Source of the DNA: Bacteroidia bacterium
GTDB lineage: Bacteria > Bacteroidota > Bacteroidia > M30B66
DNA length: 64,000 nt
Direction: 5' to 3'
Assembly: GCA_965279035.1 (NCBI GenBank)
Contig: OZ257142.1
Span: 4,136,667-4,200,666, forward strand
Part shown: piece after piece, positions 1-64,000 of the stretch
Layout of the letters: every line of letters begins with the position of its first letter
Position numbering within the stretch: position 1 is the first letter of the stretch
The notes under the pieces: generated by a model
What the model was told of the DNA's origin: nothing
Seen by the model: only the letters and a program-made list of their open reading frames with translations
Database searches by the model: none
Made by a program: the position numbers and the translations under genes

Positions 1-1410
1 ATTATCAACGAACCTACTGCAGCTGCTCTTGCTTATGGTTTAGATAAGAAAAATGCCGACATGAAAATTGTCGTTTTCGACTGCGGAGGAGGAACACATG
101 ACGTTTCTGTTCTTGACTTAGGAGATGGTGTTTTCGAAGTAAAATCAACCGATGGTGATACACATCTTGGAGGAGACGATTTCGATCAGAAAATTATCGA
201 TTGGTTAGCAGAAGAATTTTCTTCTACCGAAGGTGAGGGACTTGATTTACGTAAAGATGCAATGGCATTGCAACGCTTGAAAGAAGCAGCAGAAAAAGCC
301 AAAGTAGAACTTTCTAGTTCTGCAAGCACAGAAATCAATCTTCCTTATGTAACAGCAACAGCAACAGGACCTAAACACCTTGTTCGCACTCTAACACGTG
401 CTAAATTTGAACAATTAGCTGATGATTTAATTCGTCGTACAATTGAACCTTGTAAAACAGCATTGAAAAATGCCAATTACAGTACAAGTGATATTGATGA
501 AATCATCCTAGTTGGTGGATCAACGCGTATTCCAGCAATCCAAGCTGCAGTAGAAAAATTCTTTGGAAAAGCTCCAAACAAAGGAGTAAATCCAGATGAA
601 GTGGTTGCCATTGGAGCTGCAATTCAGGGTGGTGTATTAACAGGAGAAGTGAAAGATGTTCTATTGTTAGATGTAACACCTCTATCTCTTGGAATCGAAA
701 CGATGGGCGGAGTAATGACACGGCTTATTGAGTCAAATACTACAATTCCAACCAAAAAATCAGAAGTGTTCTCAACAGCTAGCGATAATCAACCATCCGT
801 TGAAATTCACATTCTTCAAGGAGAACGTCCAATGGCGGCACAAAATCGCACAATCGGTCGATTCCATTTGGATGGTATTCCGCCAGCACCTCGTGGCATT
901 CCACAAGTTGAAGTGACTTTCGATATAGATGCCAATGGAATACTTCATGTTGCAGCAAAAGACAAAGCAACTGGTAAAGAACAAAAAATCCGTATTGAAG
1001 CTTCTTCGGGCTTGAGTGATGATGACATTAAGAAAATGAAAGCTGAAGCTGAAGCAAATGCAGAAACTGATCGCAAAGCAAAAGAAGAAGCAGAAAAAAT
1101 CAACCAAGCTGACACCTTGATTTTCCAAACAGAAAAGCAACTGAAAGAATATGGTGATAAAATACCTGCGGAGAAAAAAGGTGCTATTGAATCTGCTCTA
1201 ACAAATCTGAAAGCAGCTCATCAAACTCGCGATTTAGCTGCAATTGATTCTTCGCTTGAAGTGCTTAACAATGCATGGTCTGCTGCTTCAGAAGATATGT
1301 ATAAAGCAAGTCAAGGAGCTGATAATGCATCTGAACCACAAGCAGAAAACCAAAGTCAAAATGCTGAAGTGACAGATGTAGATTTCGAAGAAGTAAAGGA
1401 CGATAAATAA
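1..1410 (+). CDS. dnaK: Chaperone DnaK (Hsp70), 5'-truncated by window edge
   Basis: Frame is open from base 1 ([13 protein letters not shown]); Hsp70 signatures [32 protein letters not shown]; acidic tail DVDFEEV. Confidence 0.99.
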
Positions 1411-1428
1411 GCATTAATGCTTTCTTAG

Positions 1429-1465
1429 AACCGTCATTTCTAAAATAGAAATGGCGGTTTTTTTA
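1429..1465 (+). terminator. Rho-independent terminator of dnaK
   Basis: AACCGTCATTTCTA-AAA-TAGAAATGGCGGTT hairpin followed by a T-tract, just after the dnaK stop. Confidence 0.9.
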
Positions 1466-1466
1466 T

Positions 1467-1635
1467 ATAAAAAAACCCGGAGACACCTGTGCTGAAGTGC
1501 CTCCGGGTAAATAGTTCACATAAATACCAGTTGCGCTCCTAACCCATTCAGAATGGCAACTGCTCTAATTCATCAATTGAAACTGCTCAGGAATCAACTG
1601 TTTTATAGAAATAGAATTACGTGATAACTTAACCT
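1467..1635 (-). ncRNA. Candidate small RNA (three hairpins, ends in an intrinsic terminator)
   Basis: Minus strand: promoter-like CACCTTTG at 1643-1650; hairpins CAGTTGA/TCAATTG and CAGTTGC/GCAACTG; terminator ACCCGGAGGCAC...GTGTCTCCGGGT plus T-tract. The mismatches are G-U pairs only on the minus strand. Confidence 0.45.
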
Positions 1636-1898
1636 AATGGCACAAAGGTGACTATTAATTATTAAGTGCAACAGGGGGGCAACACCTATATTTTATGAAA
1701 TCATTAAGAAATTGGGATCGGATTTTATATACCAATTTCCCTCTCCAATAAGTAGAATTCCTTTTGTGTTTTTATTGTCGGATTAGTGATTTATTATAAA
1801 AAATAAATCGCGTTAAAATACATGGACAAGCAGTTGATTTTGCGAAAGTGTTTTTTTTAAATTAATCTTGAATCCTTATATGAAACCGACATAAGTAT

Positions 1899-2309
1899 TC
1901 AAGATCGATGAGCCATTTGATGCTCTTTAATTAGCTCGAGTAAATACAAATTCTGTAACGGTTTATTCAAAAACCCAGAGACCAAAGGATGTTCTTCTGC
2001 TTTGATTTTATCTTTTATATTTTCAGAAGATGACAACATATAAATTCTACTCCTGTACTTTATTCCAGGAAATCGTTCTTGACATAAGCTTAGAAATTCC
2101 CAGCCATTGATTATTGGCATGGTGATATCCAAAAAAATTAAATCGGGTAATTTCCTAGTTTTAGGAAATTTTGCAAGTTCCTTTAATGCATCTCCAGCAT
2201 ATAAAAAGCATTCTATTCGAACATCTGGAAAGTGTTCTTGAATAAGATAACTGTTAAACACATTATTCATCGGATCATCATCAATTAACCAAATCGTTTC
2301 AAGTTCCAT
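1899..2309 (-). CDS. Single-domain response regulator (CheY-like receiver)
   Basis: WLIDDD...LIFLDITMPIINGWEFL...LSSS...FLNKP receiver motifs. Confidence 0.93.
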   Translation of the reverse strand: MELETIWLIDDDPMNNVFNSYLIQEHFPDVRIECFLYAGDALKELAKFPKTRKLPDLIFLDITMPIINGWEFLSLCQERFPGIKYRSRIYMLSSSENIKDKIKAEEHPLVSGFLNKPLQNLYLLELIKEHQMAHRS

Positions 2310-2480
2310 TTCCGGTAGTTTTGGACTGGCAAACTAAACAAAGGTGATTGATTAGAATTCCTAAATGGAATACTTAACTTACAAAGAATAATTAACTACT
2401 CTTTTAGTTGCAATCTATTGAATAGCATATGGTTATATAGCTCAATAATTCTTACACATAGAAATAAACTATACGCTATA

Positions 2481-2858
2481 TTAATTGATTAATAATTTCA
2501 AAAAATTTAATTTATCCATATCAAATGGTCTTGAAATAAATCCTGAAACTAATCCTGAAATAGATGCTAGACTTTTATCATTAGGATCAACAGATGAAGA
2601 AAGAATATATATTAATGGCTTATTATTATTATCATGAATATCGATAGAATATAATTTTAAAAATCCCCATCCATCCATATCAGGCATATTTATATCTAAA
2701 AAAATAACATCAGGTTTATTTTGCATTTTTCATAATTCAAATAATGCATTAGCAGCATCATTATATGACAATATCTCAAGTCCACGAAAATGTTCCTCAA
2801 GGAAATAAGTATTTAACATATTTGTAATACCATCATCATCAATTAGAACTACTTTCAC
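2481..2858 (-). pseudogene. CheY-like response regulator interrupted by an in-frame TGA at 2730-2732
   Basis: From GTG at 2858 the frame reads MKVVLIDDDGITNMLNTYFLEEHFRGLEILSYNDAANALFEL*KMQNKPDVIFLDINMPDMDGWGFL..., colinear with the neighbouring receiver protein. Confidence 0.85.
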
Positions 2859-2920
2859 TGAATTAGTTATTTTTCAAAATGTTTGTCATCTAAGTATTAT
2901 TAATTAATAAAATGACCTTT

Positions 2921-3583
2921 TTAATGTTCCAAAATTATTTTTTGATTATTCAAGCAAAAACGTAATAAAGATAAATGCCCTTTTAATCCGAGTTTATTGG
3001 TGATATTGGAACGATGATTTTCTACTGTTTTTGTACTAATAAAAAACTCCTGGGCAATATCAAGAGAGGAATTATTTTGAGCAATACGTTTCAATATTCT
3101 TGCTTCAGATGGAGTTAAACGTCCAATCATTTCCAACACTTTATCAATTTCTTTTTGGTCTGGGATACTTACAATTGGCAAATTTTCATTGTTTTCACTA
3201 TTCTGCCTCAATACTTTCAATCGATCTAGTCGTGAATTAATTGCCTGAATTAATTCGTTACTCGTAAATGGCTTTGTAATATAATCATCTGCACCGAGCT
3301 CCATGCCTTCTCGAACATCACGTCGATCTACTTTTGCAGAAACAAAAATGAATGGAACTGATTGTAATCCATTCTCATTTCTAATTTGCTCTAATAACCA
3401 AAATCCATCATAACGAGGCATTTTAATATCACACAAAATTATATCTGGAAGAAAATGCCGTGCTAATAGTAAACCAGTTTCTCCATTTTCAGCACTCTTC
3501 ACCTCAAATCCATGAAGGGATATGATTTCCTCCATATTATTACGTAATATCAATTCGTCCTCAACAATTAAAACCTTTTTCAT
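2921..3583 (-). CDS. Response regulator, receiver plus LuxR/NarL-type HTH
   Basis: VLIVEDE...LCDIKMP...GADDYITKPF; C-terminal LTPSEARIL...IAQEFFISTKTVENHRSNITNKL. Confidence 0.95.
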   Translation of the reverse strand: MKKVLIVEDELILRNNMEEIISLHGFEVKSAENGETGLLLARHFLPDIILCDIKMPRYDGFWLLEQIRNENGLQSVPFIFVSAKVDRRDVREGMELGADDYITKPFTSNELIQAINSRLDRLKVLRQNSENNENLPIVSIPDQKEIDKVLEMIGRLTPSEARILKRIAQNNSSLDIAQEFFISTKTVENHRSNITNKLGLKGHLSLLRFCLNNQKIILEH

Positions 3584-4085
3584 TTTTAAATGCTATTTAT
3601 GTAAAGTTAATGGAATTTTCTATTCGTTTGAATGTTCTGTCGACCTTCTCAAGTATAATCCTAAAAACTGAATATTAAGCTTGTCATCAAAATATAGTTG
3701 AAAATAAAAACTAAATTCATTTTCGAACTCTTAACTTGAAAGACCATTTATTCTTCAACCTTTTTAAGTTATTTAATTAAATTAGTTAGTATCATTTTCT
3801 ATTATATAATAAACATAGTAGTCTTATGATACCCTTAATTGCTTTAATAAATAATTAACTATTAAATGTGAAAATAAATCAATTAATTTATTTGTCATTC
3901 AACTCAATTTAAATCCTCATACCAACTCAATTAATCTAAATTACAAATCTTATTTTCACAGAAACTGGACATTACAATTCATTAATTTCTACCTAATTGT
4001 GTTTCTAAATAAAAACTAAAAACAATCTTCATTTTATTTAATAACTAACATTACTCAATCTGAGAAATTAAGCCATTCCATTGGC

Positions 4086-4093
4086 TACATTTG
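4086..4093 (+). promoter_or_regulatory. Bacteroidota -7 promoter element for hemH
   Basis: TACATTTG matches TAnnTTTG, 30 nt upstream of the ATG. Confidence 0.6.
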
Positions 4094-4122
4094 TCAAATA
4101 ATTTTCTGAATTATTTTTTTAA

Positions 4123-5139
4123 ATGAATCCTTTAAAGACAGGCGTTTTAATACTTCAACTAGGCACTCCTGATAGTCCTTCAACATCTGATGTTCGGAAA
4201 TACCTTCGTGAATTTCTCATGGATGCACGTGTAATTGATGTGCCTTATGTGCTTCGTCAAATTTTGGTGAATGGGATTATTGCCAATTTCAGAGCCCCAA
4301 AATCCGCTAAGCTGTATAAGGAAATATGGACTGATAAGGGATCTCCTTTACTTATTTATGGCAACGAAGTTAAAAAGGAACTTCAAGCTAAACTCGGAAA
4401 CGATTTTATTGTAGAACTCGGTATGCGTTATCAACAACCTCCTATGAAAGAGGCATTGGAACGCTTTCGAAAAGCTAAAGTTGGCAAATTGATTTTATTA
4501 CCTCTTTACCCACAGTTTGCCTCTTCAAGTACAGGATCTTCACTTCAACTCGCATTCGAAACTATTGCTTCTTGGGAAGTAATGCCCGAAATTCATGCTA
4601 TTTCCTCCTATTACAATCATCCCGAATACATTCGCTTATGGGCTGAAAAAGGCAAAGCAATGAATGATGGAAGTTTTGATGCGTTTATGTTTACGTTTCA
4701 TGGTGTCCCATGGAGACATATTCGAAAAACAGAATGCGGTGGAACATGTCAAGATGGACCAAAAGAATGCCCTGCAATTAACGAATCTAATCATGTTTGT
4801 TATCGTGCCCAATGTTTCTCAAATGCACGTGCGGTTTGCCTAGCTGCTGGATTCCCATCAGAAAAAACCTATATCAATTTTCAATCTCGACTAGGAAAAG
4901 ATCCTTGGTTAACGCCTTATACCGATCATACCATCATCCGTTTAGCGAAAGAAGGTAAAAAAAGAATCCTAGTATTCTCTCCTTCTTTTACAGCCGACTG
5001 CCTTGAAACAATACATGAAGTTGGCGTTGAATACAACGAACTTTTTAAAGAACATGGTGGAGAAGAACTTGTTCTTGTTCCAAGTATGAATAGTGACTCG
5101 GGGTGGATTACATTTTTAAACAGCCTTATTATCGAATGA
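4123..5139 (+). CDS. hemH: Ferrochelatase
   Basis: LQLGTPDSP, LLPLYPQF, FHGVP, FQSRLG..PWLTPYT, FTADCLETIHE motifs. Confidence 0.97.
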   Translation: MNPLKTGVLILQLGTPDSPSTSDVRKYLREFLMDARVIDVPYVLRQILVNGIIANFRAPKSAKLYKEIWTDKGSPLLIYGNEVKKELQAKLGNDFIVELGMRYQQPPMKEALERFRKAKVGKLILLPLYPQFASSSTGSSLQLAFETIASWEVMPEIHAISSYYNHPEYIRLWAEKGKAMNDGSFDAFMFTFHGVPWRHIRKTECGGTCQDGPKECPAINESNHVCYRAQCFSNARAVCLAAGFPSEKTYINFQSRLGKDPWLTPYTDHTIIRLAKEGKKRILVFSPSFTADCLETIHEVGVEYNELFKEHGGEELVLVPSMNSDSGWITFLNSLIIE

Positions 5140-5208
5140 AAATAGCATCCATTCGATATTTTTTTACACATTTATACACTCATCTTCGCTCTTACGTTAT
5201 CTCGGCGA

Positions 5209-6816
5209 ATGCTTCCTAAACAGCTACGTTTTCTTCATCCTTATCTCCATTTCATCGGCCTGCTATTAATGGTTGCAGGTTTGCCGTTTTCCCTATTGTT
5301 AATGAGCCTTTCGCAATTTTTCATTGGAGGAAATTGGATTCTAGAAGGACACTACAAAGAAAAACTGAATCGTTTCAAATCCAACAAATCAGCTTGGCTA
5401 CTTTGTGGAATTTTCCTCATGCTTTTACCAGGATTAATCTGGACTAATAACTGGAATGATGGACTCAAACTCATACGTATCAACTTACCCTTTCTTATTT
5501 TTCCTTTCGTACTTGCATCTTCTCAACCATTAAAGAAAACATGGTATGAGCTTCTTCTAAAGCTGTCAATTGTTTCCGTTTTTCTTGCTTCGATCGCTTG
5601 TATTATTTGGGGACTTCCTCTCTGGCTTAACGGAGAACTTTCCGATATTAGAAATATTTCCGTATTCATTTCTCACATTCGATTTGCACTCTTAATTGTG
5701 CTTTCTATTTTAATTGGTGTGTGGATGCTCAGCAGCCGAAAAATTCCTCTCAAACAGGTTGAACGTTTACTTTTAATTTTCATCCTTATTTGGCTAACAA
5801 CTTTTCTATTCATTCTTCAATCACTTACGGGAATTGGTATTTTACTATTCATTTCTCTCTTTTGGGGAGGCATAACTATTTGGAAAAAATATTCTCATAA
5901 AAAAGCAATCCTACTTTTTTCAATTCCATTTATTTTCTTTCTAATTACGATTTGGCAAGGCCTAACTGTATGGAAGGAATATAGCACTCCCTCAAGTATT
6001 TATTCTAGCACTGCTCCAACAAAAACAATTCGAGGAAATATATATACACACGATTTTTCAATTCTCGAAAACGGAAATTATGTTTTCAGCTTTGTATGTG
6101 ATAAAGAATTACGAAATGCCTGGGAAAAAAGAAGCAGACTTTCAATAGATAGTTCCGATGGAAAAGGAAATCAAACCTACATAACTCTTCTCAGATTTTT
6201 AAATTCAAAAGGCTTAAAGAAAGATCAAGATGGAGTCAATGCCCTTTCTGACTTAGAAGTTCGATATATAGAAAAAGGTGTTGCCAATGTGCATTATACT
6301 GGATTATGGGGAATCCGAATGCGTTTTTACCAATTGCTATGGGAACTAGATTATAATCGGCGAGGTGAATCAAATCCTGCAGGTCATACAGTGGTTATGA
6401 AACTTGAATTCTGGAAAAATTCATTCCGAATCATTGATCAAAACTTATTGAAAGGTGTTGGTACTGGCGATGTTTCCGATAGTTTCAAACAAGAATATCA
6501 ACGAAATGCAAGTTGGCTCGATCCTTCATGGTGGATGACTAGCCATAATCATTACTTATACATTGCTGTTGCACTTGGAATTCCGGGATTATTACTTTTT
6601 CTAATGTGTTTCTTTCTACCTGTTTTCAAGCAGTCTCGCCCAATCTATACTCCTCTTGTTTTATTCTTCTGCATTGCAGTAATATCAATGCTTACTGAAG
6701 ATACTTTAACGACTCAAGCCGGCGTTTCATTTATCGCCTTTTTCTATTGCTTCTTCCTTTTTTCGCGACCTGTTGAAATAGGTTCTTCTTCCTCTTCTTC
6801 TATCCCAATTAATTGA
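5209..6816 (+). CDS. O-antigen ligase (Wzy_C) family membrane protein
   Basis: Many TM segments; GVGTGD and SHNHYL..AVALGIPGL motifs. Confidence 0.8.
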   Translation: MLPKQLRFLHPYLHFIGLLLMVAGLPFSLLLMSLSQFFIGGNWILEGHYKEKLNRFKSNKSAWLLCGIFLMLLPGLIWTNNWNDGLKLIRINLPFLIFPFVLASSQPLKKTWYELLLKLSIVSVFLASIACIIWGLPLWLNGELSDIRNISVFISHIRFALLIVLSILIGVWMLSSRKIPLKQVERLLLIFILIWLTTFLFILQSLTGIGILLFISLFWGGITIWKKYSHKKAILLFSIPFIFFLITIWQGLTVWKEYSTPSSIYSSTAPTKTIRGNIYTHDFSILENGNYVFSFVCDKELRNAWEKRSRLSIDSSDGKGNQTYITLLRFLNSKGLKKDQDGVNALSDLEVRYIEKGVANVHYTGLWGIRMRFYQLLWELDYNRRGESNPAGHTVVMKLEFWKNSFRIIDQNLLKGVGTGDVSDSFKQEYQRNASWLDPSWWMTSHNHYLYIAVALGIPGLLLFLMCFFLPVFKQSRPIYTPLVLFFCIAVISMLTEDTLTTQAGVSFIAFFYCFFLFSRPVEIGSSSSSSIPIN

Positions 6817-7490
6817 CTCGAACCTGAACCTCCAACCACAATTACAATTTCACCTTTTGGACTGCGTTGCTCATAATAATCTGCAAGTTCTATCAACGTT
6901 CCTCGCTTGCATTCTTCATAAATCTTAGTCAATTCACGAATCACTGCAGCTTTTCGTTCAGCTCCACAATACTCAGCAAGCTGGCGTAATGTCTTTACTA
7001 ATCGAAATGGTGATTCATACAAAATGATTGTTCGCTCTTCGCTTGCTAATCGTTTTATTTTTGTTTGACGACCTTTCTTATGTGGCAAAAATCCTTCAAA
7101 ACAAAAGCGGTCTGCAGGCAATCCTGAAATAACCAAGGAAGGAATTAATGCTGTTGGGCCAGGCAAACATTCAACGTCAATACCAGCTTCTATACACGCT
7201 CGAACTAGTAAAAAACCAGGGTCAGAAATTCCGGGTGTTCCAGCATCAGAAATTAAAACAACAGAATTACTATCTTCAATTAAACGAATCGTAGAACTGA
7301 GAACGTGATGCTCATTGTGTTGATGAAATGGTCGCAATGGCCTCGAAATATCCAACAAACGAAGTAAATTCCCTGATGTGCGTGTGTCTTCAGCTAGAAC
7401 AACATCCGCCTCTTTGAGCAATCGTATCGACCTTAAGGTAATGTCTTCCAGATTGCCCAATGGTGTTGGCACCAGGATGAGTTTCCCCAT
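6744..7490 (-). CDS. rsmI: 16S rRNA C1402 2'-O-methyltransferase
   Basis: LVPTPLGNLEDIT, AEDTR, ISDAGTPGISDPG, YESPFR, RELTKIYEE. Confidence 0.97.
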   Translation of the reverse strand: MGKLILVPTPLGNLEDITLRSIRLLKEADVVLAEDTRTSGNLLRLLDISRPLRPFHQHNEHHVLSSTIRLIEDSNSVVLISDAGTPGISDPGFLLVRACIEAGIDVECLPGPTALIPSLVISGLPADRFCFEGFLPHKKGRQTKIKRLASEERTIILYESPFRLVKTLRQLAEYCGAERKAAVIRELTKIYEECKRGTLIELADYYEQRSPKGEIVIVVGGSGSSQLIGIEEEEEEPISTGREKRKKQ

Positions 7491-7491
7491 T

Positions 7492-8448
7492 TTAGATATT
7501 GTGCAAATAGCGACGATTCAGCAAATCGGCCAATCCTTGAAATGATTTACCTTCTGAATCCCAATTGTATTTTGCTTTCAACTCCTGAAAGAAGTCTTCT
7601 GCATCGCTATAATTTTCGAAATTATTTAATTTATCTAAGGCTTCGTTATACTCATTCACGTTGTTCTTAAATAAATCTTTCAAGTAGGCAAACTTCTCAT
7701 TGATTCCAATGGATGATTTGATATTGGAAACAGGTTGACGATTTGCCTGATTGGCTACTGTCTTCTCAGTAGGCTTTGCAATTTTATCGTAAAGTGATGC
7801 TGCTTTCTCAAAAATACTTTCCTTTTTAGGTTCTGAGGCAGCGGGCTCAGGCTTAAATTCTATCTTCCTAACCGTTGGAACAAAATCTTTCTGACGTTCT
7901 TGAAGTAAATCAACCTTGGGAGTTATCACTGCTGCAGGTGATTCTTGAATTGCCTGCTTGGGCGTTTCTTCTACTACTGGAGTTCCATTAAACGTTTTTT
8001 GCCACACAATGGGTGAAATTTCTTCCACTTTCTCTTCAGGAACCTTTTCTTCTTCTTTACTAACCTCCTCTATAACTTCATTCTCAGAAATCAAATCAAC
8101 AACAACTGGCTCTTCTTCGATTTTAGTTATAGCAGGTTCTTCAACTAACAAACTAGTTGATTTGTCTTCGGGCGTAATTACAGGTTTTGGAGTTTCTTCT
8201 TTCTTAACAACGTCTTCATTAACGACAGAATTTTTTGAAGAAATCGAATCCGAAGGGGATTTTCTTCGCTGATGTTCAGCAAGTGTTCGGAGATCAAGAA
8301 GTGATTCGTATAAATCCCTAACATCTTTTAATGCGAGGTCAACTTCCATCAACGGAATCGAATCTTTGTACTGAAGAATACGGCTATACTGCTCTTCCAC
8401 CTTGAAAAGCAGATGGGTTATATCGTCGTGTATGCGGTTGGCGTCCAT
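7492..8448 (-). CDS. Hypothetical protein with acidic low-complexity linker and globular C-terminal domain
   Basis: 318-aa ORF directly upstream of rsmI; C-terminal SSIGINEKFAYLKDLF domain resembles conserved Bacteroidota hypotheticals (recall only). Confidence 0.75.
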   Translation of the reverse strand: MDANRIHDDITHLLFKVEEQYSRILQYKDSIPLMEVDLALKDVRDLYESLLDLRTLAEHQRRKSPSDSISSKNSVVNEDVVKKEETPKPVITPEDKSTSLLVEEPAITKIEEEPVVVDLISENEVIEEVSKEEEKVPEEKVEEISPIVWQKTFNGTPVVEETPKQAIQESPAAVITPKVDLLQERQKDFVPTVRKIEFKPEPAASEPKKESIFEKAASLYDKIAKPTEKTVANQANRQPVSNIKSSIGINEKFAYLKDLFKNNVNEYNEALDKLNNFENYSDAEDFFQELKAKYNWDSEGKSFQGLADLLNRRYLHNI

Positions 8449-8546
8449 AAGGGTTTACCCAATAGTAATGAATCGAATGTCTTTTACTTAGTTTTGTGGA
8501 ATCAATCCACCGGGTAAAAATACGTAAAAACATATCGGTTGCTTCC

Positions 8547-9158
8547 ATGTTTCTTGAAAACACTTTACACTCCACCAAACGTCGCGGTTCTATTGAAGTA
8601 ATCTGCGGTTCCATGTTTTCGGGAAAAACCGAAGAACTCATCCGTCGACTTCGTCGTGCAACCTTTGCAAAACAACGCGTTGAGATATTCAAACCCGCGG
8701 TAGACGTACGTTACCACGAAGCCGATGTGGTCTCTCACGACTCCAATTCGATACGTTCAACACCCGTTGAATCATCTCAAAGTATATTACTTCTTTCAGG
8801 AGAAGTAGATGTTATTGGCATCGATGAAGCTCAATTTTTCGATTCCGAACTTGTCAATGTCTGTAACGAACTTGCCAATATGGGCATCCGGGTAATCGTT
8901 GCCGGATTGGATATGGATTTCCGAGGATTTCCCTTCGGACCAATTCCAGCACTTCTTGCAACAGCCGAATATGTGACCAAAGTTCACGCAATCTGTATGG
9001 TGTGTGGCAACCTAGCTAATCACTCACATCGTTTTGATAATACCAACGAAAGCCTTGTATTATTAGGCGAAACAGATTCCTATCAGCCACTTTGCCGTGA
9101 TTGCTTTTATGAACGCAATCCACTTCCGTACACCGGTTCTCAGGCTCGTAAATCATGA
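8547..9158 (+). CDS. tdk: Thymidine kinase
   Basis: [12 protein letters not shown]-loop, [16 protein letters not shown], Zn-binding CxxC pairs; start set at ATG 8547, downstream of TAGTTTTG (8489-8496). Confidence 0.97.
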
Positions 9159-24500: not shown

Positions 24501-25079
24501 ATGAATTCTATGATGCAATTGCGTTTTACACTTATTATTTGTCTTTTTTGTTCCGTCGGGAAAATCAATTCACAAACAGAGTTTGGTGAATCATTTAAAA
24601 GTCACCTATATGTGGGGGGGACATTTGGACTTGGTTTTGGCACATATACCAATATCGATTTATCGCCATTAGTGGGATACAATATTAATAGACATTTTTC
24701 GGCGGGAGTAGGAATGACCTATATGTACTATGCATATCGATATGGAAATGAGAGTGTACGTGGGAATTTTTATGGAGGTAGATTATTTACCAGGATACTT
24801 CCCTTACCTGATCAGCTTCCTGGTTTGTTTTTACATGGCGAATATGAATCAATAAATAATGAACGCTATATACAAAAGGATCCTTCTTCGCCTTATGTTT
24901 TAGCAAGAGCATGGACTCCAGCAATTTTAATTGGAGCTGGATTTAGGCAACAAGCGGGTGCAAATTCTTATTTTACTGTATCTATTCTTTATAATTTGAA
25001 AGATACTGGAACTGCATCGAGTACTATCTATGGTGGACCTCTTATCTATAGAGTAGGATTTGTATTTGGATTATATTGA
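24501..25079 (+). CDS. Putative outer-membrane beta-barrel protein
   Basis: Signal peptide, alternating Gly/aromatic strands, C-terminal YRVGFVFGLY. Confidence 0.7.
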   Translation: MNSMMQLRFTLIICLFCSVGKINSQTEFGESFKSHLYVGGTFGLGFGTYTNIDLSPLVGYNINRHFSAGVGMTYMYYAYRYGNESVRGNFYGGRLFTRILPLPDQLPGLFLHGEYESINNERYIQKDPSSPYVLARAWTPAILIGAGFRQQAGANSYFTVSILYNLKDTGTASSTIYGGPLIYRVGFVFGLY

Positions 25080-25151
25080 ATTTTAGGATGATTGCCTTAA
25101 GAAATTAAGAAAGTAACTGAGATTTAGTTCAAATCTTTTTTGTTTCAAAAT

Positions 25152-25233
25152 GCGGTAAGGATTGAGTGGATAGCCCGAAGTGTGGTTGCATGTGTGAAAG
25201 CCGGACTATAAACGAAAGCCTGGACACCGCCCA
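25152..25233 (+). ncRNA. Flavo-1-like structured RNA/repeat, divergent copy 2
   Basis: GCGGT-AAGGATTGAGTGGATAGCCCG...CGGACTATAAACGAAAGCCTGGAC-ACCGC-CCA; same outer stem, GGATTG and GAAAGCC landmarks as copies 1 and 3. Confidence 0.5.
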
Positions 25234-25254
25234 AATTCTAAAATGATTTAACAT

Positions 25255-25285
25255 AAAAAAAGCAGCCCAGTAGAGCTGCTCTTTT
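25255..25285 (-). terminator. Terminator downstream of pepC (possibly bidirectional)
   Basis: AGCAGC...GCTGCT hairpin with an A-tract on the left and a T-rich run on the right. Confidence 0.75.
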
Positions 25286-25306
25286 AAATTAACCTAAGAA
25301 ATGGCT

Positions 25307-26467
25307 TTAAATATTGAGTTTTTTGGCGATATCAGAAGGGATTGATTTTTTATGCACCATGATGCAGGTTGTTTTATACCGTAAGTAAGAGGACGAACAA
25401 TAGAAATATCCACCACAATCGTTGTTATCGGTACCCCAAGAATTTTTAACAATATAATATTTTGTTCCGTTTTGATCTTTTGCAATCCCTACGATATGCA
25501 TTCCATGATCGTCTTGCGTACTTAAATCGTTGAAACTTTGTTGACGCATTTCTTGAGTTATGAGTTTTTGAGCAACTGGTTTTTTGAATGCGGCTTCTTT
25601 CATTTCTTTTGTAACATCGGACCAATCAGCATCGGGAACGATTGCCAATCCATTACGATGAGAAAAGCCAGGTTCGCTTACATCGGAAGCCCAAGCAACT
25701 GTATATCCTGAATTTAGCGCATTATCGACAATTTGCTCCATTTCGTCGAGTTGTACATTGTAAACCATATTCCAAGCCCAGTTGTCGGGAACTTCGAGGA
25801 CAAATGGTTTATAAAAGGGATGATGAGTAAATGAACTAATTTCAATGTAGTCATCCGCTTTAATTCCTAGAGAAGCAGCATAATCGATTGGAGAAATTTG
25901 TTTTGCTTCGGTGGTAATTTTATCGGGAACAGCACCTAAGTATGCATCGAGTACTCCATTGATTGCTTTTTGCCAAGCTGGATTCATTTTACCGTCTTTT
26001 AACTTAATCATAGAGTTGAGCATTCCCGTCAAGACTTCTTCCATTTCGCTGTGTTGATGCTCTTTTTGACCATAAGCAAAACCAGAATAGGAAGCATCTG
26101 GCATCAATCCATATTGACGAATAACATTGATTACATCATGAAAGGCGCCACCTTGACTGAAATTGGTTTTCCCCATCATCCGAACATATTTTTCGGCTTT
26201 CAATTCATATGCTTTACGAGCAATAAACATTTCAGAAAGGTTGACTTTCCCTTTCCCCATGCGCTCAATCTCAGATTCTAGGAATGAAAGAGAAGAAAAA
26301 CTCCAGCATGTTCCTGTATTGCCTTGGTCTTTTACTTCGGTATTTCCAATTTCTTTGACAATGGTGAATTGATATTCTGAATCTTTTTTATTGGTTCGAG
26401 TTTGTCCGAAAACAACAGTACTGAAAAGACAGGCTGCAATAGAGAGTTTAAAAATGTGTTTTTTCAT
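25307..26467 (-). CDS. pepC: Secreted cysteine aminopeptidase (papain-like C1B / PepC)
   Basis: Signal peptide; DQGNTGTCWSF (catalytic Cys), DDHGMHIVG (His), VKNSWG (Asn). Confidence 0.9.
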   Translation of the reverse strand: MKKHIFKLSIAACLFSTVVFGQTRTNKKDSEYQFTIVKEIGNTEVKDQGNTGTCWSFSSLSFLESEIERMGKGKVNLSEMFIARKAYELKAEKYVRMMGKTNFSQGGAFHDVINVIRQYGLMPDASYSGFAYGQKEHQHSEMEEVLTGMLNSMIKLKDGKMNPAWQKAINGVLDAYLGAVPDKITTEAKQISPIDYAASLGIKADDYIEISSFTHHPFYKPFVLEVPDNWAWNMVYNVQLDEMEQIVDNALNSGYTVAWASDVSEPGFSHRNGLAIVPDADWSDVTKEMKEAAFKKPVAQKLITQEMRQQSFNDLSTQDDHGMHIVGIAKDQNGTKYYIVKNSWGTDNNDCGGYFYCSSSYLRYKTTCIMVHKKSIPSDIAKKLNI

Positions 26468-26549
26468 GATTGGAATTGATGGTTTTGCTTTAGTGGTAAT
26501 ACAAAAGAAATGAAAGCATTGAAAATTTCAACGTTTCACGGGTTAAAAA

Positions 26550-27113
26550 TCATTTATTATTAAAGGCTGTCATTGTATGAGCAACACCGATGGAAGAAAA
26601 ACTACGAATGAGATCAGCACATTTTTCCATTCGTTCGCTCATTTTCTGTTTTTCTTCCTCGTTCCAAGAATCTAATACATAATTCACTTGATGGCCTTTA
26701 TTGAATTCATTCCCAATGCCGAATCTAAGACGGGCATAGTCGCTTCGATTGGTAACAAGTTGAATATTTTTCAATCCATTGTGACCACCGTCAGAACCTT
26801 TCGCTCTTAGTCGAATTGTTCCAAAAGGTAAGGCGAGATCGTCGGTAATAACCAGGAGATTTTCGAAAGCGATTTTTTCTTGCTGAAGCCAATATTGAAC
26901 TGCTTTACCGCTTAAGTTCATGTATGTATCTGGCTTGAGGAGAATTAGGTTTCTACCTTTGAATTTATAAGAAGTTAACCAACCGAGCTTCACTTTTTCG
27001 AATGATAAACCTTCTTTTTTAGCCAGATTATCTAAAACGCTAAAGCCGACATTATGGCGAGTATTCTCGTATTCAGAGCCCGGATTTCCAAGACCGACAA
27101 TGAGGTATTTCAT
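26550..27113 (-). CDS. pth: Peptidyl-tRNA hydrolase
   Basis: LIVGLGNPG..Y..TRHNVGF, KPDTYMNLSG, GGHNGL. Confidence 0.98.
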   Translation of the reverse strand: MKYLIVGLGNPGSEYENTRHNVGFSVLDNLAKKEGLSFEKVKLGWLTSYKFKGRNLILLKPDTYMNLSGKAVQYWLQQEKIAFENLLVITDDLALPFGTIRLRAKGSDGGHNGLKNIQLVTNRSDYARLRFGIGNEFNKGHQVNYVLDSWNEEEKQKMSERMEKCADLIRSFSSIGVAHTMTAFNNK

Positions 27114-27137
27114 TTTACAAAATAAATCGAATTAGAA

Positions 27138-27171
27138 TAAAAAAAGCCGGTACAATTTGCACCGGCTTTTC
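27138..27171 (-). terminator. Terminator after rplY
   Basis: AAAGCCGGTGCAAATTGTACCGGCTTT followed by a T-tract on the minus strand. Confidence 0.85.
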
Positions 27172-27189
27172 AATAAAATACTATTGAAA

Positions 27190-27765
27190 TTATTTTTTCG
27201 CATCATCAGCTGCTTGACGAGATGCACGCGTTGCAGTTACTGCAACAACATCTACGTTTTGAGCATCTAAAAGAGTTAATCCGGGAACTGATATTTCACG
27301 GACTTTAACACCTTGACCAATTTCAAGAGGTGTAATATCGATTGAAATAAAATCTGGAAGGTCTTTCAAAAGAGCACGAACTTTTAATTTACGAAGTTTC
27401 GTTACCAAATTACCACCTGCACGAACGCCTGAAGAATTTCCAATTGTACGAACAGGAATTTGAATGATTAAAGGTTTAGTTTCATTCAACTGAAGAAAAT
27501 CGGCATGAAGAACTTTGTCGGTTAGGTTATGATATTGAATATCCTGAAGCACTGCTTTGAATGCTTTTCCGTCGATTTCTAGTTCTACAGTGTGCACATC
27601 AGGGGTGAACAAAAGAGGTTTGAAATCGGCTTCTTTCACTGAAAAGTGAGTTTGCGTTTCGCTACCATAAAGTACGCAAGGAACAAGTCCTTCGACACGT
27701 AGCGCTTTTGCATCTTTTTTCCCTACGTTCGTGCGAGACGAACCGCTCATAAAGACTGCTTTCAT
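27190..27765 (-). CDS. rplY: 50S ribosomal protein L25 / general stress protein Ctc
   Basis: LRVEGLVPCVLYG, DIQYH..LHADF, Ctc C-terminal domain; conserved prs-rplY-pth order. Confidence 0.96.
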   Translation of the reverse strand: MKAVFMSGSSRTNVGKKDAKALRVEGLVPCVLYGSETQTHFSVKEADFKPLLFTPDVHTVELEIDGKAFKAVLQDIQYHNLTDKVLHADFLQLNETKPLIIQIPVRTIGNSSGVRAGGNLVTKLRKLKVRALLKDLPDFISIDITPLEIGQGVKVREISVPGLTLLDAQNVDVVAVTATRASRQAADDAKK

Positions 27766-27801
27766 AGTTATTTGAATTGAATTGGTTACAGATTAAAAAA
27801 A

Positions 27802-28755
27802 TTAGCAGATAAAGTTTGAACTGATACTTTCATAATTGTGCACTTTGTGAATTACATCGGCGAACAAATCTGCCACAGAAAGTACTTTTATTTTTGATGA
27901 TTCCTGTTTGAGGGGAATCGTGTTGGTAACGACTAGTTCGGTGATTTTAGATGCTTCGAGTCTTTCGAATGCTTTACCAGAAAGAACAGGATGAGTACAA
28001 AATGCGCGAACAGAATTAGCTCCTCTGTCCATAATCATATCGGCAGCCATAGTGATTGTTCCCGCAGTGTCGATGATATCATCAACAAGAACAACATCGC
28101 GCCCTTCTACTTCTCCAATGAGTGTCATCTTATCCACTTTGTTGGCTACTTTACGCTCTTTGTAACAAATAGCCATACTTGAATTCAGGTATTTAGCATA
28201 AGCGTTTGCACGTTTACTTCCTCCCATATCAGGAGCTGCCATGCATAGATTGGGCAGGTTTAAGCTTTGAATGTATGGGATGAAAATAGAAGAGGAATAT
28301 AAGTGATCAACAGGTACATCGAAAAAACCTTGAATTTGGTCTGCGTGCAGATCCATGGTGATGATGCGAGTAGCACCTGCTGCTTGTAAAAGATTGGCAA
28401 CTAATTTAGCTCCAATAGCAACACGTGGTTTGTCTTTTCGATCTTGGCGAGCAAATCCCATGTACGGGATAACGGCGATGATTTGTTGAGCAGATGCTCT
28501 TTTTGCTGCATCAATCATGAGTAATAACTCAAAAAGATTTTCTGCAGGAGGAAACGTACTTTGAATGATAAACATATCGCTGCCACGAATACTTTCTTCG
28601 AAAGCAGTTTGAAATTCACCGTCATTAAAACGAGTAAAGGCGACCTTCCCCAGATCAGTACCGTATACCTTTGCGATTTGCTCAGAAAGGTAGTGTGAAG
28701 CAGTTCCAGAGAAAAGCTTTACGGAAACATTATTTAAGAAAGATACTTCATCCAT
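27802..28755 (-). CDS. prs: Ribose-phosphate pyrophosphokinase
   Basis: RFNDGE, PYMGFARQDRK, MDLHADQIQGFF, LVDDIIDTAGT. Confidence 0.98.
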   Translation of the reverse strand: MDEVSFLNNVSVKLFSGTASHYLSEQIAKVYGTDLGKVAFTRFNDGEFQTAFEESIRGSDMFIIQSTFPPAENLFELLLMIDAAKRASAQQIIAVIPYMGFARQDRKDKPRVAIGAKLVANLLQAAGATRIITMDLHADQIQGFFDVPVDHLYSSSIFIPYIQSLNLPNLCMAAPDMGGSKRANAYAKYLNSSMAICYKERKVANKVDKMTLIGEVEGRDVVLVDDIIDTAGTITMAADMIMDRGANSVRAFCTHPVLSGKAFERLEASKITELVVTNTIPLKQESSKIKVLSVADLFADVIHKVHNYESISSNFIC

Positions 28756-28914
28756 AATAGCGCGCGAAATTAGGGAAATTCAAAACGGCTAGCAAGCAGA
28801 AACTCATTAAATGATAGATGTATTTCGATAAAAGCAGAAAAAAAATCAAATGATGTAGATATTGAAGGAAATCCGGTTATTTTTGCAGCCCTGTTTAAGC
28901 AGGATATCAAGAAT

Positions 28915-28996
28915 GCCCAGATGGCGGAATTGGTAGACGCGTTGGTCTCAAACACCAATATCGCGAGATGTGCCGGTTCGATCCCGGCTCTGGGTA
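28915..28996 (+). tRNA. tRNA-Leu (CAA), intact
   Basis: GCCCAGATGGCGGAATTGGTAGACGCGTTGGTCTCAAACACCAATATCGCGAGATGTGCCGGTTCGATCCCGGCTCTGGGTA; long variable arm; promoter-like TATTTTTG at 28878-28885. Confidence 0.97.
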
Positions 28997-28999
28997 CAT

Positions 29000-29030
29000 G
29001 AAAGCAGCTTTTTTAAGCTGCTTTTTTTAT
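29000..29030 (+). terminator. Terminator after tRNA-Leu
   Basis: AAAGCAGCTT-TTTT-AAGCTGCTTT followed by a T-tract. Confidence 0.9.
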
Positions 29031-29234
29031 TTCCCGAATTGCTGTTCTGATAGTAAAAGGAACAATTCTGAATATGGAAAACTCTTAAATGCTATTTTGA
29101 TTTTTTGCTAAGTGAGCACGGCACAAAGAAATTTAATTAAATAGATTTCTATATAATTTTGAGAATAGAACAGTATTTATACTTTTTATAAGTGATTTAG
29201 CGATTTTATTTTGGGGGATCATTAAATTAGGCAT

Positions 29235-29519
29235 ATGGCTGTTTTATACATATTATATTCTGAAAAATTAGACCTTTACTACACTGGTAATTGCTTGTCA
29301 TTTGAAACTCGATTTGAAAACCACTTGAATAAAAGTTTTTCGAAAAGCTATACAACAAATGCAAATGATTGGAAACCTGTTCTCATTATTGAAGATCTAG
29401 AATATAAGCAGGCAAGATTTATAGAAAGACATATAAAGAGAATGAAATCAAAAGATTTCATTCTTAACTTAAAAAAATATCCTGAATTAACGATTAAGTT
29501 AATTCATCTCTACAAATAA
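29235..29519 (+). CDS. Short stand-alone GIY-YIG nuclease (UPF0213/Slx1-like)
   Basis: LYILYS...YYTG, TRFENH and ARFIERHIK supply the Tyr, Tyr, Arg, His and Glu catalytic set. Confidence 0.9.
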   Translation: MAVLYILYSEKLDLYYTGNCLSFETRFENHLNKSFSKSYTTNANDWKPVLIIEDLEYKQARFIERHIKRMKSKDFILNLKKYPELTIKLIHLYK

Positions 29520-29523
29520 TGCA

Positions 29524-29663
29524 GGCGGCTCCGATAATTATCGGAGTGGTAGACGCGTTGGTCTCAAACACCAATATCGCGAGATGTGCCGTTCCGATAG
29601 GTATCGGAACGATCCCGGCTCTGGGTACATGAAAGCAGCTTTTTTAAGCTGCTTTTTTTATTT
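29524..29663 (+). pseudogene. Duplicated tRNA-Leu(CAA) plus terminator, 5' end missing, interrupted by two 18-nt palindromes
   Basis: Matches ~28923-29033 except AAT replaced by CTCCGATAATTATCGGAG (29529-29546), GTT replaced by TTCCGATAGGTATCGGAA (29592-29609), and one fewer T in the terminator tract. Confidence 0.93.
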
Positions 29664-29713
29664 TACGATGTTCATCCGACAGGTTGCTGAACACCACGAT
29701 AAAACGAATATCT

Positions 29714-30106
29714 ATGAATCACATCAAACTAGTCGAAACGATTTTCTTTGTTAAGGATCAGCAAAAAAGCACTGAATTTTATAAATCTATTTTTCGCAAA
29801 AACCCAGATTTAAATGTACCTGGGATGACCGAGTTTGTACTAGCCGAAAATTTCAAACTAGGTCTAATGCCAAATAAAAGTATCGCAAAAATACTATTAG
29901 ATAAGTTGCCAAATCCAGAACTTGGTAATGGAATTCCTAGATGTGAACTTTATTTATATGTTGAAAATATTGAACTTGAATATGATAACGCTATTAAAAG
30001 TGGAGCAAAATTAATCAGCTCAGTTCAAGACAGAGATTGGGGAGACAAGGCTTGTTATTTTGCTGATATTGATGGGCATGTAATAGCTTTCGCTACAAAA
30101 CTATAA
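29714..30106 (+). CDS. VOC/glyoxalase family protein
   Basis: IFFVKDQQKSTEFY...ELYLYVEN...DRDWGDKACYFADIDGHVI. Confidence 0.88.
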   Translation: MNHIKLVETIFFVKDQQKSTEFYKSIFRKNPDLNVPGMTEFVLAENFKLGLMPNKSIAKILLDKLPNPELGNGIPRCELYLYVENIELEYDNAIKSGAKLISSVQDRDWGDKACYFADIDGHVIAFATKL

Positions 30107-30113
30107 TGTATGC

Positions 30114-33100
30114 TTACTTTAATAAGGTAACATTTCCTTGAACAACTTTATCTTCTCCCAATAAACTTCGGGCAGATAAACGCCATACATAGTTGCCTAT
30201 AGGAGCATCTCCGGGATTCCATCCAATATTGGGTTTGTCCGAAGCAAATAACTCTTGTCCCCAACGATTGAACACTTTAAATTCAAAACGTTCTCTTGCA
30301 CATCCAGAACAAATGGGGATAAACAAATCATTTAATCCATCATTGTTGGGAGTAAATCCAGTTGGGACAAACACTTGAAAATCTTCTACAACAACAATTT
30401 GTTCTTTTAAATTGACTTCACATCCTTGATCTGTGGTAACAAAATAATTTACCAAATAAATGCCTGTATCGGGCATATGTAAAGAAACAGTATCTCCGTA
30501 AAAAGTCCCAAGAACATCAACGTTCCAAGTTTCATTTTGTCCACCTTGAGTGTAACTAACTAAATGAATATCGGGTTTTGAAAGTGTTGTTATTGATGGA
30601 GAAATTGTAATACTTACTTCGGGTTTAGGCAGAATTTCAATAAAATTAACTACAGTATTCGTTCCTGTACAGCCAATGACATCCACCAATTTTAGCGAAA
30701 TAGTATAGAGTCCTTCTTGCACATATTCATGAGATGGTAACGCAGAACTTGATGAAGTACCATCACCGAAAGTCCATGCATAACTAAAAGGAGCAATTCC
30801 TGAAGTTGAAGCAGTAAAATGAATTGTGGATGGTAAGCAATCTCGAATGAGATCAGCATTGATAACAGGAACAGGCAATGGCCTTACTAAGACATCTTTA
30901 CTAGCCATAGGAATTGCTGGTGGGCATGATGAATTAACCGTTACAGTATAATTGCCTGAAGTAGTGATATCGATGGATTGTGATGTAGAACCATTACTCC
31001 ATAAATATGTATATGGTCCTGTTGATGCAGTAAGAGTTACAGAACCTCCTTCACAAAACTCTAATGGTCCAGAAGCCGTAATGCTTGGATTTCCAGCTAA
31101 AGGAGTAACGTCAACTTGAATTGGAGAAGAGGATGGTGACACACACCCGTTTGGATCAGTATAAGTAGCGGTGTATTGTCCAGTTGTATTTACAGTGATA
31201 GAGTTAGTTGTTGCTCCATTATTCCAATGAATTCCATTTAGTTGATTTGCTTGTAATGTGGCTGAACCACCTTGGCAAAAGTTTAAAGACCCTATTGAAG
31301 AAATAATTGGAGGAGCAGGTGTTGGATTAACAGTAACATTAACTGATGCCGATACGGGAGAAACACAACCATTCACGTCCATTATTCGGACATTAAATGT
31401 TCCATTTTGTGAAACGGTGACTGAAGATGTTGTTGCTCCATTACTCCAAAGATAACTTGCTCCAGAACTTGAAGTTAGAACAATGTTTTGTCCTGAACAT
31501 AGGGTTATTGGACCAGCTGGATTAATTACTGGAGCGGGAGGTTGATTAAAAACGGTGATTGTTATTGGAGATGAAGTTGGTGAAACGCAGCCATTTAAGT
31601 CGGTAACGGTTAATGTATAATTAGTAGTAGAATTCGGTGTGGCAATAGGATTTGAAATTGTTGCATCTGACAAACCTGTTGAAGGATACCATTGGTAAAC
31701 AGATCCACCAGATCCATTTAACTGAGCACCAGCACCGGAACAATTAGCAGCACCAAGTCCTGGATTTGCTATAGGTAAAGCGTTAACAGTAACAATAACT
31801 TGATCGCTTGCAGTACATCCATCGACAGAAGTTCCTGTAACAGTATATGTTTGAGAAGCCGATGAAGATGCAACTGGATTAGCTATAGTAGTAGAACTTA
31901 ATCCTGTTGAAGGGCTCCAGCTATAAGTAGCTGCACCTGTAGCTAAAAGAGCTGTTTGTCCACCAAAGCAATAGGAAGTATCATTTCCAGCAAAAACAGA
32001 TGGCAATGGATTAACTGTTACTGTGTAATTGGCAGTAGCAGCACAGGCTGTGCTTGAGCTAGGAGAAGTAACTATGTATGTTGTAGTTGCTGTTGGACTT
32101 GCAATTACTGAACTACCAGTAGCTGCAGAAAGAGTTGTAACAGGAGACCAGTTATAGGTTGATCCACCAGAAACGTTTAGAGTTACGTTTTCCCCAGGGC
32201 AAATGGAATTATCAGAGCCTGAAATATTGAGTGTTGCTGCTGGAAGTGCATTCACTGTAATTGTTCCTGTACCATGACAACCAATGGCATTAGTACCAGT
32301 AACTGTAAAAGTTGTATTACCTGCTATTGTTGCAGTTGCAGGATTTGTTGTTGCGTTTGTAAAAGCAGTTGCAGGTGACCAAGCATAGGTAAGGTTTGTT
32401 CCTCCCGATGCAGTTAAAGTAAATGGAGTACCCGCACAAACTGGGTTTTGCGATGCTGCAACGGTTAAATTAATAGGTGGAATTACAGTAACGGTAACTG
32501 GAACTCGAGGAGTAGTGCAAGGACCAAAAGTAGCTTGGACGTAATACGTAGTTGTAGTATTTAAGACAGGAGTTGTAAACGTTGCTCCCAAAGCAATTTG
32601 AGTTGTACTCGTTGCATTTAAGTACCAACGAATTATTCCTTGAGCAGTAGCGGTAATGGTTGTAGAAGTCCCGGCGCAAATTGTTTGATTAGAAACTTGA
32701 ACATTTGCCGCTGTGTTAGAAACAACATTTACATTGTATTCTTCCACTTCACCTACTTGGAGATTTGATGGACTTGGAAGATTACATGGATTTGATGGAA
32801 CAGTATTATACATGCATCGAACACGCATTCTAGTTGTTCCAATTAATGCTGTTGCGGGAACTTGAATTGTTCCAGTATAAACACTATTACTTGAACCACC
32901 GGAATTGTAAACATATTCACCCGCATCAGAATAATCTAAATCTTGATTCCAATCGATCCAAATTCCAAATCCTTGTGGAAAATCACCTAGGGAATTACCA
33001 CTTTGCATGGAAACATTAAACGAACAGCCCTGTGTGGCTGTAACGGTCATGTTTGAGTAATAGATAAAATTGTTAGGCTGCCCATTACAAGCAGTATTAT

Positions 33101-33299
33101 TATTAACGATATTGGTAATTCCGTTGCTAGTAGAAAAATTATTGATGAAATCGGCAGTTACTTCGGGGCTACTTTGAAAACAAGGGTAATTGTATTGAGG
33201 AGCACAATATTGAGCATGAAGTTTCCCTGAAAAGGCAATAGTAGCTAGTGCTACCAGCAAAAGTAAGTATATCAGACTTTTATGTGAAACGATGTTCAT
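30114..33299 (-). CDS. T9SS-secreted surface protein (GEVED domain, Ig-like/PKD repeats, type-B gliding-associated CTD)
   Basis: WIDWNQD...TRMRV...GEVEEY; repeated YxWSPxTGLS and YLWSNG modules; WTFGDG PKD; C-terminal VPTGFTPNNDGLND...VFNRWG...GNVTLLK. Confidence 0.92.
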   Translation of the reverse strand: MNIVSHKSLIYLLLLVALATIAFSGKLHAQYCAPQYNYPCFQSSPEVTADFINNFSTSNGITNIVNNNTACNGQPNNFIYYSNMTVTATQGCSFNVSMQSGNSLGDFPQGFGIWIDWNQDLDYSDAGEYVYNSGGSSNSVYTGTIQVPATALIGTTRMRVRCMYNTVPSNPCNLPSPSNLQVGEVEEYNVNVVSNTAANVQVSNQTICAGTSTTITATAQGIIRWYLNATSTTQIALGATFTTPVLNTTTTYYVQATFGPCTTPRVPVTVTVIPPINLTVAASQNPVCAGTPFTLTASGGTNLTYAWSPATAFTNATTNPATATIAGNTTFTVTGTNAIGCHGTGTITVNALPAATLNISGSDNSICPGENVTLNVSGGSTYNWSPVTTLSAATGSSVIASPTATTTYIVTSPSSSTACAATANYTVTVNPLPSVFAGNDTSYCFGGQTALLATGAATYSWSPSTGLSSTTIANPVASSSASQTYTVTGTSVDGCTASDQVIVTVNALPIANPGLGAANCSGAGAQLNGSGGSVYQWYPSTGLSDATISNPIATPNSTTNYTLTVTDLNGCVSPTSSPITITVFNQPPAPVINPAGPITLCSGQNIVLTSSSGASYLWSNGATTSSVTVSQNGTFNVRIMDVNGCVSPVSASVNVTVNPTPAPPIISSIGSLNFCQGGSATLQANQLNGIHWNNGATTNSITVNTTGQYTATYTDPNGCVSPSSSPIQVDVTPLAGNPSITASGPLEFCEGGSVTLTASTGPYTYLWSNGSTSQSIDITTSGNYTVTVNSSCPPAIPMASKDVLVRPLPVPVINADLIRDCLPSTIHFTASTSGIAPFSYAWTFGDGTSSSSALPSHEYVQEGLYTISLKLVDVIGCTGTNTVVNFIEILPKPEVSITISPSITTLSKPDIHLVSYTQGGQNETWNVDVLGTFYGDTVSLHMPDTGIYLVNYFVTTDQGCEVNLKEQIVVVEDFQVFVPTGFTPNNDGLNDLFIPICSGCARERFEFKVFNRWGQELFASDKPNIGWNPGDAPIGNYVWRLSARSLLGEDKVVQGNVTLLK

Positions 33300-33359
33300 T
33301 ACCCTGCTAATATAGAAAGAATGAAGATACTTCCATTCAAATTAACATTGGATTAACGT

Positions 33360-33566
33360 TTATTCTACTTTGCCCTCCATCTGCTTAATTATCAAGTTGA
33401 TCTCTTTTTCTGTTGATCTTAAACGAAGTTGACAAAATTCGATGAGTTCGGACGCTCTTTTTACTTTTTCTGCTAGAACATCAACTGTAACAGATTCATT
33501 GTCAATTGCCGCTGCAATTTCTTTTAATTCAGCAAATGCTTTTTCATAAGTTAAGGTTGCTGCCAT
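33360..33566 (-). CDS. xseB: Exodeoxyribonuclease VII small subunit
   Basis: LTYEKAFAELKEI...LAEKVKRASELIEFCQLRL; overlaps the xseA 3' end. Confidence 0.93.
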   Translation of the reverse strand: MAATLTYEKAFAELKEIAAAIDNESVTVDVLAEKVKRASELIEFCQLRLRSTEKEINLIIKQMEGKVE

Positions 33567-34989
33567 TGTTCTTTTGTTTTTTAGTGACCGAAACGTCGAG
33601 TTCTGAATCGCTCAAATATACCTGAATCGAATCGCCCTTTTTTATCGATTTTGCATTGGGTTGAATCTTCCCATCAAGCAGTACTAAAGCAAATCCTCTT
33701 TTTAAAGTATTAACTGGGCTGAGTAAATTGAAAACGGTTTCATAATGATTGAGGTTTTCTTTTTTACTTTTTAGAAAGCGTTTGATTTGCAGAGAAAAAT
33801 CGCTACGAATTGAATTTAATTCATGCCATTCCTTTCCTACAATCAATGTTGGTCGTGTGCTTAATTGACGGGTTAAAAGATTCATTGTTTTAGAATGTTG
33901 GTATAGTAAGCCCGTGCTTTTGCTAATAATGCGTTGTCGATTGGAATTTAATTGATCGAACTGTGCACTCAGAATATTGGTAGATGCCTGTTGAATTAAA
34001 CTAAAATTTCGAGTTAGAAGGTCTTTTTCTTTAATCAACAATTGTTGCGAGCGAATAATAATTTGTTGCCTTAATTGAATGATGTTTTCTTCAAAATTAC
34101 GGTTGTGAGCTAAAATAAATTCAGCGGCTTTTGTTGGTGTTTTAAGCGCTGTGTGAGCCATTAGATCGCACACAGAAATATCTTTAAGGTGACCAAGTCC
34201 TGTTAAAATTGGAATTGGAAAACGTGCCACTGCTTTAGCTAAAGGATATGCATCGAACATGAGAAAATCGGTTTGTGCTCCTCCTCCACGCACAATGACA
34301 ACTACATCGAAAGTTTTCTCACTTTTAAAAATTTCAATCAATCGATTCACCAATTGTTGTCCTTGTTCATCGCCTTGAACCAAGGTTTGAAACAAATGAA
34401 CTTCGAGTTTATAACCAAAAGGATTCTCCTCAATTGTATGACGAAAATCTTGCAGACCAGCACTACTCTCGGAAGAAATTACAGCAATTCGTTGAATAAC
34501 ATCGGGTAGTTTGATGCTTTGATTTCGCGTATAATAACGACCATTAGCAAATTGTACAACATCCGAATTTTCTGAAACCAATCTTGCAAGAGTAGCGTCG
34601 CGTTGTTGTTGAAGTTGACCAATGGTGAAGCTTGCATCAATTTTATTAAGCGCTACTTTCAGTCCATGAACTGGATGATAGTTTACCGAAATATTGACTA
34701 AAACCTGAATACCATTTTTAAAAACCTGTCCTGTTAATTGCTCAAATGTTTCAATTTCGTATGCCGATTGTCCAAATGCTACAGCCGAAACTTCTGCTTT
34801 TATTTGACCGGATGTTTCATCCTTTTCAATTAAGTGAAAGTAAAATGTATGTGTTCTGGAATAATGATTCAGATTGGAGATTTCGGCAATAACCCAAAAA
34901 GATTGTCCGGCAAAGCGATCTTGCAGCGTTTGGAGAATGATCGCTGTAAATTCTGAAAGACGAATACCGGGTTTGTTGGTTGGTATCAT
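33544..34989 (-). CDS. xseA: Exodeoxyribonuclease VII large subunit
   Basis: FWVIAEIS, RIAVISS..SAGLQDF, IVRGGG, TGLGH, TPTKAAE, LSPVNTLKRGF; start set at ATG 34989. Confidence 0.95.
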   Translation of the reverse strand: MIPTNKPGIRLSEFTAIILQTLQDRFAGQSFWVIAEISNLNHYSRTHTFYFHLIEKDETSGQIKAEVSAVAFGQSAYEIETFEQLTGQVFKNGIQVLVNISVNYHPVHGLKVALNKIDASFTIGQLQQQRDATLARLVSENSDVVQFANGRYYTRNQSIKLPDVIQRIAVISSESSAGLQDFRHTIEENPFGYKLEVHLFQTLVQGDEQGQQLVNRLIEIFKSEKTFDVVVIVRGGGAQTDFLMFDAYPLAKAVARFPIPILTGLGHLKDISVCDLMAHTALKTPTKAAEFILAHNRNFEENIIQLRQQIIIRSQQLLIKEKDLLTRNFSLIQQASTNILSAQFDQLNSNRQRIISKSTGLLYQHSKTMNLLTRQLSTRPTLIVGKEWHELNSIRSDFSLQIKRFLKSKKENLNHYETVFNLLSPVNTLKRGFALVLLDGKIQPNAKSIKKGDSIQVYLSDSELDVSVTKKQKNNGSNLNL

Positions 34990-35076
34990 TTGCAAGCGTG
35001 AAAATACATGAAGTGCAAGGTCGATTGACACTTGTTGATGAATTGTTGCTGAAATAGGATTTCCGTTATTTGTAGC

Positions 35077-36447
35077 ATGTTAAAAAAAAGGAATTTGTTG
35101 AATTTAAGTTTTGCGCTAATGCTTTTGGCGACACTCCTTCCTTTTTTGATTCTTGCCTGGTTTAATTGGCCATCGAGTGACGATTATTTTGATTGGATGT
35201 ATGTTCAAGAGAACGGAATTCCAAGTGCATTAAAAAATTATTATCTTCATTGGGGAGGAAGATTTAGTAGTTCCTTCATAGTATATCTACTTAACCCTTT
35301 GCAATGGGGCGAAAACTCAGCGATGCGTTGGTTGACATTCATTCAACTTGGATTGTTCGTATTGCTTTGTTACCAATTAAGTTCTTTGGTTTTAAATAAA
35401 AATCAAACTGGTAAAACCAGTTTCAGCCTCCTTGTTTTATTGAGTCTTTTTTGGTGGTGTTATTTGCCTCGTCCAGTTGAGTTGTTATTTTGGTTTACAG
35501 GAAGTATGACCTATTTGCCAGGTTTGGTAGCGATGGGATATTGGTATTCATTGAGTCAAAAAATAAATCCACTTTCTCGAGTACAGAAAATTTTGCTGAT
35601 TATACTTCCATTTCTAATTGCAGGCAGCAATGAATTAAACATTTTTTTGATGAGTTGCTTAATGGTTTGGGTAATTTCCAAGTCAGGAATAAAGCGAAAA
35701 GAAATAGTATTTGCGCTAATCTTCTTTGTGCTTGGAATTGGTTTGGCTTTGCTTGCTCCGGGAAATTCTGCGCGTTCGGAATTCTTTAGTGAATCGGCTG
35801 GTTTGCCAGTTCATGATTTAGAATTTACATGGAAACAAAGTGCAGAACTTGCGATGCATGCAATAGGAAATTTATTTTTCAAAACTCCGATTTTGTTGTT
35901 GGGATTGTTTTTGGGATTTCTTCCTAGTGTAAATCAAAAAAGCAAAAAGGAAAATAGTGCATTATTTATTGCTGTATTCATTATTCCAATAATACTGTAT
36001 TCGCCATTTTGCTTTGGTACTGGACAGATGCAAGCTCCTGATCGTGTTCACAATGTTGTTTTTATCATTGAATCTTTTTTGTTTTTATGTTTTTGTCGCG
36101 GATTGGTGAATACTAAAGTGGCTATCAATTATTCCAAAGAAATGGCCATCATATTAGGATTGATTTGTTTGTTCATTCCTGGTAATCGCGTGCAATCGGC
36201 ATGGAGAGATTTAGGGCGAGTAGAAGAGTATCAAAAACAGCAGGTTTCTCGCCGAAAGTATATTGAAGAAGTTAAGTTGAAGTATGATCCATTGATGATT
36301 ACTTTCTCCGAAATTCAATGCATTCCTTATACGCTCTTTTATGGTGATTTAAGTAGTAATCCGCAGGATCATTTTAATCAGGGATTTGCTCGATATCATG
36401 GGATAAGAGCTGTTAAAGTTGAAGTTTATGAAGAAGCTCCGAAATAA
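35077..36447 (+). CDS. Polytopic membrane protein (GT-C/DUF6056-like, possible glycosyltransferase)
   Basis: PSSDDY...YLHWGGRF, FWFTGS..Y, GSNE, APGNSAR motifs among many TM helices. Confidence 0.7.
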   Translation: MLKKRNLLNLSFALMLLATLLPFLILAWFNWPSSDDYFDWMYVQENGIPSALKNYYLHWGGRFSSSFIVYLLNPLQWGENSAMRWLTFIQLGLFVLLCYQLSSLVLNKNQTGKTSFSLLVLLSLFWWCYLPRPVELLFWFTGSMTYLPGLVAMGYWYSLSQKINPLSRVQKILLIILPFLIAGSNELNIFLMSCLMVWVISKSGIKRKEIVFALIFFVLGIGLALLAPGNSARSEFFSESAGLPVHDLEFTWKQSAELAMHAIGNLFFKTPILLLGLFLGFLPSVNQKSKKENSALFIAVFIIPIILYSPFCFGTGQMQAPDRVHNVVFIIESFLFLCFCRGLVNTKVAINYSKEMAIILGLICLFIPGNRVQSAWRDLGRVEEYQKQQVSRRKYIEEVKLKYDPLMITFSEIQCIPYTLFYGDLSSNPQDHFNQGFARYHGIRAVKVEVYEEAPK

Positions 36448-36454
36448 TATTAGC

Positions 36455-36874
36455 ACTGTTTATTCGGTTGAATAATCAAATTATTTATTCTTTTCAATTA
36501 TTGAATAATGACTATGATAGCATCTTGCCAATTAATCATTCATGTTTGTCTGCGACTCCATACTTTCTTGTCTTGACACACGCTTCGACAAGCTCAGCGT
36601 GCATTTAAAGAAGGTCAAGTCTGGACGATGCTGCTTACGCTCTAGGCCATTTTTCGACCATTCTGTAAGGACAATCATTTTTCTAATTTAAGTCGAAACA
36701 CACCCTCGCCGCCCAGACATAGCCACCGCTCTGATCCGTTTCTAAACCTAATTATACTTAATACGTTACGTTTAAGGTTATACATTTCCTTTGTATTATG
36801 TGTTAAACTTTAATTATTATTGAAGTTAAATTTCATTTTAACTATTTGTTTTAATTTTTATTCACTCAACGGAT
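36455..36874. mobile_element. IS982-type non-autonomous element with structured core, copy A (degenerate ends)
   Basis: Core 36535-36752 aligns with copies B and C; ends ACTGTTTATTCGGTTGAAT and TTCACTCAACGGAT are decayed versions of the IS982 IR; no target duplication visible. Confidence 0.7.
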
Positions 36875-36876
36875 GA

Positions 36877-37242
36877 TTATCGTATTTCTGGTTTGTAATA
36901 CATATTGAGCGATTCCGGTTTGCCGTCGGCTTTTACATCGAGTTTTGCTTCTTGATCGGATGCATTTAAAAATAATAAAGCTGCTTCTGAAGGAGCTTTT
37001 GCTTTAATGTCTTTTCCTGGTTGAAGTTGGATGAGTTCTTTTTCGGTTCCATCGGATGTGCGAAGTGAAATGATTACTGGAACATTTCCAACATTTTTAG
37101 CATACGCCGAGAATGACTTTGATTGACCACCACCAAGAAAGAATTGTTCGTGAGGTTTTATTGTAAGTTGTGACTTAAACTGGGGTGAAATAAATGCGTA
37201 AAGAATAAGAAGAATTGCAGCGAATGGGAGAATTTTTTTCAT
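36877..37242 (-). CDS. Small exported hypothetical protein
   Basis: MKKILPFAAILLILYAF signal peptide; the longer ORF call starts inside the MITE inverted repeat, so start set at 37242. Confidence 0.75.
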   Translation of the reverse strand: MKKILPFAAILLILYAFISPQFKSQLTIKPHEQFFLGGGQSKSFSAYAKNVGNVPVIISLRTSDGTEKELIQLQPGKDIKAKAPSEAALLFLNASDQEAKLDVKADGKPESLNMYYKPEIR

Positions 37243-37283
37243 GTATTGTTTTTTAATGAACGTGCATGAATTGAAAAGGTTTA

Positions 37284-37685
37284 ACCCGTTGTGCGGTTGA
37301 ATTATCAATTTATTTTATCATATTAAACAATGAAATAAGGCTGTTAATGCTTCTTGACACTATATCATTCATGTTTGTCTACGACGTATTAATTCTTGTC
37401 TTGACACACGCTTCGACAAGCTCAGCGTGCATTTAAAGAAGGTCAAGTCTGGACGATGCTGCTTACGCACCAGGCCTTTTTTCGACCATTTTGCTCGGAT
37501 AAGCTTTTTTTTCATCTATGTCGAAACACACCCTCGCCGCCCAGACATAGCCTCCACAAGATCCGTTTCTAAACCTAATTTTAATTTAAATAATTTAATC
37601 TAAAGGCATTACATAAGTAATGATTATTGGGGTAAGCGATAAATAGTGTTGAAGGATAATTCTAATTTTTAACCGCACAACGGGA
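37284..37685. mobile_element. IS982-type MITE with structured core, copy B (intact)
   Basis: IRs ACCCGTTGTGCGGTT / AACCGCACAACGGGA, matching the IS at 41024-42044 but for the last base; 8-bp target duplication AAGGTTTA (37276-37283, 37686-37693); no internal ORF in the track. Confidence 0.92.
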
Positions 37686-37745
37686 AAGGTTTATTATTTT
37701 AGGTTTTCGATTTAATTTGTGTTTTTCCATTTTAATTATTGAACA

Positions 37746-38348
37746 ATGAATCAACTTTCCTATATCCAAAATGCTGCTCCATTTGCCCAGCCAATTCTGC
37801 TATATATTCAGGAATTGGTGATGAAGGTTTGTCCGGAAGCGGAGGTGAAAATCAAGTGGAGTTTTCCCTGTTTTATATATAAAGGCAAGATGCTCTGCAG
37901 CATGGCGGCATTTAAAAATCATTGCAGTTTTGGGTTTTGGTTAACGGAGCAATTGCATGATCCACATGGATATTTATTACCAAATAATGACAAATCAGCG
38001 ATGGGGAATTTGGGTAGAATTACTTCGATAGCAGATATTCCAGAAGAATCGGTGATGGTTGATTTTATTTGTCAAACAATGATTTTAATTGACAATGGAG
38101 CAAAGCTTAGCAGAAAGAAAAACACTGAACCTAAACCGTTGATTATACCTGAAGAATTAGAAATTGCATTGCAATCTTCAGCTAAGGCTGGAAATGTATT
38201 TTTAGCCTTTAGCACATCTCATAAAAGAGAATATGCGGAATGGATAATGGAAGCGAAAACTACAGCAACAAAAGAAAAGCGAGTTGCTCAAGCAATTGCT
38301 ATGATGGAAGAAGGGAAAAGTAGGAATTGGAAATATGAGAAATGTTGA
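37746..38348 (+). CDS. YdeI/OmpD-associated family protein (DUF1801 + OmdA)
   Basis: IKWSFPCF..KG, FKNHCSFGFW, SHKREYAEWIMEAKTTATKEKR, GKSRNWKY. Confidence 0.88.
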   Translation: MNQLSYIQNAAPFAQPILLYIQELVMKVCPEAEVKIKWSFPCFIYKGKMLCSMAAFKNHCSFGFWLTEQLHDPHGYLLPNNDKSAMGNLGRITSIADIPEESVMVDFICQTMILIDNGAKLSRKKNTEPKPLIIPEELEIALQSSAKAGNVFLAFSTSHKREYAEWIMEAKTTATKEKRVAQAIAMMEEGKSRNWKYEKC

Positions 38349-38367
38349 ATAATTATTAATTACGAAT

Positions 38368-39762
38368 CAGTACTGTCCGGTTAAAGTTTAAATCAGAAAA
38401 AAGGAGCGACCATTTCGATCACTCCTTTTGTGATTATTTTTGAGTTACGACACACCAAAATAATCATGAGTAAAAGTAAATATTTTACCGGACAGCCGAT
38501 TTACAGTCAACTCCTTTCTTATCTGCCTCAGACGAAAGTAAAGAACATAGCTGATGAGCATAACGCTGATAGGTATTATAAGAACTTCAGGACTTATACG
38601 CACCTAGTAACGATGCTTTACGCAATCTTTAATCGGTGTACAGGTATCCGAGAAGTGACCTCAGGCCTACTTGCCTGGGAAGGCAGGATACAGCATTTAG
38701 GAATCAACTACTTTCCCAGAAGGAGCACGATTTCAGATGCAAATACCAGTCGACCAGCCGATGTCTTTGAAGATATTTACTACTGGCTTTATGACCGATA
38801 CAAGCATTTTTTACCGGACAGCCGAAGTAAAATCGCATCCCGGCTTTATATTGTTGACTCGACAACGATTCAGTTGTTTCAGGAAGTTTTGAAAAATGCC
38901 GGTCGTAATCCCGCCGATGGTAAGCGCAAAGGCGGTATTAAGGTGCATACTTTAATGAGGAGTGATCAAGACGTGCCTTGCTTGATAAGGTTCTCTGCTG
39001 GAGCTGGAGCCGACAGCCCATTTCTGCAGAACATACACCTGCAACGTGGGTCCATTGTGGTGTTTGATCGTGGTTATAATGATTACAAGCAATACAACCG
39101 TTTCTCGGAAGAAAATGTCACATGGGTGACCCGATTACGAAACAACACCGTGATCAAAGTCCTGCGGGAAAAGAAAATTTCAGACAAGGAAAAGCAGAAC
39201 GGAATTTTGCTCGACCAGATTATAGAAATGGGCCACACCAAGCACAATAACAATACACGAGTGAAGGCACGTCTTATAAAATATGAGGACAAAAAATCGA
39301 AGAGGATATTTGAATTCATAACCAATAACAATCAATTCAAACCCTCCTCAATCGCACTGTTTTATAAAAATCGTTGGCAGATCGAATCGCTATTTAAGCG
39401 TATCAAACAGAACTATCCGATGCAAAGCTTCCTTGGAGAGAGCGAAAATGCGATCAAAATCCAAATCTGGTGTGCCCTGATCGCTGACCTTGTCTTAAAA
39501 ATTGTCAAAGCAAGAGCTGGTAAAAACTGGTCGTTTTCAAATCTTGCAGCCATGGTCAGGCTACATTTGATGACCTATATCAACCTTTTTGAATTCCTCA
39601 TCAATCCTGAAAAATCGCTAATTAGAAATCAAATTAAATCCTTTCAACTGCCATTGTTCCCTCCATAGGGGGCTTTATTTTAAATAAATACCATCAACAC
39701 CCGCATTTACTGCAACTACAGAAGGTAAATCATGCAATCTCAATTTTAACCGGACAGTACTG
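38368..39762 (+). mobile_element. IS4-family insertion sequence, 1395 bp
   Basis: IRs CAGTACTGTCCGGTTAAA / TTTAACCGGACAGTACTG; 9-bp target duplication ATTACGAAT (38359-38367, 39763-39771). Confidence 0.95.
38466..39668 (+). CDS. IS4-family DDE transposase (DUF4372-type N-terminus)
   Basis: RRSTISDAN, IVDSTTI, VFDRGY, YKNRWQIESLFKRIKQ (YREK motif). Confidence 0.95.
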   Translation: MSKSKYFTGQPIYSQLLSYLPQTKVKNIADEHNADRYYKNFRTYTHLVTMLYAIFNRCTGIREVTSGLLAWEGRIQHLGINYFPRRSTISDANTSRPADVFEDIYYWLYDRYKHFLPDSRSKIASRLYIVDSTTIQLFQEVLKNAGRNPADGKRKGGIKVHTLMRSDQDVPCLIRFSAGAGADSPFLQNIHLQRGSIVVFDRGYNDYKQYNRFSEENVTWVTRLRNNTVIKVLREKKISDKEKQNGILLDQIIEMGHTKHNNNTRVKARLIKYEDKKSKRIFEFITNNNQFKPSSIALFYKNRWQIESLFKRIKQNYPMQSFLGESENAIKIQIWCALIADLVLKIVKARAGKNWSFSNLAAMVRLHLMTYINLFEFLINPEKSLIRNQIKSFQLPLFPP

Positions 39763-39816
39763 ATTACGAATTATTAATTATTAATTACGAATGGGGGTTA
39801 CGATAAACGACAAATT

Positions 39817-40003
39817 TTGCATCTGTGTGTGGTGACCTGGGACTTAAGTCCCAGGGTGCTGATGTTAGAGATTGACATTATCCTGCAAGCATTTTCGTGC
39901 TATTGATTGATTTTTCTAAATCTTGCATCTGTGTAAGGTAGCCTCTGACTTAAGTCCGAGGGTGCTGATAGAGATTGGCAGTATTTAGCAAGCATTTTCT
40001 TGC
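39817..40003. repeat. Two ~80-bp direct repeats, each with a REP-like palindrome
   Basis: TTGCATCTGTGT...CCTGGGACTTAAGTCCCAGG-GTGCTGAT...GCAAGCATTTTC (39817-39896) and TTGCATCTGTGT...GTAG-CCTCTGACTTAAGTCCGAGG-GTGCTGAT...GCAAGCATTTTC (39923-39999). Confidence 0.85.
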
Positions 40004-40078
40004 GACAGGGATTGAAGCCATTACCGCTTGGCGACTGAAAGGAGAAAAGCAGTAGAGGCGGAAAGCCCGGTAATGGCG
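40002..40078 (+). ncRNA. Flavo-1-like structured RNA/repeat, copy 3
   Basis: GCGACAGGGATTGAAGCCATTACCGCTT...AAGCAGTAGAGGCGGAAAGCCCGGTAATGGCG; homologous to the reverse complement of 11631-11712. Confidence 0.65.
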
Positions 40079-40117
40079 AGGTGGAGAGAAGCGGAACCTT
40101 GCCATTAGTTGCACAAA

Positions 40118-40984
40118 TTAAAACAATAATATTCCGAGTTTTAAATTGAGATATAGACCGAAGTTTAATTTTGTAGCTTTTATATTAGTAAGATAGCTAT
40201 TTTCATTATTGCTAAATGCAAACAGATTTGCTCCGTTTTTATGGGCAATTAGGGAGGAAAAAATGTTGTCTGAACTATTTGGAGAGTTTGTGATATTTAA
40301 AGATGTTCCAAAATTTAAATCGAGCATCATACGTGAATTTAGCAAATAGTTTTTCCCACCGCCCATAAATAAGCTAAAGAAAGACACATTTACATCTTTA
40401 AAATTAACTCGCCTTACGCCATCATAAATTAATTGCCAAGAATAATCATATTCATGAGCATAAATATAAGGTGCATTAAAAGATCCTGATATTATTTGTT
40501 TACCTGCTTTAAATCCTAATTGAAAATAACTTCCATAAGGAGCAGATATAGCTCCTCCACGATAGAAATTCATTGAAAGTCCAAATACCCGTTGCTTTGC
40601 AGTAATATGCACATTGGGTTGATATGAAACTTGATGGTTTATTAGTTCAGCTAAATCATAATTCGAGAATTTTGATTTAATTATCTCTCTATCATAGTTT
40701 GGCAGGTATTGATCCCATTTATTATTTGTAGCGCGCTCCATCCAATAGATAAAATTTGACCCTTTGAAAATGCCATGAATGGGAGTTTGGGTGATCGAGT
40801 AGCTTAGTGCAATGGTAAAACTTCGTGTTACTACAGATTCTAATTCGATGTTTGTAATGGGGCGACGGATTCCATTAACTATATCTGTTTTTAATAGAAA
40901 TCGTTTGCCCATAATTCCCACTTGAGAAATAGAAGGGAGTGTGAGAATAGTTAAAACGAGAATTAGCAAATAGGACTTACGCAT
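40118..40984 (-). CDS. Putative outer-membrane beta-barrel protein, paralog 2
   Basis: Signal peptide, C-terminal FGLYLNLKLGILLF; long identical blocks with 42145-43053. Confidence 0.8.
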   Translation of the reverse strand: MRKSYLLILVLTILTLPSISQVGIMGKRFLLKTDIVNGIRRPITNIELESVVTRSFTIALSYSITQTPIHGIFKGSNFIYWMERATNNKWDQYLPNYDREIIKSKFSNYDLAELINHQVSYQPNVHITAKQRVFGLSMNFYRGGAISAPYGSYFQLGFKAGKQIISGSFNAPYIYAHEYDYSWQLIYDGVRRVNFKDVNVSFFSLFMGGGKNYLLNSRMMLDLNFGTSLNITNSPNSSDNIFSSLIAHKNGANLFAFSNNENSYLTNIKATKLNFGLYLNLKLGILLF

Positions 40985-41023
40985 AGTGAATGAAAATCGA
41001 ATGAATATAGATTATTAGATATA

Positions 41024-42044
41024 ACCCGTTGTGCGGTTAAAAAGCCAAAGTATGTTTGACCTGGTTTAGAGGTCTTTGATTGATCATATTCAAGTATTGT
41101 AGACAAGTGAATGCCCCTATTTTACTAGTGATTCGTGCAAAGAATCCATAAAAGCTTTTAGCAAAATTCTTTTTAATTGAGAACTGATCACAGAATTGAG
41201 AAAAGGTTGTTTCGATTCTTTTTCTTGTTTTGCGATATAGTGGATTCCATTGAGTTGGTCCAACTTGATTTCCACGCAATGGTGTAATCAATTTTACTGA
41301 GTATTCTTTGAATAAACTTAATTGGATGTTTTTCCCAATATAACCTTTGTCCCCAAGCAAATTTACATTCTCTAAAAACCCTTTTGTCATATCATCTAAA
41401 GTCTTTACATCATGCACATTTGCTTGCGTTATAGCGAAATTATTGATTACTGAATTTGAGCTAACAACCATATTGAGTTTATAACCAAAATAATGCGTTT
41501 TATCAATTGCAGAAAATCCTTTTGCAGGCAAAAAATCAAGATCATCTTTCATAATTTTAAGATTACTACAACGAACAAAACGACAAATTGGAAGAGGCAT
41601 TGAATCTATGATAAAAGTTTCTTCTCCTTCAGAAAGTTCATTACTTAGTTTTTCAGAGAGCTGATCAATAAAAGGCTGCAAGAATCTTCTGCGTCGATTG
41701 AAATTAGTTCTGTCTGGAAGTGTTTTGCAATACTTTGGATATGAATTTCTTAGAATTGAGAATAGCATGTTTTCAGAATCTATTTGCATTGCTTCTGCTG
41801 TAAAAGCCAATGCAACTATCTCAATATCTGAAGCTTTAGGCTGGTTCGAGTATCGACGAAAATTTCCATTTGTCAGATTATCAGCGCCATATACTTCGAT
41901 TAGCAATTGACGAAACTTGGTTATATTCGCTATGAGGTTGTGCATATTAGATTTGTGTGAGAACTCTTCTAATATACTGTATATCAGTTTAATGCACAAC
42001 CTTATTTTAAATTAATTATCTACATATTCAACCGCACAACGGGT
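41024..42044 (-). mobile_element. IS982-family insertion sequence, 1021 bp
   Basis: Perfect 15-bp IRs ACCCGTTGTGCGGTT; 8-bp target duplication TAGATATA (41016-41023, 42045-42052). Confidence 0.95.
41037..41945 (-). CDS. IS982-family DDE transposase
   Basis: SDIEIV, FNRRRR, IIDSMPLPIC, YFGYKL, ANVHD, LLGDKGYI, RKRIETTFSQ; stop codon overlaps the IR. Confidence 0.95.
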   Translation of the reverse strand: MHNLIANITKFRQLLIEVYGADNLTNGNFRRYSNQPKASDIEIVALAFTAEAMQIDSENMLFSILRNSYPKYCKTLPDRTNFNRRRRFLQPFIDQLSEKLSNELSEGEETFIIDSMPLPICRFVRCSNLKIMKDDLDFLPAKGFSAIDKTHYFGYKLNMVVSSNSVINNFAITQANVHDVKTLDDMTKGFLENVNLLGDKGYIGKNIQLSLFKEYSVKLITPLRGNQVGPTQWNPLYRKTRKRIETTFSQFCDQFSIKKNFAKSFYGFFARITSKIGAFTCLQYLNMINQRPLNQVKHTLAF

Positions 42045-42144
42045 TAGATATAACTTAATGAATAAAAATTTAGCTGAGTTATTTCGCATTTTTTAATTAG
42101 AAAACTCAGTACCAACATGCTCTTTAAATTCATTTCTAATGATA

Positions 42145-43053
42145 TTAAAACAAGAGTATTCCGAGTTTAAGGTTGAGATATAATCCAAAATTTACTTTAG
42201 ATGTATGTTGACTAATTGTAATGCTTTTTTCATTATCGCTAAAAGCAGCCAGATTAGCTCCGTTTTTATGTGCTATTAAGGAAGAAAAAATATTATCTGA
42301 ATCATCTTTGGGAGTAGTAACATTTAAAGAAGTTCCAAAATTTAAATCGAGCATCATGCGTGAATTAAGCAAATAGTTTTTTCCTCCACCCATAAATAGA
42401 GAAATGAATGACACATTTACATCTTTAAAATCAACTCGTTTTACTCCATTATAAAAGTATTGATAAATGAAATCATTTTTAAAAGCATAGATATAGGGTG
42501 CATTGAATGAACCCGATATTATTTGTTTTCCCGCTTTAAAGCCTAATTGAAAGTAACTTCCAAAAGGGGCCGAAATAGCGCCTCCATGATAGAAATTCAT
42601 TGAGAGCCCAAAAACACGCTGCTTTGCTGTGATACGCACATTGGGATTAAATGAAGCTTGATTTTTAATTAAAGTAATTAAACTATTGATATCATAATTT
42701 GAAGTAATATCATTTCGATTATAATCAGGAAGATATTCGTTCCATGTTTTATCGGAAGAATGATCCATCCAATAGATAAAATTTGAGCCTTTGAATATGC
42801 CATGAATGGGAGTTTGGGTGATAGAATAGCTCAGTGATAGTGTAAAACTTCGCGTTAATGCTGTTTCTAATTCGATGTTCGTAATGGGGCGACGGATTCC
42901 ATTGACAACATCTGTTTTTAATAAAAATCGTTTGCCCATAAGGCCCACTTGGGCATGCACACAATTGCTTTGAACAACTAAAAATACTATGCTTAATAAA
43001 ACAAATGTTTGTCTTAATTTAATGAATTGAGTATTGGTAAATACTACGATCAT
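42145..43053 (-). CDS. Putative outer-membrane beta-barrel protein, paralog 1
   Basis: Signal peptide, amphipathic strands, C-terminal Phe; paralog of 40118-40984. Confidence 0.8.
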   Translation of the reverse strand: MIVVFTNTQFIKLRQTFVLLSIVFLVVQSNCVHAQVGLMGKRFLLKTDVVNGIRRPITNIELETALTRSFTLSLSYSITQTPIHGIFKGSNFIYWMDHSSDKTWNEYLPDYNRNDITSNYDINSLITLIKNQASFNPNVRITAKQRVFGLSMNFYHGGAISAPFGSYFQLGFKAGKQIISGSFNAPYIYAFKNDFIYQYFYNGVKRVDFKDVNVSFISLFMGGGKNYLLNSRMMLDLNFGTSLNVTTPKDDSDNIFSSLIAHKNGANLAAFSDNEKSITISQHTSKVNFGLYLNLKLGILLF

Positions 43054-43718
43054 ATTTTTTTTAAGGCATTGAATGTGTCGAAAATCAATGGAGTTAACTT
43101 TCGTTTTTTCATAGGTCCATTGATCATTTTAATTTCCTGATAAGTGATAATTCCGTGACTAACATCCGCAATTATATGAATGAGATAAGAATGGTCTTGA
43201 CCTGAGAAAACTTCTAAAATTCCAAAATAGGGTGTTCCATATTTCTTTTCTAATTCTGACATTTCTGCTGGAATAAAAGTATTTACTACAAATACTTGAC
43301 TTGCTACACGCTTATAATTCGCTTCGTAAATTTCATTGAGTGGATTGTCCTGGTTGCTAATTGCTTGCAAAACGACTTGACGAAGTGGAAGTAATTCTGT
43401 AAAGAACTCTGTGCCTACATCTTTTTTTCCGTCACTGGAAATGACTTCGTATTTAAAACCACTATCTTTAGAATATCGATTCACGATTTCGAGAAATGAT
43501 TTTCGCATTTCACGACCTAATTCATAATTTTGATCATTGTCTTCTAAATTAAAGTAGGCTTTATATTCGGGATTAATTAGCACTACTTTTTTAATTGCTT
43601 TTTTCTCCTTAGGAAATTGTTCTGAATATAACGTGTAGATATATCCACTTGAATACAAGCAACTACTTAGACTATTGATAATAATTAAGAATAAAAACCA
43701 ATTAAAAATTTGGCGCAT
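43050..43718 (-). CDS. Hypothetical lipoprotein
   Basis: MRQIFNWFLFLIIINSLSSC lipobox; start set at ATG 43718, 1 nt after the peptidase stop. Confidence 0.75.
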   Translation of the reverse strand: MRQIFNWFLFLIIINSLSSCLYSSGYIYTLYSEQFPKEKKAIKKVVLINPEYKAYFNLEDNDQNYELGREMRKSFLEIVNRYSKDSGFKYEVISSDGKKDVGTEFFTELLPLRQVVLQAISNQDNPLNEIYEANYKRVASQVFVVNTFIPAEMSELEKKYGTPYFGILEVFSGQDHSYLIHIIADVSHGIITYQEIKMINGPMKKRKLTPLIFDTFNALKKI

Positions 43719-43719
43719 A

Positions 43720-45132
43720 TTATTTAATTTTTTGAGCAACATAGCCCGAATAAATACCATCGGGAAATTTGGTTGAATAATTTCGATAATGAATTTCGGC
43801 AGCATCTTTTCCTAAGTGCATTTCGGCTGCAGCTCCAAGATAAAAAAGCAAATCTTGATCATCAGGGAATTTCTCATACTTTTTCTTGGAATATGTATAA
43901 AGCATTTTTCCAAGATCTGTTGATTTCGTTTTACTAAAAAATAATTTCAAGCGTGCTTTTGAAACATTTCCGTTGATTTCTGCTTTCGAAAAATAATCAT
44001 CTAAAACTCCGTTTTCTTTTAAGCGACAAAGCCAATAGAGATTTTTTACTACCATTTCGTTTGCAAGGAGATTATTGGGCTCTTTTTCTAATAGAATTAA
44101 TCCTTCGTGCAGACTATTTAAATATTCACTTCCATTGTATGAATTAATGGATAATTCAAATTGTGCTTTGTGATGAATGGATTGATATTCACTTTCTAAT
44201 TTAGGTGTTGCAGGGATATAATTTAACGAACCTAAAATCTCAGTAATTGCTAAAACGCGCTTTTCAATGTCAGGATGCGTTTCTCCAGAATCATCATTTC
44301 CAGAGATAATCGATCGGTTTTTCTTTACTGATTTTTTCAACTCGCTTTTCAGCATTTTCCGATTAAAAAAGGCAGTGTCGACAGTGAATATATCTGAATT
44401 AAAAAAGAATGATAGATTATTTACAAGTGTGTCGTTATTGATTGCAGATTCAACTAGGGCAAGTGATTTTGAGGCTTCTCGTGCATCGAATGGTGTGCGT
44501 GTTAAGAAAGTTAGTCCTGCAGCATCTGCTTCGAATTCAAATTCGCGTGAGTACTGGAGCATTTTATACATGCCTGCTTTGCGCGAAATGGCCTCATTAT
44601 TTCCCAAATCTTTCCCATTTTTCTTCTTACGTAATGCATGTTGCTTTTTGTAATGACAAATTTCATGTGCTAGAACAGAAGCCAATTGGGAAGAATTCTC
44701 AAGCTTAGCAATGAGTCCAACATTCACGATAATTACACCATTTGCCATACAGAATGCATTGGCTTCGGTGTTTCTAGTTGCTATAATTCGAATGTCGTTT
44801 TTTAATTCCGGCATAAACACCAACATTTCTGCTAGCATTTTTTCCAAAAAGTCGGTCATCTCATCATTGACATAAATTTGACCTGAATTCAATAATTCGA
44901 GCAATTGATAATTTGCTTCCTCGTACATTTTCAGTGCGAGTTTTTCTTCTAAAATATCTTGTTTTTGAGCGAGCGATTTTGCCTCTTCGATAACATCCAA
45001 AGAAAAAATTGCTGGCAAAGAGCCCGAAGTCATAATAAAACGATCAGCATCGTTGCTCTGTGCGAATGAAATCGAACAAACCCCAAAAAGAGATAATAAA
45101 TAAAAGCTTCCTTTTAGAATAGTTTTCCCCAT
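43720..45132 (-). CDS. M48-family metallopeptidase with C-terminal TPR-like helices
   Basis: ANAFCMANG, LASVLAHEICH (HExxH), YSREFEFEAD, THPDIEKR. Confidence 0.9.
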   Translation of the reverse strand: MGKTILKGSFYLLSLFGVCSISFAQSNDADRFIMTSGSLPAIFSLDVIEEAKSLAQKQDILEEKLALKMYEEANYQLLELLNSGQIYVNDEMTDFLEKMLAEMLVFMPELKNDIRIIATRNTEANAFCMANGVIIVNVGLIAKLENSSQLASVLAHEICHYKKQHALRKKKNGKDLGNNEAISRKAGMYKMLQYSREFEFEADAAGLTFLTRTPFDAREASKSLALVESAINNDTLVNNLSFFFNSDIFTVDTAFFNRKMLKSELKKSVKKNRSIISGNDDSGETHPDIEKRVLAITEILGSLNYIPATPKLESEYQSIHHKAQFELSINSYNGSEYLNSLHEGLILLEKEPNNLLANEMVVKNLYWLCRLKENGVLDDYFSKAEINGNVSKARLKLFFSKTKSTDLGKMLYTYSKKKYEKFPDDQDLLFYLGAAAEMHLGKDAAEIHYRNYSTKFPDGIYSGYVAQKIK

Positions 45133-45240
45133 TGGACAAATCTATCAAAATTCTACCTTAAGATAAAGAGATAAACTTGATTGTGTAAATCGAAACAATT
45201 CCTTTAGGATTAGGAGAAAACTCTAAGGAAAAATTGGAAA

Positions 45241-46470
45241 CTAAAGACCTAATAATATTTCCTGCCCTTTTTTTCCATTGAACAACATGCGTTCAGGATT
45301 TTCTAGAAGTTCTTTCACTTTCACCAAAAAGCCAACTGATTCGCGCCCATCTATTATGCGATGGTCGTAACTTAAAGCCACATACATTATTGGTCGAATA
45401 ACAACTTGTCCGTTAACAGCCATAGGTCTTTCCACAATATTATGCATACCTAAAATGGCACTTTGTGGAGGATTGATAATAGGTGTGCTCAACATGGAAC
45501 CAAAAACACCACCGTTGGTAATGGTGAACGTTCCACCCGACATATCATCGACAGTAATTTTTCCATCGCGTGCTTTAGCTGCCATTGCTGCAATGTTGCG
45601 TTCAATATCGGCTAAGCTTTGCGTTTCGGTATTGCGAATAACTGGAACCATCAAGCCTTTAGGTGTTGAAACAGCAATGCCTACATCGCAGTAATTATGG
45701 TAAACGATTTCTTCACCATCAATCATCGCATTCACCGCAGGAAAAGCTTCTAGGGCAATGGTTACAGCCTTCGTGAAGAATGACATAAAACCAATTCCAA
45801 CACCGTGTTTTTCTTTGAATTTATCCTTGTATTGTTTACGCAGCTCCATAATTGGGCTCATGTCCACTTCATTAAACGTGGTGAGCATGGCCGTTTCATT
45901 TTTCACACTTACCAAACGTTGAGAAATCTTCTTACGAAGTGTTGTCATTTTCTCGCGTTTGGAGCTGCGTTGAGTTTCGGTTGTTTTGCCCCCAAATCCA
46001 GAAGCTAATAATACATTTACATCGCTTTTGGTAATTCTTCCGGCAGGACCGCTTCCTTTTATATCGGAAGATTGAACGCCATTTTCAGTCATTATTTTAG
46101 CAGCTGCGGGCGAAGGAATTCCAGATGCATACGTGCTCGGAGTTTCGGTTGGAGCTTTTGCAGCGTTCTGTATTACCTCTTTCTTTTCAGGAGCTTTTTC
46201 AATTTTCGTTTCTGCTTTTGAGGCGGGAGCTTCTGCTGAAGTATCGATTGTAGCAATCACATCGCCTACGGCAACGGTTGTTCCTGCTTCTACTTTAATA
46301 CTGAGTTTCCCAGCTGATTCTGCATTCACAGTAAGTGTTGCTTTATCCGAATCAATCTCGCAAAGCTCTTCGTCTTTCGCTACATAATCGCCTTCCTTTT
46401 TTAACCAGTTAGCAATTTCTACTTCGTTAATTGACTCTCCTGGTGAAGGTACTTTGAGCTCGATAATCAT
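45241..46470 (-). CDS. sucB: 2-oxoglutarate dehydrogenase E2 (dihydrolipoyl succinyltransferase)
   Basis: Lipoyl domain [42 protein letters not shown]. Confidence 0.98.
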
Positions 46471-46589
46471 GATGTGTGATCGATATTAGTTGGGTGGGCA
46501 AATTTAGTCCAATTCATCGGGCATTTCATGTGTTGATTGCGTCCGATTTCATTGTGTATTTTTTGAATAATTCAGTTAATTAAAATTGA

Positions 46590-49322
46590 TTATTCAAAAA
46601 CGGATTTCATTAGTTTTTTCTGTTCAACAGCATGTCGTTTTGAACTTCCCGTTGCAGGACTTCCGCTCTCGGCGCGTGATGCAACTTGAATATTTAGCTG
46701 ACGAAGATTTCGAAGAATGTAATTCCAAGCACCCATGTTTTCGGGTTCTTCTTGAGCCCAGACAATGCTTTTGGCTTTGCTATATTTTTTAAGCACTGCA
46801 TCCAATTGTTTTTTAGGCAATGGATATAATTGTTCTAATCGAACGATTGCGCAATTTTCGGCTTTCCGAGATTCTTTCTCTTCAAGCAAATCGTAATAGA
46901 TTTTGCCATTACATAAAATCACTTTCTCGATCTTCGAAGCATTTGCTGTTGCATCGTCGATTAATTCTTGGAATTGCCCTTTGGTTAATTCTGTTAATGA
47001 ACTAACGCAACGCGGATGACGCAAGAGACTTTTGGGTGTGAATACAATTAAAGGTTTGCGAATATCTCCCTTGAGTTGGCGACGAATTAAGTGGAAGAAA
47101 TTAGCCGGTGTAGTTGCATTGGTCACATATATATTTTCTTCGGCACAAAGCGTTAGAAAGCGTTCCATTCTACCTGAACTATGTTCTGCACCTTGTCCTT
47201 CATACCCATGAGGAAGAAGTAAAACCAGTCCGCTCATGCTTCGCCATTTATCTTCGGCTGAACTGATAAATTGATCAATGATAATTTGAGCACCGTTATT
47301 AAAATCACCGAATTGAGCTTCCCATACAGTGAGTGAATCGGGCATTGCCAAAGAATAGCCGTAATCAAAACCAAGCACACCGTATTCGCTGAGCAAGGAA
47401 TTGTAAATCTGGAATGTAGCCTGTTTGGGATCTAGATTCGATAATGGAATGTATTCTTCTTCGGAATCTTCAATTTTAAGAACTGCGTGACGATGTGAAA
47501 ACGTTCCTCGTTCCACATCTTGTCCCGAAAAACGAACTGGATTTCCTTCCATCAACAAGGAACCATAAGCAAGCAATTCGGCCATTCCCCAATCGAGTTG
47601 CGTTGCACCTTCTATCATCTGTTTCCGATCGTTAAGCAACTTTTCCATTTTCTTGAAAAGCGTCATCCCTTGAGGAACCGTATAAAGTACTTTTGAAATT
47701 GCTTTCAGCTTTTTCAATTCCACCCCGGTTTCGGGAGATGAATCGAAGTCGGATTTTTTAGAAGAGCGAATGTGTTTCCACTGATCTCCTAAAAATGGGT
47801 TAATCACAGTACGTTCTCTTTTGCGTGCGTCATCTAAAGCAGCATCAAGATTTGATCGTAGTGTTGAATCGTATGTATCAGCTTCGCTTTGTGACAATAC
47901 ATTTTCTGCACTCAATTTCTCGAAATAAATCTGACGAGGATTGGAATGTTTGGCGATTGCTTTATAAAGAATTGGCTGAGTAAAACGAGGTTCATCGCCT
48001 TCGTTGTGACCATATTTTCGATATCCAAGCAGGTCGATAAATACATCCCCATGAAATTGTTGACGAAATTCCATCGCCAATTGAACCGCATATACAACCG
48101 ATTCAACATCATCGGCATTGACATGAAAAACGGGACTTAGCGTGACTTTGGCAACATCGGTACAATAGATCGATGAGCGTGCATCGAGGTAATTGGTAGT
48201 AAAACCAACCTGGTTATTGACTACGATATGGATGGTTCCACCCGTTTTATAGCCATCTAATTTGGCCATTTGAACCACTTCGTAAACAACGCCTTGAGCG
48301 GCAACGGCAGCATCACCATGAATAATGATAGGAGCAATTTTATCGTAATTATTCGAGTGTTCAGTTTCTGCAAAAGCACGCGCCATTCCTTGCACTACAG
48401 GTCCAACTGCTTCGAGATGCGAAGGATTGGGAGAAAGTGTCATTCGGATGTTTTCTCCACCACGTGTTTTTACTCGGGAGGAATAGCCCAAATGGTATTT
48501 CACATCACCCGAAAATTCTCCATCATCGTCGTATTCTTTCCCTTCGAATTCAGTAAAAATACTGCGAGCGTCTTTTTTGAAAATATTCGAAAGCACGTTC
48601 AATCTTCCACGATGCGCCATTCCCATGACAAACTCACGAATTCCAAGCTTAGCACCGTTTTCAATGACTTGATCAAGTGCAGGAATTAATGCCTCACAAC
48701 CTTCGAGAGAAAAGCGCTTTTGTCCAACGAATTTTTTATCTAAAAAGCTTTCAAAACCAACGGCATCATTGAGTTTAGAAAAAATTTGCAGCTTTTCATC
48801 TTTAGAAAATTTCGCATGCCCTTTAGAATTTTCCATGCGTGTTTGAATCCAATGAACAGCTTCTTGATTTCGCATGTACATGTATTCAACACCAATGCTG
48901 GAGCAGTATGTTTCTTTGAGATGATCAATGATTACTTGAAGTTTAGCAGCACCAATTCCAATCAAAGAACCAGCTTGAAAAACTGTTTCTAAATCGGAAG
49001 TAGATAAACCAAAATTTTCGGCATCGAGCGTTGGTGTGTACTGTCGGCGCTCACGTACCGGATTTGTTCTGGTAAAAAGATGGCCTCGAGAACGGTAAGC
49101 ATTGATTAGGTTGATGACTTTGAATTCTTTACTTACATTTTCAGGAATCGCTTCTGTAGTTCCAGATGTAGGTTTGACGCTGTATTGTTTATTGGCAAAA
49201 TCAACACCTTCGAAGAATTTGCCCCAGCTTTCGTCAACCGAATTTGGGTTTTCGCGGTACTGAGAATATAGGAAATCCAATGCTGAAGGTTCGGCATTGG
49301 AGATATATGAAAATGAATCCAT
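46590..49322 (-). CDS. sucA: 2-oxoglutarate dehydrogenase E1
   Basis: KRFSLEG, GMAHRGRLNVL, GDVKYHLG, HGDAA, WEAQFGDF, LPHGYEGQGAEHSS; promoter-like TAATTTTG at 49346-49353. Confidence 0.99.
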   Translation of the reverse strand: MDSFSYISNAEPSALDFLYSQYRENPNSVDESWGKFFEGVDFANKQYSVKPTSGTTEAIPENVSKEFKVINLINAYRSRGHLFTRTNPVRERRQYTPTLDAENFGLSTSDLETVFQAGSLIGIGAAKLQVIIDHLKETYCSSIGVEYMYMRNQEAVHWIQTRMENSKGHAKFSKDEKLQIFSKLNDAVGFESFLDKKFVGQKRFSLEGCEALIPALDQVIENGAKLGIREFVMGMAHRGRLNVLSNIFKKDARSIFTEFEGKEYDDDGEFSGDVKYHLGYSSRVKTRGGENIRMTLSPNPSHLEAVGPVVQGMARAFAETEHSNNYDKIAPIIIHGDAAVAAQGVVYEVVQMAKLDGYKTGGTIHIVVNNQVGFTTNYLDARSSIYCTDVAKVTLSPVFHVNADDVESVVYAVQLAMEFRQQFHGDVFIDLLGYRKYGHNEGDEPRFTQPILYKAIAKHSNPRQIYFEKLSAENVLSQSEADTYDSTLRSNLDAALDDARKRERTVINPFLGDQWKHIRSSKKSDFDSSPETGVELKKLKAISKVLYTVPQGMTLFKKMEKLLNDRKQMIEGATQLDWGMAELLAYGSLLMEGNPVRFSGQDVERGTFSHRHAVLKIEDSEEEYIPLSNLDPKQATFQIYNSLLSEYGVLGFDYGYSLAMPDSLTVWEAQFGDFNNGAQIIIDQFISSAEDKWRSMSGLVLLLPHGYEGQGAEHSSGRMERFLTLCAEENIYVTNATTPANFFHLIRRQLKGDIRKPLIVFTPKSLLRHPRCVSSLTELTKGQFQELIDDATANASKIEKVILCNGKIYYDLLEEKESRKAENCAIVRLEQLYPLPKKQLDAVLKKYSKAKSIVWAQEEPENMGAWNYILRNLRQLNIQVASRAESGSPATGSSKRHAVEQKKLMKSVFE

Positions 49323-49414
49323 TGGGAAGGGTAAAAATTGGAGCGCAAAATTAAGTTAAAATTGAAGGCTGCGCTTATATGGAATGAATGGAAAAATGGA
49401 AAAAATGTTTTTTA

Positions 49415-49854
49415 ACCTGATGCCCGGATGACTAATCAAAATTTATTTTTCATTTCAATCATTGAGATATTACTTTAGTTGCATCTTGTTAATAAATCAT
49501 TCATGTTTGTATACGACGTATTAATTCTTGTCTTGAAACAAGAATTAATCAACGGCGAAGCCCTCATGAGTTCATTTTAAAAATAAACACTTACGAATAA
49601 AGAAGTTCAAGTCTGGACGATGCTGCTTACGCTCAAGGCCCTTTTTCGACCATTCTGCAAGTATAAACTTTTGTCCAATCGATGTCGAAACACACCCTCG
49701 CCGCCCAGACATAGCCACCACAAGATCCGTTTCAATTCTAAACCTAATATTAATTTAAATAATTTTATTTAAAAGCATTACATAAGTATTGATTATTGAG
49801 GTAAGGGATAAATATTTTTGAAGGATAATTCTAATTTTTAACCTCACAACGGGT
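49415..49854. mobile_element. IS982-type non-autonomous element with structured core, copy C
   Basis: Right IR AACCTCACAACGGGT (1 mismatch); left end ACCTGATGCCCGGATGA decayed; core and right arm colinear with copy B. Confidence 0.85.
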
Positions 49855-49897
49855 TTTAAATTATCAACTTAATTTTTCTAACCTCCTAAAGGTTTTA

Positions 49898-50299
49898 CTA
49901 TTCTTCGTTAAATAATGAATTGGAAGTGTTCGGACTATACAGTTTCCGAAGAACTACTTTTTGTAGTTCGCGCTTTATGATGATTTCAGCAAAAAGACGA
50001 TCATCAATTCCAGGAGTTGGCATTCCTTGAACTAATTGTTTTTCGGACACATCGACACGATATAGCAAATTAAAAAGCTGTTGCGCACTTCGATCGCGAA
50101 AGGCCATTTGGAGCGTGTTACAGAGCTCGTCGAATGAATACTTTTGAGTAAGAAGCAGTTTAATTGGAAATCCAGCTGAAGCGAAATCTTTCTTCAACTG
50201 AAGAATTAATTCCCTCAAAATATCCTTTTGAATAAAATACGGCTCTATGGATGAAGCTGAATCGGTAAGTTGCGGATATTTTGTGGAATCTGAACTCAT
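49898..50299 (-). CDS. Hypothetical protein
   Basis: LILQLKKDF...LFNLLYRVDVSE...IIKRELQKVVLR, resembles a conserved Bacteroidota family (recall only). Confidence 0.8.
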   Translation of the reverse strand: MSSDSTKYPQLTDSASSIEPYFIQKDILRELILQLKKDFASAGFPIKLLLTQKYSFDELCNTLQMAFRDRSAQQLFNLLYRVDVSEKQLVQGMPTPGIDDRLFAEIIIKRELQKVVLRKLYSPNTSNSLFNEE

Positions 50300-50326
50300 A
50301 GAACGAGTCGGGAGTTCAATGAAGAA

Positions 50327-51232
50327 TTATTTCAAATTGAATTTAAAATTCCCCATGAGTTTTCCATCGAGGTAAATCTCAGAAATATAAAGTCCTGAAT
50401 TTAGATCTTCTAATTGATCCCAATCGAAAACAACTTCTTCGCGATTGTTTGAATACTGAACAACTTTACGAAGTGTATATTCTGATGAACGGCCATCTTC
50501 TTTGGTAAATGATCCGCTTGCATTGTTGGGATCGGTAAGAGCGTAACCATCTGGTTTAATAATGCGCAAAACCACTTCGCGATCTCCTTTCGGTGCTACT
50601 TTATTCTCGGCAATTACAAATAGTGTTGAGATTCGGCTTACACGCTTGGCCTTGGTGGTTTCTTCCATTCGGCCTTTTCCTTTATCTCTGAGCGTTTTAA
50701 CAGAAATACTTTCAGCTTTTAGCACAGAAGCTAGTTCCACTTTCTGACTTAAATCCTTTTGAGTTTTATTTAGATTATCAACTTCTTGAGTTAGGTTGAT
50801 GTTAGCAAAACGAAGCTCTTTGTTTTCTTTAATCAATTGATCAATTTGTTGACGATAGCCATCTCGAATGACTTTCATTTCAGCAAGTTGACGTTTTAAT
50901 AAATCGATGTCTTTGTTTTCTTTAATTAAGAAATCAATTTTTTGTTTTTGTTTGGCGATATCTCCATTTGCTTTTTCTAGTAAGCTATCGAGTTGAATAT
51001 TTTTTCCTTTGAACTGATCTAATTCAAAAGTCATTGCTTGGAAATCATTCTCGAGTGATACTTTGAAGGAATTAAGCGAATCTACTTGAGCGCGTTCTTC
51101 AACAACTTGCTTTTCGGCTGTAGTAGAACGATTGAGTAGATATACGTTTCCAACTACCGAAACCAAAAGCAGGATACTTAATATCCAAACTAAGCGGTTG
51201 TCTTTTTCTTTTTTGTCGGTCTTCGCTTCCAT
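50327..51232 (-). CDS. Membrane-anchored coiled-coil protein
   Basis: N-terminal TM helix, long heptad region, C-terminal beta domain. Confidence 0.8.
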   Translation of the reverse strand: MEAKTDKKEKDNRLVWILSILLLVSVVGNVYLLNRSTTAEKQVVEERAQVDSLNSFKVSLENDFQAMTFELDQFKGKNIQLDSLLEKANGDIAKQKQKIDFLIKENKDIDLLKRQLAEMKVIRDGYRQQIDQLIKENKELRFANINLTQEVDNLNKTQKDLSQKVELASVLKAESISVKTLRDKGKGRMEETTKAKRVSRISTLFVIAENKVAPKGDREVVLRIIKPDGYALTDPNNASGSFTKEDGRSSEYTLRKVVQYSNNREEVVFDWDQLEDLNSGLYISEIYLDGKLMGNFKFNLK

Positions 51233-51393
51233 AAATTAACCAAGAGATACGTTTGTGAAAGTTTCTTAGCGCTGCAAAAATAACATTTTTTAAAGGGAGC
51301 AGCTTTGATAGGAGAGTTAATTTCGAATGAAACTTACACAGACTCAAATCCTTAATAAACTGACAATTAAGAATCTTACATCCGTTTTTTAAA

Positions 51394-52677
51394 TCATTCG
51401 TTGAGGTTATATTTCTTTTTGTATTTGGAATATAATTCTTTCTGATCGGTATCAATACTCACAGCTTTACCATCAATATACACTTGAATAACAGACGAAT
51501 ACATCATATCCAAGGCATTCCCTTCGGAAATAAAGAAACAGGCTTTCTTCCCAGTTTTGAGACTTCCTTCCTTTTTATCGATGGACAAAATTTTGGCGGG
51601 ATTGAGTGTGATTAATTGGAGTGCTTCAGCTTGATTTAAACCATAAGCAGAAGAAGTTCCAGCTAAAAAACCCAGATTTCGTGTTCCCATGGCTTCCATA
51701 TCTCCGTCATAGGAAAGAGCTACTAGTATTCCTGCTTGCTGGAGTTTTGCCGGAAGACGAAATATTTCTTGAGGAATTTGGTCGGGCAAATCGGGCAAAC
51801 GGTGAATGCGAGAAAGAATTACAGAAACGGAGAATGCTTTCAACAAAGGAATGACTTCGGCACTTTCGGCACCGCCAACAATGACAATGCGTGGAATTTT
51901 AAATGAAGCTGCAAATAAAACGGCATCACTGATATCGCGTGCTTTATCTGCATGTAGATACAAGGCTGCTTTTCCAGAGAATACGCCTTTCATCGATTCC
52001 ATGCGCACATTCTTAGGTGTAGCATCTTTCAACTCAGCATAGGCTTTGGCTTCACGGAAAAAATCTTGAAGGAGAGCAATCTGTTTCAAATTGCGATTGC
52101 TATTTCGTCCACCAGTATCTGCTGGACTTAAATGAAACGGTGCTTCTGGCCAATTCACATGAATTCCATCATCCGCATAGCGAACGGCATCTTCCCAATT
52201 CCAACCGTTCATTCTGAAAACCGAGGAGCTACCACTGATTAATCCTGCCTGCGGACAAGCTTGAACCGTTAAAATTCCATTGGCTCGCACCGTTGGAATA
52301 ATGCGTGAATCAGTATTGAACGAAGCCAGACTTCGAACGTGTGGATTCAAGGTTCCCACTTCTGCATAGTCGAGTGTGGCACGAACAGCATCAATCTCAC
52401 GTAAACCGATGGTGCTATTTAGAGCGATAAAACCCGGATAAATGTGTTTTCCTTCCACATTTACAATTTTCTCGTATGCCGATTTGTCGATACGAACAAC
52501 CCGAGCATCTCCAACAAGAACTATGGAATCGCCACGTATTCCGAAAACACCATTTTCGATAATACCGTTTTCGGTGTGAATAGTTGCTCCTTGAAAAAGG
52601 ATGGAAATGGGTTCTGTTTGAGCAAACAATTGCACTTGAATAATCAAACTCAGAATTAGTAAATAGGCATTTCTCAT
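51394..52677 (-). CDS. Exported amidohydrolase-family protein (HxH motif absent)
   Basis: GKHIYPGFI, ITLNPAKIL..EGSLKTGK; overlaps the upstream gene's stop. Confidence 0.85.
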   Translation of the reverse strand: MRNAYLLILSLIIQVQLFAQTEPISILFQGATIHTENGIIENGVFGIRGDSIVLVGDARVVRIDKSAYEKIVNVEGKHIYPGFIALNSTIGLREIDAVRATLDYAEVGTLNPHVRSLASFNTDSRIIPTVRANGILTVQACPQAGLISGSSSVFRMNGWNWEDAVRYADDGIHVNWPEAPFHLSPADTGGRNSNRNLKQIALLQDFFREAKAYAELKDATPKNVRMESMKGVFSGKAALYLHADKARDISDAVLFAASFKIPRIVIVGGAESAEVIPLLKAFSVSVILSRIHRLPDLPDQIPQEIFRLPAKLQQAGILVALSYDGDMEAMGTRNLGFLAGTSSAYGLNQAEALQLITLNPAKILSIDKKEGSLKTGKKACFFISEGNALDMMYSSVIQVYIDGKAVSIDTDQKELYSKYKKKYNLNE

Positions 52678-55600
52678 TTTGAAACCTCCTCTTCCATTAA
52701 ATCACCAGTGTATAAATCTTCGCAATGATATTCGTGTCGTTTTTTAGGTAGAGGAGTTTTTAATTTTTTCCCTTTGCCTCCAGCTTTTAAAAGTTTTGCT
52801 GTAATACGCGCCCGTTCTGCATTTGCCTGCTTTTGAAGCTCTTCATTTCTAACTGCATCGTAGTAGCGAATTCCATCTACAAACGTCATTTCTACATGTG
52901 CTGAAATGGAAAGCGGATTGTCGCTCCAAATAACTATGTCGGCATCTTTTCCTGCTTTTAAACTTCCCGTGCTGGCATCAATTTTCAGCATACGAGCAGG
53001 ATTGATTGTTACCAATTTCAAGGCTTCTTCTTGTGTTAATCCACCGTACAAAATGGTCTTCGCTGCTTCTTGATTTAAACGTCGTCCCATTTCGGTATCA
53101 TCGGAATTAATTCCCGTGTTAACACCCATTTTTGTTAGAAGAGCAGCATTGTATGGAATGGCGTCATTCACTTCAAATTTATATGCCCACCAATCGGAAA
53201 ATGTAGAAGCATTGGCGCCATGTGCTTTGATTTTATCAGCCACTTTATATCCTTCGAGAATGTGGGTGAATGTATTCACATGAAATTTCATGCTATCGGC
53301 CACGTGTAGCAACATATTGACTTCCGATTGCACGTAGCTATGACAGGTAATATTTCGTTTGCCATCGATGATTTCGGCAATTGCATCCAATTCCAAATCG
53401 CGACGGAAAGGCTCCATTTTTATACGTTGTGAGGCACTTGCCTTTTCCCATAAAGCGCGATTTTTCTGATATTCTAACGCACGTTGAAATGCATCAAAAT
53501 ACACTTGCTCCACACCCATGCGAGTTTGTGGAAATCGAGAACGTTTGGAATCGCCCCAATTACTCTGTTTCACATTTTCACCCAAAGCAAACTTGATGTG
53601 CCCCGGAGCATTTTTATTCTTCATTTCTTCGGGAGTTTTTCCCCAGCGAAGTTTGATGACAGCCGATTGTCCACCAATAGGATTGGAAGAACCATGAAGC
53701 AATTGCGCCGAAGTAACACCACCTGCTAATTGAAAATAAATACCCGGATCGCTGCTTTCGATTACATCGCCGATGCGAACTTCTGCTGTATTATTTTGAC
53801 TTCCTTCATTCACACCACGTGTAATGGCGATGTGCGAATGTTCATCAATAATGCCCGGAGAAATATGCTTACCCGTTGCATCGATTATAGTGATTTTTGC
53901 CCCTTTGGGAGATTGAGAAGAAACATCGAGGTTTTGACCAATGGCGATTATTTTTCCTTGATGAATGAACAAATCTGTATGTTCTAATTTTCCTGCTTGA
54001 TCGCTTGTCCAGATAGTTGCATTGGTAAACAAAACGCTTTCTTCCTTCAAGATACTGTCTGAACCAAATCCACCAAATGGGTAATTCAAGTGAAGTGAAT
54101 CGACCGTAAAATATTGACTTGTATCGGCTTTGGTGCTGTCTTTATATGATTCGGTAAAACGGGCAATCCAATTGAATTCTTTTCCAATTGAATTAGCTCC
54201 TTTACCAGAAATATTCGTCTCATTTTCTGTTGAGTAAATGCTTCCATTGAGTCGAATTGGATCTCCAAAAGATGAATGAGTAAACTGAATATCGACGCGA
54301 CTTCCATTGATATTCATGCTCACCTTTGAAGATTCTTTCCCAACAAGTAGATTGGCTTCAGGCTTCGATGCAGATTGACGAATATCCAAGATCGATTCGG
54401 GAAAACCATCGGCAGTAAGTGTCCATTTTCCTCGGAGATCTTTTGGTTGATAAGGCTCTGCATCGTACGCTATACCTTGAACCCAGGTTTGAACTATGCG
54501 ATTGGAAGGATGGAAAAGCGTATCGCTCGAAAGGAAAAAGCTGGCTTCCATTCCAGTTTTGATTGAGCCAATTCTATTTTCTGCACCTATCATTTTCGCT
54601 GGCGATGAAGTAAGTGCTCGTAAAGCTTCTTTAGCGGGAAGTCCAGCTTTAACAGCTTTTGAGAGCATATCCATGGTTTGACTTACGTCTTTCAATCCAG
54701 CAGAAGAAAATGCAAATGGAATTCCTAAGCGATATATTACTGCTGCGTTTGTTGCAGCGGCTTCCCAATGCATTAAATCGGCAAGAGGAATATGTCGGGC
54801 TGCATAGGTATCGTTTACATCCCAACCTTCGGGAAGGTTTAAAGGAAGAATCAATTGAACGCCTGCTTCTTTTATTTCTTCACTTCGTTGATAGGCATCA
54901 TCGACTCCAAATACGATGAATTTCTTTCCAAACTCCTCCCCTATTTTGGAAACGCGAAGTATGTCTTCCCAATTGGAGCAAGTGAAAATGGCAGGTATTT
55001 TTTCTTGCTCTTTGATTGCTTCATACGATTGATTGGTATATCGTGCATTTCCACCTTGAGCATACCATTGAGCATCATACATCGTTTGGCGGAGAAGTGC
55101 GATGCTTCCCATCAAAGAGGAAGGATAATCTTGCGATGAACTTCCTTTATCGAAAGAATAAAACGAAGCAGCTTTTTCTTTCAGAATGACTTCTTGCTGT
55201 TTTTTATCCGCCAGGCTAACCAAAACTCCTGTCCCACGCATGATTCCGTCTTGTGCATGGCTCAACATTGAACCAAAACCAGCTTTCCTTAAACTAGCTG
55301 CTCGGGATGCATCAACACTGAAATTTTCTACTGCATTCACTTCGGGATGAATGGCCATATTCCAACTGTAAGCCCCGGCATCTGTGCGATCGGCTGATTC
55401 TTCTGAGCGACGTTTTCGTCCTTCAGGTTGAGGAATTCCGTATCCAGACCAAAGTTCGACAAAGGCTGGATAAAGGTGTTTCCCATTTTGGGGAAGAACT
55501 ACAGCTCCAACAGGAATTACAATGGAAGTTCCCACGTTTAAAATAACACCATCGCGAATAAGAATGGTTGCGTTTGGAATGACTTCATCGGCCGAACTGT

Positions 55601-55727
55601 GAACAGTAACGTGTGTAATGGCATAGGTTAAATGCCGCTCATCGGGTACGCCATTCACGGGATGTGGAATCTGTGCAGAAGCTCTGTATGAGAGAAGAAC
55701 CAGAAGAATAATAGAAAGCTGCTTCAT
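52674..55727 (-). CDS. Exported two-domain amidohydrolase-family protein
   Basis: Second domain has PGIIDEHSH, KFALGEN, CHSY, THILE, NSDD, GSLKAGKDAD; start set at MKQLSII (55727). Confidence 0.9.
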   Translation of the reverse strand: MKQLSIILLVLLSYRASAQIPHPVNGVPDERHLTYAITHVTVHSSADEVIPNATILIRDGVILNVGTSIVIPVGAVVLPQNGKHLYPAFVELWSGYGIPQPEGRKRRSEESADRTDAGAYSWNMAIHPEVNAVENFSVDASRAASLRKAGFGSMLSHAQDGIMRGTGVLVSLADKKQQEVILKEKAASFYSFDKGSSSQDYPSSLMGSIALLRQTMYDAQWYAQGGNARYTNQSYEAIKEQEKIPAIFTCSNWEDILRVSKIGEEFGKKFIVFGVDDAYQRSEEIKEAGVQLILPLNLPEGWDVNDTYAARHIPLADLMHWEAAATNAAVIYRLGIPFAFSSAGLKDVSQTMDMLSKAVKAGLPAKEALRALTSSPAKMIGAENRIGSIKTGMEASFFLSSDTLFHPSNRIVQTWVQGIAYDAEPYQPKDLRGKWTLTADGFPESILDIRQSASKPEANLLVGKESSKVSMNINGSRVDIQFTHSSFGDPIRLNGSIYSTENETNISGKGANSIGKEFNWIARFTESYKDSTKADTSQYFTVDSLHLNYPFGGFGSDSILKEESVLFTNATIWTSDQAGKLEHTDLFIHQGKIIAIGQNLDVSSQSPKGAKITIIDATGKHISPGIIDEHSHIAITRGVNEGSQNNTAEVRIGDVIESSDPGIYFQLAGGVTSAQLLHGSSNPIGGQSAVIKLRWGKTPEEMKNKNAPGHIKFALGENVKQSNWGDSKRSRFPQTRMGVEQVYFDAFQRALEYQKNRALWEKASASQRIKMEPFRRDLELDAIAEIIDGKRNITCHSYVQSEVNMLLHVADSMKFHVNTFTHILEGYKVADKIKAHGANASTFSDWWAYKFEVNDAIPYNAALLTKMGVNTGINSDDTEMGRRLNQEAAKTILYGGLTQEEALKLVTINPARMLKIDASTGSLKAGKDADIVIWSDNPLSISAHVEMTFVDGIRYYDAVRNEELQKQANAERARITAKLLKAGGKGKKLKTPLPKKRHEYHCEDLYTGDLMEEEVSK

Positions 55728-55856
55728 TTTCCAAATGTACACAGCAAACGTTCTTAGCAAAGCGGTACAGGTGAAATGAAAAAAGATTCTTCGAGTTGAT
55801 GGATATTTCCAGTTATAGAGAATGGTTTGATTCGTTCTTGTTGTTGATTTCTAATC

Positions 55857-56315
55857 TTACTTCCAATAATTTTTCATTAAATCTGCAACCCAATCAGGTT
55901 GCCTGATTTCTCCTTTCGGCAGGAATTCCTTAAAAACGGGTTTAATATCTATAATAGGAGTTCCGTCAATTGCATCTAAATATTTTACTTTTATTGATCT
56001 ACCATTATGCTCCAGAAGTTCTACCGTGCATAGTCCAATCGTATTGGGACGGTCTTTTTTGCGTTGCCCCAAAATTCCAACTACTGGATAATTCGGATTT
56101 CCTCTTGGTCTGCCAGAAAAAACAATGTCTTCAGTTCTAACCTTGTCGAAGAAATAAATTATTTCAAGATGAGAAAAGTTGGAAATGTTCTCAAATGCCT
56201 CTGAAGGAATATGGTCTTCGAGTTCAATATCTGCAATAACTGATTCCCAATTGTCATCAATAGGTTCTGTTCTTGAATTTCGAACTGTTGCAATAGAATT
56301 TAATTTTATTTCCAT
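55857..56315 (-). CDS. TrmO/TsaA (YaeB)-like SAM-binding protein
   Basis: FSHLEIIYFF, GILGQR..DRPNTIGL, LDAIDGTPIIDIKP. Confidence 0.85.
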   Translation of the reverse strand: MEIKLNSIATVRNSRTEPIDDNWESVIADIELEDHIPSEAFENISNFSHLEIIYFFDKVRTEDIVFSGRPRGNPNYPVVGILGQRKKDRPNTIGLCTVELLEHNGRSIKVKYLDAIDGTPIIDIKPVFKEFLPKGEIRQPDWVADLMKNYWK

Positions 56316-56396
56316 GATTGTTTGAAATAAGTAGTTGAATAAAAAATCCTGTTAATTCAACATATTAATTTAACATGTAAATACCCCCAATCCTCC

Positions 56397-58874
56397 TTAA
56401 TTCGCAGGATCAACATCCAAAATCACCCGAAAATTTTTAAGCGGAAACTCCTGAAAAAACACCTCGATTTGTTTGAGCAATTCTTCTTTTACCTTTTTAA
56501 GTGAAACTTCGGGTTCGATTTTCATCAAAATCCGTTTCTGAAAAAGATTTCGAACACGCGCTACTGGCGGATATTCTGGACCCAAAATTCTTCCCTGAAA
56601 TGTTTTTCGCAAAAATGTGGCAAGCAAGTCTGCTCCTTGATCGAGCGGATCGGTTGATTCATGCTTGAGCGTAATATGAATCAATCTAGAAAATGGTGGG
56701 TAAACATAGCGCCTTCTTTCTTCTATTTCTTCCTTAAAAAATCCTTCGTAATCGTGAGTCTGCACATATTTCAACACCGCATGTTCGGGCTTCCACGTTT
56801 GAATTAAAACTCGACCGGGAATTTCTCTTCGTCCTGCTCGTCCTGCCACCTGAGAAAACAATTGAAAACTACGTTCAAAAGCCCTGAAATCAGGATAATT
56901 GAGCATACTATCAGCACTTAAAACGGCTACTAAATCTACCTCGTCGAAATCGAGCCCTTTGGTGACCATCTGTGTTCCAATGAGCACCTGTATGCGTTTT
57001 TGTTCAAAATCTTCAATCAGTTTGTGGTAGGCATATTTCGAACGTGTAGTGTCTAAATCCATCCGCGCTAAAGTTGCATCCGGAAAAATCGCTGCTAATT
57101 CCTCTTCAATTTTTTCAGTTCCGAATCCTTTCATGCGTAAATCGGTTGATGCACATTCGGCACAAGAAGAAGGCACATTCATGCTGTAACCGCAGTAATG
57201 ACAACGAAGTTGATGAATGGCTTTATGGTACGTTAATGAAATATCGCATTGAACACAATGTGGCACCCAATGACATTTATTGCATTCGATCATGGGCGCA
57301 AAACCACGTCGGTTCTGGAATAAAATTACTTGGCGTTTTTTCTGAAGACTATCCGTCATTTCCTGAACCAATGCTGGAGAAAAAATGCCATTCATGCGGC
57401 GGCGTTTGGTGTCTTCACGTAAATCGTTGATGAAAACTTCCGGAAGCACCGATCCTCCAAAACGCTCGTCGAGTTTCACTAATTTGTACTTCCCTTGACT
57501 AGCATTGTAATAGCTTTCGAACGAAGGTGTTGCAGAACCCAAACAAATATCGGCTTTGAACTGTGAGGCCAACATGATTGCAGCATCACGCCCATGATAG
57601 CGCGGCGATGGTTCATTTTGCTTGAAACTCGATTCGTGTTCTTCGTCGATAATGATCAATCCTAAATTTCGAAAGGGCAGAAATACAGAGGAGCGAGCAC
57701 CCAAAACAATCATTCCGGCATCAGGATCACAATTCGCAACAGCATTCCACACCTCAACGCGTTCGTTTTCGCTAAAACGACTATGATACACCTGAACCTT
57801 CCGCCCAAAATGTATCCGCAGTCGATTAATGATTTGAGCAGTTAAAGCAATTTCGGGCAACATGTATAACACTTGTTTCCCTTTTTGAATCTGCTCCTCG
57901 ATGAGTTGAATATAGATTTCTGTCTTCCCGCTTCCGGTCAAACCATAAAGCAAGGCTGGACGTCCTTCGGCAAACGATTCTTGAATTTGAGAAAGTGCTT
58001 CGGCTTGTGCTGGGCTGAGCTTTATGAATGCATCTTCATCGGCTTGCCCAGTTAATCGACTTATTGGAACATCTTCTAAAACAAAAATTCCCTTTTTAAC
58101 CAACTGCATAATAGTAGCTGGCGTTTGGCCTGTTTTAGAAAGCAGTTCTTTGCGACGAATGGGTGGAAAATCGTGCGTTTTCCCAGGAGATATACTCAGA
58201 AAAGCTAAAATGAGTTCCTGCTGTTTTGGAGCACGTTTGAGTGTGTTTAATAATGCATGCAGCGCGTCTTCACCTTGATAATCTGTATGCAGATGTACCA
58301 AGCTCACTGTTCGGTGGCGGAAAAGATCTTTGAGTTCATCTTCGGCAGCAATGAGTCGTTTTTGAATCATCGCTCGGATGATTGGATAAACTGTCTTAAT
58401 TCCCGCAATATTCTCAACGTCTTTAATGCTCAATTCCTTGACTTTCCCTAGAGCTTCCAAAATGAGATATTCGCGATCGCTCAGTAACGTTGTGTCGGTT
58501 TCTTCGAGTGACGTAATTGCTCGAATAACTGTTTCGCTCGAAAGCTTGAGTCCAGCGGGAAGCGCAGCCTGCATGACTTCTCCCAAGTGACAGAGATAGT
58601 ATGAAGCCATCCATTCCCAAAATTGCAATTGCTGTTGGGAGATTCCTGGTTCTTCTTCGAGTAATTGTTCGATGTAACGTGCTTCGTAACCTTGTGGTGG
58701 TTTTTCATGCACATGATGCACGATGGCGGTATATTTCTTCTTTTTACCAAAAGGAACAACTACTCGTTGAAGCGGCTTGATAAAAGGAGCTAACAATTGA
58801 GGAACACGGTATGTGAACAACCTTGGCAATGCCAATGGCACAATCACATCAACAAAAACCGTTTGGCGTTCCAT
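56397..58874 (-). CDS. priA: Primosomal protein N'
   Basis: GLTGSGKTE, PEIALT, IIDEEH, QNRRGF, four CxxC pairs, GTQMVTKGLDF, QVAGRAGR, DVDP. Confidence 0.98.
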   Translation of the reverse strand: MERQTVFVDVIVPLALPRLFTYRVPQLLAPFIKPLQRVVVPFGKKKKYTAIVHHVHEKPPQGYEARYIEQLLEEEPGISQQQLQFWEWMASYYLCHLGEVMQAALPAGLKLSSETVIRAITSLEETDTTLLSDREYLILEALGKVKELSIKDVENIAGIKTVYPIIRAMIQKRLIAAEDELKDLFRHRTVSLVHLHTDYQGEDALHALLNTLKRAPKQQELILAFLSISPGKTHDFPPIRRKELLSKTGQTPATIMQLVKKGIFVLEDVPISRLTGQADEDAFIKLSPAQAEALSQIQESFAEGRPALLYGLTGSGKTEIYIQLIEEQIQKGKQVLYMLPEIALTAQIINRLRIHFGRKVQVYHSRFSENERVEVWNAVANCDPDAGMIVLGARSSVFLPFRNLGLIIIDEEHESSFKQNEPSPRYHGRDAAIMLASQFKADICLGSATPSFESYYNASQGKYKLVKLDERFGGSVLPEVFINDLREDTKRRRMNGIFSPALVQEMTDSLQKKRQVILFQNRRGFAPMIECNKCHWVPHCVQCDISLTYHKAIHQLRCHYCGYSMNVPSSCAECASTDLRMKGFGTEKIEEELAAIFPDATLARMDLDTTRSKYAYHKLIEDFEQKRIQVLIGTQMVTKGLDFDEVDLVAVLSADSMLNYPDFRAFERSFQLFSQVAGRAGRREIPGRVLIQTWKPEHAVLKYVQTHDYEGFFKEEIEERRRYVYPPFSRLIHITLKHESTDPLDQGADLLATFLRKTFQGRILGPEYPPVARVRNLFQKRILMKIEPEVSLKKVKEELLKQIEVFFQEFPLKNFRVILDVDPAN

Positions 58875-58978
58875 GGTGCAAAGATGCAGATTTGCTTTTA
58901 GGCTTTCCCTTTTTTCATCCGATCGCCTTGCGAGTTAATGGAGAATTTCCTACTTTGAATCGCTCAAACTTTTCAGCC

Positions 58979-59248
58979 ATGCAAACGAACTATAAAAATT
59001 GTCAGTCTTGTGGCATGCCTCTGAAGCGGGATGCTCAAGGCGGTGGAACGAATGCCGATGGATCACGCAGCACGGTTTATTGTTCGCATTGTTATTTGAA
59101 CGGTGCTTTTACGATGCCGCATTTAAAAGTGACCGACATGCAAGTTCGAGTAAAAGGGAAAATGCGTGAAATGGGTATGCCTGGATTTGTTGCAGGTTTT
59201 TTCTCTAGAGGAATTCCGCGTTTAGAGCGTTGGAAAAATGAAAACTAA
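58979..59248 (+). CDS. Putative zinc-ribbon protein
   Basis: CQSCGMP...GTNADGS....YCSHCY..G.F...IPRLERW; start set at ATG 58979. Confidence 0.85.
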   Translation: MQTNYKNCQSCGMPLKRDAQGGGTNADGSRSTVYCSHCYLNGAFTMPHLKVTDMQVRVKGKMREMGMPGFVAGFFSRGIPRLERWKNEN

Positions 59249-60009
59249 AGTGCTAATTCAATCAACACAGGGCAGTGGTCACTGTGTGTTGCATCGGGCA
59301 ATATGACTGCACGTTGAAGTTTGTCTTGCAGATTTTCGGTGATGCAAGCATAGTCGATACGCCAGCCCAAATTTTTACTTCTCGCACCAGCACGATAACT
59401 CCACCAAGTATAATGATGCGGATCTTTGTTGAGATGTCGAAATGAATCAACAAATCCGGTAGTTAGAAATCCTTCCATCCACTCTCTTTCTTCGGGAAGA
59501 AATCCGCTGCTTTTAGCATTGCTCACTGGATTGTGGATGTCGATTGCTCGGTGACAAATATTATAATCACCACAAACAATCAGTTTGGGACGTTCCTTTT
59601 TTAGCTCATGAATGAATTGTTGATAGTCGGACAAAAACTGCATTTTAAAAGCTTGACGTTCATCTCCACTCGAACCACTTGGAAAATAAGTATTGATTAT
59701 CGACCAATCACCAAAATCGAGACGCAGCGTACGACCTTCAAAATCATAGGCTTCGATTCCCATTCCTTCAACAATGCGATCGGGTTGATGCTTGCTCAAA
59801 ATGGCAACTCCGCTGTAGCCTTTTTTCTGCGCTGGAAATAAATAAGGCTCATATCCCAGTTGACGAAACAAATCCAAGTCGAGCTGATCTGCCTGACTTT
59901 TTATTTCCTGCAAACAAAGTAAATCGGGCTGTGTGGCTTGCATCCAATCGAGTAATCCTTTACTAAGTGCCGAACGGAGTCCATTTACATTGTAGGTAAC
60001 GATGCGCAT
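59245..60009 (-). CDS. xth: Exodeoxyribonuclease III
   Basis: MRIVTYNVNGLR, CLQEIK, GYSGV, GDYNICH, YTWWSYR, GWRIDY, SDHCP; start set at ATG 60009. Confidence 0.97.
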   Translation of the reverse strand: MRIVTYNVNGLRSALSKGLLDWMQATQPDLLCLQEIKSQADQLDLDLFRQLGYEPYLFPAQKKGYSGVAILSKHQPDRIVEGMGIEAYDFEGRTLRLDFGDWSIINTYFPSGSSGDERQAFKMQFLSDYQQFIHELKKERPKLIVCGDYNICHRAIDIHNPVSNAKSSGFLPEEREWMEGFLTTGFVDSFRHLNKDPHHYTWWSYRAGARSKNLGWRIDYACITENLQDKLQRAVILPDATHSDHCPVLIELAL

Positions 60010-60048
60010 TGTGAGTGATTTTGATTGGGCAAAGAAAGGAAAATATTG

Positions 60049-60208
60049 TGCTCCCTTCGACAAGCTCAGGGAGCACGACAAGCTCAAGGAGCACGACAAG
60101 CTCAAGGAACACGACAAGCTCAGGGAGCAAGACTGCTCTCGGAGCGTAACAAGCTAGTGAGAGCGACAAACTTAGTGAGCAGGCAGCTCGCTGAGCCTGT
60201 CGAAGCGA
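60049..60208. repeat. REP-like TTCGACAAGCTC hairpin, 4 x 18-bp tandem amplification and inverted partner
   Basis: TGCTCCCT-TCGACAAGCTC-AGGGAGCA; units CGACAAGCTCA(G/A)GGA(G/A)CA at 60058, 60076, 60094 and 60112; two decayed units; inverted TCGCTGAGCCTGTCGAAGCGA at 60188-60208. Confidence 0.88.
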
Positions 60209-60305
60209 AATGGTTCAATTTCCAACATTTTCTGGTGGATGATATAGGAAAGAGGCATTCTGACGTTGATGTGCATTTGGACTATCTTCGCCGGAAGGGC
60301 ATATT

Positions 60306-63300
60306 GTGCAGCGTTTACTAATGATCATCTTGGTTTTTATGATGATGGACGGGATTGTTTCCGCCCAAACAGTAAGCAGTTTGCGAAAACGAAACATCCT
60401 GCTTCAAGGTGATACCATTCGGATTGATACCTTCAGCATTGTTCAAGGTAGTTTTCAATTTTTAAAAGCTGGAAACGATACATCGAATTATCAATTGCTG
60501 GCTGACGAAGGCATTTTAGTAAGGAAATCAGGAAGGCAAAATCCTCCTTCTGATTCAATTAGTATTCAATATCGGGTCTTCCCATTTAATTTTTCGGAAC
60601 CAGTTCGAAACAAACAACGTCAACGTGCAACGCCCGAACAGCGCGGGATTTACAATCCATTTGTGTATACACCGAGCAAGAGCAATGAAAATTTACTCAA
60701 GTTCGAAGGATTGAATAAATCAGGTTCGATTTCGCGTGGTATTTCGGTGGGCAACAACCAAGATCTTTCGGTGAACTCAACCTTGAACCTTCAATTGTCG
60801 GGGAAATTAAGTTCCGACATCGACATCAGTGCTGCCATAACCGACGATAATATTCCCATTCAACCAGATGGAAATACGCAACAATTGCAGGATTTCGATC
60901 GCGTGTATATTCAGCTTTCGAACGAGAAAGCAAAATTGATTGTTGGAGATTTTCAAATTACTCGTCCTGAAAGTTATTTCATGAACTTCAACAAACGCTT
61001 GCAGGGCGGTAGTTTCGATACCCATTTCTCGACAGCCATTTTAGATGAAAAAAAGCATGCACCTGCCAAAGTGAAAATTGGTGGAAGTGCTGCAGTTGCT
61101 CGAGGACGATTTAATCGAAATCAGATTCAAGGTGTTGAAGGGAATCAAGGTCCGTATCGCTTGCGGGGCGCGAATAATGAGCAGTTTATTGTGATTCTTT
61201 CCGGATCGGAAAAAGTGTACATCGATGGTCGACAATTAAAACGAGGTCAGGAATTCGATTATGTAATCGACTACAATTCGGCAGAACTCACGTTTACTTC
61301 GCGCAGATTGATCACGAAAGACTTGCGCATTTTCGTTGAATTCGAATACTCCGATCGGAATTATGCTCGGTCGCTTTTGTACTTCAACAATGAAGTAGAA
61401 CAAGGAAAACTCACTACGCGCATCAATATTTATTCGGAACAGGATAGTCGAAATCAACCCTTACAACAACAACTCAATGCAGATCAGAAATTGGTTTTAG
61501 CTCAAGCGGGAGATAATCCTCAAAATGCCTTGATTGAATCGATTGATAGTGTTGGCTTTTCGGCCGATTTGATTTTGTATGATCAGCGTGACACGGTTGT
61601 CAATGGAGTGCTTTATCAACACATCTTGGTGTTTTCGACCAATCCAGATTCGGCATTGTATAAGGCCAGCTTTAGCAACGTGGGCGCTAACAAAGGCGAT
61701 TATGTGCAAGTAAATAGCATAGCCAATGGACGCGTTTATAAATGGGTAGCACCGATAAATGGAATTCCGCAAGGAAATTATGTTTCCAAAACCCAACTAA
61801 TTCCACCAATTAAGCGGCAAGTGATGACGTTTGGAACAGAATATCGTTTTAGTAAAACTTTCAAATTCACTTCCGAGGTTGCATATTCAAACTACGACGT
61901 CAATACGTTTTCATCCATTGGAAATAACGATAATGAAGGATATGCTTTCCGCGCAGCGATGGAAAAAACACAGCTTTTAGGGAAAGATAGCTTGCCTTGG
62001 AAGCTCGTTAGCACAGTAAGTTACGAGCAAGTTGATAAACATTTCAATCCCATTGAACGCTTTCGAAATGTGGAATTCGATCGTGATTGGAATCTTCAAA
62101 AAGTTATTAGTCAACCCGCTGCCGAATATTTACCGCGTGTGAATATCAACCTAAGTAAAAGTGCTATTGGAACGAACAATTACTTATTTACCGCTTTCTT
62201 AAAAGGTGATCAGCTGCGCGCAACGCAACATGCCTTGAACAGTGACATGAAGTTCAAAGGCTTTGCGTTAAATTATGCAGGTAGTTTAACCGATTCGAAA
62301 GGAACTGAGAATAATACCTTGTTTTACCGACATCGCACTACGTTTACCAAGGATATCCGATGGATTCAGCTAGGTTATAAAGACGAGTATGAGCACAATT
62401 TGCTGCGCGATGTTTTGCAAGATACTTTGAGAGCTACATCGTACACATTTTTCGATCGGCAGGCTTTTATTCAAAATGTAGATACCTCCAAAAGGAAATT
62501 TAATTTCTTCTACCGCATTCGAACAGATGAAGGTGTGTTAAACCGAAATTTGAAAGAATATGCATGGGCCGAGAATTATGGCTTTAGCATGGATTTATCG
62601 ACCAACGAAAACATCCAATTTAGAACAACAACAAGCTTTCGACGCTTGGATATTCGTGATACGGTATTAAGTAAATTAAAGCCTGAGCGCACCTTAGTCA
62701 ATCGGATAGAATTATCGGTTCGTGCATTAAAATCGAGCATCCAATCGAATACGTTTTATGAGGCTGGCAGCGGTTTAGAAACACGCAAATCGTTTAGCTA
62801 TTTAGAAGTTCAACCCGGACAAGGTGTTTATGCATGGACCGATTACAATGGTAATGGAATTAAGGAGTTGAATGAGTTTGAGGTTTCAGTTTTCCCTGAT
62901 CAAGCGCGCTACATTCGAGTGTTTACGCCAACAACCGATTTTATTCGTGTGTACTCAAGTTCTTTGAATGAAGCTTTGAATTTAAAAGCACCTAAAACAT
63001 GGACGCAATCGAAAGGAATTAAAAAATGGATAGCACGTATTTCGACACAATCTGCGCTTCGTTATGATGGAAGAACGACGAATACCAATGTGTTGGAAGC
63101 ATACAATCCGTTTAGTGCTGGTATTGAAGATTCGAGTTTAATCACATTAAATCAAACCTTAAGGAATTCTGTATTTTTCAATAAGAGCGATCCAAAATTT
63201 GGGTTTGACCTCAACTGGCAGCGCATAGGCACAAAAGCCTTATTGAATAATGGATTGGAAGCAAGAGAAAATCGGTTTAGCAATCACCGTATTCGATGGA

Positions 63301-63794
63301 GTCCAGGATCGCGTTTTACATTTAATGGAGAAACACGTTCGGGTAGGAAATTAAGCACTACGGCCTATTATAGCACTCGAAATTATTCAATTCATTATGT
63401 TGAATTTGAGCCGAAGGTTTCGTATCAACCCAATGCGGCATTTCGACTTACGATAAATTACAAACGAACGGTAAAAAATAATTCAAAAGAATTGGGCGGA
63501 GAAAAGGCTTTGTCGCAAACTGCAGGAATTGATTTAAAATACAATGTGGCGAATAAAGGTAGTTTTCAAGCCAAGGCGAATTTTATTTTGATCAGTTTTG
63601 ATGGAACTCAAAATACGCCCGTTGCCTTCGAAATGCAGGAAGGATTACGTAATGGGAACAACTATACTTGGGGCGTAACATATCAAAGAACCTTGTCGAA
63701 CAACATGCAAATCAATTTTAATTATGATGGCAGAAAATCTCCCAATGTTAAAACTGTTCATATTGGAGGAGTTCAGGTAAGGGTTTTCTTTTGA
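60306..63794 (+). CDS. Large putative outer-membrane beta-barrel protein of unknown function
   Basis: Signal peptide, 1162 aa, SGSISRG, many amphipathic strands, C-terminal VQVRVFF. Confidence 0.85.
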   Translation: MQRLLMIILVFMMMDGIVSAQTVSSLRKRNILLQGDTIRIDTFSIVQGSFQFLKAGNDTSNYQLLADEGILVRKSGRQNPPSDSISIQYRVFPFNFSEPVRNKQRQRATPEQRGIYNPFVYTPSKSNENLLKFEGLNKSGSISRGISVGNNQDLSVNSTLNLQLSGKLSSDIDISAAITDDNIPIQPDGNTQQLQDFDRVYIQLSNEKAKLIVGDFQITRPESYFMNFNKRLQGGSFDTHFSTAILDEKKHAPAKVKIGGSAAVARGRFNRNQIQGVEGNQGPYRLRGANNEQFIVILSGSEKVYIDGRQLKRGQEFDYVIDYNSAELTFTSRRLITKDLRIFVEFEYSDRNYARSLLYFNNEVEQGKLTTRINIYSEQDSRNQPLQQQLNADQKLVLAQAGDNPQNALIESIDSVGFSADLILYDQRDTVVNGVLYQHILVFSTNPDSALYKASFSNVGANKGDYVQVNSIANGRVYKWVAPINGIPQGNYVSKTQLIPPIKRQVMTFGTEYRFSKTFKFTSEVAYSNYDVNTFSSIGNNDNEGYAFRAAMEKTQLLGKDSLPWKLVSTVSYEQVDKHFNPIERFRNVEFDRDWNLQKVISQPAAEYLPRVNINLSKSAIGTNNYLFTAFLKGDQLRATQHALNSDMKFKGFALNYAGSLTDSKGTENNTLFYRHRTTFTKDIRWIQLGYKDEYEHNLLRDVLQDTLRATSYTFFDRQAFIQNVDTSKRKFNFFYRIRTDEGVLNRNLKEYAWAENYGFSMDLSTNENIQFRTTTSFRRLDIRDTVLSKLKPERTLVNRIELSVRALKSSIQSNTFYEAGSGLETRKSFSYLEVQPGQGVYAWTDYNGNGIKELNEFEVSVFPDQARYIRVFTPTTDFIRVYSSSLNEALNLKAPKTWTQSKGIKKWIARISTQSALRYDGRTTNTNVLEAYNPFSAGIEDSSLITLNQTLRNSVFFNKSDPKFGFDLNWQRIGTKALLNNGLEARENRFSNHRIRWSPGSRFTFNGETRSGRKLSTTAYYSTRNYSIHYVEFEPKVSYQPNAAFRLTINYKRTVKNNSKELGGEKALSQTAGIDLKYNVANKGSFQAKANFILISFDGTQNTPVAFEMQEGLRNGNNYTWGVTYQRTLSNNMQINFNYDGRKSPNVKTVHIGGVQVRVFF

Positions 63795-63930
63795 TTGATT
63801 TTTATTTTGAAAAAATATCGAAAATTAAATTGTTCGTTTCTCTGTGAATTATAAATACTTAAATGAGATAGAATCGAAATAAAATCATTTATTTTTAGCC
63901 CCTACAACCAACCAATATAAGCGCTCTGTA

Positions 63931-64000
63931 ATGTCAGTGAAGAAGCCGAAAGCCAAGTATCCAACGGTCATGTTAGTTGATGACAGTGAGATTGATAATT
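63931..64000 (+). CDS. Response regulator, 5' fragment (runs off the window)
   Basis: MSVKKPKAKYPTVMLVDDSEIDN is a receiver-domain N-terminus. Confidence 0.7.
   Translation, partial: MSVKKPKAKYPTVMLVDDSEIDN

What the first reader, a model, noticed from the sequence alone, without database searches (positions are those of the whole stretch)
28915..29663. Candidate integrase-free element: lone GIY-YIG nuclease between an intact tRNA-Leu and a palindrome-edited copy of it
Seen: intact tRNA-Leu(CAA)+terminator, ~200 bp AT-rich spacer, a 94-aa GIY-YIG ORF with its catalytic residues, then within 5 nt of the stop a direct repeat of about 105 bp of the same tRNA and terminator, lacking the 5' acceptor strand. 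No integrase, transposase or other cargo lies between the copies. Established: tRNA-end duplications normally mark integrase-driven islands; GIY-YIG domains act as homing endonucleases or as Slx1-like structure-specific nucleases. Inference: a ~600-bp selfish unit whose nuclease cuts at or near tRNA genes and spreads by break repair, duplicating its target and possibly forming tandem arrays.
Basis: partly seen in the sequence, partly recalled or inferred. Interest (0 to 1): 0.85.

Follow-up and report, generated by a model that had tools for sequence, protein, structure and literature searches.

The report
Small nuclease element beside tRNA genes
A 94-residue nuclease gene sits between a working leucine tRNA gene and a broken copy of it that carries two short palindromes, and it belongs to a large, apparently undescribed family of such units that come and go beside tRNA genes across Bacteroidota.

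Summary
An intact tRNA-Leu(CAA) with terminator is followed by a 94-aa GIY-YIG ORF. Then comes a second copy of the tRNA from position 9 onward, with the same terminator, interrupted by two 18-nt palindromes.

It is one member of a large family. In 66 of 80 related loci the gene lies co-oriented within 500 nt of a tRNA or tmRNA gene, across at least 11 anticodons. Partial tRNA copies flank it, and tandem arrays reach five genes.

The palindromes are variants of one conserved 18-mer, found in 76 of 80 loci. It replaces exactly 3 nt at stem-loop junctions of the defective tRNA copies. It is also scattered at 11-75 copies per genome in loops of other hairpins.

Orthologous sites are polymorphic. 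In one genus 27 of 30 tRNA-Leu(TAA) loci are empty and three hold 1, 2 or 3 copies. The window's two nearest sampled relatives have prs, tRNA-Leu(CAA) and the same downstream gene, but no element.

No tyrosine integrase was found in the flanks.

Best reading: an integrase-free, nuclease-linked selfish unit that targets tRNA genes. It resembles Ssn nuclease/hairpin pairs and phage SegB. The mechanism is inferred, not shown.

The parts
28915..28997 (+). intact tRNA-Leu(CAA)
   Evidence: ARAGORN; Rfam RF00005 at 55.5 bits
29000..29032 (+). terminator hairpin and T-run, copy 1; identity with copy 2 ends at 29032
29033..29234 (.). unique AT-rich spacer with no palindrome and no tRNA fragment
29235..29519 (+). 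94-aa single-domain GIY-YIG nuclease gene with catalytic residues intact
   Evidence: Pfam PF01541 E 6.8e-8; alignments; model pLDDT 94
29524..29628 (+). defective copy of tRNA-Leu(CAA), positions 9 to the 3' end; the 5' acceptor strand is missing
   Evidence: not called by ARAGORN or Rfam
29529..29546 (.). palindrome 1 (CTCCGATAATTATCGGAG), replacing D-loop nt 14-16; a variant of the family 18-mer
29592..29609 (.). palindrome 2 (TTCCGATAGGTATCGGAA), replacing GTT at the T-stem/T-loop border
29631..29663 (+). terminator hairpin and T-run, copy 2

Best explanation
The window holds one copy of an integrase-free, nuclease-associated selfish unit that lives inside partial duplications of tRNA (and tmRNA) genes in Bacteroidota. 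The unit consists of a ~94-aa single-domain GIY-YIG nuclease gene, a conserved 18-nt hairpin-forming palindrome (consensus TCCCGATAGCTATCGGGA), and a piece of the target tRNA.

Shown:
- The gene is always co-oriented with, and next to, an intact tRNA.
- A defective copy of the same tRNA lies on the other side of the gene.
- In that defective copy the palindrome replaces 3 nt at a stem-loop junction (D-loop 14-16, T-loop 58-60, anticodon loop, or the variable/T-stem border).
- In the one filled-versus-empty comparison made (L148 against L165 and L160), the terminator after the intact tRNA belongs to the element, so the crossover lay in or just after the tRNA's last 14 nt. The chromosome's own 3' end and terminator are displaced behind the palindrome.
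- Copy number at one orthologous site ranges from 0 to 3 within a genus.
- The palindrome alone is scattered through genomes in loops of other hairpins. Its number rises with the number of nuclease genes.

Inferred:
- The nuclease recognises the hairpin and/or hairpin junctions of tRNA genes, probably on single-stranded DNA as Ssn proteins do.
- A break in a tRNA gene is repaired by copying from an element-bearing template, with the conserved tRNA sequence serving as homology. This inserts the gene while restoring the tRNA.
- Arrays grow by unequal recombination between the repeated tRNA 3' segments and palindromes, as in phage SegB/tRNA amplification.
- The bare palindrome spreads in trans.

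The window's copy is single. Its two palindromes have diverged from the consensus but are still self-complementary, and its ORF is intact.
For: tRNA association.
- 66 of 80 related loci have a same-strand tRNA or tmRNA within 500 nt of the gene, and none has only an opposite-strand one. Of the 14 without, 9 are cut off within about 200 nt upstream.
- The far flanks hold only 7 tRNA/tmRNA genes in 256,517 nt.
- 11 anticodon classes occur, plus tmRNA in 4 loci.
- Partial copies of the neighbouring tRNA flank the ORF in most loci.
- In 5 genomes the strong paralogs sit beside Leu, Val, Met, Asn, Ile, Ala, Lys, Pro and Arg tRNAs.

Palindrome.
- There are 173 motif hits in 76 of 80 loci, against 5.8 in shuffles (maximum 14). 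100 are exactly CCGATAGCTATCGG. The 18-mer consensus comes from 152 distinct contexts.
- Exactly 3 nt are replaced in 43 of 52 cases where both flanks map to the tRNA. The lost triplet is ANT in 21 of 30 distinct events.

Polymorphism.
- In the genus of G001, at the tRNA-Gly/tRNA-Leu(TAA) locus, 3 of 30 loci hold 1, 3 and 2 genes and 27 hold none.
- Junction comparison of L148 against L165 and L160.
- Of the 30 best tRNA-Leu(CAA) loci from 400 sampled Bacteroidia genomes, 2 hold the gene.
- L252 and L253 (Prs 90% and 89% identical to the window's) have L25-prs, tRNA-Leu(CAA) and the CHU_C gene (52% identity), with no GIY-YIG gene, no tRNA fragment and no palindrome.

Genome-wide behaviour.
- The palindrome occurs 11-60 times in each of 5 genomes, against 0-1 for the reversed control.
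- In G005 and G003 its flanks, with the palindrome removed, fold better than 613 control sites: mean -6.1 versus -1.85 kcal/mol, Mann-Whitney p 4e-6.
- Across 41 genomes of one genus, palindrome and gene counts correlate (Spearman 0.53, p 3e-4).

Recombinases. The 110 longest of 242 open frames in the 80 flanks include no tyrosine integrase and one serine recombinase.

Precedents.
- Ssn proteins are 94-aa single-domain GIY-YIG ssDNA nucleases flanked by their cognate hairpin repeat.
- SegB cuts inside tRNA genes and builds tRNA+segB tandem repeats.
Against: - No activity was measured, so cleavage, its substrate and its strand are all inferred.
- GIY-YIG enzymes hydrolyse DNA and are not known to join it. 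No known chemistry explains the precise 3-nt-for-18-nt replacement.
- The intact tRNA next to the gene stays unbroken, so immunity of the working copy is unexplained.
- The family was not found in phage or plasmid collections or in PHROGs, so no vehicle for transfer between cells is seen.
- The protein tree is poorly resolved (93 columns, 45 of 86 branches open). Clustering by tRNA (21 changes versus 46 shuffled) would also arise from shared descent.
- The palindrome/gene correlation is not corrected for relatedness. Palindromes persist in 23 of the 24 genomes that had no match at E<=1e-15.
- Another small GIY-YIG paralog in G005 has the same palindrome about 66 nt upstream. Which protein acts on the palindrome is therefore not settled.
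- Many loci are metagenome bins, where repeats can be mis-assembled.
- In the window both tRNA copies carry the same terminator. Its junction is therefore less informative than that of L148.
- Contig-level reads show the element at the same depth as its flanks and no joints.
Confidence: 0.6

Rival explanations
1. This is a host-kept Ssn-type system rather than a self-mobile element. The nuclease and its hairpin repeat modulate recombination or incoming single-stranded DNA, as proposed for Neisseria SsnA/NTS. The gene sits beside tRNA genes for expression. The tRNA fragments and arrays are by-products of recombination between palindromes.
For: Size, single-domain build and flanking hairpin repeats match the published Ssn description. 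Palindromes far outnumber genes and lie mostly away from them. Catalytic residues are conserved in 76 sequences. No phage or plasmid copies were found. In some loci the defective 5' copy keeps the tRNA's upstream region in front of the ORF.
Against: The gene is absent from 24 of 41 genomes of one genus and from 27 of 30 orthologous sites. Copy number varies from 0 to 5. The unit brings its own terminator and restores the tRNA 3' end. These patterns fit a parasite better than a kept host function.
Confidence: 0.25
2. The duplication is the attR scar of a decayed, or trans-mobilised, integrase-driven island at a tRNA gene, and the GIY-YIG gene is left-over cargo.
For: tRNA and tmRNA genes, and their anticodon and T-loops, are the classical integrase targets (established knowledge). 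One of 80 loci (L035) has a large serine recombinase next to the tRNA.
Against: No tyrosine integrase occurs among the 110 longest of 242 flank frames. The same roughly 0.4-0.6 kb unit recurs at 11 anticodon classes with nothing but the nuclease gene inside. Junctions carry a conserved palindrome with a 4-nt centre, and D-loop sites are unlike known att cores. Tandem arrays of up to 5 genes occur.
Confidence: 0.05
3. It is an ordinary, vertically inherited small gene that merely happens to lie next to a tRNA gene. The second tRNA copy is a chance local duplication.
For: The prs / tRNA-Leu(CAA) / GIY-YIG arrangement recurs in four other lineages (L014, L067, L054, L038).
Against: The nearest sampled relatives with the same flanks lack it. 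Association with many tRNA types and the recurring palindrome cannot be chance.
Confidence: 0.03

Closest known systems
Ssn family (SsnA with its NTS/SRM hairpin repeats; CDD cd10448), Chenal et al. 2025, PMC11893778
   Same: A roughly 94-aa single-domain GIY-YIG protein. Its gene is flanked by a short hairpin-forming inverted repeat that is also scattered through the genome, and repeat number tracks presence of the gene. The authors themselves note the IS-like repeat-gene-repeat layout.
   Different: The repeat here is a different, shorter, near-perfect 18-nt palindrome. The paper's SRM search pattern is not enriched in the Bacteroidota genomes it lists (fold 0.2-2.1). The genes here sit beside tRNA/tmRNA genes within partial tRNA duplications and form arrays. 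The paper's main text never mentions tRNA or Bacteroidota (0 occurrences). Membership in cd10448 could not be tested.
SegB, the free-standing GIY-YIG homing endonuclease of T-even phages (PMC13096335, passages only; Brok-Volchanskaya 2008 seen only as a cited reference)
   Same: A GIY-YIG gene next to tRNA genes. It cuts inside tRNA genes and produces tandem repeats of tRNA plus nuclease gene by recombination at short homologies. Its cleavage motif RAWTSGAAC read on the other strand is GTTCSAWTY. This resembles the T-loop, where many junctions here lie; that resemblance is my own reading.
   Different: SegB is a phage protein and is longer: the paper reports a 28-residue C-terminal truncation in the amplified copies, and a separate DNA-binding part is recalled, not seen in these passages. 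No sequence match to phage records or PHROGs was found here. No palindrome is associated with SegB.
tRNA/tmRNA-targeting integrative islands (tyrosine integrases)
   Same: Insertion into a tRNA or tmRNA gene, with the element supplying a replacement 3' end and leaving a displaced fragment. The junctions fall in anticodon and T-loops.
   Different: No integrase is present. The unit is only about 0.4-0.6 kb. D-loop junctions occur, a conserved palindrome sits at the junction, and arrays form.
REP/BIME repeats with RAYT, and IS200/IS605 (single-strand hairpin-directed elements)
   Same: A short palindromic repeat dispersed in the genome and linked to one small nuclease gene. The targets are hairpins.
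   Different: The protein fold differs entirely: GIY-YIG hydrolase versus HUH transesterase. No covalent-intermediate chemistry is known for GIY-YIG enzymes.

Membership tests
GIY-YIG nuclease superfamily | Match to the GIY-YIG catalytic domain above the curated threshold | tested here: met
   PF01541 at E 6.8e-8, 33.1 bits against a cut-off of 22.6
GIY-YIG nuclease superfamily | Catalytic residues: two Tyr, Arg, His/Tyr, Glu, Asn | tested here: met
   Y5, Y16, R26, H30, E64 and N78 are invariant in 13 sequences. Y5, Y16, R26, H30 and E64 are at least 90% conserved in 76 sequences.
GIY-YIG nuclease superfamily | Three-stranded sheet with flanking helices | tested here: met
   The model has pLDDT 94 and order E-E-H-H-E-H plus two C-terminal helices. 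Best PDB neighbours are UPF0213 BH0048, Slx1/HIGLE, the I-TevI catalytic domain and the UvrC N-domain. All are weak (best E 9e-3).
Ssn family (cd10448) | Single-domain protein of about 94 aa | tested here: met
   The ORF is 94 aa with one domain.
Ssn family (cd10448) | Gene flanked by a cognate hairpin repeat that is also dispersed in the genome | tested here: met
   The palindrome is in 76 of 80 loci, at 11-75 copies per genome, and co-varies with the gene. In the window itself the palindromes lie only downstream of the gene.
Ssn family (cd10448) | Assignment to CDD cd10448 / the Ssn clade | tested here: inconclusive
   No CDD library or Ssn sequence was at hand. The paper's Supplementary Data 4 marks genomes that hold this family as having a cd10448 homolog (C. 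aurantiaca, A. todarodis, P. terrae). But those genomes also hold other small GIY-YIG paralogs.
Ssn family (cd10448) | Cuts single-stranded DNA only, next to its hairpin | not testable with these tools
   This needs biochemistry.
Free-standing GIY-YIG homing endonuclease (SegB-like) | Nuclease domain plus a separate DNA-binding domain | tested here: not met
   The protein is 94 aa with only two short C-terminal helices beyond the core. There was no PHROGs or phage match.
Free-standing GIY-YIG homing endonuclease (SegB-like) | Present/absent at an orthologous site, beside its presumed target | tested here: met
Integrase-driven tRNA island | Integrase gene, or a remnant of one, between or beside the tRNA repeats | tested here: not met
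   The window has none. Among the 110 longest of 242 flank frames from the 80 loci there is no PF00589 match, and one serine recombinase, in L035.

The most novel reading that the evidence does not exclude
A new kind of mobile DNA with no transposase or integrase. A 94-aa GIY-YIG single-strand nuclease and its 18-nt hairpin insert 'hairpin into hairpin', swapping 3 nt at a stem-loop junction for the palindrome. The gene-carrying form uses the conserved sequence of tRNA/tmRNA genes as portable homology arms. It rebuilds the tRNA it interrupts, which lets it invade essential single-copy genes across a phylum. If so, Ssn/hairpin pairs in general would be selfish elements. The defective tRNA copies would be natural footprints of their chemistry.
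Probability: 0.3. Interest if true: 0.88.

Novelty: new variant of a known kind. Interest (0 to 1): 0.74.

Why it matters
Small single-domain GIY-YIG genes are annotated in thousands of genomes without a role. The Ssn work of 2025 showed that some cut single-stranded DNA at a cognate hairpin, but left open what they do outside Neisseria and how their repeats multiply.

The Bacteroidota units add three things:
- natural before-and-after sites;
- a precise molecular footprint (3 nt out, 18 nt in, at stem-loop junctions);
- a defined target class (tRNA and tmRNA genes).

Together these make both open questions directly testable. They would also explain recurrent tRNA fragments, tandem small ORFs and contig breaks beside tRNA genes in Bacteroidota assemblies. 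Finally, they point to a new nuclease/hairpin specificity pair for single-stranded-DNA tools.

Tried and rejected
- Own genome: none is held for the window, so paralogs and palindrome counts in this organism are unknown beyond the 64 kb.
- Sequencing runs: no RNA holder was listed. The four runs laid are contigs only. The element has the same depth as its flanks in three runs of organism A and shows no joints. A freshwater relative (X5) diverges right after the terminator at 29032, but this cannot be read as an empty site.
- Metagenome scan with the VOC protein returned 80 loci. None of the first 45 inspected had prs, tRNA-Leu or the nuclease gene nearby, so it gave no empty site. The other 35 were not inspected.
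- The order of G006 holds only 5 genomes and synteny there is not conserved.
- PHROGs, phage and plasmid searches found nothing.
- NCBIfam gave only a sub-threshold group I intron endonuclease hit (E 0.012).
- PDB by sequence and by fold gave only weak GIY-YIG neighbours.
- I tested whether the centre of each palindrome keeps the replaced tRNA triplet. It fits the window's D-loop site (AAT within AATT) but not the other loci, so I rejected it.
- Literature searches for a prior description found none: GIY-YIG with tRNA, Bacteroidetes and palindrome; adjacency terms; Ssn with tRNA; the 14-mer and 16-mer as text, 0 papers; tRNA fragments with GIY-YIG, 0 papers. The Dunin-Horkawicz 2006 survey mentions tRNA only in the context of a methyltransferase fusion (passages only).

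Full report
**1. What is in the window**

tRNA-Leu(CAA) lies at 28915-28997 (ARAGORN; Rfam 55.5 bits). A terminator hairpin follows at 29000-29025, then a 202-nt AT-rich spacer. ORF 29235-29519 encodes 94 aa with a GIY-YIG domain (Pfam E 6.8e-8, above the cut-off).

Five bases after the stop codon a second copy of the tRNA begins at its position 9. It runs through an identical terminator to 29663. It lacks the 5' acceptor strand, and neither ARAGORN nor Rfam recognises it.

It differs from the intact gene by two 18-nt palindromes. One replaces A14-A15-T16 in the D-loop. The other replaces GTT at the T-stem/T-loop border. Each adds a net 15 nt. As single-stranded DNA the region folds into hairpins far better than shuffles (z -7.3).

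Neighbours are housekeeping genes: a C1 peptidase, Pth, L25, Prs, a VOC-fold protein and a CHU_C secretion protein.

**2. The gene belongs to a large family tied to tRNA genes**

A word-limited search gave 13 close proteins. A profile search of 1.84 billion representatives gave 4441 hits at E<=1e-3 and 784 at E<=1e-10.

A pattern scan of one genome per prokaryote species found 317 relatives. The best 80 were kept, and by their record titles nearly all are Bacteroidota.

- In 66 of the 80 loci a tRNA or tmRNA gene lies on the same strand within 500 nt of the gene or gene array.
- No locus has only an opposite-strand tRNA.
- Of the 14 loci without one, 9 are cut off within about 200 nt upstream.
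- The remaining flanks hold 7 tRNA/tmRNA genes in 256,517 nt.
- Partners are Leu (CAA, TAA, GAG, TAG, CAG), Val (GAC, TAC), Asn, Met, Thr and Phe, plus tmRNA in 4 loci.
- Arrays of 2-5 genes occur (L033 five, L069 four, L006 three).

Within five genomes the strong paralogs, and also more distant ones, sit beside Leu, Val, Met, Asn, Ile, Ala, Lys, Pro and Arg tRNAs.

**3. The 'edits' are one conserved repeat**

In most loci, fragments of the neighbouring tRNA lie on the far side of the gene, split by +15-nt inserts.

The motif CCGATNNNNATCGG (up to 1 mismatch) occurs 173 times in 76 of the 80 loci. Shuffles gave 5.8 on average and 14 at most. 100 copies are exactly CCGATAGCTATCGG. The consensus over 152 distinct contexts is TCCCGATAGCTATCGGGA.

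Where both flanks can be placed on the intact tRNA (52 cases), exactly 3 nt are replaced in 43. The sites recur:
- after position 13, resuming at 17 (D-loop);
- T-loop 58-60;
- either side of the anticodon loop;
- the variable-loop/T-stem border.

The lost triplet is ANT in 21 of 30 distinct events. The window's two palindromes are diverged variants that have stayed self-complementary.

**4. Orthologous sites are filled or empty**

In the genus of G001 (the genome of L003, titled Aequorivita marina) I took the tRNA-Gly/tRNA-Leu(TAA) locus from 30 genomes. Three hold 1, 3 and 2 nuclease genes (L136, L137, L148). The other 27 hold none.

The comparison of L148 with the empty L165 and L160 is exact.
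- In the empty sites the tRNA is followed by terminator A and the flank.
- In L148 the intact tRNA is followed by a different terminator B.
- Then comes the ORF. Its last codons run into a copy of the T-stem 5' strand and the palindrome, and its TAG stop is the palindrome's centre.
- This unit occurs twice.
- Finally come the tRNA's last 14 nt, terminator A and the flank.

So a discrete unit has entered at the T-loop. The terminator after the intact tRNA is the unit's own, and the original 3' end has been pushed behind the palindrome.

For the window's own site I sampled 400 Bacteroidia genomes with the tRNA-Leu(CAA) sequence. 178 had a match at E<=1e-15. Of the 30 best loci, 2 hold the gene.

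L252 and L253 have Prs 90% and 89% identical to the window's. Both have L25-prs, tRNA-Leu(CAA) with a terminator, and then the CHU_C gene (52% identical). Neither has the nuclease gene, a tRNA fragment, a palindrome or the VOC gene.

The same prs/tRNA-Leu(CAA)/nuclease layout does recur in four more distant lineages.

**5. The palindrome is also a genome-wide repeat in hairpin loops**

Five genomes hold 60, 11, 49, 11 and 26 copies, against 0-1 for the reversed control.

In G005 only 2 of 20 fetched sites have a tRNA nearby, and both lie in rRNA operons. The others sit inside inverted repeats, such as terminator-like hairpins.

With the palindrome removed, the flanks of 41 sites in G005 and G003 fold at a mean of -6.1 kcal/mol, against -1.85 for 613 control positions (p 4e-6). 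30 of the 41 have at least 4 pairs spanning the junction, against 43% of controls. In G003 many flanks are themselves symmetric, so part of this may reflect a longer repeat rather than insertion.

Across 41 genomes of one genus the palindrome count ranges from 0 to 75, and the control is 0 in every genome. 17 genomes hold the gene at E<=1e-15. The two counts correlate: Spearman 0.53, p 3e-4, with medians of 11 versus 3. This is not corrected for relatedness.

**6. The protein**

The model is confident (pLDDT 94). It shows a GIY-YIG core plus two C-terminal helices. PDB neighbours are weak and all of the GIY-YIG kind. There was no match in PHROGs, phage records or plasmid records.

A quick tree of 94 ORFs needs 21 changes of tRNA partner. 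Shuffled labels needed 46 on average, none of 200 shuffles was as low, and the minimum possible is 10. Lineages therefore mostly keep their tRNA but have switched several times. The tree is poorly resolved, and related rows share labels.

**7. What is known**

Chenal et al. 2025 (PMC11893778). I read the outline, Results part 1, the Ssn-family section, the Discussion and one Methods section. I also ran term searches of the text and supplements and read part 1 of Supplementary Data 4.
- They describe Ssn: 94-aa single-domain GIY-YIG proteins (cd10448) that cut only single-stranded DNA beside a cognate hairpin repeat. The repeat flanks the gene and is dispersed in the genome. They note the IS-like layout.
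- The main text has no occurrence of 'tRNA' or 'Bacteroid'.
- Their table lists Bacteroidota genomes that hold my family as having cd10448 homologs but no enrichment of their repeat pattern.
- Those genomes also hold other small GIY-YIG paralogs, so membership stays open.

The 2026 SegB paper (PMC13096335, passages only). A phage GIY-YIG homing endonuclease associated with tRNA genes cuts within them and generates tRNA+segB tandem repeats.

Six literature searches, including the palindrome as text, found no description of the present system (one search located the 2006 survey).

**8. How it most likely works**

Shown: the anatomy, the target class, the 3-for-18 footprint, the element-borne terminator behind the intact tRNA, the polymorphism and arrays, and the trans-dispersed palindrome.

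Inferred: the nuclease acts at the hairpin or at tRNA-gene hairpin junctions, probably on single strands. The strict co-orientation (66 of 66) fits either a strand-specific mechanism or read-through expression. Breaks are repaired from an element-bearing template, using tRNA sequence as homology. Arrays grow by unequal recombination.

Unexplained: how the working tRNA copy escapes cutting, and what joins the palindrome into DNA.

**9. Rivals**

- A host-kept Ssn-like function is the main rival (0.25).
- An integrase scar is unlikely. The 110 longest of 242 flank frames include no tyrosine integrase and one serine recombinase.
- Simple vertical inheritance is contradicted by the empty sites.

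Noticed in passing
L012, L013, L022, L027 (tmRNA at 2924-3310, 2793-3163, 2791-3161, 2814-3216): In four loci the nuclease gene sits just upstream of the tmRNA gene (ssrA). A copy of the tmRNA 5' end, interrupted by the palindrome, lies in front of the ORF. The target class therefore includes the tRNA-like domain of tmRNA.
   Followed up: partly
window 21273-21342 (-): Rfam calls a weak extra tRNA (37.9 bits) between tRNA-Ala and the 23S rRNA gene in the rRNA operon. ARAGORN does not call it, and by eye its anticodon loop looks irregular. It may be a decayed tRNA copy.
   Followed up: partly
L117 and L120 (G005, two rRNA operons), palindrome at locus position 399: A palindrome flanked by a fragment resembling a tRNA 3' end lies between tRNA-Ile and tRNA-Ala in the 16S-23S spacer. 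It is identical in two operons.
   Followed up: no
L276, L277, L280, L281, L287, L294 (G003): The 18-mer sits inside longer symmetric flanks of the form ...TCCCGA[18-mer]TCGGGA... at terminator-like hairpins. This looks like nested or extended palindromes.
   Followed up: no
window 29714-30106 (+): The VOC/glyoxalase-fold gene right after the defective tRNA is also missing from this site in the two nearest sampled relatives (L252, L253). It may have arrived with the element or separately.
   Followed up: partly
L104 / L113 (G005:C1:1154840-1155127); L097 (G004); G020:C1:1928164-1929988: More distant small GIY-YIG paralogs show related habits. One has the same palindrome about 66 nt upstream but no tRNA. 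Another forms a 3-gene array beside tRNA-Met. A third forms a 5-gene array.
   Followed up: partly
L054:1741-2345: Four tandem 121-nt units lie upstream of the intact tRNA-Leu(CAA). Each holds the tRNA's upstream region, tRNA positions 1-13, the palindrome and positions 17 to about 30. So 5' fragments multiply as well as 3' fragments.
   Followed up: partly
protein representatives P0014-P0163: Many called proteins are 110-150 aa, with the match starting at residue 25-56. Gene callers appear to extend the ORF upstream into the tRNA-fragment/palindrome region.
   Followed up: no
L035:2785-4644 (-): A large serine recombinase frame lies next to the tRNA-Leu(GAG) that follows the nuclease gene. 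It is the only recombinase seen in the flanks examined, and may be a separate island at the same tRNA.
   Followed up: no
window 36448-37684, 40117-42951, 49408-49853: Several direct-repeat families of 100-300 nt at 61-92% identity lie far from the finding.
   Followed up: no
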